Part shown: one piece after another, positions 1 to 64,000 of the stretch | Layout of the letters: the number at the start of each line of letters is the position of its first letter | Position numbering within the stretch: the stretch's first letter is position 1 | Origin: Octopus vulgaris | Taxonomy: Eukaryota | Assembly (NCBI GenBank): GCA_951406725.2 | Contig: OX597822.1 | Coordinates: forward strand, 13,330,001 to 13,394,000 | Reading direction: 5' to 3' | Length of the DNA stretch: 64,000 nt | The notes under the pieces: generated by a model | The model's database searches: none | What the model saw: only the letters and a program-made list of their open reading frames with translations | Told to the model about the DNA's origin: nothing | Made by a program: the position numbers and the translations under genes

Positions 1-306
1 CCGGGCGTTGTGTGTGTTTATTGAGCGAAAACACCTAAAAGCTCCACGAGGCTCCGGCAGGGGATGGTGGTGATCCCTGCTGTACTCTTTCACCACAACT
101 TTCTCTCACTTCCTGTTTCTGTTGTACCTGTATTTCAAAGGGCCGGCCTTGTCACTCTCTGTGTCACGCTGAATATCCCCGAGAACTACGTTAAGGATGC
201 ACGTGTCTGTGGAGTGCTCAGCCACTTACACGTTAATTTCACGAGCAGGCTGTTCCGTTGATTCGGATCAACGGGAACCCTCATCATCGTAACCGACGGA
301 GTGCTT
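1..306 (+). mobile_element. SINE family C copy, 5' end cut by the window edge
   Basis: Body (gtatttcaaagggccggccttgtcac...cacgttaatttcacgagcaggctgttcc) recurs in reverse at 18076-18330 and 62250-62560, where it carries a tRNA-like head. Confidence 0.75.
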
Positions 307-351
307 CCATATATGTATATATACATATATTTGTGTGTGTGTGTGTGTGTA

Positions 352-538
352 TTCTTTTATTTGCTTCAGTCATTTCACTTGCGGCCATGCTGATGCACCG
401 CCTTTAGTCGGAGAAATATATTCCAGGACTTTGGGAGCCTAGCACTCTGTGGCCGAGTCGCTAATTTACGGGGACGTAAAAACACCAGTAGCGGTTGTCA
501 AGCGATGTTGAAGGCGACAAACACAGGCGCACAAACAT

Positions 539-582
<44 letters not shown>

Positions 583-654
583 GACGGGCTTCTTCAGAGG
601 CAATAGTATAAGACACTTGGCCAAGGTACCACGCAGAGGTATTGAACCCGTGAA

Positions 655-695
<41 letters not shown>

Positions 696-848
696 CACGA
701 CGGGCTTCTTTCGGTTTCCGTCAACATAAAACCCACTCACAGAGGCAATAGTAGAAGACACTTGCCCAAGGTATCACGCAAAGGTATTGAACTCGGAGCC
801 ATGTAATTAGAAAAAGCAAACGTCTTACCAGACAGCCACTCCGGCGCC
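352..848 (-). mobile_element. SINE family A fragments interrupted by (TA)n
   Basis: Reverse complement of the 7199-7612 element: head at 720-848, 3' part at 352-530. Confidence 0.8.
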
Positions 849-857
849 TATATATAA

Positions 858-902
<45 letters not shown>

Positions 903-1479
903 TAGAGATAGACAACATATATATATATAGAGACAGACAGACAGACAGAGACAGACAGACAGACAGACAGAGAGATATAAACAGATAGATAGATAGATAG
1001 ATAGATATATAGATAGATAGATAGATAGATAGATATAGATATAGATATAGATATAGATATAGACATATATGTTGTTTGTATTTGTAATTGTGTAACACTT
1101 TCTCGGTTTTGTTTTGTTTATTTGGGGTGGGGCGGTGTTGTCTTATTTGTCGAATACATTTTCTTGCTTTCTTCCAAAATATTTCATGCTCTTAGGGATT
1201 TCTGAAACCGGCCAGATTTGAACACTCTCAAAGTGTATCCGGCCGAAACTGTAAGGATATCTGCAAGCTTTACTTAGAAAAGTAGGCTGAGAATGAGCCG
1301 TCTTTTTTCTTTTCTCGCCCGTCTTTGTATCGTCTATTTGCCCGGATGTGTTATTGTCGTCTGTTGCGTTCTTGTTCCATTTTGGGGATTTATACAGAGT
1401 GCGTAAGATATTTGAAGACAGGTTTATGTTTATAAAAAGAAAAACGGGTATATAATAACTGATAACTTTATTTATCAAA

Positions 1480-2230
1480 AAATGCTATGAGGATAAAAAT
1501 AAACCTTTTCTATAATATTATTTAATAAACCCACCTCCAGCTGCAACAACAGCTTCTGTATGATATCTAAATTATTTAAAACAGATCCTAGTTCATTTTG
1601 GACATTACTCTGACAGTGGCTGCTTTTAAAGTATCTTTGGTGTTATGGGCGTATTCATTGACTTCTTTCTCAACAACGCTTCATATGTAATAGTCCAATG
1701 GAATGAGATCTGGGGAATTAGGAAGGCCAAATGTTAGGGGCTATGTGATGATGAAAATTTTCCGCTATCCATTCCTGTGTTGGTAGAGCCATGTTTGATA
1801 GTGCAGAGTCATACTGAAACACCTATGGCCTTCCATTGCATACACTACCTATGCAGGGCTTAACAATTATTTCCAGGACTGGAATTGTAATGAATGTTCT
1901 GTTGAACTTGCTGGACATACTCATGTTCTTATGATTTCAAAGTGTTTAGAATGCTTTTTTCTGATTTGATACTGGTGATACGTTTTTATCTTCAGTCTCT
2001 AACTCCTTACAAATTTTGTAGACAAAGGATCTGGCAAGTTTTAAAAATCGATATATTTCTAAATCGCTATGCTCAGACTTTATAACCACAATAACAGCAC
2101 GCCGATTCATTTCTTGAGTAAGCTGAGTGTCTGCCATTATTATTTTCTGAAACAAAGATTATACAGAGTGAGCAAAAAATGCAGCAATGACCCACAAAAG
2201 GTATGTCCTCAAATACCTTTCGTATCGTAT
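1480..2230 (-). mobile_element. Internally deleted Tc1/mariner-superfamily element, maT/DD37D-like
   Basis: N-terminal HTH-like ORF 1946-2155 (RRAVIVVIKSEHSDLEIYRFLKLARSFVYK). Downstream minus-strand frames read GRP*VFQYDSA...NIWP..SPDLIPLDYY, homologous to 19034-19700. Confidence 0.75.
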
Positions 2231-2405
2231 ATATACACACGCACCAACTTATATACATTCATACAAATCACACACACACACTTTCCTTCATGGGGTGTGT
2301 AAAACATCCAATTAAACTGGTAAGTCGGTTGAATACCACATCACTATGTGTATGATGCAAGTTACATACAATAAATTAAATAGAGAGCTGCAAATGAATT
2401 TAATT

Positions 2406-2464
<59 letters not shown>

Positions 2465-2469
<5 letters not shown>

Positions 2470-3170
2470 GTAAAAAATAAATACAGACATGGACAAGAAC
2501 ATGAAACACCAAAGAGACGACACAAGAACCACAGGACGGGACATTCGAAGCCCTCAGTCATCAGTCAAGAACCAGATCATCTTCGCAATTTCGGCTGATT
2601 AATCTTGAGATTGCTCCGATCTGGGCAGCCCCCCAAAGGAAAATCTAAGCCAAGCGCATTAGATCCCTTGGAAGAAAGCTTCGAATGTATACAACACGAG
2701 GACGGAAAACGAACGGAGTACACGAACAAAAATACAGAATACGTGACACCAATAAGAATACAAAAACGTAAAAACAATAACGGTAAAGATAAAAAACAAG
2801 ACAAAACCAGGACGTAGGACAAGGGTCTTTCGACAGGACGAGTTGAGTTGAGGCTGGCTTATGAAATAGTGCCTAATGGCCACAGGGAGACGAACAAATA
2901 CGTGTTGCTTCGACGACTGCTGGAACGAAAAGAGCGCTCAGCAGTGGCTAGCGGTCACGTGAGAACAAAAGACAGGAGAAAGGGACAGATGAAGAGAGAG
3001 AGAAGTTGGACGAGGGAGGAGAAGAAAGAGACAGATCGAGGGGACTGGAGGTGAGAGAGATAGAGAAACGTAGAAGGTGGGGGACGGATGGAGAGGGAAA
3101 GAAAGGAAGGGGAATAAGGGAGGAGAGAGAGAGAGAGAGAAAGAGACAGATCAAGAGTCGTATCAATGCT
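2465..3170. repeat. Interspersed repeat family D, unclassified, with purine-rich tail
   Basis: Homologous blocks (ggacgggacattcg, ccttggaagaaagc, tctttcgac..ggacga, cggtcacgtg) recur at 62695-63280. Partial inverted copies lie near 1150-1400, 15490-15770 and 34385-34710. Confidence 0.65.
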
Positions 3171-3640
3171 ATATACATATACATATACCTGTTAATGTTT
3201 AGCTAAAGTGAAAGAGTAATTCAAACCCGAGAGATTCGTGCGTGCCGACGCACGAAATGTGTGTATCTACTTATACTAATATTCTGAGCTCAATTTTTCC
3301 TGTTTGCATCAACATATAACTTATAGATATAACATCAGCATGTGTGTGTATGTGTATTATATCGTCAGTGACGATATATGATGTTTGTGTGTATGTAACA
3401 ATACATCACAGTACCAAATATAACCGTATAACCATAAACAACGTAACAAGAGTTGAGTATCTTATAACCTTTCGCATAATGACGATCCAATATTCCATCG
3501 CAGAGTAATAACGAGACTAACGCGCTCACAGTTCGACCTCAACTCTCTACTGGCTCATCCATTTATAAGACTCGTCCAGTCCACTGACAGTCACGTGCGT
3601 GGGTGTCAGTTCACTCTACAACGATATATTATGTGTGTAT

Positions 3641-3752
3641 AAGGCGGCGAGCTGGCAGAAACGTTAGCACACCGGGCGAAATGCTTAGCGGTATTGCGTC
3701 TGTCGTTGCGTTCTGAGTTCAAATTCCGCCGAGGTCGACTTTGCCTTTCATC
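3641..3752 (+). mobile_element. SINE family B, 5' part
   Basis: ggcggcgagctggcagaaacgttagc...gagttcaaattcc (A/B box-like) ...gcctttcatc; same as 38752-38978. Confidence 0.8.
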
Positions 3753-4184
3753 AGAGAGGGAGAGACAATATGGGCAGATTTAGAATTATGAATTGGAAAT
3801 CTACTCATTACGTGTAAGGGACTATAGTAGAATGTTGATGATTTAATCCATTGTTACTCCAGGTTCAGTCTTGTGTGTAATCGCTCAAGAATGTATGTAT
3901 GAGAGAGTGCACGTGCGCGGAAATTTTGTGTGTGTTTGTTTAGGTAAACTATGTTTTCACTGATGTCATTGATTGGCCAACAGCGATGCTGTGTCCCCAG
4001 CACGCGATTAATAGGCCAGACATTCGTATCCACTCAAGCTCATACGTCAGTGAGGTATTTATTTAATCGATGTATATATTTATCGATCTTTATTTCATCG
4101 GTTCCACAGTTATGTAAATTGAAGCAATGTCTGTGTGACATCGTTAAGCAGACATAAACATGATAAATGCACGTGTAACTACAC

Positions 4185-4229
<45 letters not shown>

Positions 4230-4251
4230 TGTAGGTAGGCAGGTATGCGCG

Positions 4252-4338
<87 letters not shown>

Positions 4339-4364
4339 GTATATATATATATATATATATATAT

Positions 4365-4462
<98 letters not shown>

Positions 4463-4639
4463 CGATAAACGTCGCCCTTTTCAAGCCTAGCCAGGCTCAT
4501 GGGCCGGTTTTCCGGTTTCTGTGGCGTATGTGTTCCCCCGAGCTAGACGGGACGTCAGTCCATCGCATATATATATATATACATATATGTATAGATATAT
4601 ATATATGGGTGTGTGTGATTGTGTATAGAAGAATATATT

Positions 4640-5834
4640 AATAAAAGGAATTCCAACCTTGTCTGATTTTCACGTTTTATTTACAATCTTATAATGATAT
4701 AAGATAATATAATAAAATAAAATAAAATAATAGAATGTTAAATGTTCATTCTGTTTGAACTAGTACTTTCATGCATTAAATTCTGCAATCTTCAGGTCCA
4801 TGTAGTAGTGGTGACAGTCATGCTTCACAATTTTTTACTGTAGCGAGATGATTAAATCTGTGTCTTAAATACAGCTGTGTAGGCTCCAGATTGCTACGTT
4901 TTGCAAACTGTATTCTGACCAACCAGTGTGTAGTATCACTCAATTACTTAAACTGATTGGTTTAGGCGTCACGCTTTGTTGAACATGTCAAGAGTCCTGT
5001 ATCTTAACCCTGGCCGAGGCAACAATCGTTGGGCTATTTTTAGAAATGTTGTAAATAGCCTTTGTCAGGGATTTTTATATTTCAATTGGCATCATCATCA
5101 TTGTCAGCACCTTAATTATTGTTGCTAGTGGTGATGGTGGTGGCAATAGAACTTTTAACCCTAAATAAGATAATTTTCCTGCTACCTTCATCTTGATCAC
5201 CTTTAGTATTGTTGTTGTTGTTAGTGGTCATGGTCGTAGCAGTAGAAGTAGTACCTCTAAGTATTATTATTATTGCTTATTTAGCTTGGGTTCGAATTTA
5301 TCAATAAAATTCTTTTCTCTGATTTTCCTCTCGATTTCACTTGGGCTGTGTAATTTGTAGAATGGAAATATTATATATATTTTCCGACCACATGTTGCTA
5401 GGTGGTTACTCAAAGGTATCTAACGGACCTCTGGGTCTCTAATCTGTTGTCGGTGTACAGGTGAGCGTTCTGATAGTGCATTTCCCGTCTGACCTACATA
5501 TATTTCTTCAAAATTTGGGCATTTGATGCAGTAAATTAAATTTCTGCTTTTTCAGTTCATATTCGCGTTTGTGAATATTTTCGCGGTTCTTGTGTTTATA
5601 TATTGGCTGGTATGTATGAATTGGTATGTGCCACAACGGCTATCATTGCATTTAGATACAGTGGTCTTTGTTGCTAAGGTCAAATTTTGCCTTTGTTAGT
5701 AATTTTTTCAAGTTTTTAGGCTAAGAACCATAGCTCGATCCGTGATTATATCTTTCAATTCATTACTTTGAGCAATGATTGGTAGGTTTGCTTTGGCAAT
5801 GTTGAAGATATTCTGGTGACATGGGTTGTGTGTC

Positions 5835-5876
<42 letters not shown>

Positions 5877-6095
5877 CTCATATATATTTACCGAATGGCG
5901 ATTTATTTCTTTAGCGTCCATTGCTTGACATAAATATTCCATGACTGTTTTCAAAGACTTCACTTGAATTTCATGCGGAATTTCATGCCGCTTAAGTTGT
6001 GCATTACTTCCTGCTTCTGTTTCCCCCGTTTCTAGAATAAATGTCAAAATATTGCCAACATTGTAACTGGATAATGCTGTGTAGCAAAATCTTTA
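4640..6095 (-). mobile_element. Penelope-like retroelement 3' remnant: Cys-rich linker, GIY-YIG endonuclease and 3' repeat with hammerhead
   Basis: Minus-strand translation of about 5270-5660 gives KCNDSRCG...SRNLIYCIKCPNFEEIYVGQTGNALSER..VHRQQI and the C-terminus RKIREKNFIDKFEPKLN, with stops and frameshifts. Hammerhead lies downstream at 4757-4799. Confidence 0.8.
4757..4799 (-). ncRNA. Type I hammerhead ribozyme motif
   Basis: GGAC-CUGAAGA-U UGCA(8 nt)UGCA U-GAAA-GUAC-UA-GUUC. Stem I GGAC/GUUC; helix III palindrome AGUACU. Confidence 0.75.
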
Positions 6096-6127
6096 TAATT
6101 TTCTATATTTCTATGTGCAAGAGTGGT

Positions 6128-6302
6128 AGGCGCAGGAGTGGCTGTGTGGTAAATAGCTTGCTTACTAACCACATGGTCCTGGGTTCAGTCCCACTCTGTG
6201 GCACCTTTGGCATGTGTCTTCTACTATAGCCTCGAGCCTTGTGAGTGGACTTGGTAAACGGAAACTGAAAGAAGCCCGTCCTATATATATATACACACAT
6301 AC

Positions 6303-6363
<61 letters not shown>

Positions 6364-6441
6364 AATGTATGTGCGTGCGTATGTTTGTATGTCAGTGTTA
6401 GTCCCCCAACATATCTTGACAACCAATGCTGGTGTGTTTAG
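6128..6441 (+). mobile_element. SINE family A copy
   Basis: tRNA-like head ggcgcaggagtggctgtgtggt...ggttcagtccc, internal (TA)n(TG)n tract. Confidence 0.85.
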
Positions 6442-6446
6442 TTTCT

Positions 6447-6656
6447 TATTTCTTTATTGCCCACAAGGGGCTAAACATAGAAGGGACAAACAAGGACAGA
6501 CAAAGGGGTTAAGTCGATGGGATCGACCCCAGTGCGTAACTGGTACTTAATTTATCGACCCCGAAAGGATGAAAGGCAAAGTCGACCTCGGCGGAAGACG
6601 AAATGCCGCTAAGCATTTCGCGCGGCGTGCTAACGTCTCTGCCAGCTCGCCGCCTT
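6447..6656 (-). mobile_element. SINE family B copy
   Basis: Reverse complement of 38752-38978, including gcctttcatcctttcggggtcgataaattaagtaccag (resembles a conserved SINE central domain). Confidence 0.85.
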
Positions 6657-6844
6657 TAGTTTCTATGATGGTTTAGTTTCTATAAATGTCTGCGTGGTTC
6701 TGAATCGCCGGGTATTTTATCTCATCGAATTCCACAGCTTTGTCGATTGAAGCAATGCCTGTGTCACACCGGTGAGTAAATGTATACATGACAGGTGCAC
6801 GTGTAAGTAAAACAGTTAGATAGACGTCATGTATGTATGTGTGT

Positions 6845-7135
6845 GCGCATGGCGTAGCGGTTAAGGTGTTGCACAAAAGATTGCGAAATCGTGGGTTCGA
6901 TTCCCAGACCGGGCGTTGCGTTGTATTCTTGAGCAAAGCACATTATTTCACGTTGCTCTGCCATCATTTCGACATTTAATATGGAGCACCCCGTTGCACC
7001 TGTATAGGTAACGTCAATGTAAGAGAGGGAGTGAGCATATGTCTACACAAACATTTCATCACGATGTACAAATCATTTGTGTGGTTGTTCGGTAAGAAAT
7101 TGTCGAACCCCCGTACGTTGCCTAACCACGGCAGA
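6845..7135 (+). mobile_element. tRNA-headed SINE, head related to family C
   Basis: gcgcatggcgtagcggttaagg (A box) ... gggttcgattccc (B box), followed by ccgggcgttg..ttgagc as at position 1. Confidence 0.65.
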
Positions 7136-7198
7136 GTCCATTATGTACATGTGTGGGTGTGTGTGTGTGTGTAACACCAAAAATACGGATAGAGAAAA

Positions 7199-7612
7199 CA
7201 GGAGTGGCTGTGTGGTAAGTAGCTTGCTTACCAACCACTTAGTCCCGGGTTCAGTCCCACTGCGTGGCACCTTGGGCAAGTGTCTTCTGCTATAGCACCG
7301 GGCCGACCAATGCCTTGTGAGTGGATTTGGTAGACGGAAACAGAAAGAAGCCCGTCGTATATAAGTATATATATATATATGTGTGTGCGTGTATGTTTGT
7401 GTGTCTGTGTTTGTCCCCCTAGCATTGCTTGACAACCTATGCTGGAGTGTTTATGTACCCGTCACTTAGCGGTTCGGCAAAAGAGACCGATAGAATAAGT
7501 ACTGGGCTTACAAAAGAATAAGTCCCGGGGTCGAGTTGCTCGATTAAAGGCGGTGGTCCAGCATGGCCGCAGTCAAATGACTAAAACAAGTAAAAGAGTA
7601 AAAGAGTAAAGA
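7199..7612 (+). mobile_element. SINE family A, near full length
   Basis: tRNA-like head, internal microsatellite, body ending gcatggccgcagtcaaatgact, (gtaaaaga)n tail; more than 10 related copies in the window. Confidence 0.9.
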
Positions 7613-7900
7613 GAAAACCCATATCTTTAATGCATAAATGGGTTTGTATGGTGAACTCTACAATTAATTATGTGACTTTCTTCATCCGTAGTTTTGTTGT
7701 CTGATACTCGGAATTTCTCAAAATTCTTCTGAATGATATTTCGATATACTTGGCATATGTGAGGAATTACCATGCAAGTGTATTCTACTTGCGTTTACTG
7801 GGGTCTGATTGGTGGAGAGAATTTACGAAATTCTTTTAAGATTGAGCGCTTTATGGGTATCTGCCTGAATCTTTTAATCCCTTGTTTTCTTCTTATCATG

Positions 7901-7966
<66 letters not shown>

Positions 7967-8131
7967 ATGTATGTATATATAGAGAGAGAGTGAGAGAGAG
8001 AGGGAGGGAGGGAGGGAGAGAGGAGATAGATATATAGATAGACATACATACAGACAGACAGACAGATAGATAGCGAGATAGATAAATAGACAGGCAGACA
8101 GACAGACAGACAGATATACAGACAGACAGAC

Positions 8132-8212
<81 letters not shown>

Positions 8213-8213
<1 letters not shown>

Positions 8214-11120
8214 GTTTCTTTATTGGCCACACAGGGCTGGACACAGATGGGACAAATTACAAGGTAGAGCTTTTCTTTTCAGGGATGAAAAAAAACAGTG
8301 GCGTAGGTTTTCGATCAAAAGGGATCGTAAAAAGGAAAAAAGAAAAAAGAAAAAAAGGAAAAGAAACAAAAGAAAAGAAAAAAGAAAAAATAGGAAAAAA
8401 GGGGAAGAGGAAAAAAAACGATCAATAGAGATCGTGTATCACAGTGTCATGATGTACGGTGTAAAGGGGGAAGCAGATAAGGTTTATCCGTGGGAAGAAA
8501 AGCCTACGAAAAAGACCACGGTAACCCCGGTCAATATTGTTATATGTTACCACATTTGTTTGCAAGTGGGTAACCCACTGTTTTCAATTTCTGGGTTCAT
8601 AGGATTATGCTCAAGGTGGCTTCGTCATTCATACGTGCCATCCTTGCTACATTCACCCATCTTTTTTTAAAACATTCGCTAGACAAAACTTGCCTCTCTA
8701 CTCTCACTTTCCTTTTCAAGTGGTACTTGAAGAAGTTGATGAGAGATTGACCAGAGAGGAAAGTGTTTGTCTCCAAGCCTTTCAGACGCGTCCACTAGAT
8801 ACATTCTTTCGCCATAGCAACAAGGATGATGAAAATACCTCTTCCTTCCCGTTTGAAGGAAGGAGGCGTGACAATATTGCCGATAGACTCAGCTGATAAA
8901 CCGACTCGTCCCACACGTGACAGCAGTTGTTCGACATAAGCCCACAGGACGGAAATTGTTGGACACTGCACGAGTGCGTGCAGAACGGTTTCGTCGCTCT
9001 GACCGCATCTCGGGCAGGTCGGCCCTGTGTTTCTCGAGCCGTGTCTGTAGAGCTTATCCCGAACGGGTAGCGCTTCTCGGTAGCACTGCTAGGCCAGGGA
9101 TCTCTGGAAATTGTCCATGGGCCCTGGCCCGAAAGTCGTCCCGAACAGGCGGGTCAGGCATTCCTCGTCGATGTCCAGGTTCGCCCCAAGATCGTCGTCG
9201 TACCTCCCCTCCACTAATCCCCTATAGAATGCTTGGGTTGTGATGGAGTCACTCAGGATCGACCCGGGACGGCAGAGTTGCTTGAGAGCAACGCGATACT
9301 CGCGGTGCCATTCGCCCTTCCTCGGGCTCTTTTTGATCCAGGACTGCAGTTCGGTCATGGAGACGAGCTGCGGGAAAGCGTGCCTCACAAACGGCGACCA
9401 CACCTGTTCACCGTCGTCTACGAAGAGCCTGAGGTGTCGCAGTCTCAGCGCGTGTCAGCGCATCATCAACCACGGCATGCCCAGTCCTCCTTTTAACGGG
9501 TGTTGACAGCAAATGGATCGCCTGACCATCGGGACGCATCCTTTACACAAGAAGCGAAAGAGAATGCGTTCTAGTTTGGTGATGGTAGTGTCGGGACAAG
9601 GTACGACGGTCAGGTGGTAGTAGATGACGGACGCGATGTACGAGTTCGCCACCTCCGCCCGACCTTTTAGGGACAGATTCCTCTCGGTCCATTGCCGGGC
9701 GAGAGTGACCAACCTGCTTGTTATCTCGTTCCAGTTCTTCTCCATTTGGAGGTCCGGACCGAACCAGACCACGAGCAACTCGACCGGACCGTCGGTCTAT
9801 CGTCCCACAACGGAGGCGCTGGTGGACGGCATGGGCTTGCTTCTCCAGGTGCCTAGTCGCAAGCCCACTGACTTTTCCCGGTTGATTTTCGCTCCTGTCA
9901 CCGCTCCGTAGTTTTTTAGTGTCTCGCCGACCTGCTCGATATGCTCGTGGCTAGACACTATGACGGTGACGTCGTCCGCGTATGCAGACACGCTCGTTCC
10001 GCATCCCAGTTCTCGCAGGATGCCCCTCAGAGTTGCCAGCTTCCGCAATAATGGCTCGAGAGTCAATATGTATAGAAGCGACCAGAGGGGGCATCCCTGA
10101 CGGACCGAACGTGCGATGTCGAAAGGTCTCGATAGATGTCCATTTACACGAATTACCGAACGGATGCCTCTGTACAAAGCGGCTATTCAGCCGCAGAAGA
10201 CGGGACCGAAGCCAGCCGCTCTGAGGACAGCCCCCAAGTATCGATGGTCTACCCTATCGAAAGCTTTCGATTGATCCAAATTTATCAGCGCCCCACCCAT
10301 GCCAGGTTCGTTAACTACCCTGTCTATGATGTAACGCATCAGGTGGAGGTTGTCATGGATGGTCCGGCCCGGCACGGCGCACGTTTGCGCCTTGTCGACC
10401 AGTTTCTCGATAACAAGCGCCAACCTCTTAGCTAACACCTTGACCAAAATTTTCAAGTCTGCATTAAGCAGAGTGATGGGCCTAAAGTTATCTATTACAT
10501 TTCCTTTGTTTAGATCTTTCTTCAGCAGTGTTACGGCTCCTCGGCTCACAAAACCAGGAATGCTCCCGTTTTGCTGCCAGTTGCAGTACACCGCAGCCAA
10601 GACGTCTCCAAACAAGTCTGGCATACAACTGTAAAGCTCGTAGGGTAGACCATCCAAACCCGGTGATTTGTCCCTCGAGCATTCTGCCATCGCGTCCTGC
10701 ACTTCCGCCGCCGTGATGGCACCTTCGCAATACCCTGCCTCTCTTGTCGATAGTCGTGGTAAGCTGTGTAGGTAGGCACTGAAGTCCACCCTACGTTCTT
10801 GCCCGCCACTCGTCCCGAACAGTCGGGCAAATGCTGTTGAAAGGCCTCACACATTTTACTTGGCTCGAGGAATTCGTGCCCCTGTTCATCTACCAGAGAC
10901 CGAATGGTGGCTTTGTTGCCCTATTGCGCCTCTGCCACCGGGCCTCTCAAGCGGCTCCAACACCTTCTTTCCTTAGAGCACGCATCCTAGCTCTGACAGC
11001 ACACCCTTCGTTGTTTGGCGTTGAAGTGTTGGTCGAGGGCCAGCCTCGCCGCCAAAACGTCGGATGCGATGCCGCTTCTAATTGCCTCTTCTAGCTTCTT
11101 AACTAGCTCACCCTCTACCC
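8213..11120 (-). mobile_element. 5'-truncated Tx1/L1-group non-LTR retrotransposon
   Basis: GC-rich island. RT motifs KSPGLDG, NFRPITLLNADLKI, LDQSKAFDRVDH, VRQGCPL, AYADDV, GGLGMP; zinc knuckle CPRCGQSDETVLHALVQCP at about 8960-9015; U-rich 3' UTR with AATAAA at 8219-8224. Confidence 0.93.
8597..11120 (-). pseudogene. LINE ORF2 (RT and CCHC) broken by stops and frameshifts
   Basis: Consecutive ORF pieces 10187-10789, 9797-10177, 9455-9778, 9089-9403; ends ...ATLSIIL* at 8597. Confidence 0.88.
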
Positions 11121-12082
11121 TAGACAGATACATAGATAGATTAATTGATTGATTGAGTGACTAATTGTTTGATTGACTGATTGATTGATTGATTGATTGA
11201 ATGTATACACATACGTACACACACACACGCACATATAAATCCATGTAATTCAGTACCAATCAAACTGATGTTGGCAAATTTATTGTGAAGCACCTTTGCG
11301 TATCTCAAGCGTGAATGAGATTGTGCACGTGCAATGCACAAAATATCCGACCCGACATATTTCTCTCTACTAGCGTGTCTATACACTCGTATTTCTGTGT
11401 GTGTACGCGTGTGCGTGAATGTATATATCTGGCTGTTCTCATGAATTACGTATTGAGATTTAAATTTATCAACTATACGTATGTGTGTGAGTATTTGGCA
11501 GCGCCGTGGGAGCATGATCTGATGCATGTGTATTTGTCGGTGAGGAAGGACATAGACGAACACACACATAAATAACTGTTGATGTATCTATGTTAGGGTT
11601 TATGCCCACTTGTACAGATTCATAGTTTCTTTTTTAGAGAATTTGTTTGAGGTTTTACTATTCATTACTGCCAAGCTATATAGTTTATTCAAAATAGTCT
11701 GGCTAGAAATCATATTAATGGGAACTACAGTGGCATCAAAAGATTTGATTCTCCCATAAACATTATTCTCAGAATACAGGGATTCGTAAGGACTTCCCAA
11801 TGGATAGCTTTCTCTGTAACTGTAGAGCTCATAATAGTTGTCCATGCACTGACATAAAAAATTATTGGTGTCTTTAACAGAGGTTTTCTTACACATAAAA
11901 GGGAAACAAAAATGTTAATTTAAGGCTTATTGAAAACATGCATATACATATGTATGCGTGTGTACGTGTGTATCTATGTGTATGTACATATAAATATATA
12001 TATATATAATTAATTAATATGTGTATATATATATGTGTGTATATATATATATAATTAATATGTGCATATATATATATAATTA

Positions 12083-12119
<37 letters not shown>

Positions 12120-12120
12120 A

Positions 12121-12315
12121 AGTTAATTCAAACAAGAAAACAAAAACAAAAAAACAACAACGCAAGGACGTGGAACAAATAAAGTATTATTGGACGCTCA
12201 GGGAAGACGGAGGGTTTGACGTTTCGAGCGGAGCTCTTCGTCGGAAACAGAAGGATAGATCCCGAGAAGGGAAGACAGGGGAAAAAAATCGCTAGTGATA
12301 CAGACGAGGTCACAT
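12121..12315 (-). mobile_element. Short hammerhead-bearing repeat, family H1
   Basis: Motif at 12214-12248: GUUU-CCGACGA-A GAGC UCC GCUC-GAAAC GUC-AAAC. Related copies at 17500-17680, 24045-24147, 32490-32632, 33705-33905 and 38567-38750. Confidence 0.75.
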
Positions 12316-12324
12316 ATTCCTTTA

Positions 12325-12544
12325 CGTGTTTCAGTCAATTGACTGCGGCCATGCTGGAGCACCGCCTTTAAGTGAACAAATCAATTCTTGGACTTATTTT
12401 TTGTAAACCTGTTATTTATTCTATCGGTATTTTTGCCGGACCGTTAAGTTACAGGGATCTGACTACCTCCAACATCGGTTCGGTTGTCAACAGATGGCGG
12501 AGGGACATACAGACAGACAAATATATGCATACATACACACACAC

Positions 12545-12597
<53 letters not shown>

Positions 12598-12800
12598 GCA
12601 GACACGTCTCATACCCGAATCTTTTGTGATAATAGACTGAACTGAACCGCACGGGTTTCTTTCAGTTGTTTCCGTCTAACAAATCTACTCACAAGGCTTT
12701 GGTCGGCCCGACGATATATTAGAAGACACCCAAGGTACCACAAAGTGGGACTGAACCCGGAGCCTTGTGGATGGGAAGCAAGCTACTTACCACACGGGCA
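12325..12800 (-). mobile_element. SINE family A copy
   Basis: Reverse complement of the family A head and body, with expanded (CA)n. Confidence 0.8.
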
Positions 12801-13658
12801 CGCACACACATACATATAAATATACACATACATGTATATGTAAATTTATATCAATATTAATATTTGCTTTAAGTAAATTTATGAATATAAAACAATTTAC
12901 TTCCTAATTTTAGTAGATAACGTATTAAATACATTTTACAAGGAAGGTTTCACTGTGACTTCCAAGTCTCGACCGGCTTGCCGTTATTTGATGGCAATGA
13001 GGTCATTATCATCATTTTCTTCGCAAGAAATAACGTATGTATGTATTTATGTATGTATGTATGCATGTATGTATGTATGTATGTATGTACGTATGTATGT
13101 ATGTATGTGTATATGTGCGTGTGTTTGCTTGTATATATTACATATATATGTGTGTACTGGGGGCGTATGTGTGTACATGTTTTTACATATGTGCATACAT
13201 ATATACATGTATATATGTGTGTGTGTGTCTATGTATATACACCTTTATAAGAATATACATACATATACGTGTTTATATGTATATATATACATATATGTAT
13301 ATATATATATACTTATGTATATATATGTATGCATATATATATGTATGTATGTATAAAATCATGCACATATATAGGTCAATCAAGATATCGACTCCTCCAT
13401 CCTGCACTCTACACAAACAAGCAGATGTCAACCATACAAAAGCTTTTTTCCACTAAGAATATCATAGAAGACAAAACAGTAAGAGCGCCATTGAAGAGTT
13501 CTAAAGCAAAACATTGCACATGCAGCTGACTCGTTAGTGCTTACTGATGCATACGTAAATATAGTTTCTTTAAGTTCCATCTATGCATTACCGGATGTTT
13601 TTTGTTTACACAAACACAAAATGATATAGGCCTCGCATTATATTTGTGTGTGCGTACG

Positions 13659-13691
<33 letters not shown>

Positions 13692-14229
13692 GCATGTGGA
13701 TGATGAATGTTTATACACATACACACTCACATATATGTGTGTGTGTATTTGCACACAGATATGTACGAAGTGTGTAGAATGTGCGTATGTTTAATCTGTG
13801 GTTCCTTATATGTATATGGTTGTGTCTGCGAGTTGCTTGTATAAGAACATATGTGAACATACGCTTGTGATTGCGTATATACATAGATATATGTGGGGGG
13901 GAGAGTGTGTGTATATATATATATGTGTGTGTGTGCGTGTGTGTGTATTGATGGATTTATGTATGCGTGTGTGTAAGCATGCGAGTTTGTTTAAATATTT
14001 CCTATATAATGCGGGAGTTTAGTTTGAAGTATTTGTTTTTTTTCAATTCCCAACTGCACAAACATTCCAGCAAAATTCAAAGAAAAATAAATTCGTATAA
14101 CTCAAAACACTTCATTTGTGGTATTTTGTGTGTGAGTATGTCTCTGCCTGTTTGTATGTATAAGTGCATATGTATAAATGTGCTTGCATATATATATATA
14201 CGTATATTTAAGAAGTAAAATTCACACAC

Positions 14230-15120
14230 TTGACATAGTTTTAATATATTTTAAATGGAAGACTATTATGGCTGTCGACCGGTTCCGCTTTCGCTGATCA
14301 GGACATTGAAATAATCGTGATTTCGTATTTTTTTAGAAGATTTTAGTCCATGTTATTGTATGAAAGATTGTGAATGAATCATCAAGTAGAGAAATATAAG
14401 CGGGTGTAATTGGTGATAGGAGATGTGATTTCTCATTGTTTGGGTGGGATAAATAACCATACAAAAATTAATGAGCTAAAGTAGTGAGATGAAATATTTA
14501 CAATATTGGATATGTGATCATAAATTAAAATACATACTCAGACAAAAGTTGGTTCTGCGTTCATATTTAAGTGTGTTCTGTATTTTTCGATAAATATTTT
14601 TTCTTTATTTAAACGTTCTGTACAGAAATTGTTTCTTTGCACTGGTAGATGGGGTAACGGAAATTTGGTTGGAGATTCCCGGCACACGTCTCTTTGCGTT
14701 TATTCAAAGTTATCTGTCTATGCCTTTGGAAATACCTCTGTTCCTTATGTAGTATGGTTGTCCGACTAGGTGACATACTTGTCTGCCCTATATAGTTGGG
14801 TCCACCATCTGAACAATTTATAACATAAATTAAGTTCTCGGATACGCAGGTGAAGTTAGTTTTCATTGTGAACATCCCTCCTTGTTTGAATTGTAATTCT
14901 GAGCCTTTCAGTAGGTTGGGGTATGTTCCACGTCCACACTTTTTAACCATTGGTTTCGAGGTTGTTGTGTATAACTTTGCATTTTTCATTATTCTTTTCA
15001 GTTATTTAGGTTGCTTTTTATATTTCGTGAATTTATTTCCTCAGAATGTTAAATATGTTTAATCTTGGCGTACCTGTTGACGAAGACTTCGCCTAGCAAA
15101 TTATTTTATTTGCTAAAATA
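14230..15120 (-). mobile_element. Penelope-like retroelement 3' remnant (GIY-YIG endonuclease)
   Basis: ORF 14609-14989: NFTCVSENLIYVINCSDGGPNYIGQT; C-terminus FIEKYRTHLN; decayed hammerhead at 14274-14304 (GUC-CUGAUCA-GC GAAA GC-GGAA-CCGG-UC-GAC). Confidence 0.8.
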
Positions 15121-15385
15121 AGTAAAAAACCATGGTCCAGGAAATAGATGGTAAATGTCTTTATTGTTTCATTCCCTTCGAGAATTTATTTCTAATTAGG
15201 GGTTTGGACTTTAGCTGTTCTTTCTAGCGTAAGGGATTCCTATGTTGGAAACCTCTTAATGTGTTTAAATATACACTGTATTTTATATGAAGAATATCTA
15301 GTCTATTGACAAATTTTTCTGTACGCTAGGCCACTGGTAATAAAAATTTCTATAATCTTTATTACTCTGATATTATTAATTATAT

Positions 15386-15473
<88 letters not shown>

Positions 15474-15798
15474 GTGTATATATGTATATATATGTGTTTT
15501 TTGTCTTTTTTCTGTACATATTCGCTAGATTTCTTACAAAGGGGTTTAATGCTCTTAGCTTAGACATTGGGGAGGGTGCAACAAGATCCAAATATCTCAA
15601 GTGTAACTGCCCGAAATGGTCGTGACTTCTGGAACTTGACTGAGGAAAGACAGTCACGAATAACCCGTCTTTTTGTTTTGCATGTCCTTCTAATAGTTGT
15701 TTCTCCTGTCTGCCTTTGTATCGTTTACTTGTCCAAATGTTTTAATGCCCTCTATTGTGTTTTTCTTCCATTTATATATATATGTATGTGTGTGTGTG

Positions 15799-15837
<39 letters not shown>

Positions 15838-16065
15838 ATATATATACAGAGAGAGATTGCGTCTGTGTATGTATGTGTATGTGTCTATATGAACACATTC
15901 CTACAGACACATAGGCGCATATAAATTTGCGTGTGTGTGTGGATGTTTGAGTGTACGAGTGTGTTGATGAATGTATCTATAAAGCATTAAAATAAATGAC
16001 ATTTGTGCCACAAAAAATGAATGCACTTTTGCAGATTGCTTTATTTAATTGTATCTGTATATACA

Positions 16066-16403
16066 CTACATACATGCATAAATAAATACACATATACATA
16101 CAAACATAAATACATACATACAGACATACATACATACCTGCATACATACATACATACATACATACCTGCATACATACATACAGACATACATACATACATA
16201 CCTGCATACATACATACAGACATACATACATAAATACCTGCACACATACATGCATACATACATACGTACATACATACATACATACCTGCAAACATACATA
16301 CATACATACATACATACATGCAAACATACCTGCATACATACATACATACATACATACATACATACATACATACATACAGACATACATACATACATACATA
16401 CAA
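16066..16403. repeat. (CATA)n microsatellite with periodic CCTG/CAGA variants
   Basis: Seen directly in the sequence. Confidence 0.9.
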
Positions 16404-17693
16404 CCAAACATCAACTCCACTGGTATTTTCAAATCTTGAACAGATTTCGTCATTCCATTAATGCCAGCCTGCTAACCATTCAAATGCATTTTTTAATGCC
16501 ACGTTTATAAACTTCAGTTCATTCTATGCGAAAGAAATAAAACAAAAACGAAATGAAATAAATGGTAAAAATAAAGGTATTGGAATGTCAGAATTCGACG
16601 AAATTGCTGCTGTTCCTATAAATCTTAGAAATTACTACAGTGCCATACATCTGTGTCGAAATCTCACCGAGTTTGCCTTTCTGTAGAATTATTGCAGACT
16701 TTAAACAAAGCATGCGATAGTGAAGTGGACGTTAAGATAATTAATATAATGTAGTTAGAAATTTTAATTAACTAAAATTATCTTGGCCTCAATCTTGGCA
16801 GTCTCAGCGGGCATCCGAAGACCATCGACTCAGTTCTTTCCATCAGACGAAACTTATTAAAGCATTATATAATAAAGAGAGACAATCATAATTTCAATGA
16901 TTAAATGTGGTGAGGAAAGGCAGACGAAGCAATCCCAGGAATTTTAATTAATTAAGATTCTTTAAAAATAGAATGAAGCCAGGAATTTAATCGTATCTTA
17001 GTATCAAGATAAAATTAGGATATATTTCTATGTTTCCTCCTTTTTAAAACTCATCAGTGAATTATAGTCAAATGGCTTGTTCAAGATGGTAGTAAGAATG
17101 AAGAGAAAATATAGCATTATACATTCCTGAAGCTATATGTAGGTGCATGTGTGTGTGTGTATGTGTGTTTGTTTGTTTGCGCGCATGTGTGTGCGTGTCT
17201 GTTCGTGCATGTGTGGGTGACCTCTTCAGTGACTCTTCCATCCCACGTGTCTCCTCCTCTTTTATATATAATAATTTACTGTTTCTTTATGGTAAAATTA
17301 ACAAAACTATAACTACGCCAACCTGTGTGAGTTAGATATCATTTAATATACATTATATTAAGTAACATCTACTGATAGGTCTTTGCAATGAAAATACGTG
17401 GCTAGTGAAGGTTTTTATAACTTGCCTAGCAAGAACCTATTAGTGTCATCATAGCAAGAATCTATCAATAGATCATATTTAACCTGTCGCCATATTTGAT
17501 CGCTAAATCCACACGTTTTTGTATATTCTCTCTCTGTTTATTTTCTCTTATCTGTTTCTGTTGAAGAGCCTAGGCTCAAAATATAAAAGACTTTCTCACT
17601 TTCCCAAGCGTCAGTCAAATACACCTGCTTGTTGTCCATAGACCTATCTTCGTCTTTTGTTTTTCTGTAAATTTCAACTATATGTGTGTGTGT

Positions 17694-17738
<45 letters not shown>

Positions 17739-17748
17739 CGTGTGTGTG

Positions 17749-18019
17749 TGATCTCTTGTGAAAGGTAAGAGAGTCCAGTTTGCTGGACATTGTTGTAGAG
17801 CTGAAAAAGAGGTAATTTCTACTCTTCTCCTCTGGAAGCCATCTACTCGCAATACCAGAGGGCGCACACTCTCCTACCCTGATGTAATCTCCAGGGATAC
17901 AGGCATCAAGCAACAGGACCTCAGTAATGCCATGATGGACCGTGAAGTCTGGCGTAGCATGGTAAATTCCATTGTCTCGACCACGGTCGAACAATGATGA
18001 TGATGATGATGATGATGAT
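17749..18019 (+). mobile_element. RTE-clade LINE 3' end with (TGA)n tail
   Basis: ORF 17758-17997 QFAGHCCRA...RGRTLSYPDVISRDTG...AMMDREVWR*, typical RTE C-terminus, directly followed by (tga)n. Confidence 0.82.
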
Positions 18020-18075
18020 GTGTGTGTGTGCGTGTGCGTGTGTGTGTGTGCGTGTGCGTGTGTGTGTGTGTATAA

Positions 18076-18330
18076 AGGGAACAGCTTGCTTGTGAAATTA
18101 ACGTGCAAGTGGCTGAGCATTCCACAGACACTTGTAAATTTAACGTAGTTCTCAGGGAGATTCAGCATGACACAGAGTGTGACAAGGCTGGCCTCTTTGA
18201 AATACAGGAACTACTCATTTTTGAAACGTGAAATAAAGTGTCTTGCTGACGGACACAACGCGTCGCCGGGAATTGAACCCACGACGTTACGATCGTGAGC
18301 CGATTGCCCCAACCACTAAGCTACGTGCCT
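18076..18330 (-). mobile_element. SINE family C copy
   Basis: Head ggcacgtagcttagtggttgg...gggttcaattccc on the minus strand; body matches 130-260. Confidence 0.8.
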
Positions 18331-18504
18331 TCGCACACACATACACACACAAACACACACACACAAACACATACACACACAAACACACACACACAAACAC
18401 ATACACACACAAACACACAGACACACGCACACACACATATATATATACATATATAACTAGTTATAAAATTTCAAGGATAGAGTAGTAACTTATACTAAAC
18501 AGTA

Positions 18505-18990
18505 TGGTGAATCTCCACATCAAAATGGCAGTTGAATGTTACATCTCGTTTAACCCCAGGCAGATTCTCCGCCAGCTGGTTTTCGGTGCAACACCCTGCA
18601 CTCTTTATATACAATACATCACTCGCTTTCCTCTATATCATATGTGACTACTTTATTCTTTCTTGAGATTTTACGACTAGTTACTTTCCTTGATACAAAT
18701 TAATGTCCGATGGTCACTTTATTTACGATATATCGATGGCAGAAGCGGACCTTAGCTATCACTCCAAGGAGCAGGTTTGCGCAGCTGAGGATTCGTCAAA
18801 TAGCTCGAAATTGGGCCAGTTCTGGGATCCTGTTAGCTGCTGGAGAGAGGTAGGAGTTCGCTCCCCCTGCTAGCGATGTATTATATATAAAGGGTGTAGA
18901 ACGCTGCAACGAAAACCAGCTGGCGGAGAATCTGCCTGGGGTTAAACTAGTGGTGACATTTAACTGCCAATTTGACGTGGCTACTCGCTT

Positions 18991-18995
<5 letters not shown>
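18505..18995. repeat. Element with about 120-bp inverted arms and a decayed central hammerhead
   Basis: gtttaaccccaggcagattctccgccagctggttttcg (about 18548-18585) is inverted at about 18910-18947; CAG-CUGAGGA..GAAA-UUGGGCCAG-UU-CUG at 18782-18824. Confidence 0.7.
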
Positions 18996-19033
<38 letters not shown>

Positions 19034-19036
<3 letters not shown>

Positions 19037-19700
19037 GGTGCGATGAATAAATTGTCATCTAAATTACGCAAAAATGGAAATAGTACTGACATCTTGTTTT
19101 ATCAGGTATATTTACCAAAATTACATAAAAAATATCTTCAAATACTAAAGAGTAGATTTATTCAATAAAATAACCATTGGCTATAATAAAGTCCTCCAGA
19201 CGACTTTCGAATCGCCTGAAACTCTTCTGGACAGTCTCCTTTATGTTGGTGAATGCTGCCATAATCCTTGCCTTCAGTTCATCTTTGATGTTACGCGGAG
19301 TTTTGTTGTTAGTCTTTCGGTCAAATGCACCCCACACATAATAATCAAAGGGGTTGAGGTCTGGGGAGTTAGGTGGCCAGATGTTAGGGCTGATGTGGTC
19401 GCAGAAATTATCTGACAGCCAGGATTGGATTCTCCTGCTTGTGTGGCATGGTACAGAGTCTTGTTGCCAGACATAGGGTCTTCCAGCAGCTACCCTCTTG
19501 ACTCAGGGCAGCACTACCTCTTCCAGGTACTTGATGTAGGCCTCCGTGTTGAGTCTGAGGCCATGTGGGAAGATGAATGGCAGCATAACCTCACCATCAC
19601 TAGTGATAACTCCAAACACCATAATGTCGACTCGGTGTTTGATTTGTATCATTCTCGGTTGTTCTGTGTGTTCAACATCTGATCCTAGCGGAATTTTTTC
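19034..19700 (-). mobile_element. maT/DD37D transposon 3' half with terminal repeat
   Basis: IMVFGVITSDG...YVWQQD-(37 aa)-NIWPPNSPDLNPFDYYVWG; spacing counted as D37D; terminus TA|CAGGGTG in a (TA)n tract. Confidence 0.87.
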
Positions 19701-19750
19701 TCGTCTGAGAAAAACCAAAGCATGTTCGGTTGGAGGGGGATGCTTCAATA

Positions 19751-21005
19751 TATCAGGTCATCCCATAAGTTCTGTCCGATTTTACTTCTTTTAAATTTGA
19801 ATGAAATTTAATAATATTTTAGAATGTCTAATGGAATTAAAAATTATTGTTATGCATTTGTGTACATTTAAACTAATTAAATATTATTTTACAGAATAGT
19901 AGAATTAAAATTTCTTTGATAAAAGCCCTTTCTAACATGGAAGTATCCAAAGAGCATTTGAGGCACATAATGCTTCATGAGTACAAAAAAGGAAACTCTG
20001 CAGCCGAAGCGACTCGAAGAATGAAAGAACTTGCAGAAGATGGTTTGCAAATTTCAGAAGTGGAGATTTCAGCCTTGAAGATCGAACAGGACGTCCAGAT
20101 GAGTTTGATGATAAGCTCCTTGAGGAAAGAAAGAAAATCTTGCATTATCAGTGGAAGAATTGGCAATAAAGCTTAGTTCAAACCACACAACTGTTCATCA
20201 TCACCTTCAACAACTTGGAAAGGTTCCTAAACTTGGAAAATTGGTGCCTCACGAATTGTCCGAAAGCAACCGCAAATTCCGAGTTGACATCTGCTCTTCT
20301 CTCCATTCTCGCGAACTCATTTCACCCTTTTTGGATAGATTTGTGACTGGTGACGAAAAATGGATCTTCTATCGAAATGTTAAACGTCGTAATCAGTGGC
20401 TTGGTAAAAAGGAAAAAGCTCAACCACAACCGAGAAGGGAACTTCATGGAAAAAAGATTCTTCTCTCTATTTGGTGAGATTGCAAAGGAGTAATTCACTT
20501 TGAATTGTTACCACCTAATGCAACAATCAATGCTTAAGTCTACTGTCAGCAACTAGAGCGTTTGAACCAAGCTTTGAAGAAAAAAAAAGACCCACTTAAG
20601 TGAATCGAAACGGAGTGATATTTCATCAGGACAATGCGCGACCCCACACTGCAAAGATCACATCACAGAAGATCGAAGAGCTTGGTTGCGAAAAAGTTCC
20701 TCATCTACCTTATTCTCCCGTCTTTGTTCCTTCAGACTACCATTTGTTTCGTAGTTTACAGAATCATTTGGGGGGGGGGCATAACTTTCGAAGCCAGGAG
20801 GAGGTTAAAACTGATATTTCGGAGTTCTTCGCTTTGAAACCAAAAGACTTTTACATTGATGGGATTTAAAAGCTTGTAAATAGATGGAAGTAAGTCATAG
20901 ATAATCAGGGAAAGTACATTGATGATTACATTTCAATTAAATATAACGTTTGATCACTTCTTTTCTCTATTCAAATTCGGACAGAACTTATGGGATGATC
21001 TGATC
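19751..21005 (+). mobile_element. Decayed mariner (DD34D) element with about 29-bp TIRs
   Basis: TIRs tatcaggtcatcccataagttctgtccga / tcggacagaacttatgggatgatctgatc. Transposase pieces HLRHIMLHEYKKG, LVPHEL, VTGDEKW, HQDNARPH, PYSP...SDYHLF with stops and frameshifts. Confidence 0.93.
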
Positions 21006-21356
21006 ATTTATTTTCAAGAGCTGAGAAATGTATGATGCATGTATGTATATATTTAAATACGTAATGTATGTCTCGTAATCTGCGTATATACTTACCAACG
21101 TAATGTATTTATCAACAACTACGCGACTATAGATTTTCCATGTTTTAATCAAAGTATTTCAGGATCATGCCTCATAGCTGACCAGGACTAAATACCAGTA
21201 ACAAACTCACAGTTCAAGAAGTTATCCTTCGAAGTGTCATTCTCTCTACCAGAAATGATAACAAAATGCCACTCAAAATTACAGCTTACCGTCTAAAAGA
21301 AGATAAACAAACTGCGGGTTATGAAGTTCAGAATGACTGAAGTCTGAAAGAATGCA

Positions 21357-21375
21357 GTAGTAGTAGTAGTGGTGT

Positions 21376-21446
<71 letters not shown>

Positions 21447-21470
21447 CCACCACCACCACCACCACCACCA
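21357..21470. repeat. (TAG)n(CAC)n compound microsatellite
   Basis: Seen directly in the sequence. Confidence 0.9.
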
Positions 21471-21685
21471 GTGGTTGTGTAAGTGTGTGTGTATGAGTAT
21501 ATAGTGAAATGGAGCAAGAAATTATAACACAAAATCAGCCACCATTAAAATCACACAAATACAAGCACAGACACATTAGCATACAACTATATGTACATAC
21601 ACACAGACATGCACACATAGATACACGAACACACGCATTCGTACAAACACATGCATACACACACGCATGCATACACACACATACG

Positions 21686-21716
<31 letters not shown>

Positions 21717-21808
21717 GCATACAAACATATTTATACATACATAATGCATACACGTATACTTAATACAAACATGTGTACATCCTTACAAACATACATACAC
21801 ATATTTAC

Positions 21809-21851
<43 letters not shown>

Positions 21852-22139
21852 CATATGTATGTGTATATATACATATACACATATATACACATTCACACAT
21901 TCATATGTATATATATGCACACATGATACATCCATGCATACATACAACCAAATATACATACAAACACATGCATATATGTATAGAGTGCAGTACAATGAAG
22001 GCATTTATGTTCACACACAATTCTAAGGTCTGCCTGAAACGTGTGAATACACGGAGGCCACCGAGTGTGGAAATTGTCGAAATTCTTATCGTCTCATCTC
22101 CTCTCGTTAATCGCTCATAATATTAGATGTCAGGTATTC

Positions 22140-22174
22140 CATCATCATCATCATCGTCATCATCATCGTCGTCG

Positions 22175-22212
<38 letters not shown>

Positions 22213-22297
22213 TGCATCATCATCATCATCATCTTCTTCTTCAGCATCATCATCGTTGTCATCGTTATCATTACCATCATCATAGCTCTTATCATCG

Positions 22298-22340
<43 letters not shown>

Positions 22341-22341
22341 T
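22140..22341. repeat. (CAT)n microsatellite
   Basis: Seen directly; source of the poly-His and poly-Met ORFs. Confidence 0.9.
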
Positions 22342-22407
22342 ATCCCCGATATTGTCTCCGATATTGATGTTGCTGACAGAACATATAACTCTGTGTGTGT
22401 GCGTACA

Positions 22408-22447
<40 letters not shown>

Positions 22448-22567
22448 AGTGCATTAATCTATAAATTAGAAACGCATAAGATTTGTGAAAGAAAGATGGC
22501 TTCACTCGAACCCGGTGGCAAACCAGACGCACACGTGCACACATTCATACATAGCTATCATACATCC

Positions 22568-22633
<66 letters not shown>

Positions 22634-22644
22634 GTATCTATCTA

Positions 22645-22725
<81 letters not shown>

Positions 22726-22748
22726 GTAACGGAACAGTAAACTGTGTC

Positions 22749-22789
<41 letters not shown>

Positions 22790-23973
22790 TACGTTTAATT
22801 ATCTGTGTGTTTATTTCATCATGTGTTTTTTACGTCATACGCTTCTGCATTTTATATATTTTTGATAAATTTGGTTTTATCCTTTTCTTCTATTGATGCT
22901 GTCTAATACGTTAATAATGTATTTTCTTCTCTCCGTGAGATGTTATGGCATTTCCAAGACACACAAAAGAAACCTGTTTCTTAAACAAAATTCTCGATCG
23001 AGAAAGCGATAACTGGATCATACTGAAATATGACAAAAACAAACAGAAGTTCATTTACCAATAAACACACACACACACACATACATACACAGAAAATCTC
23101 CTACATATACACTCGCTCGCACGTATAAGTCACCATATTGAATAAACATATTTCTACTCCTATACACGCATAGAAACAAGTGTAAGTCACAATGATTAAG
23201 AACTTCAGTTCATAGCAAAGCTCATTCACACACACACATACACACGCACACACAAACATACATATTGCACATAATCATGCGTGCATACAAACATGTATAC
23301 ATACATACGTAGAAATATACACATATACATATATACACACGCACTTACACACACACACACACACATACATACATGCATGCACACATATACACATACACAC
23401 ATAGAAATTATATTATGTTAGAGGGAAAAGCAAATCCAAGGCAGAACGTGTGTTTCAAGTCATTTAGAATAATTTAATTAGGGTAAGGTGAATATGAAGC
23501 CTTACAGCTGTTTCTGTGATAACATAAGTGGCTAGTTAGCCTATGAGACCTACGTCTATACTAATACAGCTATCCATCTACGAAGCTAGAAAACTAGCTA
23601 AACAGATAAATAGATAGATAGATATATAGATAGATAGATAGATTGATTGATAGATAGATAGATACATGTATACATACATACATACGTACATACATACATA
23701 TATACATATGTTGTGCAGATGACGACATTTGAGCTCGAAACAAATGTAATCTCCTGTCTTTTAATATCAGAAGAGAAGCCTGCTCTTTTCTTTCATGGAG
23801 CGTAGGTTTAGGAAGGAATGCTGAATTTTGAAAATATTTCCACTTCGAGAGTGAAGCTTGCCTTGATTGTCATTTAATTGTTAAGAGTGGAAGGCATAAC
23901 GTTAATAAATCAAGAAATTTTGTCGTATCTTATTTCACGTAATTGTATTTGCCCCACCCACCTCTCTCTCTTT

Positions 23974-24048
<75 letters not shown>

Positions 24049-24424
24049 ATCCAAACAAGAAAACACAAGAAAACACAACAACGCGAGGACGTGGAACAAA
24101 TATAGAATTATTGGACGCTCATGAAAGAAGGGAAGAAGGAGGGTTTACATACACACACATAGGCACTCAATCTCATTGGCAAAGCAAACAACAACGCATC
24201 ACCATACATACGACTTGCACTCTGTCACCCCCTATTCTTAGAACCTGCCCCTTCCAACCATTTTTGAACTCTTGAACTTTTTAGAATCTTATCCATCCAA
24301 CCAAGTTTGACGTCACTGCTTATAACGGAATATTTTAAAGAAACACTCATTATCATTATGGACTCCGTGTGGGCAGTCATCTAAAAGCTTTTGTTCGTCA
24401 TGATGCTGACATAAGTTCCTTGTC

Positions 24425-24505
24425 TTTCCTGATGAGAAGACGGCATAATGCACCCTTTATTCCTTCGGAATTAAGAATATGCACTCTTCGAAACATATGT
24501 CGAGA
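24425..24505 (+). ncRNA. Type I hammerhead ribozyme motif, intact core, long stem II
   Basis: UUUC-CUGAUGA-GAAGA..GCAUA...UAUGC..UCUUC-GAAA-CAUAUG-UC-GAGA. Confidence 0.85.
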
Positions 24506-24703
24506 ATAAAGGAATTTTGTTAAATCGTCGGTCGACTCCATTCTTTCATTTATCTATAGTAAAAAAAACTCACAAATTTCCACACGAAAGCACGTGATTT
24601 CTGCCCTTGGCATGTAGCTTCAACCGTGCTTTCTGACGTAAATTTGCTACCCGGGTATCGGTTAACCGAATTATCCATACTAGGATAATTCATTCAACTA
24701 CTT

Positions 24704-24761
<58 letters not shown>

Positions 24762-25010
24762 TTAGTAATGCAATACTAGAGTATTGCTTTCCAGTAAAGA
24801 GTAGCCCTTCAGGGAAAAATATACAAAGAAGTAAATATATGGCACAACGAAGTACCGATATTTACTGGAAATAGCGAACGTAATAATACGACGCTAATGT
24901 ATAGCTTCACCGCGTATGTACTGGCAAAAATGCGTGTGTGCAACAAACTAGAAAAAATTGTCTTACCTCCAGGGAGAACAACTGAAAGATGAAATACCTG
25001 GAAAAGGATA

Positions 25011-25091
25011 ATGTGGGACCTGCGCAGGTTTCAGATTTTTCAAGATATGTCTGCTACCCATAAACTTGATATATCTTCATCAGCCAAACAT
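25011..25091 (-). ncRNA. Type I hammerhead ribozyme motif
   Basis: Inverted copy of 25389-25469 with intact core. Confidence 0.85.
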
Positions 25092-25388
25092 ATACCACGA
25101 CAACATTTCAGATGTTACCACATTAATGCCATTACACTCGAAGCTATACATTATCGTCGTATTATTACGTTCGCTATTTCCAGTAAATATCGGTACTTCG
25201 TTGTGCCATATATTTACTTCTTTGTATATTTTTCCCTCAAGGGCTATTCTTTACTGGAAAGCAATACTCTAGTATTGCATTACTAATTTATTGAAACTTC
25301 TTCACCGTTCTCGTGCTGTTAGCGTTTCGGCGTTTCAGTCGAGTGTAATGGCATTAATGTGGGCACATCTGAAAGGTTGTCGTGGTAT

Positions 25389-25469
25389 ATGTTTGGCTGA
25401 TGAAGATAGATCAAGTTTATGGGTGGCAGACATATCTTGAAAAATCTGAAACCTGCGCAGGTCCCACAT
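25389..25469 (+). ncRNA. Type I hammerhead ribozyme motif
   Basis: UGG-CUGAUGA(25397)-AGAU..UCAAG...CUUGA..AUCU-GAAA(25448)-CCUGCGCAGG-UC-CCA. Confidence 0.88.
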
Positions 25470-25651
25470 TATCCTTTTCCAGGTATTTCATCTTTCAGTT
25501 GTTCTCCCTGGAGGTAAGACAATTTTTTCTAGTTTGTTGCACACACGCATTTTTGCTAGTACATACGCGGTGAAGCTATACATTAGCGTCGTATTATTAC
25601 GTTCGCTATTTCCAGTAAATATCGGTACTTCGTTGTGCCATATATTTACTT

Positions 25652-25738
<87 letters not shown>

Positions 25739-25820
25739 TGCATATATATATGTTTATATGTATATATATATGTATACATACATATATATACACATATATA
25801 TGAGTGATTATATGGGTGAC

Positions 25821-25888
<68 letters not shown>

Positions 25889-26347
25889 TGTGTGCGTGTG
25901 TGTGTGTATTTGTGTGTATGTATTTGTGTGTGTATCTGACTTCCAGGTTAGCCTAGATGACTTCATAGAGTTTTACATGAAAGCCGAGTCACACATTACT
26001 AAAACGATGGCTGATCAATTAGGGTTTTGATATAAACACGCACACGCACAGACAGACGCATGCATATACACGCACAAACATACGTATACGCACACGTGTA
26101 CACTCACATTCTGTCACACATAAATATGTGTGTGAGCGTGTATGCGTGTGTGTGTGCATCTGTTTTTACATCTTATATATATATATACATATATATTACA
26201 CACACACATATATATATATTATATATATATATATATATACATACATATATATATGTATATATATATATATATTATAATGAGTATATATGTATGTATCTTT
26301 TCTCTTTTTTCTTATTTTTGTGTGTATATATAAACATGTATATATAC

Positions 26348-26392
<45 letters not shown>

Positions 26393-26399
26393 TACATAC

Positions 26400-26470
<71 letters not shown>

Positions 26471-26706
26471 TATATCATATAGTATATTATATTATATCTT
26501 ATTTTATTATATTATATTATATTACATATAAATATACACACGCATGTATACACATAGACATATTTATTCACATATGGTAAGAGTTAAATACAGATTCAGC
26601 ATTCTTTCTTGGAATCATTTTGAAACTTTTCGCACAGAAGGGGCCGAAAATATTTGCTTTTCATCTTTGCAGTAAACAAAAATAACAGACGATCGCCTTC
26701 ATTTTG

Positions 26707-27082
26707 CATCAGCAGCTTCCGAATCATCATCATCAGCAGCATCATTATCATCATCATCATCGTTGTTGTCGTCATAATCATCATCAGCAGCAGCATCATC
26801 ATCATCATCATCAACGTCGTCGTCATCGTCGTCGTCGTCATCGTCGTCGTCGACGTCATCATCATCACCATCATCCTCATTATCATCATCATCATCGTCA
26901 TCACACTCATCCTCACCCTCCTCATCATCATCATCGTCATCACTCTCATCCTCCTCATCATCATCATCACTCTCATTGTCTTCATCATCATTCTCATCAT
27001 CATCATCGTCGTCCTCCTCCTCCTCATCATCATCATGATCATCGTCGTCGTCGTTGTCATCGTATTCATCGTTGTCGTCGTC
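26707..27082. repeat. Degenerate trinucleotide tract (CAT/CGT/CCT)n
   Basis: Seen directly; open in several frames on both strands. Confidence 0.85.
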
Positions 27083-27497
27083 CCCAAATACATAGATATA
27101 TAGATACATACATTCGTACATAACATGCGTACATGGTATGGACGTGGCACACTTCATCCTCTTCTTCCGATGTAAGAGTCTTAGCCGAGAAAGTTGAGGT
27201 GAAATTAAGCTGTTTTTCTATTTTTGTTATTTTTCTTTTCACTCTTAATATATTTCAATTACCGCTTTATTAGATTCAACAACTTGAACGCTTTATATAT
27301 TGATATGCAATACACCCACATATATATATATATGAACACGTGCACACACATACATACACATACACTCATACGCGCACACACACATATATATGAGCGTGTA
27401 TGTACCCATAATATTTTTAATTTCGTAGGAAGAAATTTAGAGTTCCCGCTACATACATATATAAATGTATACCTACTTACAAGCCTACCTATTTACT

Positions 27498-27557
<60 letters not shown>

Positions 27558-27719
27558 TTATCGCCATACTAATATGGCATTCTTATAAAAATAAGAATAA
27601 AGCTGTCCGCTTATTAGCTCCATGAGGCCATCGCCTTAAGTTAGCTATTTGATACACAAACTGTATCCAAATAACCTTTGAACAAGGGAGGTCAGTAGCT
27701 CCACACTACTTGGCCGGCA

Positions 27720-27761
27720 GCTACAGACGCGTTTCGGGGTATTGCCCCTTTTCAATGCAGC
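27720..27761 (-). ncRNA. Hammerhead ribozyme motif, U3-A8 core variant
   Basis: Exact inverted copy of 28082-28123. Confidence 0.8.
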
Positions 27762-28081
27762 GTAGCCAGACCAGTAGGTGTCGCTTCTGACAATCTCTGT
27801 TCAAAGGTTTTATTTACCTAGCTTCGGTGGAATACATCCACTTGTTTTCAATAATAGAAATATTAAAATTACTAAGTCTCTCTAAAAGAGAACAACGGCA
27901 GCGTTCCCGGAAAATATTAGTTATCGCCATACTAATATGGCATTCTTATAAAAATAAGAATAAAGACTTAGTAATTTTAATATTTCTATTATTGAAAACA
28001 AGTGGATGTATTCCACCGAAGCTAGGTAAATAAAACCTTTGAACAGAGATTGCCAGAAGCGACACCTACTGGTCTGGCTAC

Positions 28082-28123
28082 GCTGCATTGAAAAGGGGCA
28101 ATACCCCGAAACGCGTCTGTAGC
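28082..28123 (+). ncRNA. Hammerhead ribozyme motif, U3-A8 core variant
   Basis: GCUGCA-UUGAAAA-GGGG CAAUA CCCC-GAAA-CGCG-UC-UGUAGC. Confidence 0.8.
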
Positions 28124-28348
28124 TGCCGGCCAAGTAGTGTGGAGCGACTGACCTCCCTTGTTCAAAGGTTATATGGATACAGTTTGTGTATCAAATATCT
28201 AACTTAAGGCGATGGCCTCATGGAGCTAATAAGCGGACAGCTTTATTCTTATTTTTATAAGAATGCCATATTAGTATGGCGATAACTAATATTTTCCGAG
28301 AACGCTGCCGTTGTTCTCTTTTAGAGAGACTTAGTAATTTAAATATTT

Positions 28349-28415
<67 letters not shown>

Positions 28416-28438
28416 TATAGACAGACAGACAATGAAGC

Positions 28439-28501
<63 letters not shown>

Positions 28502-29668
28502 GTGAGTGAGTGTGTCATGAAATATATACAGATGTAAATGTTGCTGATATAGAATGTAATGATTTGGTTGGTGTAGATATTTATATTTATTGTATCAAAT
28601 GTTGCAGTTTAATCTGGGTTACACCCTTGGCTGTTCATATCCGTGAAGAAGAAAGAAAAAACACGCCCTTCAGTATAGATAAAATTAAGTGTAATACAGA
28701 AGAGGAAACACTCAGCATTTTGTCGTTGGTCCACCTGACTACAGTAGCAAAACGGACAATAATTTTTTTCCTTTTGGTAGATTGGACTTTTTACAAACCC
28801 AACACATGACCATGCGACAGTTACAGGAATGGCAACCCTGTTAACTCCTTGCTATCTCTGGTCAGCTCATAGAATACAGTGTGTGAGTAACAGTTGTAGA
28901 ACAATGTTGTAGAGCAAAAGCAGAATATAATACTATAGTTACATCGATTTAATCTATTATCACGAAAAAACCCGACCACCAAATACTGCACCTACAATAG
29001 ATAGTACAACTTTCTAATACTGTATTCTAAACAAAATGTTCTTCGTTTATTCTTATTGATATTCTTCTTCTTCTTCTTCTTCTTGCCTTATTTGTTTTGT
29101 TAATTCTTATTTCTGCGTTTCTGAACGTCTTCACTTCTTTTCATTTGTTGCTATTCACGTATAGTTACTTCTTCTCTATTTCGTTGTGCTTCGGCTTTAT
29201 TTTCATAAACTAGGTTTTTGTTTTTTGTTTCGTTCTTTTCATTTTATTTTGTTTTCGTTTTCCGGTGGGATTTTTCTTTATTTTCCTTCGTTTTCTATCT
29301 TGTTTTTGCTTTTTCTCTTTTTGTTACTTTAAAGTCTATAGCAATTCTTTTCCTTTCTCTTTTAAAATTTGTGTCATGACCTTTTCACATATTGAAGTCG
29401 AAGTGAAAGAGAAAATAGATTGAAAGAGAAAGAGAGAAAATTTTAAAAAATAAAACAGTTTGTATCTTTTCACCCATCTCTAACTAAACTTATTTCCTTT
29501 ATTTTCAATAGTTTCTTAATATTTTTCTATATTATTTTTCAATCTATTTTTCTTTATTTTCGCTATGTTTATCTTTTTCATCACATTTTGCTACAACTTA
29601 CATTTTACGTCGTCGGTTGTCTAAATTTTTATTCAGTGAATTCTTTCGTGTAAACATATATGATATAT

Positions 29669-29725
<57 letters not shown>

Positions 29726-30165
29726 ATATATCATTATGTGTCAATAGATTTGGTACTTTCATGTGTGCCTGTGTGAGCTTGGTGTCTGTGTTTTGTTTGA
29801 TGGCGGGAATGTTCCTTGTATAAAGGTGTTTGTGTGAGAACTTGTTTATTTATTGACATTTCTTTAACATAGTTGTCAGAGAACAAGTCATAGTTTAGAG
29901 CAGACAAAACTATTGCTTATATTCAGGTGTGTGAGATTGCATGTATTCATTGTACTATGCCTCTCGAGGTACAGGCATCTGTGAGTGCGATAACATTATA
30001 TGATCATATATTTATTTATTTGTGTGTCTTTTATCTTTTGCATGCTTTTGTGCGTCGGTGCATAGAAATATGGGCGCGCATAAAATCAATTTTATAAAAA
30101 ACTATTCTAGAAAATTTATTATGAATAAATATACGTATATGCATTCACATACACACATACACAGA

Positions 30166-30211
<46 letters not shown>

Positions 30212-30435
30212 ATTATATGCCTGTACACACACTGTTGCTCTCAGCCGTACTTATATGTATATTTATACTTATATATATATATGCAAACATATACATACAT
30301 ATATATACACATATGTATACGTATGTATATATATATATATGTATATATGTATTTATATATGTACCTTTCTGTATGTGTGAGTATGCCTGTATGCATATAT
30401 AGCATGGCATAAAGATATACATAATTTACATAGAA

Positions 30436-30486
<51 letters not shown>

Positions 30487-31049
30487 AGAGAGAGCCGGAG
30501 GCGAAAACCGTGAAGGGAAGCAACTGAAATTACTCTCAGGCAATCCTATTACGGCACATCTCATATTCCTGGTAAATGTGTATTCTTAATAACATATCAA
30601 CCACCAAGCAGCACCATTATCATCTCTGTTATCATCTAAAACATATTTCTCGTCTAATTGAACAACACAATCATCAAGACCCTTCTTCTTTAGAAATTCC
30701 TACTTCTGTTGTCATCAAAGAGAATTCGAATTTCTTCAGGTAACTTGATTCTAACAAGGCACACTTCTTGTGGCACCACGTGATGAATGACGTCATGTGT
30801 TGCTTGTATTTAGATAAACGTGTTCTTATGAAGCGGATGTAATTTATGTATATACATGTATGTGTTACTATGCATGTAAATCAGTAGAGTATAAGTGCGT
30901 TTGTGTGCGGGTGTATATTGTATATTTTTGCGTGTATCTGCATATGTAAAATGCAACTGAAGAGTCACACACACATTCCTAGAGAGTCATATACATATAT
31001 TTATAATGATGCATATAAACGCGTGTGCGTATGTATATATGTATACATA

Positions 31050-31115
<66 letters not shown>

Positions 31116-31140
31116 ATATGTTACAATTACTCAATAGTCA

Positions 31141-31203
31141 AGATAAAACTCTGAGTTTCAGATGCCGAAGTGGAAATCCACAACACCATCTCTTCGGTTA
31201 TCT
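31141..31203 (-). ncRNA. Hammerhead-like motif, CCGAAGA core variant
   Basis: AGAUAA-CCGAAGA-GAUG..GUGGA UU UCCAC..CAUC U-GAAA-CUCAGAG-UU-UUAUCU; 6-bp stem I. Confidence 0.7.
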
Positions 31204-32021
31204 GGCCATCTGAAAAACGCTATGAAAAAATACCGTTATATAAACGGAAATTACTGTGTTATAATTCTGCTACTTATATAAATTAAGATTAAAAGTTCAT
31301 AGTAAACACGTAAACATGGCTACTCATACGCTCACATGTGCGCTCGCGGACCCACGTGCGTACTTATATGTCACTATGAAAACTTACACATCTTCACTCG
31401 CATTTTTCGCCAAATGTATACGCATATATATATACAAACTCATACACATACACGCGTACCGTAAAAGTTCATACATACGTCTATATACGCACAAACACAA
31501 GAAAAAACATGGTTAAAGGTTACAGAAAAAAACATAAGGAATTATACAAAGCGTAAAAACCACGTTCATATACGGACATGCCCTTATGCACTCATACACA
31601 CACATGCATGCCCATATATGTACATACCCTCACATGTTTATATACGCATACACAAAAAATGAATATACATATGCCCCAAAAAAACCTTAAAAAATTGTAA
31701 AAATACTAAGTAAAAACGTCTATATATATATGCATTCTTATGCCCGCACACACGCACACATCTAGAACTGCCCACTCATACATATTCACATGCGTGTACA
31801 AATGAATCTATATACACGTCTATATAGGCACAGGAAAAATGCAGGATGGAAGAGTACAGAAAAAATTATTATGTGTGAAAATATAAAAATATATGAAATA
31901 ATAAAAAGTATAATGAGATAAAAAAAACTTTTTAGAACATAATATAGAAAGCAAGTTATATCTGTTTTCTTGGGGGGACCAAAACGTAACAAAAATGTTG
32001 TCACATTTGTGCAAGAGTGGT

Positions 32022-32300
32022 AGGCGCAGGAGTGGCTGTGTGGTAAATAGCTTGCTTCCTATCCACATGGTTTCGGGTTCAGTTCCAGTGCATGGCATAC
32101 TGGGCAAGCTTTACCTTCTTACAGCCCCAGGCTGACATAAGACTTGAGAGTGGAATTGGTTGACGAAAACTGAAAGAAAACCATCGAATATATGTGTGTG
32201 TGAGTGTGTGTGAGAGAGAGAGAGTGCGCGTGTGTGTGGGTTTGTGTGTTCCTCAGTACCTCTTGACAACATGTGTTGGTGTGTTTATGTTTCTGTAACA
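32022..32300 (+). mobile_element. SINE family A copy
   Basis: Family A head and partial body. Confidence 0.8.
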
Positions 32301-32426
32301 TCAAAAATACTAACCTTAAAATGTAAATGCCATATATATACAGTAACTAACTGAGGAAGAGAAATCCTTCAAATAATTGTATTAAATTATTAGATTGTCA
32401 ATAGTATATCTTTATATTTGATTTAT

Positions 32427-32489
<63 letters not shown>

Positions 32490-32490
<1 letters not shown>

Positions 32491-32627
32491 TTATGTTTCT
32501 GACGAAGATCTCCGCTCGAAACGTTAATTCCTCCTTCTTTCTTTCCTTTCCTGAGCGTCCAATAACACTATACTTGTTCCACGTCCTCACGTCGTTGTAT
32601 TTTCTCCTTGTATTTTCGTGTTTGGAT

Positions 32628-32632
<5 letters not shown>
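32490..32632 (+). mobile_element. Family H1 hammerhead repeat flanked by (TA)n on both sides
   Basis: GUUU-CUGACGA(32499)-AGAUCUCCGCUC-GAAAC GUU; ends ggattaac|tata. Confidence 0.75.
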
Positions 32633-32683
<51 letters not shown>

Positions 32684-33114
32684 TAATATCGTTATTTAAA
32701 ATACCGATTATATCAAGTGGACAGCATGGGAATAAAAGCCTTATAGGTACAAATTATTAAAATTACAATTATAATTAAGGGTATTTAAGAGATACCACCA
32801 TGCTAGAAATAGCAGTCAAAACCTGTCTCTAAAACCACTTCATATATTCATACAGCACAAGGTGTACTATCAGTGTATATCTCACTGATGGAACAGGGTA
32901 TATTTTTATATAGAGCCAGAGATCCGGACTAGTCTGGGGATGTTGAACCAGCAAGGGGAAGCTGTTCACCTCCCCTATTCGAAGGTTGTAATAGACACAG
33001 GTTTGTGTGTCACATAGCTACCTAGAGGCGATTGCCTTTTGGAGCTAAACAACGGTAGCATTCGTCCCATTTTTCTGGACTGCCATGTTAGCTTGGCGAT
33101 AACTATTAATATAT

Positions 33115-33190
<76 letters not shown>

Positions 33191-34312
33191 AAATTGAAAA
33201 TGTCCTGAGAATAGATAAATTATATTATTATATTCAAAGATTTAACCGGTTTCACAGCTTACGCTGGTTTTCAAGCATTTCAAATGGAAAGATGGGGCTT
33301 ATGTTGCTGCTGTTTTGCTTCTGAATAGTGTTTGAAACTTGCCCTATTTTTATAGGAAGTTCACGGATCAAATTAGTATATGCTTTAAATAGGGTTTGAA
33401 TGGTAGAGTTTAGTCACATGACTGGTCTTAACAATTGATGTAGGTACCCGGCTACGCCCATGAGTAAGTATCAAGTGGCAATGTTTAACGTCATAAGTTA
33501 AGGCTGAGACGGTTGTTTGAACAATTCCAGTAGTAGTACAAAACAATCAATTCTCTGAATGTTTTCTGTCAAGTGTCTGTAGAAAATGAACAAATGATAA
33601 AGTTTTAAAACTTCTGTACGTTCCCCGCTACGTCCGTGTCTCGTGGCAGTATATTTTACGCCTAAAAGGAAGGCCGACGCAGTTGAGTGAACACGCACAT
33701 TTATATAGTTAATTCAAATAAACAATCATTAAAAACGACGAATAATAAAATTAACGGTCAACAAGAGAAAGTGCACAAGGAATGAATTAGGTTGACGCTC
33801 GGTGAAAGGGGAGTGTTTGACGTTTCGAGCATAGCTCTTCATCGGAAAGGAGAGGGGAAATGTCTAGTGCAGGAATAGAAATCGCCAACAGTACGTATGT
33901 GGCTACATTTCTACAGAATGCTGTTGAAGAAAGTGAGTGCCCTCGCTGCTTCATAGCAAGTGTCTCTCGCTGTAAATACTAAACAGAACCATGGTATCGT
34001 TTGAATATAGTAACTAGATGAATGTTATGGGACTCTTAGAAAGTACATTTAAGTAAGACATAAAACTAAATACCGACTTCTTGGGGAACAGAAATATTTT
34101 TAAATGGTCAGTCGAGATTTTGGGTAACACAAACAGAATATATTGCAGTTATGTGTCACTGCAACTCTCCAATTAAGTCGGACGTGATAGACAGTACATC
34201 ACAACTATTAATGTTAATATACATACATACGTTTATGTTTTTGTGTGTATGTCTTTGTGTTTATGTGCATTGGGTATATCTATCTATCTATCTTATCTCT
34301 CTCACTCACTCT

Positions 34313-34373
<61 letters not shown>

Positions 34374-34707
34374 CGCTAGCTGAATTCAATTCGTCTGAGT
34401 CGAAAGACGCCTGTTGTTATGTCCTGTTATTATTATTATTGTTTTTTTTGTATTTGTATTCGTGTAATATCGTCCATTTTTTTTTTTTTTTGTCCTTGTT
34501 TCGTATACATTCGATCCTTTTTCCAAGGAATCTACTGCTCGTAGCTTAGTTTTTCCTTGGGGCTGGACAGATTGGGGCAATCTCAAGATTAATCATCCGA
34601 AATTGTGAGGATGATCCGGTTCTTGCTTGAAGATTAGAGGCTCCGAATGACCCGTCCGTGTTTTTTGTATCGTCTATTTGGACGTTTTGCGTTCTTGTCC
34701 CATTTTG

Positions 34708-34743
<36 letters not shown>

Positions 34744-35089
34744 TTAGAGATAAAACCACTATTTGGCAAATCAAACAGTGAAAAACATAAACCAAAACAT
34801 AGAAATAAATTAATTAATATAATATACAAAATATATAAAATATAAAATTCAAAATTTAAATTATTTAAATTTAAAGTTAAAATTAAAAATGTTTTTTTAA
34901 TTATTAATTTATACTTATAAATTTATATATATATATATATATATATATTATTATTATTATTTTAATTTTTATTATAATTTTTATTTTTATTTTTATTTTT
35001 ATTTTTTATTTTTTATTTAATTATATTTTTTTATATATATATAACTATAAAAAAGTATTAAAAAGTTTAATATACGATAAAAAGTAAAA

Positions 35090-35184
35090 CCACTACGATC
35101 GTTTCATGCCCATAACCTAATTCGAATAACAATAATTTTAATTCAATTAATAATTCAAATTATGGTTATAGTCAATCTTCAGGT
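35090..35184 (-). ncRNA. Hammerhead motif with long AU-rich stem II
   Basis: CUGAAGA-UUGACUAUAACC...GGUUAUGGGCAU-GAAA-CGAUCG-UA; stem I weak. Confidence 0.65.
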
Positions 35185-36562
35185 TAATGATAATATTTAA
35201 ATAAATAATCAAATATATTTAAACAACATTTTTTAAAGAAATAAATAAAATAATAATTTTTCTTATAAAAAAACTCCATTATCAAACTAGAAACTTTAAC
35301 GATTATGATTATGTCATACAATCGATTATAATGGTAAATATTAATTTTTAAGTATTCATTTTTAAGGTAAGAATAGATAGAAAATGTATTTATCTATTCA
35401 GATATAATATGGCTTTAAAACACATAATAAACCCACAAATTACCTAAATATTTAACAAAAAAATCACTATTCATATTATTAAATTTAATTTCAAGTCAAA
35501 TAATTATATAATATTTGAATAATAACTAAATTATCAATGAATATATATAAATATATATAAATATAAGAATTAAGATCTAAAATTATCTCTATCAATAAAT
35601 ATATATGCACGTATAATAAAGACCTAATAAATTAATTATTCATTATTACTTATGAATATATTAAAAGGTTAAAGATGAAAAAGCAAAGTGTAAAGAAACA
35701 AACAAACTATCTTAAAAGAACGCTATAACTAATTAACGTTCCATATATCTCGTTGGCTAATTAATAACTTACAAAAACTGTATAGTTAAGAACTAAAATG
35801 AAATAATAAAATACTTAATGAAATAATCAATTCGTAGTTATATAGTATCCAATAAATACTACGAACATATTTATCAATGGGAAGAATATTGCTACCAATT
35901 ATCAATTGAAAAAAGCAATATATAAGTTATAATAACAATTATAAAATATTTAGAATAACTATCAACAAATATAGCTATTAAAAACTAAAATGTATTCTAT
36001 CAATACATGTATATACATGAAACCTAATTTTTAAAAAACTCGTATAACTGTTAACGATCTATATATCTCTTTGGCTAAGTAAATTCTTACGAATAAACGT
36101 AGAATTAAAATCTAACAATTATATAGAAAAAAATACGATAACTAAATCATTACATAACAATCAGTATTTATATAAAATACAAAATTATACAAGAAGACTT
36201 ATGAAAAGATTTAAATTAAAAAATTTTTTAATCTTAAATATAAATATATACTTAGCTTTGCAAGGTTTTGTGATGAAATATATATATATATATATACAAA
36301 ATAAGAAAATGGCGAAATACACCTTAATCAATAATCAACTACCAGATAATACCCAATAATTTAAGATTGAAAGCTCAATACGATTGGCTGGCACATTTGA
36401 ATTTCAATTCTCTTCGTTACGGTTGGTTTATTAAGATACACTTACATACATACACACGGATATGTGCGCTTACACATATATACATAGATAAACCAAAATA
36501 CAGAAAATACAAGCTTACATACACACATACATGCTTACATACATAACTACGTACGTATATAT

Positions 36563-36600
<38 letters not shown>

Positions 36601-37308
36601 AAATACATATACCCAAAAGCAACCACGCACACATATATGTATATATATACACATACATACTGTTAACTAAAATAGTATTAAGAAACATTAAAATTAAGAT
36701 AATATTAATTGTTAATTCAACGAAAGGGGTTGGAAGGGTAATTCGTAATATACAAAAAAAAGGGGGCCTAAAAGGGTAGAAAAACTTAAGGGTTAATAAA
36801 AGGCAAAGGTTGGAAAATATTCAGATAAAATTTATAAGAAGGGTATGAACTCAATACGCAGATTTACCATAACAAGTGTAAAGATGTACATTATTTGCAT
36901 AAGATACATAATTAAAAATTACACCGCATATTCCGTAAACAATCAGAATACTACCGTCCAGATATCAACACTTTCAAATTTGATCCCATTCAAACCTCAT
37001 TGATGTGCATTGTTTTGTTCTGTACTATTATGTTTGACCTTGATGTTCATATGTAGTTGGTTAATAAATTATATGATTGGGTATTATCTGGTAGTTGATT
37101 ATTGATTAAGGTGTATTTCTCCATTTTCTTATTTTGTATTATAAATTTGCGGTAAAACATTTTACCTTCACCCATATAATACAATAAATGAATCGCAATT
37201 CTTAACATTTATGTATTAACTTCGTTGGGTGCTTTACTGGCAGTATATTGGATATATGTTATCCCATGGTGGGTTGCACTCACAACCCCTATCTCAATTT
37301 ATATGTAT

Positions 37309-37369
<61 letters not shown>

Positions 37370-37995
37370 AGCATATGTGTATGTATGTTTATACGTATGA
37401 TCATATACATATATTTATTTATTATTAAAAATAAATTAGCTAAGGAAATAACTCTGGATGGCCAGAAGAACAAATTTAGTAATAAAAGAAATATGACAAA
37501 AACGGTTTACCAAAATCCATAGAAAATATACTCTCGTGGTGGCGTTGAAGAAATGTCAACCAACTCCAAATGGGAAAAGGTGATTATCTCAAGGATGGAG
37601 CAATGAGCCTTCTGAAATAAAACACCGTTTAGGGGGAGTTAAACTTTTTGTCCTGCCATCAATAATACATGTTTCTACTTATTAGGCGTCATCGTCACAC
37701 CATTTTCCTACCAATACTCCAGTTACACAGAATAGTAATTACAACAAAAGGGACATAAGACAAATGATTCAAAATGGCATAGCATGATATGTTACTGTAT
37801 ACTAAATACAACACAATATTTATTCTTAATTTATTGATTTTTATCTCCGCTATTTTACAGACATTAAACAAACACCTAACGGCAATTGCAATTAAGTTAA
37901 CAGTGAGATCGGAGTCTGATCAGTGGTGGTGAAACTGCTTCAATAAACCAGCACCAAGGAAACTGCGAATTGGTGTGAACCATAGTGTAATGTGT

Positions 37996-38040
<45 letters not shown>

Positions 38041-38751
38041 AAACTGTTTATAATTATATAACGATAAGGCATTCCCGCAGCCTAGACAAACACGAGCAAA
38101 ATAAAACGGGTATGAAATTTCAGTGTTTTTTTAAAGGAAAGCATTTCCTCACACAGCTAATCTTACGATTCATGAATATATGCACACATGAGCGCATGTA
38201 CAAACACACGCATACACATACACATATACACAAGCATACACACAGGTTTTAACATGTGATGTGCGCAAAAAAGCCGTTTATTTGATCAGCTTAAGTCGTT
38301 TCCAAAGCATTTCATATTTTTTTATCTTTTACATATTTCTTTTATTAAACTGCAGCATCGGCGGCTTCTGTCGAAAAAATCGATCCACTTATTTTTTAAA
38401 AGCCTGGTACTTATTTTATTGCTCTCGTTTTGCCAAACTGCTAAAGCAAACAGAACCGGTTTTCAAGCCGTTATGTGGAACACACACAATCAGAGCGGCA
38501 CGTACACACGCATACACATATATACATATACATACAAACACACACATACACGTGTATATATACATATAGTTGAAATTTACAGAAAAACAAAAGACGAAGA
38601 CGGGTGTATAAACAACAAGCAAGTGTATTAGTTTGACGCTCGGGAAACTCAGAAAGTCTTTTATGCTTCGAACCTAAGCTCTTCAACAGAAAGGAACACG
38701 AGGAAATATACAGGGAGAGAATAAAAACTTGTGGATTTAGCGATCAATCAT

Positions 38752-39098
<347 letters not shown>

Positions 39099-39667
39099 AA
39101 CGGGCTTCTTTCAGCTACCAAATACACTCACATAGTTTTGGTCAGCTTGGGGTTAAAGTTGAAGACATAGATCCAAGGTACCCCGCAGTAGAACTGAAAC
39201 CAAGACCACACGTTTGTGAAGCAAGCCTTTTGCCACGCAACCATAGTAATTTATACCACTCAATCAACTTTGCGACTGAATCGCACTAAAGTCTGGTCAA
39301 GTGTTGATGTAATCACTAAATAAATGTACATGATTGTACATCGAAAACTACTACTGTTTAGTTAGAAGTTAACCCAGTCAAACAACAAACTGTACAACTG
39401 ATTTGGACATTTCAAAACGCCTAATTAAAATTACTTTCCCCTCTTACGGACTTTAGTCTCTTCACAAAGGGCAGAATAGCAGAGGTGAGTGTTGTGGTTT
39501 TAATATGTCTAAAGCTGTAATAAACACTTCTTGTTTAATAGTCTTTGTTGAAACTGGTTAGCCATGAATAAATAAATTTATGTTAAACCAATGTTATTTA
39601 AAATTTATTGTTCTGTAAGTGTTTCTGTACGCGTATAGGTATATGTATATGCAGCAATTTATATGTA

Positions 39668-39786
<119 letters not shown>

Positions 39787-39869
39787 GCACATATACATAC
39801 ACCCACATATATATGCATATACTTATATACACACATATATGTATTTGCGTGCTGTGTGTGATCGTACAC

Positions 39870-39916
<47 letters not shown>

Positions 39917-39917
39917 C

Positions 39918-39976
<59 letters not shown>

Positions 39977-40357
39977 CATACGTACATATATATATATATA
40001 TATAAATGATTTTAATGCCATTAACTTTATATGTGAGAGTATATATTTGCGCCAGTAATAAATATGAGTACGTAATTATATTTGTGTGAGTTCGCGTGTA
40101 TGAATGAATCATAGAATAAGTGGGAAACGTAACGATATCTGTTTCAATACACAAGTGTGTAATACATTTAGAGAAATCTCTTATTGACGACAGTTTGAAA
40201 TCAACTAATTTATTGCTATGTAAATAGATTGGACAGTGATTGGGAAATTTGGAGATTGAGCTTCAGAGTACAGGCTTAAAAGATAATGCCGTGGATTTTA
40301 AGGACGATTTCGTTTATGCGGTTTTATATTCTACACACAAACTCACATGTATTCGTG

Positions 40358-40398
<41 letters not shown>

Positions 40399-40588
40399 TG
40401 TGTTTATATATATATATATATGGTTGAGTGGACGAGAAAAAGAAGTACTAAACATAGTTGGACTGAAAATTTCTGTAAGAAACCTACGAAAAGTTTAGTG
40501 ACAAGGAGCCGAAACAAACTGTTTTAAGTAACAACAGCCCACGACAACAAAACCAATAACCACAAAAACAACAACAACATCAATAATG

Positions 40589-40655
<67 letters not shown>

Positions 40656-41068
40656 TAATATTTATTCTCTCACAAAAAGAAAAGCAAAAATTAATACATG
40701 TGTATGTGTGTGTGTGTGTGTGTGTGTAAAGCGAGCTGGCGGGACCTTTGGCATCTCGGACACACTGTTTTGCGGCATTTCTTCTATCTGTTTTTATACG
40801 TTCTAATTTGAAATTCAATGGAGTTTAAATTTTCGTTCCTTCTTTGCGAGGTCGATGAAGTACCAGTTAACTTCTGTGGTCAATGTAATATGCGTTCCCC
40901 TTCTCAAATTTTCTTGACTTTAGCCCTGCAACGAACCAGTGGCCTTTCTATGAGGGAATGTCGTGCCTCCAGTCATTTGCATGTCAGGGAAACCGGGTAG
41001 CCAGCTTATGAGACCTACATCTATAGAAATACAGCTATCCATCTACGAAGCTGGCAAGCTAGCTAAAC

Positions 41069-41141
<73 letters not shown>

Positions 41142-41451
41142 CATACATACATACATACATACATACATACATACATACATACATACATACATACATACAT
41201 ACACACATACATACATACATGAAAGGAATAAAAGTAGTTTAAGCATAAAGATACCGTTGCGGGTTTATTTTCAATACTTGACTTGATCATCATTCTTCAG
41301 TTGCTTTACAATTAAATAGTTTCACTGTCTCCGATTTGCCTTTCACCTGATTTATATTCAACAACACATATTGAATATGTTGGTCTTTATCATCCTTCAC
41401 GAACTGGAAATGGTGAAACTATTGGTATCATTTTAAAGAAATAACTAGTTA

Positions 41452-41960
41452 TCTAGTATATATAAATCGCAGTATGTGTGTGTATAGTGACTAACGCATA
41501 CATTTCCACAATTCTCAACCGATTTTCTCCAGACATTACGCACGTACTACTTATGTCCCAAGGTTGGTCATGCATTATAGCACTTTGCCCAGAGCTACCG
41601 CGTAAATTGCTGTAAGTGAACATAATTATTTTGTATGTAGGATTTTCCAAACTTATTAAATTTTTTTATAAAAGTGAAAGTATTTTGTCTATTTATTTCC
41701 ACTGTCCGCATAAATCACAGTATGTGTGTATATATTGACTAACGCATACATTTCTACAATTCTCAACCTATTTTCACCAAACTTTACACACACATTACTT
41801 ATGTCCCAAAGATGGTCATGCACTATAACATTTTGCTCAGAGCTCCCGCGTAACTGGACGTAAATGGACATAGCTTTTTGTATGTAAAATTTTCCACCCT
41901 TTTTTAAATCTTTTTATAAAAGTGAAAGGATTTTGTCTATTTATTTCCACTGTCCACCTG
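41452..41960 (+). mobile_element. Probable non-autonomous Helitron/DINE-like element with a tandem duplicated 248-bp unit
   Basis: Starts TCTAGTATATATAAA..tgtgtgtgt and contains tcaaccgatttt; unit repeats at 41462 and 41710. Confidence 0.6.
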
Positions 41961-42999
41961 CCACGGTGATTAAATTGACTAGGAACACTGTACACGTTAA
42001 ATATCCAACACCAAACAATCTTAATCTCCATATTTTAAACTGCATTAAACTTTGGCAAGCTTACCTTTACCTGTTCTGAGTTACTTGAACGGTAATGTTC
42101 CTTTCCCTCTCTTCTATTTGTTGATATCTTTGTTTACCTTTGATAACATTGTTTCATTTTAAGGATGCTTATTTACTCATCTACTATGATGTTTCAACTG
42201 TTGTCCATTGTTTCAAATACGTTCTAGTCCTTTTTAAACAATCACATAAGATTCGTCCCAAAGAATCAACCTTTAAATAAGAGTTTTGCTTCCATTAGGG
42301 AAATATGTACGTATCTTTCAGAAAGCTCCATTCCAATTTGATTTTTATGCGGCATTTGCTGTTAGTTTATGCTCAAGCTATGTGGGAAGACAGAATAAAG
42401 GGGCTTTTGTTAGCTTATCTCTCCGAAAAAATACTTCCCTTCGCTGTTGAATAAAATAAACTCACAGAGGGGAAGTTTAAACGTCTTCCTTCAATTTCCT
42501 TACACCATTTATATACCTGTTTCTGACGAGAAATTTGGCTTTCGTGTAAAACAACAATATTTTGTAGTCAATATACATAATCTACTCTCAAAACAATTCA
42601 GCAGCTCTACTTTGCGTTGCTTGCAGACTTATATGTTCTATGATCATTAAAGTGCAACGACCTCCACAATAAGTAGTCTTTAACTTCATATTCCGTTCCT
42701 AGGTTAATCGGAAACATATATTGCCGTGCTACTCATAAAACTTCTAGGTAGTTCAAATATTTTGGTGAAAAAAATACCACCAAAGCAACTTAAACCGATC
42801 AAAGGACGTGTGCGTTTGCTAGTTATATTTCATTACAAATTTATAATATATGCAGTTATCGCCAAGCTAATATGGCAGTCCATAAATAAAAGACTAAATC
42901 TGCTGTTGATTAGCTCCAAGTGGCCATCACCTCTAGCTAGCTATATGACACACGAACCTGCTCGAAGGTTATAATGGACACAGGTTCGTGTGTCATATA

Positions 43000-43245
43000 T
43001 ATATATGTATGTGTGCGTGCATATGTTTGTGTGTCTGTGTTTGTCCCCCCAACATCGCTTGACAACCGATGCTGGTGTGTTTACGTCCCCGTAACTTAGC
43101 GGTTTGGCAAAAGAGACCGATAGAATAAGTACTAGGCTTACAAAGAATAAGTCCTGGGGTCGATTTTCTCGACTAAAGGCGTTGCTCCAGCATGGTCGCA
43201 CTCAAATGAGCGAAACAAGTAAAAGAGTAAAAGAGTATGAGTAAA
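43000..43245 (+). mobile_element. SINE family A 3' half
   Basis: Matches 7385-7612. Confidence 0.85.
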
Positions 43246-43653
43246 GTCTAGGATATGTTTATTATGCCACTTACAGAAGGTATTCTTAATAGGTAAGTTA
43301 CTTGGTTCATCTCTTTTTCTGAAAACCCTAGTTTATCTAGATTGTCATTTATTCACTCACAAAACCAAAGTACACCAAGGCTCATTAGTGTAAATGTGAA
43401 TATGTAATCTGGATATAAAGAAGCTGGACGTTTCGAAGTAGTTATCTTCTTTCTCTTTGATTTTCACATCAGCAGAGCAGGTTACCTATTTTTTCTTCTC
43501 TGTCGCAAACGGAGATTATGCAGTCTGGCATCTTTATATCTGATAGATGTCTTCATGGGAATGTTCCGCCAGTATTCCCTGTGTTGATTATTATTCACAT
43601 TATTTACATTATTTACATTTGACGAATATTTGTCCTCATCTTATTTGTTGTTA

Positions 43654-43697
43654 ACAAAACGTTTCAGATGATATACCCTCCAGCCTTCATCAGGTGT
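43654..43697 (-). ncRNA. Type I hammerhead motif, slightly decayed
   Basis: ACAC-CUGAUGA-AGGCUG(10 nt)CAUCU-GAAAC GUU-UUGU. Confidence 0.7.
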
Positions 43698-43752
43698 CTT
43701 GGGGAAATTTCGAACCTGGGTTCTCATTCCTAAAGTATTTTTCGATATTATA

Positions 43753-43805
<53 letters not shown>

Positions 43806-43817
43806 TTTCAATGCCCA

Positions 43818-43893
43818 TGGGCATATGGTGTAGTGGTTAAGAACGCGGGCTACTAAACCCAAGATACCGAGTTCGATTCCAGGCAGTGACCTG
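43818..43893 (+). mobile_element. tRNA-derived head, SINE-like and not a functional tRNA
   Basis: tggtgtagtggttaag (A box) and gagttcgattcc (B box), followed by (AAT)n; no proper acceptor stem. Confidence 0.7.
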
Positions 43894-43895
43894 AA

Positions 43896-43948
<53 letters not shown>

Positions 43949-43989
43949 GCATCGAAAAATACCTTAGGAATGCAAACCCAGGTATTTTT

Positions 43990-44100
43990 AATAATATGGG
44001 GATTCTCTATATTTATTCCAGGGGAGTCCATTTTCCGAATGACATTGTATATTGCATTTGCGACAATGTTATGTCTACGTAGGTAGTACATTGGTGACTG
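43990..44100 (-). mobile_element. RLE-type (R4-like) LINE fragment
   Basis: YYLRRHNIVANAIYNVIRKMDSP, homologous to the RHD region at about 50385-50445. Confidence 0.6.
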
Positions 44101-44202
44101 TTGTATGTATGCATGCATCTATGTATGTATGTATGTGTGTATGTATGTATGTTTGTATGCATGCATGTATCCCTATAATATTGTTTCTCAATGATTTATA
44201 TT

Positions 44203-44415
44203 CTTTTCCACTCAAGGCACAACACCCGAAATTTTGGGGGAGGGAGCCAGTCGATTAGATCGACCCCAGTGCACAACTGGCACTTAATTTATCGACCCCG
44301 AAAGGATGAAAGGCAAATTCGACCTCGACTGAATTTGAACTCAGAACGTAAAGACAGACGAAATACCGCCAAGTAATTCGCCTGGCGTGCTAACGATTCT
44401 GCCAGCTCACCGCCT
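44203..44415 (-). mobile_element. SINE family B variant
   Basis: Reverse complement head and central domain, with an alternative 3' tail. Confidence 0.8.
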
Positions 44416-44479
44416 TTCTTTTCGATGACTTATATTGCAACTACGAACAATTGCAGATACCATGAACAGAAACTAGTTT

Positions 44480-45480
44480 TCGAGTTCACTCATGTGTGAC
44501 CCCTTTGGTATCTGCCCTCCCAAGTATGATATTCTGGTACTGGTTTTGCAGAAATCAAAAACAGCGTCAGATGTTCCCCTGCTGGACCTGTCTGAAGAGC
44601 GTCAAAGAATTCATTTTCGTTATACAAAATTCGCTGGTTATTGGAAAATTGGATAGCCAATCGTTTCACTGGCGGAAAATGTTTAGAGACTGGTTACTCT
44701 TTGATTCACCATGCAGCATCAGAACTTCCAACAAAATTTTTGGCTTGAAGCTGCCTCATCTTGTTAACATAATGAATAACATCATCAGCTCTATAATGTT
44801 CGATGACTGTATGATCACTCCATTTAGTAATATCTTTTGGAACGTATTCGATGTTAATAACACTGAACAATAATCATAATTGATCTCACAGTGAAACCGG
44901 CGAAGGAGATATATATTGCAAGACACCACGCATTGTTTGACATCCTCCTGCTATACTTACGCCGGTTTTTTATTTTAATTTTAACCTGAGAGGACCTCGT
45001 AATGTAGACCGCGGCGGCGATATATAAGATATCTCTCGTTCCTTTGTTCTATGGACAGCAGAAAAGGCTTCGGAAAGTTCTTGGAATGCATCTTTTTCTC
45101 TCCTGCGGTCTTTATGCAAGGAATACTCTCACTGAAACGTTCACACGATCGATGGACCATGTGAAACATGATTGTCTTGTAGGGCTTAGGATCTATGACA
45201 GGAATCTCATCCCTGATGACCACGTCCATGTCACCAGCCTTCACGTTATCCTCCACAGCTAACCACAGAGGAATCTAGCCATGAAATGGACCATGAGTCT
45301 GTCTACAGGAGGACTTGAATCATCCCACAGGCCCCTTTTTTCAGAAGATACATGTTTTTTTCAGCTCCTGGGCAATCAAGATATGGAATAAGGTCTTTCA
45401 TATGAATCTTGCTTTGGTGAGAAATTATCTGGAATCTCTTTCTAGTTATGAGATAAGATAAAAAAAAAACGCGCATGTCT
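44480..45480 (-). mobile_element. Helitron Rep domain remnant
   Basis: IRDEIP..DPKPY...HMVHRSC....IPC...KNFPKPF...YLIYRRR (ORF 44981-45256); downstream NIYLLRRFHCEINYDYC and VGSSDAAW*I...FPPVKRLAIQFSNNQRI follow the Helitron RepHel motif order. Confidence 0.8.
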
Positions 45481-47014
45481 GATAGGCAAAGGCAAAGCCC
45501 TTACCATTCGGGCCTATGTAGATACCTAAGCATCAAAATAAAGGGCTAAGTTTAACGAGGATCGTTCCTCTTCGTCAGTTTCTCAGCCTCTTTGCTTTCG
45601 GATAGTCTTGTTTCTGTTGTTCTTCAGCTTGACTTGCTTTCCAATTTCAATGAAGTGAACTGAACTACAGGAAATCAAGAGAATGCACACATATAATACA
45701 TACACACTTATCCTCATTTCGTGAATAAACATAGCACATTAACATGCACGTTCCATCTGTCCTTCTTTTATTGCACTGACTCTCTTTCACTCCTATCTTT
45801 AGGAGTCCGTACAAGGTTCAAAGTCCAGAAACCTCTCTTTCTATGAATTATGGATGAAAGCAGAGTATAATATTTAAAAAAATTTTATTTGATTTCAAAT
45901 TCTAAAACAGTCCTTAATTTTTCTCTATGGCGACGTATTGTCGAGTTTTTGTGCAGACACATATTCTTGAATACAGATACACACTCGTGAGTGTTTTATA
46001 TTATTAAAGGAGATAAAGAACCTGAACTTTAAAAATTATTAACATAGATTGATTGCCTATCATTTTATAGGTTTAAAATTGAAATAAACTTTACATAGAC
46101 TTAATTTACTTATAGATTTTTTTATGATACAATAAAATAAATCATTCAATGAGAATGAAAAAATATTCATGCTCGAAAAATAATGAAATAATATTTCATA
46201 TGATATCGATTTAATTTGAATTCTTAACTTTATAAAAACAGTAAAACGTTTGCCAAAAGGTTGTTTAAACAAATTTACTTACTTTATCATAATCAAAATA
46301 TTGCTTTTTTTCTATACAAACTTGAAAATAAAAGCTAAAAGTATCCTGACCCATATGAAAAGTTTTCTAAACCTCATAAAACTTTTTGCTTTCTAAAAAA
46401 TGTTTCTGCTTTGTCTGTATATGAAATCTATTTGCGCCCCATATAAATTTGGAAACCCTTACAAAGTTTTCTGCTCTCACTAAATACTAAATTTTTTTTC
46501 AAGCCCTCCTCTGAAAATTTTTTCTCTCATTAAAGATTTGCCATTCCTTCTAAAAATTTTACACATATCCAAAAATGTCTGTGCCACCTGAAGAATTTTT
46601 TGACCCACTTAGAAATTTTGTATCGCCAGTCGAGAAATCATTACAAGTCAAAGAAAAATTATTGAATTATCAGAAAACTAATACCAAGTAGCGGATCAAA
46701 TTTCCCATTGCTATCTTGAATACTCAGAAGTAAATTTCTGGTTGCCGAATGGATGTCGGGTCTGAATCTGGTCAATTAGATTTTTTTTTCATTTTAGTAC
46801 GCTCTGTTTATACGTTTTTAGTGGACGTCTGCACACACATGGTTAGAGATATACACATCGCGAATACATTATATATATATATACATTGATGAACAGACAC
46901 ATACATACATATATTCCAGAAGTTTATCATTTAAATATATATGAACATATCTAGATACGCAAGTTTATGCATGAGAATACATGCATAAAAAATGCATGCA
47001 AATTTACACACATA

Positions 47015-47800
47015 CATTCATAAACTACCGTCGGGAGACCTATTTGAACCGTCGGATAATATCGGAGACTTAGGTGTAACTGTCGACAGCAAACTTAGTT
47101 GGAGTGTGCACATCTGTAAAAAAGTCAGTGTTGCCCGCAGAATGTGCTCATGGATCCTCAGAACTTTTCAATATAGGGATCATGAAACCATCATCCTTCT
47201 CTTCTCCGCATTCGCGAGGCCCCCACCTCGAATACTGCTGCCAATTGTGGTCCCCCTACAAAAAACAAAACATAATGAGGATCGAAACGCCACAAAAATC
47301 AATGACAAAAAGAAAATAAATGGCACGATAGCACTTGATAATTGGGCTCGACTTAAACAGCTGAAGCTCTATTCTCTACAACGTTGCCGTGAGCGATACA
47401 TTATTTGCACCATGTGGAAAATATTCTACCAATATTATCCAAATGATATCTGTATTATGTTTACAATTCACCCAATACGAGGACCCCGTGCAATGCGTCC
47501 CCTACAAACGTCGAGATCACATCACATAAATATAATTACGAAGCAATTTCTTCACTGCAAATAGTCCTGCTCTTTTCAATGTTATCCCGAAAGAAATTAA
47601 GTAGAAAAAGACCCCAAAACTTTCAAACGGTACCTGGACAAATTCCTCCAGGAAATACCGGATAAACCACCTACACCTGGATACTCTCAACTAACAACAA
47701 CTCTCTGCTTGAGTGGTCAATGGAGTCCCGTAATATATAACTAAAAAACTTTTTTCCAGCTGGTGTTATTGAGGGGTTTAAAATGTAAGTTATCTAAGTT
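47015..47800 (+). mobile_element. CR1-clade LINE 3' fragment
   Basis: DLGVTVDSKLSWSVHI...WILRTF...RPHLEYCCQLWSPY...RLKQLKLYSLQRCRER, with frameshifts. Confidence 0.87.
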
Positions 47801-48284
47801 ACATACATACAAAAATACCCTGTTGTTTATGTTAAAAATCTAGAGAAAGAGCCTTGGAATTAGGTTAGAAACTGGCTCTTTCTCTATTGGCAAGAAATCT
47901 TGAAATAAAACTGAATGATGACATACATACTTGTACTCCATATATGTACGAGTGTGTGTAAGAATGAAACCAAATTCGAGTACCATGTGAATTTTGCAAG
48001 AAAAACAAGTAGGCTTCTAGAACATATGCAATGAAAGATTAATTTATTTCAATTTCTTTTTCTTTCTTTTACATAACTAAATCGTTTATAAAAAATCTGA
48101 AACCGGTACCGCATTTTGATGGACTTGTAAATATTTTTTTGCTCTCCATGATAAAGTCCTCAAAGCATTTTTTTCAATGTTTTTCACACACACACATATG
48201 TCTGCATATATGCCTATATGCATGCATTCATATATATATATATAGCATAAATCCGAAAAAGAAGCACAGTTTAAGTATAGTGCA

Positions 48285-48585
48285 GTATATAATATAAATG
48301 AATTTAGGTAAGGCCTATTTATGGGATTACCTTGGCTTTCACACCCATAAAGCGTTCAACTTGACAACATATCATCAGATCCAAAAACATGTTGTTCTAA
48401 GGCCTCTCTAGAACATATGTAACGAAAGATAAATTTAAAGAGGCCGCTCGCTAAAGAGGCCTTAAGCATTAGGTCAACAAATTTAGAGAACTGATGATAC
48501 GCCGTAAAGCTGAACGCTTTATCGATGTGGAACCCAGGGTAATTTCATAAACCGGCCTTATCTAACTTTATTTATATCATATAAA
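48285..48585. mobile_element. Older head-to-head hammerhead element
   Basis: Inverted arms; hammerhead motifs at 48325-48381 (-) and 48487-48546 (+). Confidence 0.7.
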
Positions 48586-48599
48586 TGTATATATATGTA

Positions 48600-48915
48600 T
48601 CGTCTAGGTTTAAAAGCCCTTATTGTTTGTTTTTATTGTCCTGTTCTTGCCACCATTTTTACCCCTCCGAAAAAAATCCCAAATTATATTTAATTTGCTT
48701 TGCAGGAAGCACTGTTTCAACGAAGTCGTGTCTTACCCTTACCTTCGAAACACGGAGTAATAGAAGCAGGGGCAGCTGAAGAAGGGGAATCGTCCTTGTG
48801 TTGTATGTCTTGTACTCTGTTTTTTCGTTGTTTAAAAACGTCCGATTCCATGTCTTTGTTTGCATGTTTTCTTTTCTCGTTGTGTTCTAGGTTTTTTATG
48901 TCCTGTACCCATACA
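48600..48915. repeat. Interspersed repeat family E, unclassified
   Basis: Inverted homolog at 56035-56340 (ttatatttaatttgctttgc, ctgtttcaacgaag, ctgaagaagggga). Confidence 0.7.
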
Positions 48916-49384
48916 TGCATATATATATATACATATAGATATTGGTATGTACATATATGTATGTATGCATATGTTTTATTTATTTATTTGTTATTATATA
49001 TATATATTCGACCATATCGCGCTTGGAGCTGTTTGGTGAGCAATTTAACCTGCTCTTGTACATACTTGCATATATATGTATGAGCGTTCGTATATGTAAG
49101 TATAACGTATGTTCTGTATGTATATATCTGTATTTATGTGCTTATTTGGTATATTCAATGACGAAGGCAGAGGTTCTCTGATGCAAAGCTAGAAATCCAG
49201 AATCTTGAATTATCCAGACAAATCTTTTTTGCCAGTTTATTTTGTCTCTCTGGTTTCTCTCCTGGCGCAATATGAACAGTTAAGGTGGCTTTAGGGTCAG
49301 GGTTTTTGACTGCTATTTCAGCATGGTGGCATCACTGAGATACACTAATTTATAGTTTTATATACATATATCTATACCTACATA

Positions 49385-49463
<79 letters not shown>

Positions 49464-50139
49464 TTATCTGTTAGGGAATAAAAATTCCGGCGTAACAGGG
49501 GTTTAAATTATTCTCAATGAGGAAATATATATTTTCATTTAGAGATAGTAGGCCCCTTCATCCCACCATGTAAAAGAATTTTAAGTTAGATACTTACTAC
49601 TTATATCTCGGCTACACGGGTTTTTTAGGTTCATTTCCCGGTTCCTTAACCACTCCGTGTTTTGCTGAAACTTTTCTTAAAATATAACCCCATTCATCAG
49701 GCCTCTACATCACTTTATCATAGTTTGATAATAAAAATTATATTTTAATTTTTTAAACAAATAAGTGTGTGTAAATAGGTTCGCCGGACCCTACTGTACA
49801 AGCCATAATTTAATTCAAATAAAAAATTACAAAAAATAAAATAAAAAATAAAGATAAAAATAAAAAATATGAATAAAAATTAAAATTTACAAAAACTATG
49901 TTCTCACGTAACTTATGTCTATAAATATAGGATTAATAATATATAGGGATAAAAAATATATATATACTTCTGATGATATAAAATGATATAAAACGAAAGG
50001 AATGGCAAAAAAATATATTCGAATAAAAATGGAAGCAATGACGAATAAATATTTTCGAATAAAAACTATAGCAACGTATCATCAGATGAAAGGATGGGCG
50101 TATTTCAGCAGAAGACCATGTGTGGATATGTTAGTAGAA

Positions 50140-50940
50140 AGCTCCGTGGGTGAAAGTAACATTGATAATGAAAGTAGTCTATCATGGACCAACAACTAGA
50201 TTAGTACATCCCATTTTAAGGGGTATGCGTTTGCAATCCGTCGACTAGAAATATCGACCGACAGAGACGCAGGAAAACCAGTAAAATGTGATACCGGATG
50301 CAGTCTTTGTGGAGATAACACCGAAGATATCACCCACATCATAAGCTGTTGTCCGAAAACGTCATCATGGTTTATCTAATGATGAGTCATGACGTTGTAG
50401 CTAGGACACTCTATAATGAAATCCGTCGGAAGGATAATCCCGAGGACAAAGAAATAAAAACCCACAATATCCGAGAAGCCATAATAAAAAGGAATAATGG
50501 TGGAGTGTACCAGTGGAAAACCCAATAAAACGTAAACGTACATACATGCAAATATACATACATTCATACATACATTCTCAAAACCAGAAAGGAGAAAGCT
50601 AATTCGAAGACTACATATCCAATCCATCACTGGAACTGTAAAAATCTGTAAAACTTTACAGAAGTTTAGCAGTTAAATATATATGAGCATGTCTAGATAC
50701 GCAACTATATGCTTGAGAATACATATATAACACATACAAATCTGCACATACATACATACATACATACATACATACATACATACATACATACATACATACA
50801 TACATACATACATACATACATACACACCCTGTTGTTGATGTTGAAATCCCAATGAAGGAGCCTTGAATCTAAGTTAAAAACCGATTCTTTCTCTATTCGT
50901 AAGAACTCTTGAAATAAATCTCAATAATAACATACATACA
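50140..50940 (+). mobile_element. RLE-type (R4/Dong-like) non-LTR element 3' remnant
   Basis: CSLCGDNTEDITHIISCCP zinc knuckle, HDVVARTLYNEIRR, C-terminus LHIQSITGTVKICKTLQKFSS*; 3' UTR with (CATA)n. Confidence 0.75.
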
Positions 50941-51839
50941 ATGTTCACACACCGCAGCCAGTTTCTCCACAGACTGGACGGATGGGCATAAGAGGAGAGA
51001 AATCACAGCACATTTTTCTACCACTGAATTTACCTTGTACCCTAAGTTACACCCATACTGTGTCCCTTTTCCCTAGTTGTATGCACAACTTTCAAATCAT
51101 ACGCTTGCATAGCCATTATCCAATGAACATGAAAAGAACATCAATTTTTAACAGTAACTTAATACAAAATAACGAGGTCCATTCGACATATATACTACAT
51201 GAAATCAATACTAATACGTTAACAAAATAGAGAAACCATATAAGTTTTCACTTCTCCAATGGTTAAAGCCATGAAACCAGCTTACTGCTTTATTGTCTTT
51301 TAGTACACCGTAAAGTTATATATCCCTTCACTTTACTTACCTAACTTTTCGTTGAAATAAAAATGAACAGCTCAACAATAAACTGGTTAATGAATTGTCC
51401 AGTCATGCGTTTAAGCAAACAAAAATGTTTCTTTTACTTTCACATTTAATTTAATAATAGTGGTAAAGAGACGAGAATGGGGTTGTTCGATGTTAGCTTT
51501 GCTGAGTCCATTCTTATCAGCCAAGTCTCTTTCGATGACTGATTGAAGCCATCTCTACGGTCACTGATGTTCTTTTGATAGACAACAACACGGGGAGGGT
51601 TATTATTATGTTCCTTTAATGTATAGGGTCTTTCTTTAGTACGGATACTTTGAGGTACATATCTACATACGCATATAAACAAACACACACGCGTAAACAC
51701 ACACACACACATATATATATACATAGAAAATATAGAAATACAAATGCACACATACGCTGTGTATGTACATATATGTACATACATATATGTGTATTACTAT
51801 GTTATTTTGCATGTAGATTTATGAGTGTGTAAATAAGAT

Positions 51840-51870
<31 letters not shown>

Positions 51871-52039
51871 GATAGATATATGTATATGCATGAATATATG
51901 AATATTTGTAGTATATATTCACACAAACACGCTCGCACACACAAACGTATATGAATTTACGTATGTAAATCTATATATGTCTTTGTATGTGTCCGTGCAT
52001 ATGTATATATATATATATATATGTATATATATGTATATA

Positions 52040-52096
<57 letters not shown>

Positions 52097-52586
52097 GCAT
52101 ACATACATACACGTCTATTAAAGCAATTCTGTACAACCATCATTGCCAAATAAGTAAGAAAATTAACATTTAAAAAACAACAAGTAAAGAACATCATTCA
52201 AACAAACACTAACAAAACCGTAAATTCAATTATACAAACGGAAAAAACAAAAGCAAAGAGATAAATTTATATTAGAGAGATATTAGTTGTCTGCAAGATA
52301 CTGTAATTTTATCTGGCCAGGCTAAGATATGTTTTATGGCTCTCATCTACGTATTTATTGATTTTTATTATGGTCATACGGATTTATAGCAATAAATTGA
52401 GACAAAAGATGGTGGGGTGAGATGCGATGGGGAAATCCAAGAGGTTGCCGCCGAAAGCATTCATATAATATGATACGTATTATATATGTTTGTATTCATG
52501 GTTGTGTGTATGTATGGTGTACGAATGCATATATATATGTGCGAATCTATCCATGCATACATGCATCATATATTATACATAAATAT

Positions 52587-52624
<38 letters not shown>

Positions 52625-52638
52625 GTGTGTGTGTATGT

Positions 52639-52675
<37 letters not shown>

Positions 52676-52678
<3 letters not shown>

Positions 52679-53960
52679 GGTCATTCCATAATTAAGGCGG
52701 TTTTTTCAATTGCATGAACTAAAAGTCGGTGGGGGGGATAAACTACCTGCTGCAACTTGTTATAAAACAGGTAGTAATCTACACTCCTCACCTTATTCTT
52801 AGTGCAAATTTTGAAGAGTGCAGTTTGGTTTTAACAGTTATTTCTTTCAACGTTATAATGTAAGTGACAAAGTGTTATATTCGGTATATTTTGCTTTATG
52901 AGTTCAATGAAGGCAACAACGCAACGGAAAGTGCGAGGAATATTAATGTAACATATGGGGATCGGACAATAAGCGCAAGCCAGTTTCAACGGTAGTTCCA
53001 GAAATTCCGAACTGAAATCTACAGTCTAGAAGACTAGCCTCGTCCTGGAAGATCTGTAGAGCTCGATGAGGACGTCATGCAATACCTGGTAGAACAAAAT
53101 CTCATCGTAACTGTTGAGGAACTAGCAGAGAAGCTTTGGTTTGGTCATTCGACCATTCATCGACACATGCATGCCATCGAAAGAGTCAGCAAATTGGGTC
53201 ATTGGTTTCTTCAGAAACTTTCCAATTTTAATCGCGCGCAGTGTGAATATCTGTTCTTCCTTGCTGTCACGTCTCACGAATGAACTTTTTTGCCCCAAAT
53301 AGTGACTGGTGACGAGAAATGAGCTCTCTATAAAAATGTCAAGTGCGGTAGACAGTGGGTCGGGAAAGGAGAAACACCGGCACGCCAGGCTAAAGAAGGT
53401 CTTCACACACATAAGGTGTAGTTATCAGTTAGGTGGGATATGAAAGGTTTAGTCCCCTTTGAACTTTTAAACCCAAACCAAATGATAACAAAGGAGATCT
53501 ATTGTGAGCAGCTTGAGCGGATCACGTCAGCGCTCGAAGAAAGACGACCTTCTTTAGTTTCAAGGCGAAAGGTGTTCATCCATCAGAATAATGCTCGGCC
53601 ACATACAGCGAGGATGACATTCCAAAGGCTGGAGCAATTTGAATGGGAAACGATGTCTCACACACTATATTCACCAGACATTTCCCCATTTGATTATCAT
53701 TCATTCCGCAGTCTTCAAACTCATCTGGACGGAAAAAATATGAATTCTGTAGAAGAGGTCAGAACAGTACTGCAGGATTCTTTTCATCATAGACAAGTAA
53801 ATTTTGGAAAAGGAGCCTCGCATGTCTAATAGATAGATGGGAGAGCATTGTAGAAAATGAAGGAGAGTATTATATTTTAGACTAAAAAATAACTTGGTTT
53901 AACTTAATTTTGAAAAATACAGGAAGTATAAAAAACCTCATCATTTATGGGATGACCTAA
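52676..53960 (+). mobile_element. Decayed mariner (DD34D) element in (TA)n
   Basis: Imperfect TIRs ttcggtcattccataa / ttatgggatgacctaa; IRYILLYEF, IVTGDEK, HQNNARPH, YSPDISPFDYH; several stops. Confidence 0.9.
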
Positions 53961-54754
53961 GATATATATATATATATATACACCTAATGTAGGATAAAAT
54001 TTTTTTTGAAAGAAAAAATTTATGAATGACCAGAATATTAAAAAATAACTTTAAAGGTTAAATTTATAAATAACTTATAAAATAAGGGCAAAAGAAAAAT
54101 TTTAATGTCAAACATGCCCAAAATAGACAAAATTGTCAACAACCATTATAAATTATGCGTCTCGAAACAAGCCGATAAAAATTTCTAAAAACTTCCATTA
54201 TTACCGTATTACCGTCCCAATTTCAGAGTTAATTCATAAAAATTTTCCCCTCCTCAGCGATAAATACATAAGACATAAATGAAATACTTACTCATACCCA
54301 TGGAAAAAGCAAGCACTAAGTCCTGAGCAGACCTAAGTACCCCAAATATATCCAAAATAGAAAATCTTCAGCACATCTCGAGACGTATCGTCCCCAGGAG
54401 TTGACTGGTACGTAATATTATCGACTCGAAGATAAAAATTTGACCCCTATTCTATTGAATGAAGAACGTGAAGTGCCAGAACCATAGACAGAAATACCAA
54501 TTCTATCAATCCTGTACCGAGTCGCATTAAACCGAATGTATAACAATATCCGGACGCTTGATTCTGATAATCGGGTACTTTTCAATACATTTTAACGAAA
54601 GAGTTCAGGAATCTCAGATTCATGGATATGCAATATGTTGCCTTTCATCATTTCGGAGTAAATAAATTAAGTGCCAGTTACGTACTGGGCCGACCTAATC
54701 GACTGGCCCCCTCCCCCGAAATTTCGGGCCTTGTGGCTAGAGTAAAAAAGAATA

Positions 54755-54898
54755 TGGTTAAGAATCTCGTATTGTAACCATGTGGCTTCGCGTTCAGTCC
54801 CACAGCATAAAACCCTGTACAAGTGCCTTCTACTATAGCACGAGGTTGTCCAATGTCTTGTGAGTGAATCTAGTAGGCGGAAGCTGTATGGAAGCCTG

Positions 54899-54902
<4 letters not shown>
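54755..54902 (+). mobile_element. SINE family A 5' half, preceded by a family B 3' part (54640-54750)
   Basis: Similarity to other copies in the window. Confidence 0.7.
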
Positions 54903-54984
<82 letters not shown>

Positions 54985-55780
54985 GTAGTAATTTCGCTGG
55001 CGGACTTTGGCTGATGGGAAATCAGGCACCTATTTGACGCTAAATTTCGAAACCGGTACCAGGTTGACCAGCATTTATTTGTTCTGACTCATTTGAGGTA
55101 AGACATTATTATTGTTCACTGATATTTTTTCCTATCATGCCTGTAATGGATTTGTGACTATTCGGTGGTACAGAAGTATTTTTTTACTTCTATCATTAGC
55201 GATATAGGTACTCATATAGTACACTTGTGTATATATATACATATCTAAATATTGTATGTATATATTTTCTTAATTTACCTGTGCAGCTGATAATTCGCTT
55301 ACCACTCGTGATAGTACTTTAATGATACTATCCCTATATATATATATATGGGTGTGTCAATGTCTGTGTGTGTTGGCCCGCCACTTGACAACCGATGCTG
55401 CTAAAGTTGCTGGAATATGTAAAGGATAAAAAAATCAACAGACACATAAGTGTTTGAGAAAACTATTCTTCATTATATCACAATTCCCACAAACCACCCA
55501 CTATTCCAGTCCGACAACCGACTATTGAATCGCCATCACTCTTATAACAGCCTCCACTTATATGTATATGTATGTGTGTATATATGTATATATATATATA
55601 TACAAATTTAAAGGACTGAACACGAAAAGTGGTGGACAGTCAACATGCTAGATATAGACGTCAAATCGCTATTTTCCACAAAGAGTATGTTCTCAAAAAG
55701 TCAGCACAAAACCACTGGTTTTAATTGACTAATATCAATTTCTACCCTTATTAAATTTATATATATATATATATATATAT

Positions 55781-55842
<62 letters not shown>

Positions 55843-55848
55843 TGATAT

Positions 55849-55912
<64 letters not shown>

Positions 55913-56679
55913 AACTTACTTGGAAAAGGATGCGTGGCGTTCGATCATATAATAATATTAATAATATATAAATATATGCATATATGCATATATATGTGTA
56001 CATAACTTCATATATATGTATATATACATGCATATATGGCTACAGGACATCAAAAAGAAAACGTTGAACACAATGAGAAATGAAAACATAAATACATAGA
56101 AACAAACTTTTTTTCAAACAACGAAAAAACAGAGAAACAAGACATACAACACAAGGAATATTCCCCTTCTTCAGTTGTCGCTATGTCATCTACTCCGTGT
56201 TACGAAGGTAAGGCCAAGACGCAACTTCGTTGAAACAGTCCTTCCCGCAAAGCAAATTAAATAAAATTTGGGATATTTTTTGCGTAGGGTGCGAGTGGTA
56301 ACAAGAACAGGAGTTAAGAACAAAACAGTAAAAACAATAAAAAAGTAAAAACAGTAAAACACAGAACAATGAAAACAAAACAGTAAAAAGAAATGATGAC
56401 GGCTGTTAAGCCAAGGCGATGGAATAATTATTCCGAACGCTTAAGGAGACAGCGTATGAAAGAGACAGGATAAGCTAGTCTGGTCTTTGTCAAGATAGCA
56501 GTCGGAAAGATGGCTTCCCTCTGATCACATGTCAGCGACGAGAGAGTCGAGGAGGAGGAGTAAGAAAGAGGGAACGGTGAAGGGGAGAGGAGAAGAATAT
56601 GGAATGGTGGGAGAGAAAACCAGAAAGGATGAAGAACAAGAGAGAGAGAGAGATATATAGACAGAGAAGTAATAGTATG

Positions 56680-56890
56680 TGTATGTGCCGTTGTGTCTGT
56701 GTTTGCGCTTCCATCGCTTGACAACCGATGTTGGTGTGTTTATGTCCCCAAAACTAGCGGTTCAGCAAAAGAGACCGATAGAATAAGTACTAGGCTTACA
56801 AAGAATAAGTCCTGGAGTCGATTTGCTCGACGAATGGCAATGCTCCAGTGTGGGCACACTCAAATGACTGAAACGTGTAAAAGAAGATAG
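56680..56890 (+). mobile_element. SINE family A 3' half
   Basis: Matches 7400-7600. Confidence 0.8.
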
Positions 56891-57793
56891 CAATAAAAGA
56901 TGTGTGTGTGTGTGTGTGTGTGTGCGTGTGTGTGTTGATATATTGTAACAGCAGCTACACGTATACTATGCGTACTTGTATACATATATTCATATATATA
57001 TATATACGTGTTTATATATACAGATATATATTTGCATAAAGTATACATTCTTACATATATATATATTTATATATACTCGCATACACACACATACATACAC
57101 ACATATACACACACACACATACATACACACACACACACACAAACACTCACACATATGCAGAATTTACCAGATAGTCGTATCCACCGCAGGAAACATATGA
57201 GTGCTATGGAGTGAGAGTGTAATTAATATCAATTAATGTAATAACAACCATTTATTTATGGATAATTTTAAAAGCGTGCGTCGAACTAATAGAAAATAAG
57301 CTACACAGTAGGAAGAGCAAATGGGCTGGCTGAAGACATTGCGAAACCGTTTTAGTTGTTGCATTGTCATGGCGATAAAACTAAACGAAATAGACGAACA
57401 TAATCGGATAACGCTGTCATAGGTACAGAAGGCTGTAGGTATTATGCAGTCAGATAGAATCAAATGAGATAAGATAAAAAGACATAACATTAAGGAATTA
57501 TCTAGAAAAGAAGACTTAAGGTCGTCAAAATGTGTGCTTAAAACTAAGCTAAAATGTTGGTAATAATACTCTGGCTCTAAATAAATGTCATTCACTGGTC
57601 TTTTATTCTTTTTCCTAGTTTCAGACATTGGTCTACGGCCAAGCTGGGGCAGAGCTATCGCTGGTTTTAGTCGATTATATCGGCGTTAAGAGATATATAT
57701 TACCATCTGGTAGTTATTTGATTGTTGCTTTTTTTTAAAAATCGAATGGCTGTGTTACCTTTTGATGAAACGGGACACAACTCGGTTAACTGC

Positions 57794-57853
<60 letters not shown>

Positions 57854-57956
57854 TACACCTACACGCACGCACACACATTCTAGCCCTGGATGGGACTAAA
57901 AGAAGAGAGAAGTATGAGAGAAGAGACAAAGCGAAGAAGCAAAATTTATTAATATA

Positions 57957-58159
57957 TACGATGGGGTGTCGAAAAGTTTCTGGCTTTGGGTAAAACAAAA
58001 TACATGATTATTTCCAACATATTCCCCTTTCATATTAACATACCTATTGCAGCGGTCCTTCAGTTCTTATAAGCCCTCTAAAAGAACTCGGAAGGTAGGC
58101 CTCCAACCAGATCTTTAGTGATACCCTTACAACTGGGTACTTTTCAGCACCTATTCGTA
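57957..58159. mobile_element. Mariner-type MITE, about 200 bp
   Basis: Imperfect TIRs tacgatggggtgtcgaaaagt / acttttcagcacctattcgta with TA ends. Confidence 0.65.
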
Positions 58160-59495
58160 ATGTACATGTGTAAACACATTTTGTCTTAATTAGCTAAAAC
58201 TGTAGTCTATTCTCATCGTCTTGTAAAATACTTCAATAAATGGTGCATCTTAAATAATGTTTTTAGAATTTAATGTCATCATTTAATCGATCCATATTCG
58301 GGTCCGTTCGTAAGTTTTCTTCCCTTCAAAAGTATGAGCAGTTTCAGATATACAATAACATTATATAGGCTTGATAAAAATATTTGAAAAGAAATATTCC
58401 TTTCTTTGTTCGTAGATAAAAAATACTTTTAAAATATGCTTAAACAACCTGCTTTATTTCAGATCAGATAAAACTATGAGATTTACCTAGAGATAACGCA
58501 GTGTGTTATGAATACGCATGATGTATATTTCCACAGCGACGTTTTTCCTTTTTGTCCAAATCTAAATGCACCATCTTCAGTCAAATGCTGTAGGAAACAC
58601 GGGAAGATATATTCCATTATAGCGATATCTGTTCATATCGGCAACTTTGGTAAGTGTAACTCAAATAAATGGCTATCAACGTCGAGTTTTTGCGACTGTT
58701 GTCTTCGACGAACTCTGTTCATAAGCTATGCCGTACACAATTGTGGATCTCGCTTCTTTTTAGTTAAAATTATCTTATACGTAAGCTAGACAGATATATT
58801 TCATTGACCGTTCTCTATTTTTGACATGCAAGATAAATTTTGCTCATAAATGTCATTTCAAAATTAGATATATCATATTCTGTAGCAATTTTTAATTACT
58901 TAATTACTGATTTATTTTTATTTAATTTCAGCTTTTGAAACCAATGTATTTATATAGAGCATCAATTCGGAAATTTCATTTAATTGGTCGGAGTGAAGAT
59001 TTTTCTAAAATTTAAGTGATTTGACAAACTTATAAAAACAGATATTATATTTAAATATATTGACAAATTTGTCTTTGTTTAGAAATTTCGCTAGGAAAAG
59101 AAAAACTCTGGTGTAACACCTAGGACTTGGTTTGCATCTACTGATGTAGAATAATACTCTTTTGTGCAAGAGCATGCGCTCTTCCTAAACTGGGACTGAC
59201 TCCATGCAAGGCCTTCCCTTTTCCTTAAAAAACCTCCAAGTATAGGTCAGACATCGCTTGACTTTTAACATGTCTATTGTGCGTTCTGTAACTGTGGCTG
59301 GCTGTAACAAAGGAAAGCAAAACGCTCAATGAAAAATGACGATTCATTGCAGACTAATAGCAAAGAAGCTCTGGAATGGAAAGTGAAAGGATCTGGTTTG
59401 GCAGATGTCCCAGAGAACTACAGCGTGGGCTTGATCATCATCTCCCTTCTGCGAGACTACTGCTGTTACCTATTTATCTATCTATCTATCTGTCT

Positions 59496-59556
<61 letters not shown>

Positions 59557-59686
59557 TTCAACAAAATTTAGATTCAAATGAATATGGTACTTAAGCTAGA
59601 TGCACCAGAATTTTGTATGGTGTTATCCATATAAATCCATGGGGTGATTATAATCAAAATAAGCAACAAGAATAAATTCGGTAATT

Positions 59687-59770
59687 TGGTACGATCGTTT
59701 CATGCTACATCATTTCATTAAATGTTGTAAGTATTACAACAGTTTTAAAATGTTGAGCAATCATCAGCCA
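59687..59770 (-). ncRNA. Type I hammerhead motif, intact core, long stem II
   Basis: UGG-CUGAUGA-UUGCU...UGUUGUAA UAC UUACAACA...AGCAU-GAAA-CGAUCG-UA-CCA. Confidence 0.85.
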
Positions 59771-60052
59771 TTAATAGTGGCTTTCCATTAATACATAATT
59801 TTCATATCAATTGATAACATTATAGAGAAGGTAGATATATAGACAAAGATGTCGATTTGAATTTTAAGAACATTAAGGTAGTAGAGTTTATCAACTGACT
59901 GATGGATTTTCAGGATATTCGGTTGTTTTGAACTGCTAGAAGGTTTGTGAAGAATGATCAACATTTAATACTTACAAGATTTAATGGAATGATGTAGTGT
60001 GTAACAATCGTACCAAAAAACCGAAGTTATTGTTGTTGCTTATTTTGATTAT

Positions 60053-60083
<31 letters not shown>

Positions 60084-60131
60084 ATTGCTTTCTCTCTCTC
60101 TTTCTCTGTATGTATATATATATATACATAC

Positions 60132-60204
<73 letters not shown>

Positions 60205-60248
60205 TGTATATGTGTATGTATGTATGTATGTATATATGTAGATATGTA

Positions 60249-60988
60249 TACGTGGTCTGATCAACAAGTATCCGGACTGTTGCTATAGTAACGAAGGTAA
60301 AGCACGCATAGTGAAGTCGTTTGGCAGAAATTGACATTGTACTCTGTTGTGCATGCGCATTAAGTTTTAACATTTTAGCTCACTTCAACTGTTTAAAGCA
60401 GTGCTTGGAAGGAACGAGTGTAGCGAGGAATCGTCGCATTGAGCATGACAGAGAAAGTTGAGCTGAGAGTCTGTATCAAATGTTGGCAAAATCTTGATGA
60501 TATCTGCCCAAATCTTCAGTGATAATGGATTGAACTGAGACAAAACTAATCTGCACATCCTTTTAATAACTCATGGATTGTGATTCGACGATATACCTTC
60601 ACGGCTACACGCACATCTGCGATGTTTCTCTCAGTTCAGCTAGTTGTAGGTCTCTCTCAACGTTCGTCAATATCGATATTTTTTCGGCCATCTTGGAAAC
60701 GTCTGAACCACTCGTACACTTGTGTGCGGTTCATACACTCCTCTCCATACACTTTCTGCAACACTGTGTAGTCCTCTAAGCAGGTATCCCCATGACAACT
60801 TTTTTCTGTCGTGGTCAATGCAATGATCACACGCTACACACCTTCCAACTAAGCAATACTGTAAACAGCGAATGTAAGCTAGAACATGGACAGCAGAAAT
60901 CAAAGTCAACTTTTGTCAAGCGGCTTCACTCTGCGTGCTTTAGCTTCGTTACTATATCAAGAGTCCGGATTCTTATCGTTCAAACTTC

Positions 60989-60991
<3 letters not shown>
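60249..60991. mobile_element. Non-autonomous mariner derivative built from two inverted 5' ends
   Basis: Both ends share about 190 bp of 5' sequence; + strand MTEKVELRVCIK; - strand LQKVYGEECMNRTQVYEWFRRFQDGR...IITEDLG. Confidence 0.8.
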
Positions 60992-61028
<37 letters not shown>

Positions 61029-61029
61029 G

Positions 61030-61366
<337 letters not shown>

Positions 61367-61611
61367 AATGTCTTTATGTCAGAGTGTGTACCTCACGCTG
61401 GTGATTCTGTGTTACGTCCACTTAGGTAAGCCGTTTGCCAAAAAGTTTACGATGGAATAAGTAGCAAGTTCAAAAATGAATACTGAGCTAGATTCGTTTG
61501 ACTAAAATTATGCAAGGCGGTGCTCCAGCATGACCGCAGTCTGACGACTGAAACAAATAGGTAGTAAAAGACAAAAGATATAAACAAACATATATGTGTG
61601 TGTACATATAT

Positions 61612-61663
<52 letters not shown>

Positions 61664-61840
61664 TTACATACATACATACACACATACATTGATATGTGTA
61701 CGTGTGTTGCAATTTAATGCATTCTAAAGATGATCTTATTGGATTGTAGTCAATAATTCTTTTTTATTATTTCTTATTTCTTATTTCTTCTTCTTATTAT
61801 TATTGCTGTTGTTGTTATTATTATCATCATTATTATTGCT

Positions 61841-61896
<56 letters not shown>

Positions 61897-62249
61897 GTAT
61901 TTATGGCATACTAATTTCATCAGTCCCCATATAAACCATTCTTAGCATCACATTATGTTTTGTAGGAAACCCTGAAAGACATAGTTTGTCTACAGACATA
62001 AGTTATTGCAGAACTCTGCAAAAGATAATGCTATATTTTACATTATCGGCTTTTTTCTGTGTATAAGGAAGTATAAGATATTCTAAGAAATTCTTTCAAA
62101 TTTATACATGTATGTGTATTATATATATATCTGTGTGCATGTGTGCGGCATGTATAAAGGTATACATATGTATTTATCGGTATATATATGTTTACACTCA
62201 TATACACACGCACGCACACATAAATTCGTATGTATGTATTTACAATGGG

Positions 62250-62560
62250 TACTCCGTTGTCACGAAGGCGAGTGTTCAAGTTGACCCTGTCAACGGAACA
62301 GCTTGCTCGTGAAACGAAGGTACATGTGGCTGAGTACTCCACAGACCCGAGTGTTCTTGACCTAGTTCTTAGAGCAGTCAAGCTCCAAAAAGAATGCAGC
62401 ATGGCTGACTCTTTGAATTATAGACGCAACTCATTTTTGCCAGCTGTGTGGTCTGGAGCAACGGGAAATAAAGTGTCTTGCTCAAGGACACAACGCGTCG
62501 CTGGGAATTTAAACTCACAACTTTGCGATCGTAAACCGAGAACCTTCTAAGCCATACACT
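62250..62560 (-). mobile_element. SINE family C copy
   Basis: Homologous to 18076-18330 and 130-306. Confidence 0.75.
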
Positions 62561-62647
62561 TTCACACACTGGCATACACAGTCACACTCACACACACATG
62601 CACAAGCATATGCACGCACACACACACATACAAGCACACACGCACAA

Positions 62648-62685
<38 letters not shown>

Positions 62686-64000
62686 TTACATATAAGAATA
62701 CAAAAAGAGACAAGAAAAAACAAGGACGGGTCATTCGGAGTTTTCTTTCCTCAGTCGAATTCCAGCTTATCTTTGCAATTTCGGCTGGTTATACTCGAAA
62801 CTGCTCCAATCTGGCCATCCCCAAGGAATATCTAAGCTAAGAGCACTAGAAATCCTTGGAAGAAAGCAGCGAATGAATACAAAAACAAGGATAGAAAAAA
62901 CGGAGAAATGCTATAGAAATACAACTGCAAATAACAGGGCATTAACTACAGGTGTCTTTCGACTAAGGACGAATTAAATTAAGCTGGCGTGTGTGGAAGT
63001 GAAGCCTGACGGCAGGGACATGAGAGGTGACAAGCATGGGAAGGAATATAAACGTTGCACGGATGGTAGTCGAACCAGAAACGAAAGGTCAGGCTTGACC
63101 GAAAAACGGTCACGTGGAGGGAGAGGAGAGAGGTAGGGGCAGAGGGATAGAAGAATTGGGGAAGGACGAGAAAAAGAGAAAAGGGACAGAGTAAGGGGAA
63201 AGAGGGGAGAGTTGGGAATGAAGCGAAGGCCAGGAAATGTGAGAGAGGAGGAATGAAAGAAAGAAGAGTGGAAAGAACGACACACTCACACACACAGACC
63301 TCTTACAAATATATCTGTGTCCAAGATTTATCGCTTAGAAACCAAGAAAGATAATTTTGTTAAAAGAGTCACTTATTTCATCATGCACGTATTTATTCTA
63401 ATTCGTTAAAGAGAACGAAGGCCAGCGTTTGTTCATTTATTTTACTGCTGCTGTATATATATATATTTTCTTTGTGTGTTCTTTAGTTAGGAGAGGCAAT
63501 ACGCGAGCCTTTTTGCTGTGCCTCAGAAACTGATTACAGGGCTGGGGTGGCGAAAGCGATCTTCAAACTGCAGCCCCGGGATCAGTACTTGCAATAGCAT
63601 GTACGTAGCAAAGGAGAACCAAGCTGCCAGAAGGTGAGGTGTTAAAACGGTTAAGTGTAGTACCCATTAGGCCCATCGCTTGATTTGAACTTCTAATGCA
63701 AAGAGACGAAATATCGCCAGGCGTCGTCGTCGATGTTGCAGCACCCATGTTTGGTTCTTGTTTATTTACCCTAAATGGTTCAAAGGAAACGTTGATCTCC
63801 CATTTTAAACCTAGAAACCTCGACGTATTCACTCTGACACTCTAACGATACATCAAATTCACCAACAAAGGGTCCATTTAGCGGAGTTGTGAGAAACTGG
63901 AGAGTACTCTTATTTTCTATATAATAAATACATATACATACACACATCCATTCAAACATATGTACATACCCACATTGATACATACATGCGCACACACTTA

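Follow-up and report, generated by a model that had tools for sequence, protein, structure and literature searches.

How does a short, non-coding sequence come to lie head-to-head with a partial, inverted copy of itself inside a (TA)n microsatellite? The question is raised by a locus at positions 24761-25655 of the window, by which we mean the whole 64,000-nucleotide stretch of Octopus vulgaris DNA analysed here, taken from a microsatellite-rich genome of 2.8 Gb and 227 contigs. This locus belongs to a dispersed family of non-coding, 432-nt hammerhead elements, whose unit (U) we define as window positions 25140-25571. We consider it probable that a non-LTR retrozyme inserted here, and likely that a Penelope-like element (PLE) supplied, in trans, the reverse transcriptase-endonuclease, which primed both sides of a DNA break at two fixed internal sites of one RNA.

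The locus consists of two arms of opposite orientation between TA repeats (24707-24760 on the left; 25656-25853 on the right, with TA from 25655). The left arm (24761-25141, minus strand, 381 nt) comprises U200-432 followed by U1-148, and differs from U at 10 positions, with no gaps, over a 385-nt alignment; it ends at a long fixed terminus, T2, and its outer boundary against the TA repeat is ambiguous within 24757-24761. The right arm (25140-25655, plus strand) comprises U1-432 followed by U1-84 and ends at a short fixed terminus, T1, with a similar ambiguity within 25654-25661; its period is 432 nt, and 88 of 90 positions are identical between passes. The arms meet at 25140-25141, overlapping by a 2-nt GA microhomology, and the sequence between T1 and T2, a tail of about 63 nt (24757-24824, minus strand), is found at the left end only. 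The arms are thus about 2.5% divergent, begin in different registers and end at different sites, and their hammerheads lie on opposite strands, each reading outward. Much of this had been anticipated by the original prediction, made from the letters of the window: a permuted 432-nt unit whose right arm re-enters its own start, an inverted left arm of about 380 nt in another register, the GA microhomology, TA repeats on both flanks (24707-24759 and from 25655), and one intact, outward-facing hammerhead in each arm, all of which were recovered here, with unbroken core letters at 25397 (plus strand) and 25083 (minus strand). What the present analysis adds is that the termini are fixed throughout the family, and paired.

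Protein coding is absent from the locus, in agreement with the earlier view that it holds no meaningful ORF: outside the TA-repeat frames there is none longer than 97 aa, and a Pfam search with ten frames of the element returned a best match of only E 0.059. The locus therefore lacks the RT and GIY-YIG ORF of an autonomous PLE. One frame, which stops at the hammerhead core and at first sight resembled a PLE C-terminus, has no Pfam support and is unlike all the GIY-YIG loci examined, and an Rfam match to MIR5048 (54 bits, gathering threshold 160) is a product of the inverted repeat.

The same TA array holds a second, unrelated hammerhead family (24160-24706, plus strand; core at 24429) with a long stem II and a palindromic stem III, for which there are 1411 candidates; its fixed ends lie at about 24556 and 24706, giving a tail of about 150 nt, far above the published 30-40 nt. 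A third repeat family has ends adjoining (TA)n at 24040-24146, 32530-32636 and 12117-12217. A short hammerhead-like core occurs at 32499 and a further hammerhead-like core at 43693 (minus strand), and two frames (10187-10846, minus strand; 46989-47564, plus strand) resemble, by eye, fragments of LINE-type reverse transcriptases. Elsewhere in the genome, a young autonomous PLE family (L110:1164-3506, downstream to 4532) encodes a 781-aa RT and GIY-YIG ORF, with the full frame in many copies; its tail measures about 35 nt, and its hammerhead-like motif combines a palindromic stem III with an altered core, UUGAUAA.

In the right arm, the putative hammerhead spans 25384-25474 (plus strand) and is built of CUGAUGA (25397-25403), a 44-nt stem II (25404-25447), GAAA (25448-25451), a palindromic stem III (25452-25461) and UC (25462-25463), with cleavage predicted after 25463 (U324). 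Its counterpart in the left arm spans 25006-25096 (minus strand), the core starting at 25083 and the predicted cut falling after 25017. The flanks of each core are able to form a bulged stem I, which gives the type I topology with an open stem I. Rfam does not call the element a hammerhead, either at the gathering threshold or at E<=10; we assign it from the letters of the core, from base pairing, and from compensatory changes between copies. In 102 aligned copies, core letters are intact in 98 (the sampling favours intact ones), and none of 17 common variable columns falls within the core. The stem III pair U315/U320 is UA in 80 copies and GC in 19; the stem II pair U272/U301 is UA in 79 and AU in 21. 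These compensatory changes separate subfamilies, and represent two events rather than 40; a 2-nt deletion variant also leaves stem III palindromic. Together they suggest that the hammerhead is kept at subfamily level. In the minimum-energy fold, the core is paired into an alternative helix. A structured start region is predicted on the plus strand at 25177-25278, in which an 11-bp stem (25177-25187/25250-25260) encloses T1 and a hairpin (25261-25278) immediately precedes T2. The predicted fold of U20-160 has an energy of -31.0 kcal/mol (z -4.3; none of 200 shuffles as good), with base changes among copies that are one-sided only, and the predicted circular fold of the whole unit has a z of -3.0 (none of 60 shuffles as good).

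A search with U yielded 1509 candidates, of which 40 were scored; the hammerhead part yielded 596, and a 23-letter pattern matched exactly 146 times, so that the family has at least 146 copies. The unit is also present under five organism labels among public runs. Our analyses concern 89 independent loci, 86-100% identical to U, which were picked by similarity and are therefore biased toward long, intact copies. Eight duplicates were removed (L014-L017 and L019, which have flanks in common with L012; L049, with L048; L125, the mirror of L123; and L165, with L164), as were repeat retrievals of the same locus and a stray fragment in each of L010 and L163. Among the 144 arm ends at these loci, 76 lie at T1 (U79-94, mostly U85-90) and 58 at T2 (U143-153, around U148-152), together 134, with a spacing of about 63 nt. 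Both sites adjoin (TA)n, and since both are UA-rich the border with the repeat is blurred; a target-site duplication, which in non-LTR retrozymes is longer than 4 bp when present, is unreadable in such flanks. At single-arm loci, 28 of 32 T1 or T2 ends lie at TA. Matches reading through T2 continue into the unit in 96 of 100 cases and into TA in 4: the unit is closed, and remains so in all subfamilies, at 87-99% identity. The layout of non-LTR retrozymes is found at L006, L007, L009, L159 and L161; at the present locus the hammerheads are opposed. Mapping the registers at all 89 loci, as had been proposed at the outset, thus revealed two fixed 3' ends and scattered 5' ends. The original prediction had counted fixed termini against itself; fixed 3' termini do exist, but we read them as the internal start sites of a PLE, and on that reading they support the PLE model. 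At four loci (L032, L119, L151 and L123) the 5' end falls in an internal AT run, at U69, and in three cases it directly abuts (TA)n; these ends likely reflect microhomology to the target.

The two termini are not chosen independently. A head-to-head layout is present at 55 of the 89 loci, of which 46 pair T1 with T2, one pairs T1 with T1, none pairs T2 with T2, and eight have one end elsewhere. T1 and T2 are therefore paired, and a tail is found at one end, in 46 of the 47 loci where both ends are classifiable (binomial p 3.4e-13 versus independent choice); TA is present on both flanks of 44 of the 55. The sole T1+T1 locus, L164 (G000:C18), has an internal deletion in its plus arm, and in its duplicate, L165, a T2 fragment of 19 nt lies immediately beyond the T1 end. 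The pattern extends beyond this family. In the neighbouring, unrelated hammerhead family (30 loci, by eye), that family's own two ends are paired at all 11 classifiable inverted loci, one further inverted locus being unclassifiable; in the autonomous L110 family, T1 and T2 are paired at four of five, the fifth being a T2+T2 locus that forms a whole-locus palindrome, flanks included. Repetition in both families indicates that pairing belongs to PLE-type insertion as it occurs in this genome, and not to U. Near-obligate pairing in turn suggests that the two sides of the DNA break copy a single RNA. In the freely accessible articles consulted, mainly in their main text, we found no account of T1/T2 pairing counts or of the U family.

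What form that RNA takes is less clear-cut. Only 2 of the 144 5' ends fall at U322-330, where about 3 are expected, and the lack of a pile-up at the hammerhead cut site among these ends implies that synthesis passes the site. The longest arm, in L161 (1139 nt; 98.3% self-identical and 90% identical to U), crosses three cut sites, and arms reach 2.6 units. Directional differences between passes are confined to a single locus in 122 of 130 cases and occur in no more than three loci, which argues against a fixed two-unit master. We lean slightly towards a template cleaved to a 432-nt monomer and ligated into a circle, the other candidate being an uncleaved, homogeneous multimer; arm lengths, pass data and the circular fold fit a circle, but also fit other templates. 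None of the public runs recorded as RNA holds the unit, and runs guessed to be RNA contain only the joints of a continuous unit, which are also present in the genome. A plausible, if less probable, account keeps the same PLE machinery and supposes a linear, uncleaved template, a tandem read-through transcript for which the hammerhead is dispensable and no circle is needed. For the one PLE that has been assayed in vitro, mutating the hammerhead leaves insertion normal and most of the substrate is RNA that has not been processed (PMC11167929), and 8 of 9 Xenopus retrozyme dimers remained uncleaved in vitro (bioRxiv 2026.07.22.740005); sequestration of the hammerhead core in the minimum-energy fold, and the fact that most arms are shorter than 1.5 units, point the same way. 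However, repeated 5' truncation would be expected to erode a tandem, yet the subfamilies retain the closed unit; successive passes share private variants without fixed unit-to-unit differences; and stems II and III have undergone compensatory change.

The case for a single template is carried by variants common to both arms. In a test of 70 loci, non-majority letters common to opposite arms numbered 73, against 12.1+-5.7 for arms drawn from other loci (maximum 32 in 500 draws), and those common to successive passes numbered 50, against 5.6+-2.8, the null not being matched for age. The arms of a locus belong to the same subfamily. Seventeen variants private to one of the 89 loci recur in two arms or passes, nine in opposite arms and eight in the same arm, and at multiply covered sites 123 of 140 private variants are confined to one arm or pass. 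The present locus contributes U360T, found in both of its arms; at window position 24981, the site of U360, every contig of four public runs reads otherwise. Such sharing could also be produced if arms undergo gene conversion, or if a single source copy dominates at any one time. The latter bears on a rather unlikely alternative, in which two independent RNAs prime the two sides of the break and an asymmetric enzyme imposes T1 on one and T2 on the other: pairing by itself does not need a single RNA, a dominant source would make the arms look alike, and wide overlap of arms on one RNA requires strand displacement. Against it stand the private variants in opposite arms, that at U360 included.

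Priming of both sides also has to be weighed against a single priming event, after which the inverted arm would arise from self-priming or fold-back of the cDNA, or from an antisense template, one tail being trimmed by endonuclease resolution. Self-priming has been proposed for rotifer PLEs from junction palindromes (PMC3846280) and the tail ascribed to endonuclease resolution (PMC8557442); this explanation likewise predicts one tailed and one untailed end, as well as shared variants, and the junctions of L143 and L175 do fall on a hairpin at U119-142, with 24-nt overlaps. We regard it as more doubtful again, because most junctions join unrelated registers rather than palindromes. Across the 55 inverted loci, with borders taken from BLAST, arms overlap by 0-4 nt at 33 and by 6-24 nt at 8, and are separated by a small gap at 14; either arm may be the longer, and it is common for an arm to contain sequence missing from its partner. 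In vitro, extension of both strands begins at internal sites of the RNA (PMC11167929). Finally, an assembly fold-back or later inverted duplication of DNA is very unlikely, despite a whole-locus palindrome at L183 of another family and the fact that no contig listed from four public runs bridges 25140-25141 (a result neutral on the junction itself), since the arms differ at 10 of 385 sites, start in different registers and end at different fixed termini, the flanks are not mirrored, and 55 independent loci have distinct junctions.

Priming from both sides of a break on one RNA thus remains the reading we prefer, and the two fixed 3' termini next to (TA)n, the scatter of 5' ends, overlaps of 0-4 nt and variants shared between arms bear out the original suggestion of two-sided reverse transcription of a retrozyme or PLE type. 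The proposed sequence of events is as follows. Transcripts of the U family would be cleaved by the hammerhead to a 432-nt monomer, which would be ligated into a circle. A PLE protein dimer may then bind the structured U20-160 region, with one subunit at each start site, and nick (TA)n on both strands. With UA-rich pairing over 3-5 nt at either start, one side of the break would be primed at T1 and the other at T2 of the same RNA. Both cDNAs would be extended past the hammerhead, that from T2 displacing a strand as it passes T1, and the two cDNA 3' ends would be joined by microhomology to yield the head-to-head junction; single-arm copies could result when one side fails to extend. More speculatively, a single circular RNA may be reverse-transcribed by a PLE dimer whose subunits sit on two fixed sites of that circle, one for each side of the break, in rolling-circle fashion with strand displacement, in which case T1+T2 pairing might be a general law of EN+ PLEs, and the enzyme, for want of a sequence-matched partner, would recognize RNA structure and not sequence.

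The search for such a partner began from the GIY-YIG domain. A profile search with PF01541 gave 6136 candidates, of which 150 places were scored and 49 distinct ones examined; none of the 49 shares sequence with U (best E 0.09). Most have a CxxC motif upstream of GIY-YIG, a feature of Neptune and Nematis (PMC8557442). Pattern searches with a shorter stem II gave no matches, and pattern searches showed no extension of the unit into an ORF; in the 80 nt upstream of the core at 100 of the 146 pattern matches, no foreign sequence recurred by eye, bar one duplicated locus. The one foreign match of 55, L141, was rejected as a partner because only stem III is in common with U; it is a short element (~5657-5736; G000:C14:72748657) with the same stem III and a different, long stem II, flanked by (TA)n on one side and a long stretch of (AAT)n on the other. 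Likeness of end motifs to the L110 family was not significant (p 0.08-0.95).

Judged from the genome, the U family is a non-LTR retrozyme that appears to act like a non-autonomous PLE, with the known PLE insertion signature. The origin of inverted, one-tailed PLE insertions is described as open in PMC8557442 and PMC3846280, and the idea that PLEs mobilize animal retrozymes is a hypothesis drawn from co-occurrence and pLTR similarity (PMC7229834; bioRxiv 2026.07.22.740005). A 432-nt retrozyme with the full PLE signature offers the existing in vitro PLE assay a substrate of minimal size and a sharply defined prediction, and a clean, quantitative pairing rule makes the mechanism of PLE inversion testable. 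As the component parts are already known, a PLE specialist may not be greatly surprised.

Compared with known systems, the family is unlike plant-type LTR retrozymes, which have type III hammerheads, direct LTRs, a PBS, a PPT and a 4-bp TSD: its hammerhead is of type I, and it has no LTR-internal-LTR layout. In LINE-1 twin priming, the two sides of a break share one RNA as template, which gives an inversion with a microhomology junction, the second site being variable and the two parts barely overlapping; in the U family, both sites are fixed and internal, arms overlap by up to hundreds of nucleotides, and there is no poly(A). Metazoan non-LTR retrozymes are closer. Circles have been shown in coral, mussel and axolotl, with PLEs proposed as mobilizers (Cervera and de la Pena 2020; PMC7229834), and retrozymes have been described as non-autonomous PLE derivatives (Li, Clavereau, Pollet; bioRxiv 10.64898/2026.07.22.740005). 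As in those elements, a non-coding unit of a few hundred nucleotides and less than 50% GC carries one type I hammerhead, occurs in partial tandems, has a compact predicted circular fold, and has a PLE as its proposed mobilizer. As far as those sources describe them, however, metazoan retrozymes occur in tandem arrays with TSDs, whereas the U copies seen are dispersed and frequently head-to-head, have two fixed end sites, and do not exceed 2.6 units in any one arm. The unit length falls outside the 170-400 nt of PMC7229834 and within the 51-972 bp of the bioRxiv study; the 44-nt stem II is a further point of difference.

Non-autonomous Chlamys PLEs, such as MRC1, are also non-coding PLE derivatives and form pLTRs and head-to-tail copies, but usually have 3' sequence in common with an autonomous family and belong to a clade without canonical hammerheads (PMC8557442); U has a hammerhead, and no matching partner was found. 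From EN+ PLEs the U family differs in having no RT or GIY-YIG ORF, no sequence-similar autonomous partner among those found, a tail of about 63 nt rather than 30-40 nt, and an entire element that amounts to one closed, permuted unit. In PMC11167929, two internal RT starts bound the tail, with no difference in start site seen between strands, both strands are nicked and extended, a dimer is predicted, and the hammerhead is dispensable in vitro; PMC8557442 describes an inverted, 5'-truncated copy, often with a 30-40 bp tail at one end, leaving the mechanism open, and PMC3846280 an optional tail on one inverted pLTR, with self-priming suggested. With the EN+ PLEs of these three reports, the U family has in common the partial tandem, the inverted 5'-truncated copy, the one-ended tail and two internal starts, together with AT-rich or (TA)n targets, a hammerhead upstream of the start sites, and microhomology at 5' junctions.

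What the first reader, a model, noticed from the sequence alone, without database searches (positions are those of the whole stretch)
27551..28352. 363-nt unit with both arms longer than a monomer, in head-to-head orientation
Seen: each arm re-enters the unit (27551 to 27914; 27965 to 28328; both exactly 363 nt) in a different register. There is a 2-nt AG junction microhomology, (TA)n on both sides, and only scattered differences between arms. The architecture matches 24761-25654 but the sequence is unrelated, which points to a shared mechanism. Diverged relatives of the unit lie at 32995-33105 and 42855-42960.
Basis: partly seen in the sequence, partly recalled or inferred. Interest (0 to 1): 0.85.

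Follow-up and report, generated by a model that had tools for sequence, protein, structure and literature searches.

The report
Two-ended Penelope-driven hammerhead retrozyme insertion
This is one of several hundred recent copies of a 363-base non-coding mobile element with a predicted self-cleaving ribozyme; its two back-to-back arms nearly always end at two different fixed sites, likely because a Penelope-type retrotransposon enzyme copies one (probably circular) RNA from both sides of the cut in the DNA.

Summary
Two inverted arms (415 and about 390 nt) of a 363-nt unit meet at a 2-nt AG overlap inside (TA)n. The unit carries a type I hammerhead with a U3-A8 core. Its stems covary, and its stem III is a different palindrome in each of three subfamilies. 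A 26-mer has 1004 exact matches in the genome. In 83 sampled loci the outer ends fall at two fixed sites about 63 nt apart, the Penelope 'tail'. 54 of 63 simple two-arm loci have one end of each type, 1 has two B ends, none has two A ends, and 8 have an off-site end. Arms reach 7.5 units and cross the ribozyme site without indels. All units of one insertion share a haplotype (98% versus 55% between loci). In 15 of 54 loci, this one included, neither arm fits inside the other, so there one arm cannot be a fold-back copy of the other. Verdict: a non-autonomous, Penelope-dependent (non-LTR) retrozyme. Two-ended priming is strongly supported. A circular monomer template is inferred, not shown. No partner with matching sequence was found. 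The class is known; the mechanistic data set is useful.

The parts
27551..27965 (-). Left arm, 415 nt (1.14 units), ribozyme-sense on the minus strand; unit positions 124 to 363 then 1 to 175 (position 1 = first base after the predicted cut); outer end at fixed site A
27964..28354 (+). Right arm, about 390 nt (1.07 units); unit positions 210 to 363 then 1 to 238; outer end at fixed site B
27964..27965 (.). Head-to-head junction with a 2-nt AG microhomology; the same pair of unit positions (124/210) recurs at locus L037 with the arm roles swapped
28082..28123 (+). Predicted type I hammerhead, U3-A8 variant: stem I 28082-28087 with 28118-28123, core UUGAAAA 28088-28094, stem II 28095-28107, GAAA 28108-28111, palindromic stem III ACGCGU; predicted cut after 28117
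   Evidence: sequence; covariation; activity untested
27720..27761 (-). Same predicted hammerhead in the left arm; predicted cut between 27726 and 27725
28293..28354 (+). About 63-nt 'tail' between sites A and B; it forms the terminus only at this end
27501..27554 (.). (TA)n target, left side
28352..28419 (.). (TA)n target, right side
24761..25654 (.). Second, sequence-unrelated family (432-nt unit) with a canonical CUGAUGA hammerhead motif at 25397-25463 (+) and two fixed ends about 62 nt apart
32960..33114 (+). Fragment of an older subfamily of the 363-nt element, ending at site A
42846..42995 (-). Fragment of a second older subfamily, ending at site A

Best explanation
This is a recent insertion of a non-coding 363-nt repeat with a predicted hammerhead ribozyme, likely mobilised in trans by a Penelope-like element (PLE) protein that primes reverse transcription from both cut strands of a (TA)n target, probably on a circular monomer RNA. 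Steps: (1) inferred: a multi-unit copy is transcribed, the hammerheads cut it, probably as dimers through the palindromic stem III, and the monomer is ligated into a circle. (2) inferred: a PLE RT/GIY-YIG protein, probably a dimer, nicks both strands of (TA)n. (3) shown as a genomic pattern, interpreted by analogy to an in vitro PLE: one strand starts at RNA site A and the other at site B, 63 nt downstream. (4) shown: each arm runs for a variable distance, often past one unit and through the ribozyme site without a seam; inferred: rolling-circle copying with strand displacement. (5) shown: the inner ends join at short microhomologies, giving the head-to-head product; inferred: end-joining of two cDNA 3' ends. 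My odds: PLE-dependent retrozyme about 0.9; two separately primed cDNAs about 0.85; circular rather than linear template about 0.65-0.7.
For: Fixed ends: of 63 simple two-arm loci, 54 are A+B, 1 B+B, 0 A+A and 8 have one off-site end; site A is 168-180 and site B 229-239. The same rule holds in 10 of 10 clean two-arm loci of the unrelated 432-nt family (read by eye), 14 of 18 in the older subfamilies, and 8 of 8 two-arm copies of an ORF-bearing PLE family in this genome. PMC11167929 (first two of four parts read) shows in vitro that a PLE protein cleaves and extends both strands at AT-rich DNA and starts at two internal RNA sites that bound the genomic tail. Hammerhead: 94.8% of cells paired, 7 of 17 pairs with two-sided changes, slid controls 25-48% paired. 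Stem III is CGCG, CTAG or CATG by subfamily, each a palindrome, and N7 varies. The motif pattern has 2658 genome hits and the reversed control 0. Template: identity at 14 diagnostic sites is 97.6% within loci (98.2% between arms) versus 54.9% between loci; 187 crossings of the cut site show 0 indels. At sites present in 3 or more copies, rare variants are fixed in 12 cases, in a subset in 7, single in 124. Inner ends are not enriched at the cut site (6 of 108, 5.95 expected). 15 of 54 loci are non-nested (18.8 expected for independent arms). Overlaps of 2 nt or more occur at 45 of 63 junctions versus 16.5% of random joins. (TA)4 or longer lies within 30 nt on both sides in 56 of 63.
Against: No RNA circle, cleavage or expression was shown. 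Rfam found no hammerhead. No autonomous PLE with sequence similarity to the unit was found among 50 PLE-associated loci. The intact PLE found has a 38-nt tail, not 63. PMC11167929 reports that ribozyme cleavage was not needed for insertion in vitro, that unprocessed RNA was the main substrate, and that no RNA-seq reads ended at the cut site, which favours linear templates for that autonomous element. Some arrays are heterogeneous (L074: two variants in 2 of its units; 7 subset cases). Unit-specific variants recur in 30 cases versus 20.6 +/- 3.6 under a uniform null without CpG effects. 4 of 18 older loci scored A+A by a crude motif test. The loci were selected for holding a full unit or the ribozyme 26-mer, so short copies are under-sampled. 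Covariation rests on essentially three related lineages.
Confidence: 0.68

Rival explanations
1. Same PLE machinery and the same two start sites, but the template is linear: an uncleaved multimeric transcript of a genomic array (twin priming with large gaps), or a terminally redundant transcript re-copied by homologous template switching. No circle is needed.
For: In vitro, a PLE used unprocessed RNA and did not need its ribozyme (PMC11167929). Seamless crossings fit uncleaved multimers equally well. Subset variants exist (7 cases). Template switching on a redundant linear RNA cannot be told from a circle by DNA sequence.
Against: Simple twin priming predicts that one arm starts just after the other's outer end; seen in 5 and 8 of 54 loci, about 7.6 expected by chance. 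One linear molecule would need a median of 3.0 units, but only 10 of 161 sampled arms are that long and the median longest arm per locus is 1.7 units, so arrays would shrink each round. Many haplotypes are each uniform across all units and both arms, which needs a monomer bottleneck. Only 2 locus pairs share two or more unit-specific variants, each including CpG sites.
Confidence: 0.2
2. One cDNA is made, and the inverted arm is its fold-back (self-primed) copy, as proposed for rotifer Penelope elements with palindromic junctions.
For: Proposed in PMC3846280 (passages read). 39 of 54 loci are compatible with nesting, and it explains the shared haplotype of the arms.
Against: In 15 of 54 loci, including this one, neither arm fits inside the other; that count is not significantly below the 18.8 expected for independent arms (P=0.16). 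Near-palindromic junctions are not enriched (5 within 20 nt, 6.7 expected).
Confidence: 0.04
3. The units are solo terminal repeats (pLTRs) of a long PLE, or a satellite expanded at the DNA level by unequal crossing-over and gene conversion.
For: bioRxiv 10.64898/2026.07.22.740005 (first three of five parts read) discusses local tandem amplification of PLE termini. L074 suggests some local duplication.
Against: Copies are dispersed over many contigs with fixed outer ends. The unit is followed by itself, not by an ORF. PLE ORF hits lie in only 4 of 90 loci and are separated from the unit. 124 single versus 7 subset variants argue against much conversion.
Confidence: 0.05
4. Assembly or long-read fold-back artefact.
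For: Inverted repeats inside (TA)n are hard to assemble (noted in PMC8557442).
Against: The arms differ at 7 sites, are non-nested, and obey the A+B rule at dozens of loci with different junctions.
Confidence: 0.01

Closest known systems
Non-LTR retrozymes of animals (Cervera and de la Pena 2020, PMC7229834; e.g. the 350-390-bp mussel repeats)
   Same: Non-coding unit of about 360 nt, type I hammerhead in each unit, tandem copies, low GC, strongly self-paired fold (z = -5.7), autonomous PLEs in the same genome; the paper proposes circRNA templates for tandem cDNA.
   Different: The paper describes direct tandems ('inverted' occurs 0 times in its main text). Here most insertions have two inverted arms with two fixed ends, a (TA)n target and a U3-A8 core. 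circRNA was shown there and is untested here.
Endonuclease-bearing Penelope-like elements (Penelope/Poseidon, Neptune, Naiad; PMC8557442, PMC3846280, PMC11167929)
   Same: Partial tandems, an inverted 5'-truncated copy, a tail at one end only, AT-rich or microsatellite targets, hammerhead in the terminal repeat, two RT start sites.
   Different: No ORF. The tail is about 63 nt versus the 30-40 bp reported. The whole unit, not only a pLTR, is multimerised (up to 7.5 units).
U3-A8 minimal hammerheads of Schistosoma Cercyon PLEs (PMC4209133)
   Same: Same core covariation and palindromic stem III; that paper also notes pairs of motifs 100-700 bp apart on opposite strands.
   Different: Reported mostly as single motifs of truncated PLEs; here in a multimeric non-coding unit with a 6-bp stem I and 4-bp stem II.
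Non-autonomous Chlamys elements such as MRC1 (PMC8557442)
   Same: Non-autonomous PLE dependants with multicopy head-to-tail insertions.
   Different: Those generally share 3' sequence with an autonomous family and belong to a clade described as lacking canonical hammerheads; here no homologous partner was found.
L1 twin priming (recalled, from no call)
   Same: 5' inversion from two primers on opposite target strands, joined at microhomology.
   Different: Both priming sites are fixed here, the arms overlap in content, and the predicted adjacency of arms is not seen.

Membership tests
Non-LTR retrozyme | Short (about 150-400 nt) non-coding unit in tandem copies | tested here: met
   363/362-nt unit, arms up to 7.5 units; no stop-to-stop frame of 120 aa or more lies within the element
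Non-LTR retrozyme | Type I hammerhead motif in each unit | tested here: met
   U3-A8 variant supported by covariation; not detected by Rfam
Non-LTR retrozyme | Self-cleavage of multimeric transcripts | not testable with these tools
   needs in vitro transcription
Non-LTR retrozyme | Accumulates as a monomeric circular RNA | not testable with these tools
   only assembled contigs of unlabelled runs were available; indirect support from haplotype uniformity
Non-LTR retrozyme | Dispersed, recent copies in a genome that holds autonomous PLEs | tested here: met
   1004 exact 26-mer hits; 0.47% mismatch at non-diagnostic sites; 781-aa RT + GIY-YIG frames
PLE-mobilised element | Inverted 5'-truncated copy next to the direct copy | tested here: met
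   63 of 83 loci are simple two-arm, 13 single-arm, 7 complex
PLE-mobilised element | Tail at one end only (two RT start sites) | tested here: met
   54 A+B of the 55 loci with both ends at fixed sites; tail is 63 nt, longer than the published 30-40 bp
PLE-mobilised element | AT-rich or microsatellite target | tested here: met
   (TA)n on both sides in 56 of 63, on one side in 5
PLE-mobilised element | Sequence shared with the pLTR of an autonomous partner | tested here: inconclusive
   no BLASTN hit in 30 + 20 PLE-associated loci; alignment score 39 versus 47 for shuffles against the intact family; most PLE families in the genome were not examined
Autonomous PLE | ORF with RT and GIY-YIG domains | tested here: not met
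   no ORF in the unit; nearby ORF fragments in 4 of 90 loci are separate insertions

The most novel reading that the evidence does not exclude
One Penelope RT dimer sits on a single circular retrozyme RNA and launches two rolling-circle cDNAs, each subunit locked to its own start site (A or B) and its own target strand. The tail, the inverted 5' copy and the tandem repeats of all Penelope-like elements would then be products of one symmetric two-ended reaction, and recognition would depend on RNA structure rather than on homology to the partner, since two unrelated units share a 62-63-nt spacing.
Probability: 0.35. Interest if true: 0.8.

Novelty: new member of a known kind. Interest (0 to 1): 0.57.

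Why it matters
How Penelope-like elements make their tandem and inverted insertions and one-sided tail is described as unresolved (PMC8557442, PMC11167929). That retrozymes spread through circular RNA using PLE enzymes is a proposal without direct integration evidence in the papers read (PMC7229834; bioRxiv 2026.07.22.740005). This young, short, multi-haplotype family records hundreds of single integration events. It ties a retrozyme to the PLE tail signature, shows a near-strict one-A-one-B rule, rules out fold-back copying at over a quarter of the A+B loci, and points to a monomer bottleneck. It gives a minimal 363-nt substrate for testing the mechanism in vitro.

Tried and rejected
Rfam scans: no hammerhead; only sub-threshold miRNA-type hits caused by microsatellites and the inverted repeat.

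RNA: no RNA holder listed (all 24 runs were guessed RNA or unknown, contigs only). Four were laid. Short contigs cover most of the unit, but contigs cannot show strand, ends, circularity or that the run is RNA, so this is not used as evidence either way.

Partner search: 30 GIY-YIG loci and 20 longer regions had no similarity to the unit.

Models tested and not supported: linear monomer ending at the cut site; twin-priming adjacency; palindromic fold-back junctions. A negative correlation of arm lengths (rho -0.41) was not significant in the more systematic subsample (n=28, P=0.17) and is probably ascertainment. Recurrent junction pairs (5 among 63) looked striking but are not clearly beyond end hot spots plus microhomology (P=0.057).

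Other blanks: no match in the phage collection; earlier-findings look-ups returned nothing.

Literature: eight searches turned up no paper describing this family or a counted A+B rule in a retrozyme. Subscription papers and Repbase/Dfam entries were not searchable and no supplements were read, so the family may already be catalogued.

Full report
OBSERVATION. The element occupies 27551-28354 between two (TA)n runs (27501-27554 and 28352-28419). The left arm (27551-27965, 415 nt) and right arm (27964-28352, 389 nt) are both read-throughs of one 363-nt unit in opposite orientations. Each re-enters the unit: 52 nt repeat at 27551/27914 and 22 nt at 27964/28327. They overlap by AG at 27964-27965. 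The arms carry 7 private differences from the family majority. The element at 24761-25654 is unrelated in sequence. Its unit is 432 nt and only one arm exceeds a monomer.

RIBOZYME. On the + strand of the right arm, 28082-28123 reads as a type I hammerhead: a 6-bp stem I, core UUGAAAA, 4-bp stem II, GAAA, and a 2-bp stem III with the palindrome ACGCGU before the predicted cut after 28117. Rfam misses it. The window's two diverged relatives led to two older subfamilies of the same unit. Across the three, the core is UUGANAA with N variable and stem III is CGCG, CTAG or CATG. On 17 chosen sequences, 94.8% of cells pair and 7 of 17 pairs change on both sides; slid controls pair 25-48%. These are three related lineages, so the shuffle counts are not probabilities. 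U3-A8 in place of C3-G8, and palindromic stem III working through dimers, are described for PLE hammerheads in PMC4209133 (first two of four parts read). A pattern for the motif has 2658 hits in the genome and 0 for the reversed control. The 432-nt family has a canonical CUGAUGA motif at 25397-25463. Cleavage is predicted, not shown.

FAMILY. The genome is 2.8 Gb in 227 contigs. A cephalopod host is my guess from general features and was not tested. A 26-mer of the unit matches 1004 times. I examined 90 loci, 83 distinct after dropping 7 duplicates: the best hits, plus clusters listed for contigs C1 and C2 and further hits. All hold a full unit or the 26-mer, so short copies are under-sampled. 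63 are simple two-arm loci, 13 single-arm and 7 complex. Mismatch at non-diagnostic sites is 0.47%, so the family is young.

TWO FIXED ENDS. Numbering from the predicted cut, outer ends fall at site A (168-180, mostly 175) or site B (229-239, mostly 238). Of the 63 two-arm loci, 54 are A+B, 1 is B+B, none is A+A and 8 have one end elsewhere. Either arm can be the long one. (TA)4 or longer flanks both sides in 56 of 63. The 432-nt family has ends near 190 and 256-260, and 10 of 10 clean two-arm loci have one of each (read by eye; one duplicate, six near-identical C31 loci and single-arm loci set aside). The older subfamilies give 14 A+B and 4 A+A by a crude motif test. This is the PLE 'tail', reported as a 30-40-bp extension at one end of insertions that often carry an inverted 5' copy (PMC8557442 passages; PMC3846280 passages). 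PMC11167929 showed in vitro that the tail lies between two internal RT start sites, that the protein nicks AT-rich DNA and extends both strands, and that it is predicted to be a dimer. That study saw no strand difference in start site, so the one-of-each rule is not explained by it.

TWO cDNAs. If the inverted arm were a fold-back copy, it would fit inside the other arm. In this window the A arm spans 124-538 and the B arm 210-601 in unrolled coordinates, so neither contains the other. The same holds for 15 of 54 A+B loci, against 18.8 +/- 3.3 when arms are paired at random. Near-palindromic junctions are not enriched (5 versus 6.7). Junction overlaps of 2 nt or more occur in 45 of 63 loci versus 16.5% for random joins; a few large overlaps are alignment artefacts of the unit's internal inverted repeat. 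I infer two separately primed cDNAs joined at their 3' ends.

TEMPLATE. Inner ends are not enriched at the cut site (6 of 108, 5.95 expected), so a linear cleaved monomer is not the template. 187 crossings of the cut site have no indel. Units in one locus agree at 97.6% of comparisons at 14 diagnostic sites, 98.2% between the arms, versus 54.9% between loci. 21 haplotype strings were seen, 10 of them more than once; some singletons are probably later mutation. Where a site is present three or more times, rare variants are in all copies in 12 cases, in a subset in 7 and single in 124 (seven complex loci left out). This shape fits template-borne variants plus later mutation and implies repeated passage through one monomer. 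Twin priming on one linear multimer would need a median template of 3.0 units, and only 10 of 161 arms are that long. Against the circle: heterogeneous arrays such as L074, a mild excess of recurring unit-specific variants (30 versus 20.6 under a null without CpG effects), the in vitro finding that a PLE used unprocessed RNA, and the fact that template switching on a terminally redundant linear RNA would look the same. Circles are shown for retrozymes of coral, mussel and axolotl, where tandem cDNA from a circle is proposed (PMC7229834, parts 3-4 of 6 and passages).

PARTNER. The genome holds many 781-aa frames with RT and GIY-YIG matches. The C-terminal endonuclease with an upstream cysteine motif suggests the Neptune or Nematis type described in PMC8557442; no tree was built. 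This family has direct terminal repeats, a U3-A8 hammerhead motif with the CATG palindrome, (TA)n flanks and two ends 38 nt apart. 8 of 8 of its two-arm copies have one end of each type, though most were found through the longer end. It has no detectable sequence similarity to the 363-nt unit and its tail is shorter, so it shows that the machinery is present but is not established as the partner.

VERDICT. A real, young, non-autonomous retrozyme with the full PLE integration signature. The class and each architectural feature are known, and a recent preprint links retrozymes to PLEs by co-occurrence and pLTR homology (bioRxiv 10.64898/2026.07.22.740005). What I did not find in eight searches is a counted one-A-one-B rule, a nesting test or haplotype evidence for a monomer bottleneck. 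A repeat-annotation paper for Octopus vulgaris has no mention of hammerheads or retrozymes in its main text (PMC13282606 passages). Supplements and repeat libraries were not seen. New member of a known kind; interest 0.57, mainly because it makes the PLE and retrozyme transposition cycle testable.

Noticed in passing
L214 (G000:C6:133342200-133350200), also L211-L222: Young, apparently intact PLE family: 781-aa RT + GIY-YIG frame preceded in some copies by an overlapping 479-aa frame in another phase (frameshift or intron unknown), direct pLTRs with a U3-A8 hammerhead motif, 38-nt tail, (TA)n target.
   Followed up: partly
window 24761-25654: Second retrozyme-like family (432-nt unit, canonical hammerhead motif, ends about 62 nt apart); 1509 first-look candidates in the genome. 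Six near-identical copies on contig C31 look like segmental duplicates.
   Followed up: partly
L006 and L023; L001 and L037; L004 and L067: Junction position pairs recur between loci of different haplotype. L006 and L023 also have identical arm lengths (74 and 1375 nt) with unrelated flanks. Roughly compatible with end hot spots plus microhomology (P=0.057).
   Followed up: partly
L102, L103, L105, L111, L114 (3' of the GIY-YIG frame): Another PLE family with a minimal hammerhead-like motif and two alternative 3' ends roughly 55-60 nt apart (by eye), closer to the 62-63-nt spacing; no sequence match to either unit.
   Followed up: no
window 32490-32630 (+) and about 43640-43680 (-): Further canonical hammerhead-like motifs of other families; the first matches the flank of PLE loci L228 and L229.
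   Followed up: partly
window 32690-32927: The sequence upstream of the 32960-33114 relative matched only one other locus, so this copy seems chimeric.
   Followed up: no
window 14609-15001 (-): Degraded PLE GIY-YIG endonuclease fragment (Pfam E=0.043; 12137 first-look candidates in the genome).
   Followed up: partly
window 9797-10920 (-), 46989-47564 (+), 53422-53829 (+): Fragments that look like LINE reverse transcriptases and a mariner-type transposase (judged by eye).
   Followed up: no
L053 (G000:C1:162620900-162630890): Longest array seen, 7.5 units, with more indels toward one end; a second fragment lies about 5 kb away with other sequence in between.
   Followed up: no

Follow-up and report, generated by a model that had tools for sequence, protein, structure and literature searches.

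Layout of the locus

Do a tRNA-like head, an (AAT)n tract and a hammerhead ribozyme lying together in octopus DNA make up a SINE with its own promoter and ribozyme, or do they belong to something longer? The former had been proposed in a sequence-only reading of the window (the whole 64,000-nt stretch analysed), which reconstructed a single unit by overlapping two arms joined head to head. The A/B-box head, (AAT)n, body, hammerhead and 9-mer repeats were all located where they had been placed (Table 1), and the head-to-head arrangement is borne out by the 102-nt inverted repeat, 90% complementary, that the two arms form. In the window hammerhead, the core is followed by one extra nucleotide, stem II, a palindromic stem III stub and stem I, with cleavage predicted after position 43658; the tRNA-Arg-like head lacks an acceptor stem. 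Neither a tail of ∼33 nt, which is optional in Penelope-like elements (PLEs), nor a TSD was found at this locus. When the window was searched with Rfam, no hammerhead or tRNA appeared at gathering score or among 20 matches at E ≤ 10, and ARAGORN reported no tRNA in it; both calls thus rest on comparison.

Table 1. Features of the head-to-head locus (positions in the window).
Feature	Position	Strand	Remarks
9-mer repeats	43587..43621	−	End of minus arm; repeats proper 43619-43590
Minimal type I hammerhead	43653..43698	−	Core 43693-43687 and 43665-43658
Body, 5′ part	43699..43746	−	Holds first in-frame ATG of the PLE ORF (43727-43725)
(AAT)n of inverted arm	43746..43803	−	Arm 5′-truncated
Head-to-head junction	43802..43811	.	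Final head bases (minus strand) and a few junction bases
Short hairpin/palindrome	43812..43823	+	At pLTR 5′ boundary, start of most copies
tRNA-Arg-like head	43819..43895	+	A box 43826-43836, B box 43869-43880
(AAT)n of plus arm	43896..43948	+	Tract read from 43894
Body, opening 33 nt only	43951..43983	+	Breaks off ahead of hammerhead

The window is rich in microsatellites, and pieces of other common dispersed repeats lie at 44230-44420 and 43030-43200 of the window, recurring in the flanks of fetched loci. A different repeat occupies 24760-25655 as a head-to-head pair between (TA)n tracts; it has T runs, no obvious tRNA head and a hammerhead-like core in each arm (25038-25083 on the minus and 25397-25442 on the plus strand), and is probably another PLE family. 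At 32499-32525, a short stretch lodged between microsatellites contains a minimal hammerhead-like motif, immediately preceded by (TA)n.

The unit in the genome

In the assembly examined (2.8 Gb, 227 contigs), many copies carry head, (AAT)n, body, minimal hammerhead and 9-mer repeats in one uninterrupted series, which makes the unit reconstructed from the overlapping arms a genuine one. The reconstruction would have been refuted had head and body never co-occurred elsewhere; they follow each other on the same strand, within ∼250 nt, at 23 of 29 non-self loci selected by the head. Copy number is high, with 3259 body and 1692 head candidates at first look. The 1.2 Mb of unselected DNA (120 stretches of 10 kb) contained 17 loci, a small count that includes one weak 22-nt match, and the genome total is estimated at ∼37,000–40,000 insertions, or about one per 70 kb. 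Counts per insertion refer to a set of 84: of 90 loci selected by the body, six were dropped, namely three that repeated other loci of the set, two that duplicated L003, and the window locus itself. Among these, short copies greatly outnumber ORF-bearing ones (46 versus 3), and none of the 17 unselected loci carried an RT/endonuclease part.

At L178 (5610-5750), head and (AAT)n occur without the body and run into a different repeat, which also follows (AAT)n in L093; and L247 contains seven tRNA genes, mostly Cys, clustered in 3 kb.

The unit as part of a Penelope-like element

At nine loci, the sequence upstream of the head was common to all and encoded the end of a protein. When loci were selected by the RT, the head lay 3′ of the ORF in 20 of 30, ∼30 nt past the stop codon of the RT-endonuclease; when they were selected by the N-terminus, 16 of 30 showed body, hammerhead and tail continuing into the beginning of the ORF. 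The unit thus flanks the ORF on both sides and overlaps its start. The body holds the first in-frame ATG, which precedes the hammerhead, and both the 9-mer repeats, which in full elements fall in the N-terminal frame of the ORF, and the tail are coding. The unit is therefore almost certainly the pseudo-LTR (pLTR) of a Penelope/Poseidon-type PLE. Contigs from runs labelled organisms A and C bridge the head and the endonuclease end, which indicates that the arrangement extends beyond this assembly.

The proposed SINE-like unit is real, abundant and retroposed, carries A/B boxes with a minimal hammerhead and may be transcribed by Pol III, but it is no self-contained SINE like Sm-alpha: the head sits inside a longer autonomous PLE, and the hammerhead is the normal ribozyme of a PLE pLTR. 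Similarly, the (aatgtaaat)n repeats exist, but what was taken for a SINE tail is the start of the PLE reading frame.

The insertions bear corresponding marks. Arms are joined head to head in 58 of the 84 and tail to tail in none; the tail is on exactly one arm in 39 of the 43 in which both 3′ ends are present; and TSDs of 9–13 bp were found in 12 of 33 testable pairs, compared with 0 of 33 in the control. Head-to-head arms, a one-sided tail and short TSDs are features described for PLEs in the parts of two papers that were accessible (bioRxiv 2021.04.23.441226; PMC3846280). According to the accessible text of PMC11167929, the PLE tail marks two internal RT start sites close to the ORF start; the cut made by the hammerhead falls within the ORF and depends on assistance by protein, and insertion in vitro proceeds without the ribozyme.

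The element protein matches Pfam RVT_1 (E 1.5e-7) and has 282 protein homologues with at best 53% identity; those listed with at least 669 aa carry PF00078/PF28514/PF26215. In the closest homologue (P0001, 53%), a similar peptide is read through the same hammerhead region. From the RT thumb to the endonuclease, identity with an 836-aa protein of Anolis carolinensis, probably the Poseidon family of PMC11167929, is 33%. The endonuclease region is part of this alignment, yet its YIG position reads YKG, and the Pfam GIY-YIG profile did not match the protein pieces of the element. Searched against the genome, that profile recovered other PLE families, none of which matches this element by DNA. No relative of the element was found in viral contigs. 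Copies differ by ∼5.6% from the column majorities, and none of 132 matches retains an intact ORF (longest open frame 569 aa); from both, the family looks old and mostly inactive.

A candidate 38-nt GT-AG intron spans the tail. L278 and L283 represent a young PLE family with many open frames of 781 aa and a variant hammerhead-like core downstream, which we take, by its motifs, to be Neptune-like.

The hammerhead

In its layout, the ribozyme agrees with the minimal PLE hammerhead described in PMC4209133: a 6-bp stem II set off from the core by one extra nucleotide, then a palindromic stem III stub and a 5-bp stem I. In 19 distinct copies, 91% of cells are paired, compared with at most 53% when the alignment is slid; no compensatory change or covariation was seen in the stems of these copies. 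This layout recurs, with other stem sequences, at nine related loci of other animals. Of 122 arms, 71 have an exact core and 30 have both stems intact. Mismatches in stems I and II mark the window copy as damaged, and it does not fold better than shuffled sequence (z 0.74). The predicted cut lies 69 nt after the ATG, inside the ORF; no pile-up of RNA ends was seen there in three unstranded RNA-seq runs of one study.

The tRNA-like head and the ends of copies

The best match to the head was a tRNA-Arg of the same genome (48–49 of 73 positions identical), the comparison comprising 30 tRNA loci of only six amino-acid types. The A and B boxes are conserved no better than the remaining head (0.91–0.93 versus 0.89–0.91), and as a single strand the head does not fold better than shuffles. 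No such module was detected with a tRNA profile between ORF end and hammerhead in any of the 14 related loci in which both could be located. Five of these 14 have a TATA-like motif 37–50 nt upstream of the hammerhead; the octopus element, too, has a TATA-like hexamer, which lies across its stop codon (about −33).

The 5′ ends of copies accumulate at the start of this head. The furthest 5′ end lies at the head start in 46 of the 84 insertions, inside the head in 10, in (AAT)n or body in 25 and in the ORF in 3, and 46 of the 49 head-spanning insertions end within 19 nt of the head start. Resolved to the base, 58 of 81 arms end at −10..+8 and none between −10 and −150; two arms that share a junction are not independent here, and values cannot exceed +8, since positions were anchored on the A box. 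In the unselected 1.2 Mb, six of nine head-bearing loci start at −6..+4, one starts inside the head and two at −41 and −52. Under a model of constant truncation, six of eight starts at −6..+4 have a P of about 1e-6, so uniform truncation cannot yield the pile-up. Among near-full copies, 1 of 30 reaches −63.

On balance, the locus is best read as a head-to-head insertion of two truncated Penelope/Poseidon-type pLTR copies whose tRNA-Arg-like module likely acts as a Pol III promoter. PLE promoters sit in the pLTR, according to the accessible text of two papers (PMC6765202, PMC2377424), and the A/B boxes would fill that role here. For the module in particular, the evidence leans towards a Pol III promoter that sets the 5′ end of the RNA. 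Pol III would start ∼6–9 nt upstream of the tRNA-like +1 (about −9..−6) and read through the terminator-free ORF. The RT would prime internally at the ORF start, giving two classes of 3′ end, copy ∼270 nt and run off the 5′ end of the RNA, whereupon the cDNA end might fold back or re-anneal via microhomology to give the inverted arm. The rarer ORF-bearing copies would stem from long RNAs on which the RT primed at the downstream repeat. The hammerhead, which lies inside the ORF, would function when dimeric or when assisted by protein, as other PLE hammerheads do. RNase P cleavage at the tRNA-like +1 was rejected as a source of the 5′ ends because the head has no acceptor stem.

The main alternative, which we regard as somewhat unlikely, is an ordinary PLE transcribed by Pol II: the tRNA module would have been captured into the 3′ UTR as a passenger, and copies would end at the head through snap-back of the nascent cDNA on a hairpin located there, as at the palindromic pLTR ends of other PLEs. 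The strongest local RNA hairpin (−12.5 to −15 kcal/mol) does span the boundary, from −17 to +18, and many junctions are palindromes centred on it. Precedents exist as well: rotifer pLTRs open with palindromes of 18–38 bp ascribed to self-priming, the accessible part of the paper mentioning no tRNA (PMC3846280), and the Drosophila Penelope promoter is described in the text available as LINE-like and internal, with Inr/DPE (PMC2377424). The three unstranded RNA-seq runs show no pile-up of RNA ends at the head, which would fit Pol II but tells little about starts; they cover the element, and depth over the head is ∼1.3–2.5 times that just upstream, a small step. Such libraries may miss short Pol III RNAs. 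Also counting against a Pol III promoter are the ordinary conservation of the A/B boxes, the TATA-like hexamer at the stop codon and the few copies that extend to −41, −52 and −63. In the contig layout, summed depth over the head is not clearly greater than over the endonuclease end, contig depth being unable to rank parts.

Snap-back does not account, however, for solo copies with plain host flank, which begin at −6..+4 too (L147, L178, L309, L361), and in ORF-linked copies the RT got past the intact hairpin. Structure-induced stalls would moreover be expected at the 3′ foot of the fold and not at its 5′ exit, which would favour a Pol III start. The position of the A/B boxes, where some relatives have TATA/CCAAT, is left unexplained by Pol II transcription, as is the TTTT deficit described below.

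That the head-to-tail unit is a true SINE, amplifying from short Pol III master copies with the PLE protein acting in trans, is quite improbable: the excess of short copies, the lack of RT/endonuclease parts in the unselected loci, and the retention of both boxes without an internal terminator in each short copy would fit, but the unit also serves as the ORF's own upstream repeat, and the head is internal to the PLE instead of forming the true 5′ end of an independent element. Furthermore, no fixed diagnostic site separates 25 ORF-linked from 90 short copies (nominal p < 0.05 was reached at just three sites, of which one is a gap and two are C/T changes within the head), and divergence is 5.6% versus 5.7%. 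Common alleles and equal divergence leave a separate SINE lineage unsupported.

Shortage of TTTT on the sense strand

Under the favoured Pol III reading, a more far-reaching version can be formulated, to which we give distinctly less than an even chance: an autonomous PLE whose captured tRNA-Arg promoter replaced a Pol II promoter would be transcribed by Pol III end to end, with TTTT purged from its 2.6-kb ORF. Across 2527 and 554 overlapping columns (∼2.9 kb of sense strand), no run of four or more T is present in at least 10% of copies. The same columns contain 28 A4 and 7 C4 runs, but G4 is absent too. Per single copy, T4 occurs at 0.32/kb (24 runs in 74,567 nt), compared with 2.55/kb (153 runs in 59,889 nt) in relatives, namely the 35 of 80 fetched ones that were used (at least 1.3 kb, 19–24.5% T). 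Two of these 35 likewise lack T4, in 1.4–1.9 kb. Allowing for the spread among families, P0 is about 0.02, and a codon simulation on 616 aa gave P between 0.05 and 0.12; taken together, P for the deficit is put at about 0.02–0.06. After correction for composition, the deficit is modest. Phe makes up 2.2% of the element protein compared with a median of 3.1% in 120 homologues, which may be either cause or result of the TTTT deficit. With GIY-YIG PLE families of the same genome as controls the contrast is overstated, as they are richer in Phe. The relative L376, whose ORF has no TTTT, was considered as a second case and rejected for its T-rich UTR and lack of a tRNA module.

Pol III transcripts, being uncapped, serve poorly as mRNA, and a Pol III promoter for a whole protein-coding PLE, if that is what it is, would be unusual for such a gene. 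If true, the short run-off copies would be a SINE in the making, and a route would lead from Penelope elements to tRNA-plus-hammerhead repeats such as Sm-alpha.

Relation to known elements

The octopus SINEs OK, OR1 and OR2, reportedly described by Ohshima and Okada in 1994, are likewise tRNA-derived octopus repeats; they were set beside the unit by description, not by sequence. OR1 and OR2 derive from tRNA-Arg. One of these two is cited as a CORE-SINE, the sources, in their accessible parts, disagreeing as to which. Octopus SINE collections or repeat databases may thus already list the short unit under the SINEs, its link to a PLE unnoticed. A published octopus repeat annotation (PMC13282606) lists 6.83% PLEs and many unclassified SINEs, and the accessible portion of its supplement does not mention hammerheads. 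In the literature searched (listings and abstracts, with passages of the papers cited here), neither a PLE repeat with a tRNA or Pol III promoter nor an octopus SINE with a hammerhead is described.

The Penelope/Poseidon PLEs of Anolis carolinensis (Poseidon; PMC11167929) and rotifers (Pen2/Pen3; PMC3846280), as described in what could be accessed of these papers, share with the octopus element an RT followed by a C-terminal endonuclease region, putative in octopus, a pLTR that overlaps the ORF start with a minimal hammerhead whose cut site, predicted in octopus, lies within the ORF, an optional tail of 30–40 nt at one end, an inverted 5′-truncated arm and short TSDs. Unlike them, the octopus element has a pLTR opening with a tRNA-derived A/B-box module and (AAT)n, and no conserved TTTT on the sense strand. 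The promoters described for known PLEs in the sources at hand are of Pol II type (TATA/Inr, Inr/DPE), in contrast to its A/B boxes. The Sm-alpha/Sj-alpha repeats of schistosomes likewise combine a tRNA-related Pol III promoter with a following hammerhead at high copy number; they are described as non-coding and often tandem in the accessible text (PMC6765202, PMC2770079), whereas the octopus unit is part of an autonomous PLE, dispersed, head to head and equipped with a minimal PLE-type hammerhead. Animal non-LTR retrozymes are also short hammerhead units related to PLE pLTRs, but occur in tandem arrays, with no tRNA promoter mentioned in the part available (bioRxiv 10.64898/2026.07.22.740005), whereas most copies of the octopus unit are inverted pairs that match the parent PLE. 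A Penelope/Poseidon-type pLTR is thus known; the tRNA-derived module as likely promoter and the terminator-free sense strand are likely new.

In the usual view, a SINE combines a tRNA head with a LINE tail, whereas autonomous retroelements are transcribed by Pol II (or by Pol I read-through). A PLE repeat with a tRNA promoter at its front would blur this divide and give tRNA-plus-hammerhead repeats a tangible source. Through it, one could also test where PLE transcription starts, why pLTRs arise as solo and inverted copies and how translation copes with an RNA that is cut within its own ORF. In practical terms, ∼40,000 insertions of a PLE family could be mislabelled as SINEs.

Some further tRNA-like sequences were observed. 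At L058 (1480-1520), 17 nt between the stop-codon region and the head resemble a decayed inverted copy of the head start, as if the tRNA module had been captured by a fold-back insertion. In other animals, tRNA-like sequences lie near Poseidon-type ORFs at L368 (2513-2581) and L386 (2613-2660), in both cases ∼400 nt upstream of the matched ORF part, and at L439 (1710-1880), where they form an inverted pair ∼400–500 nt downstream of the ORF.
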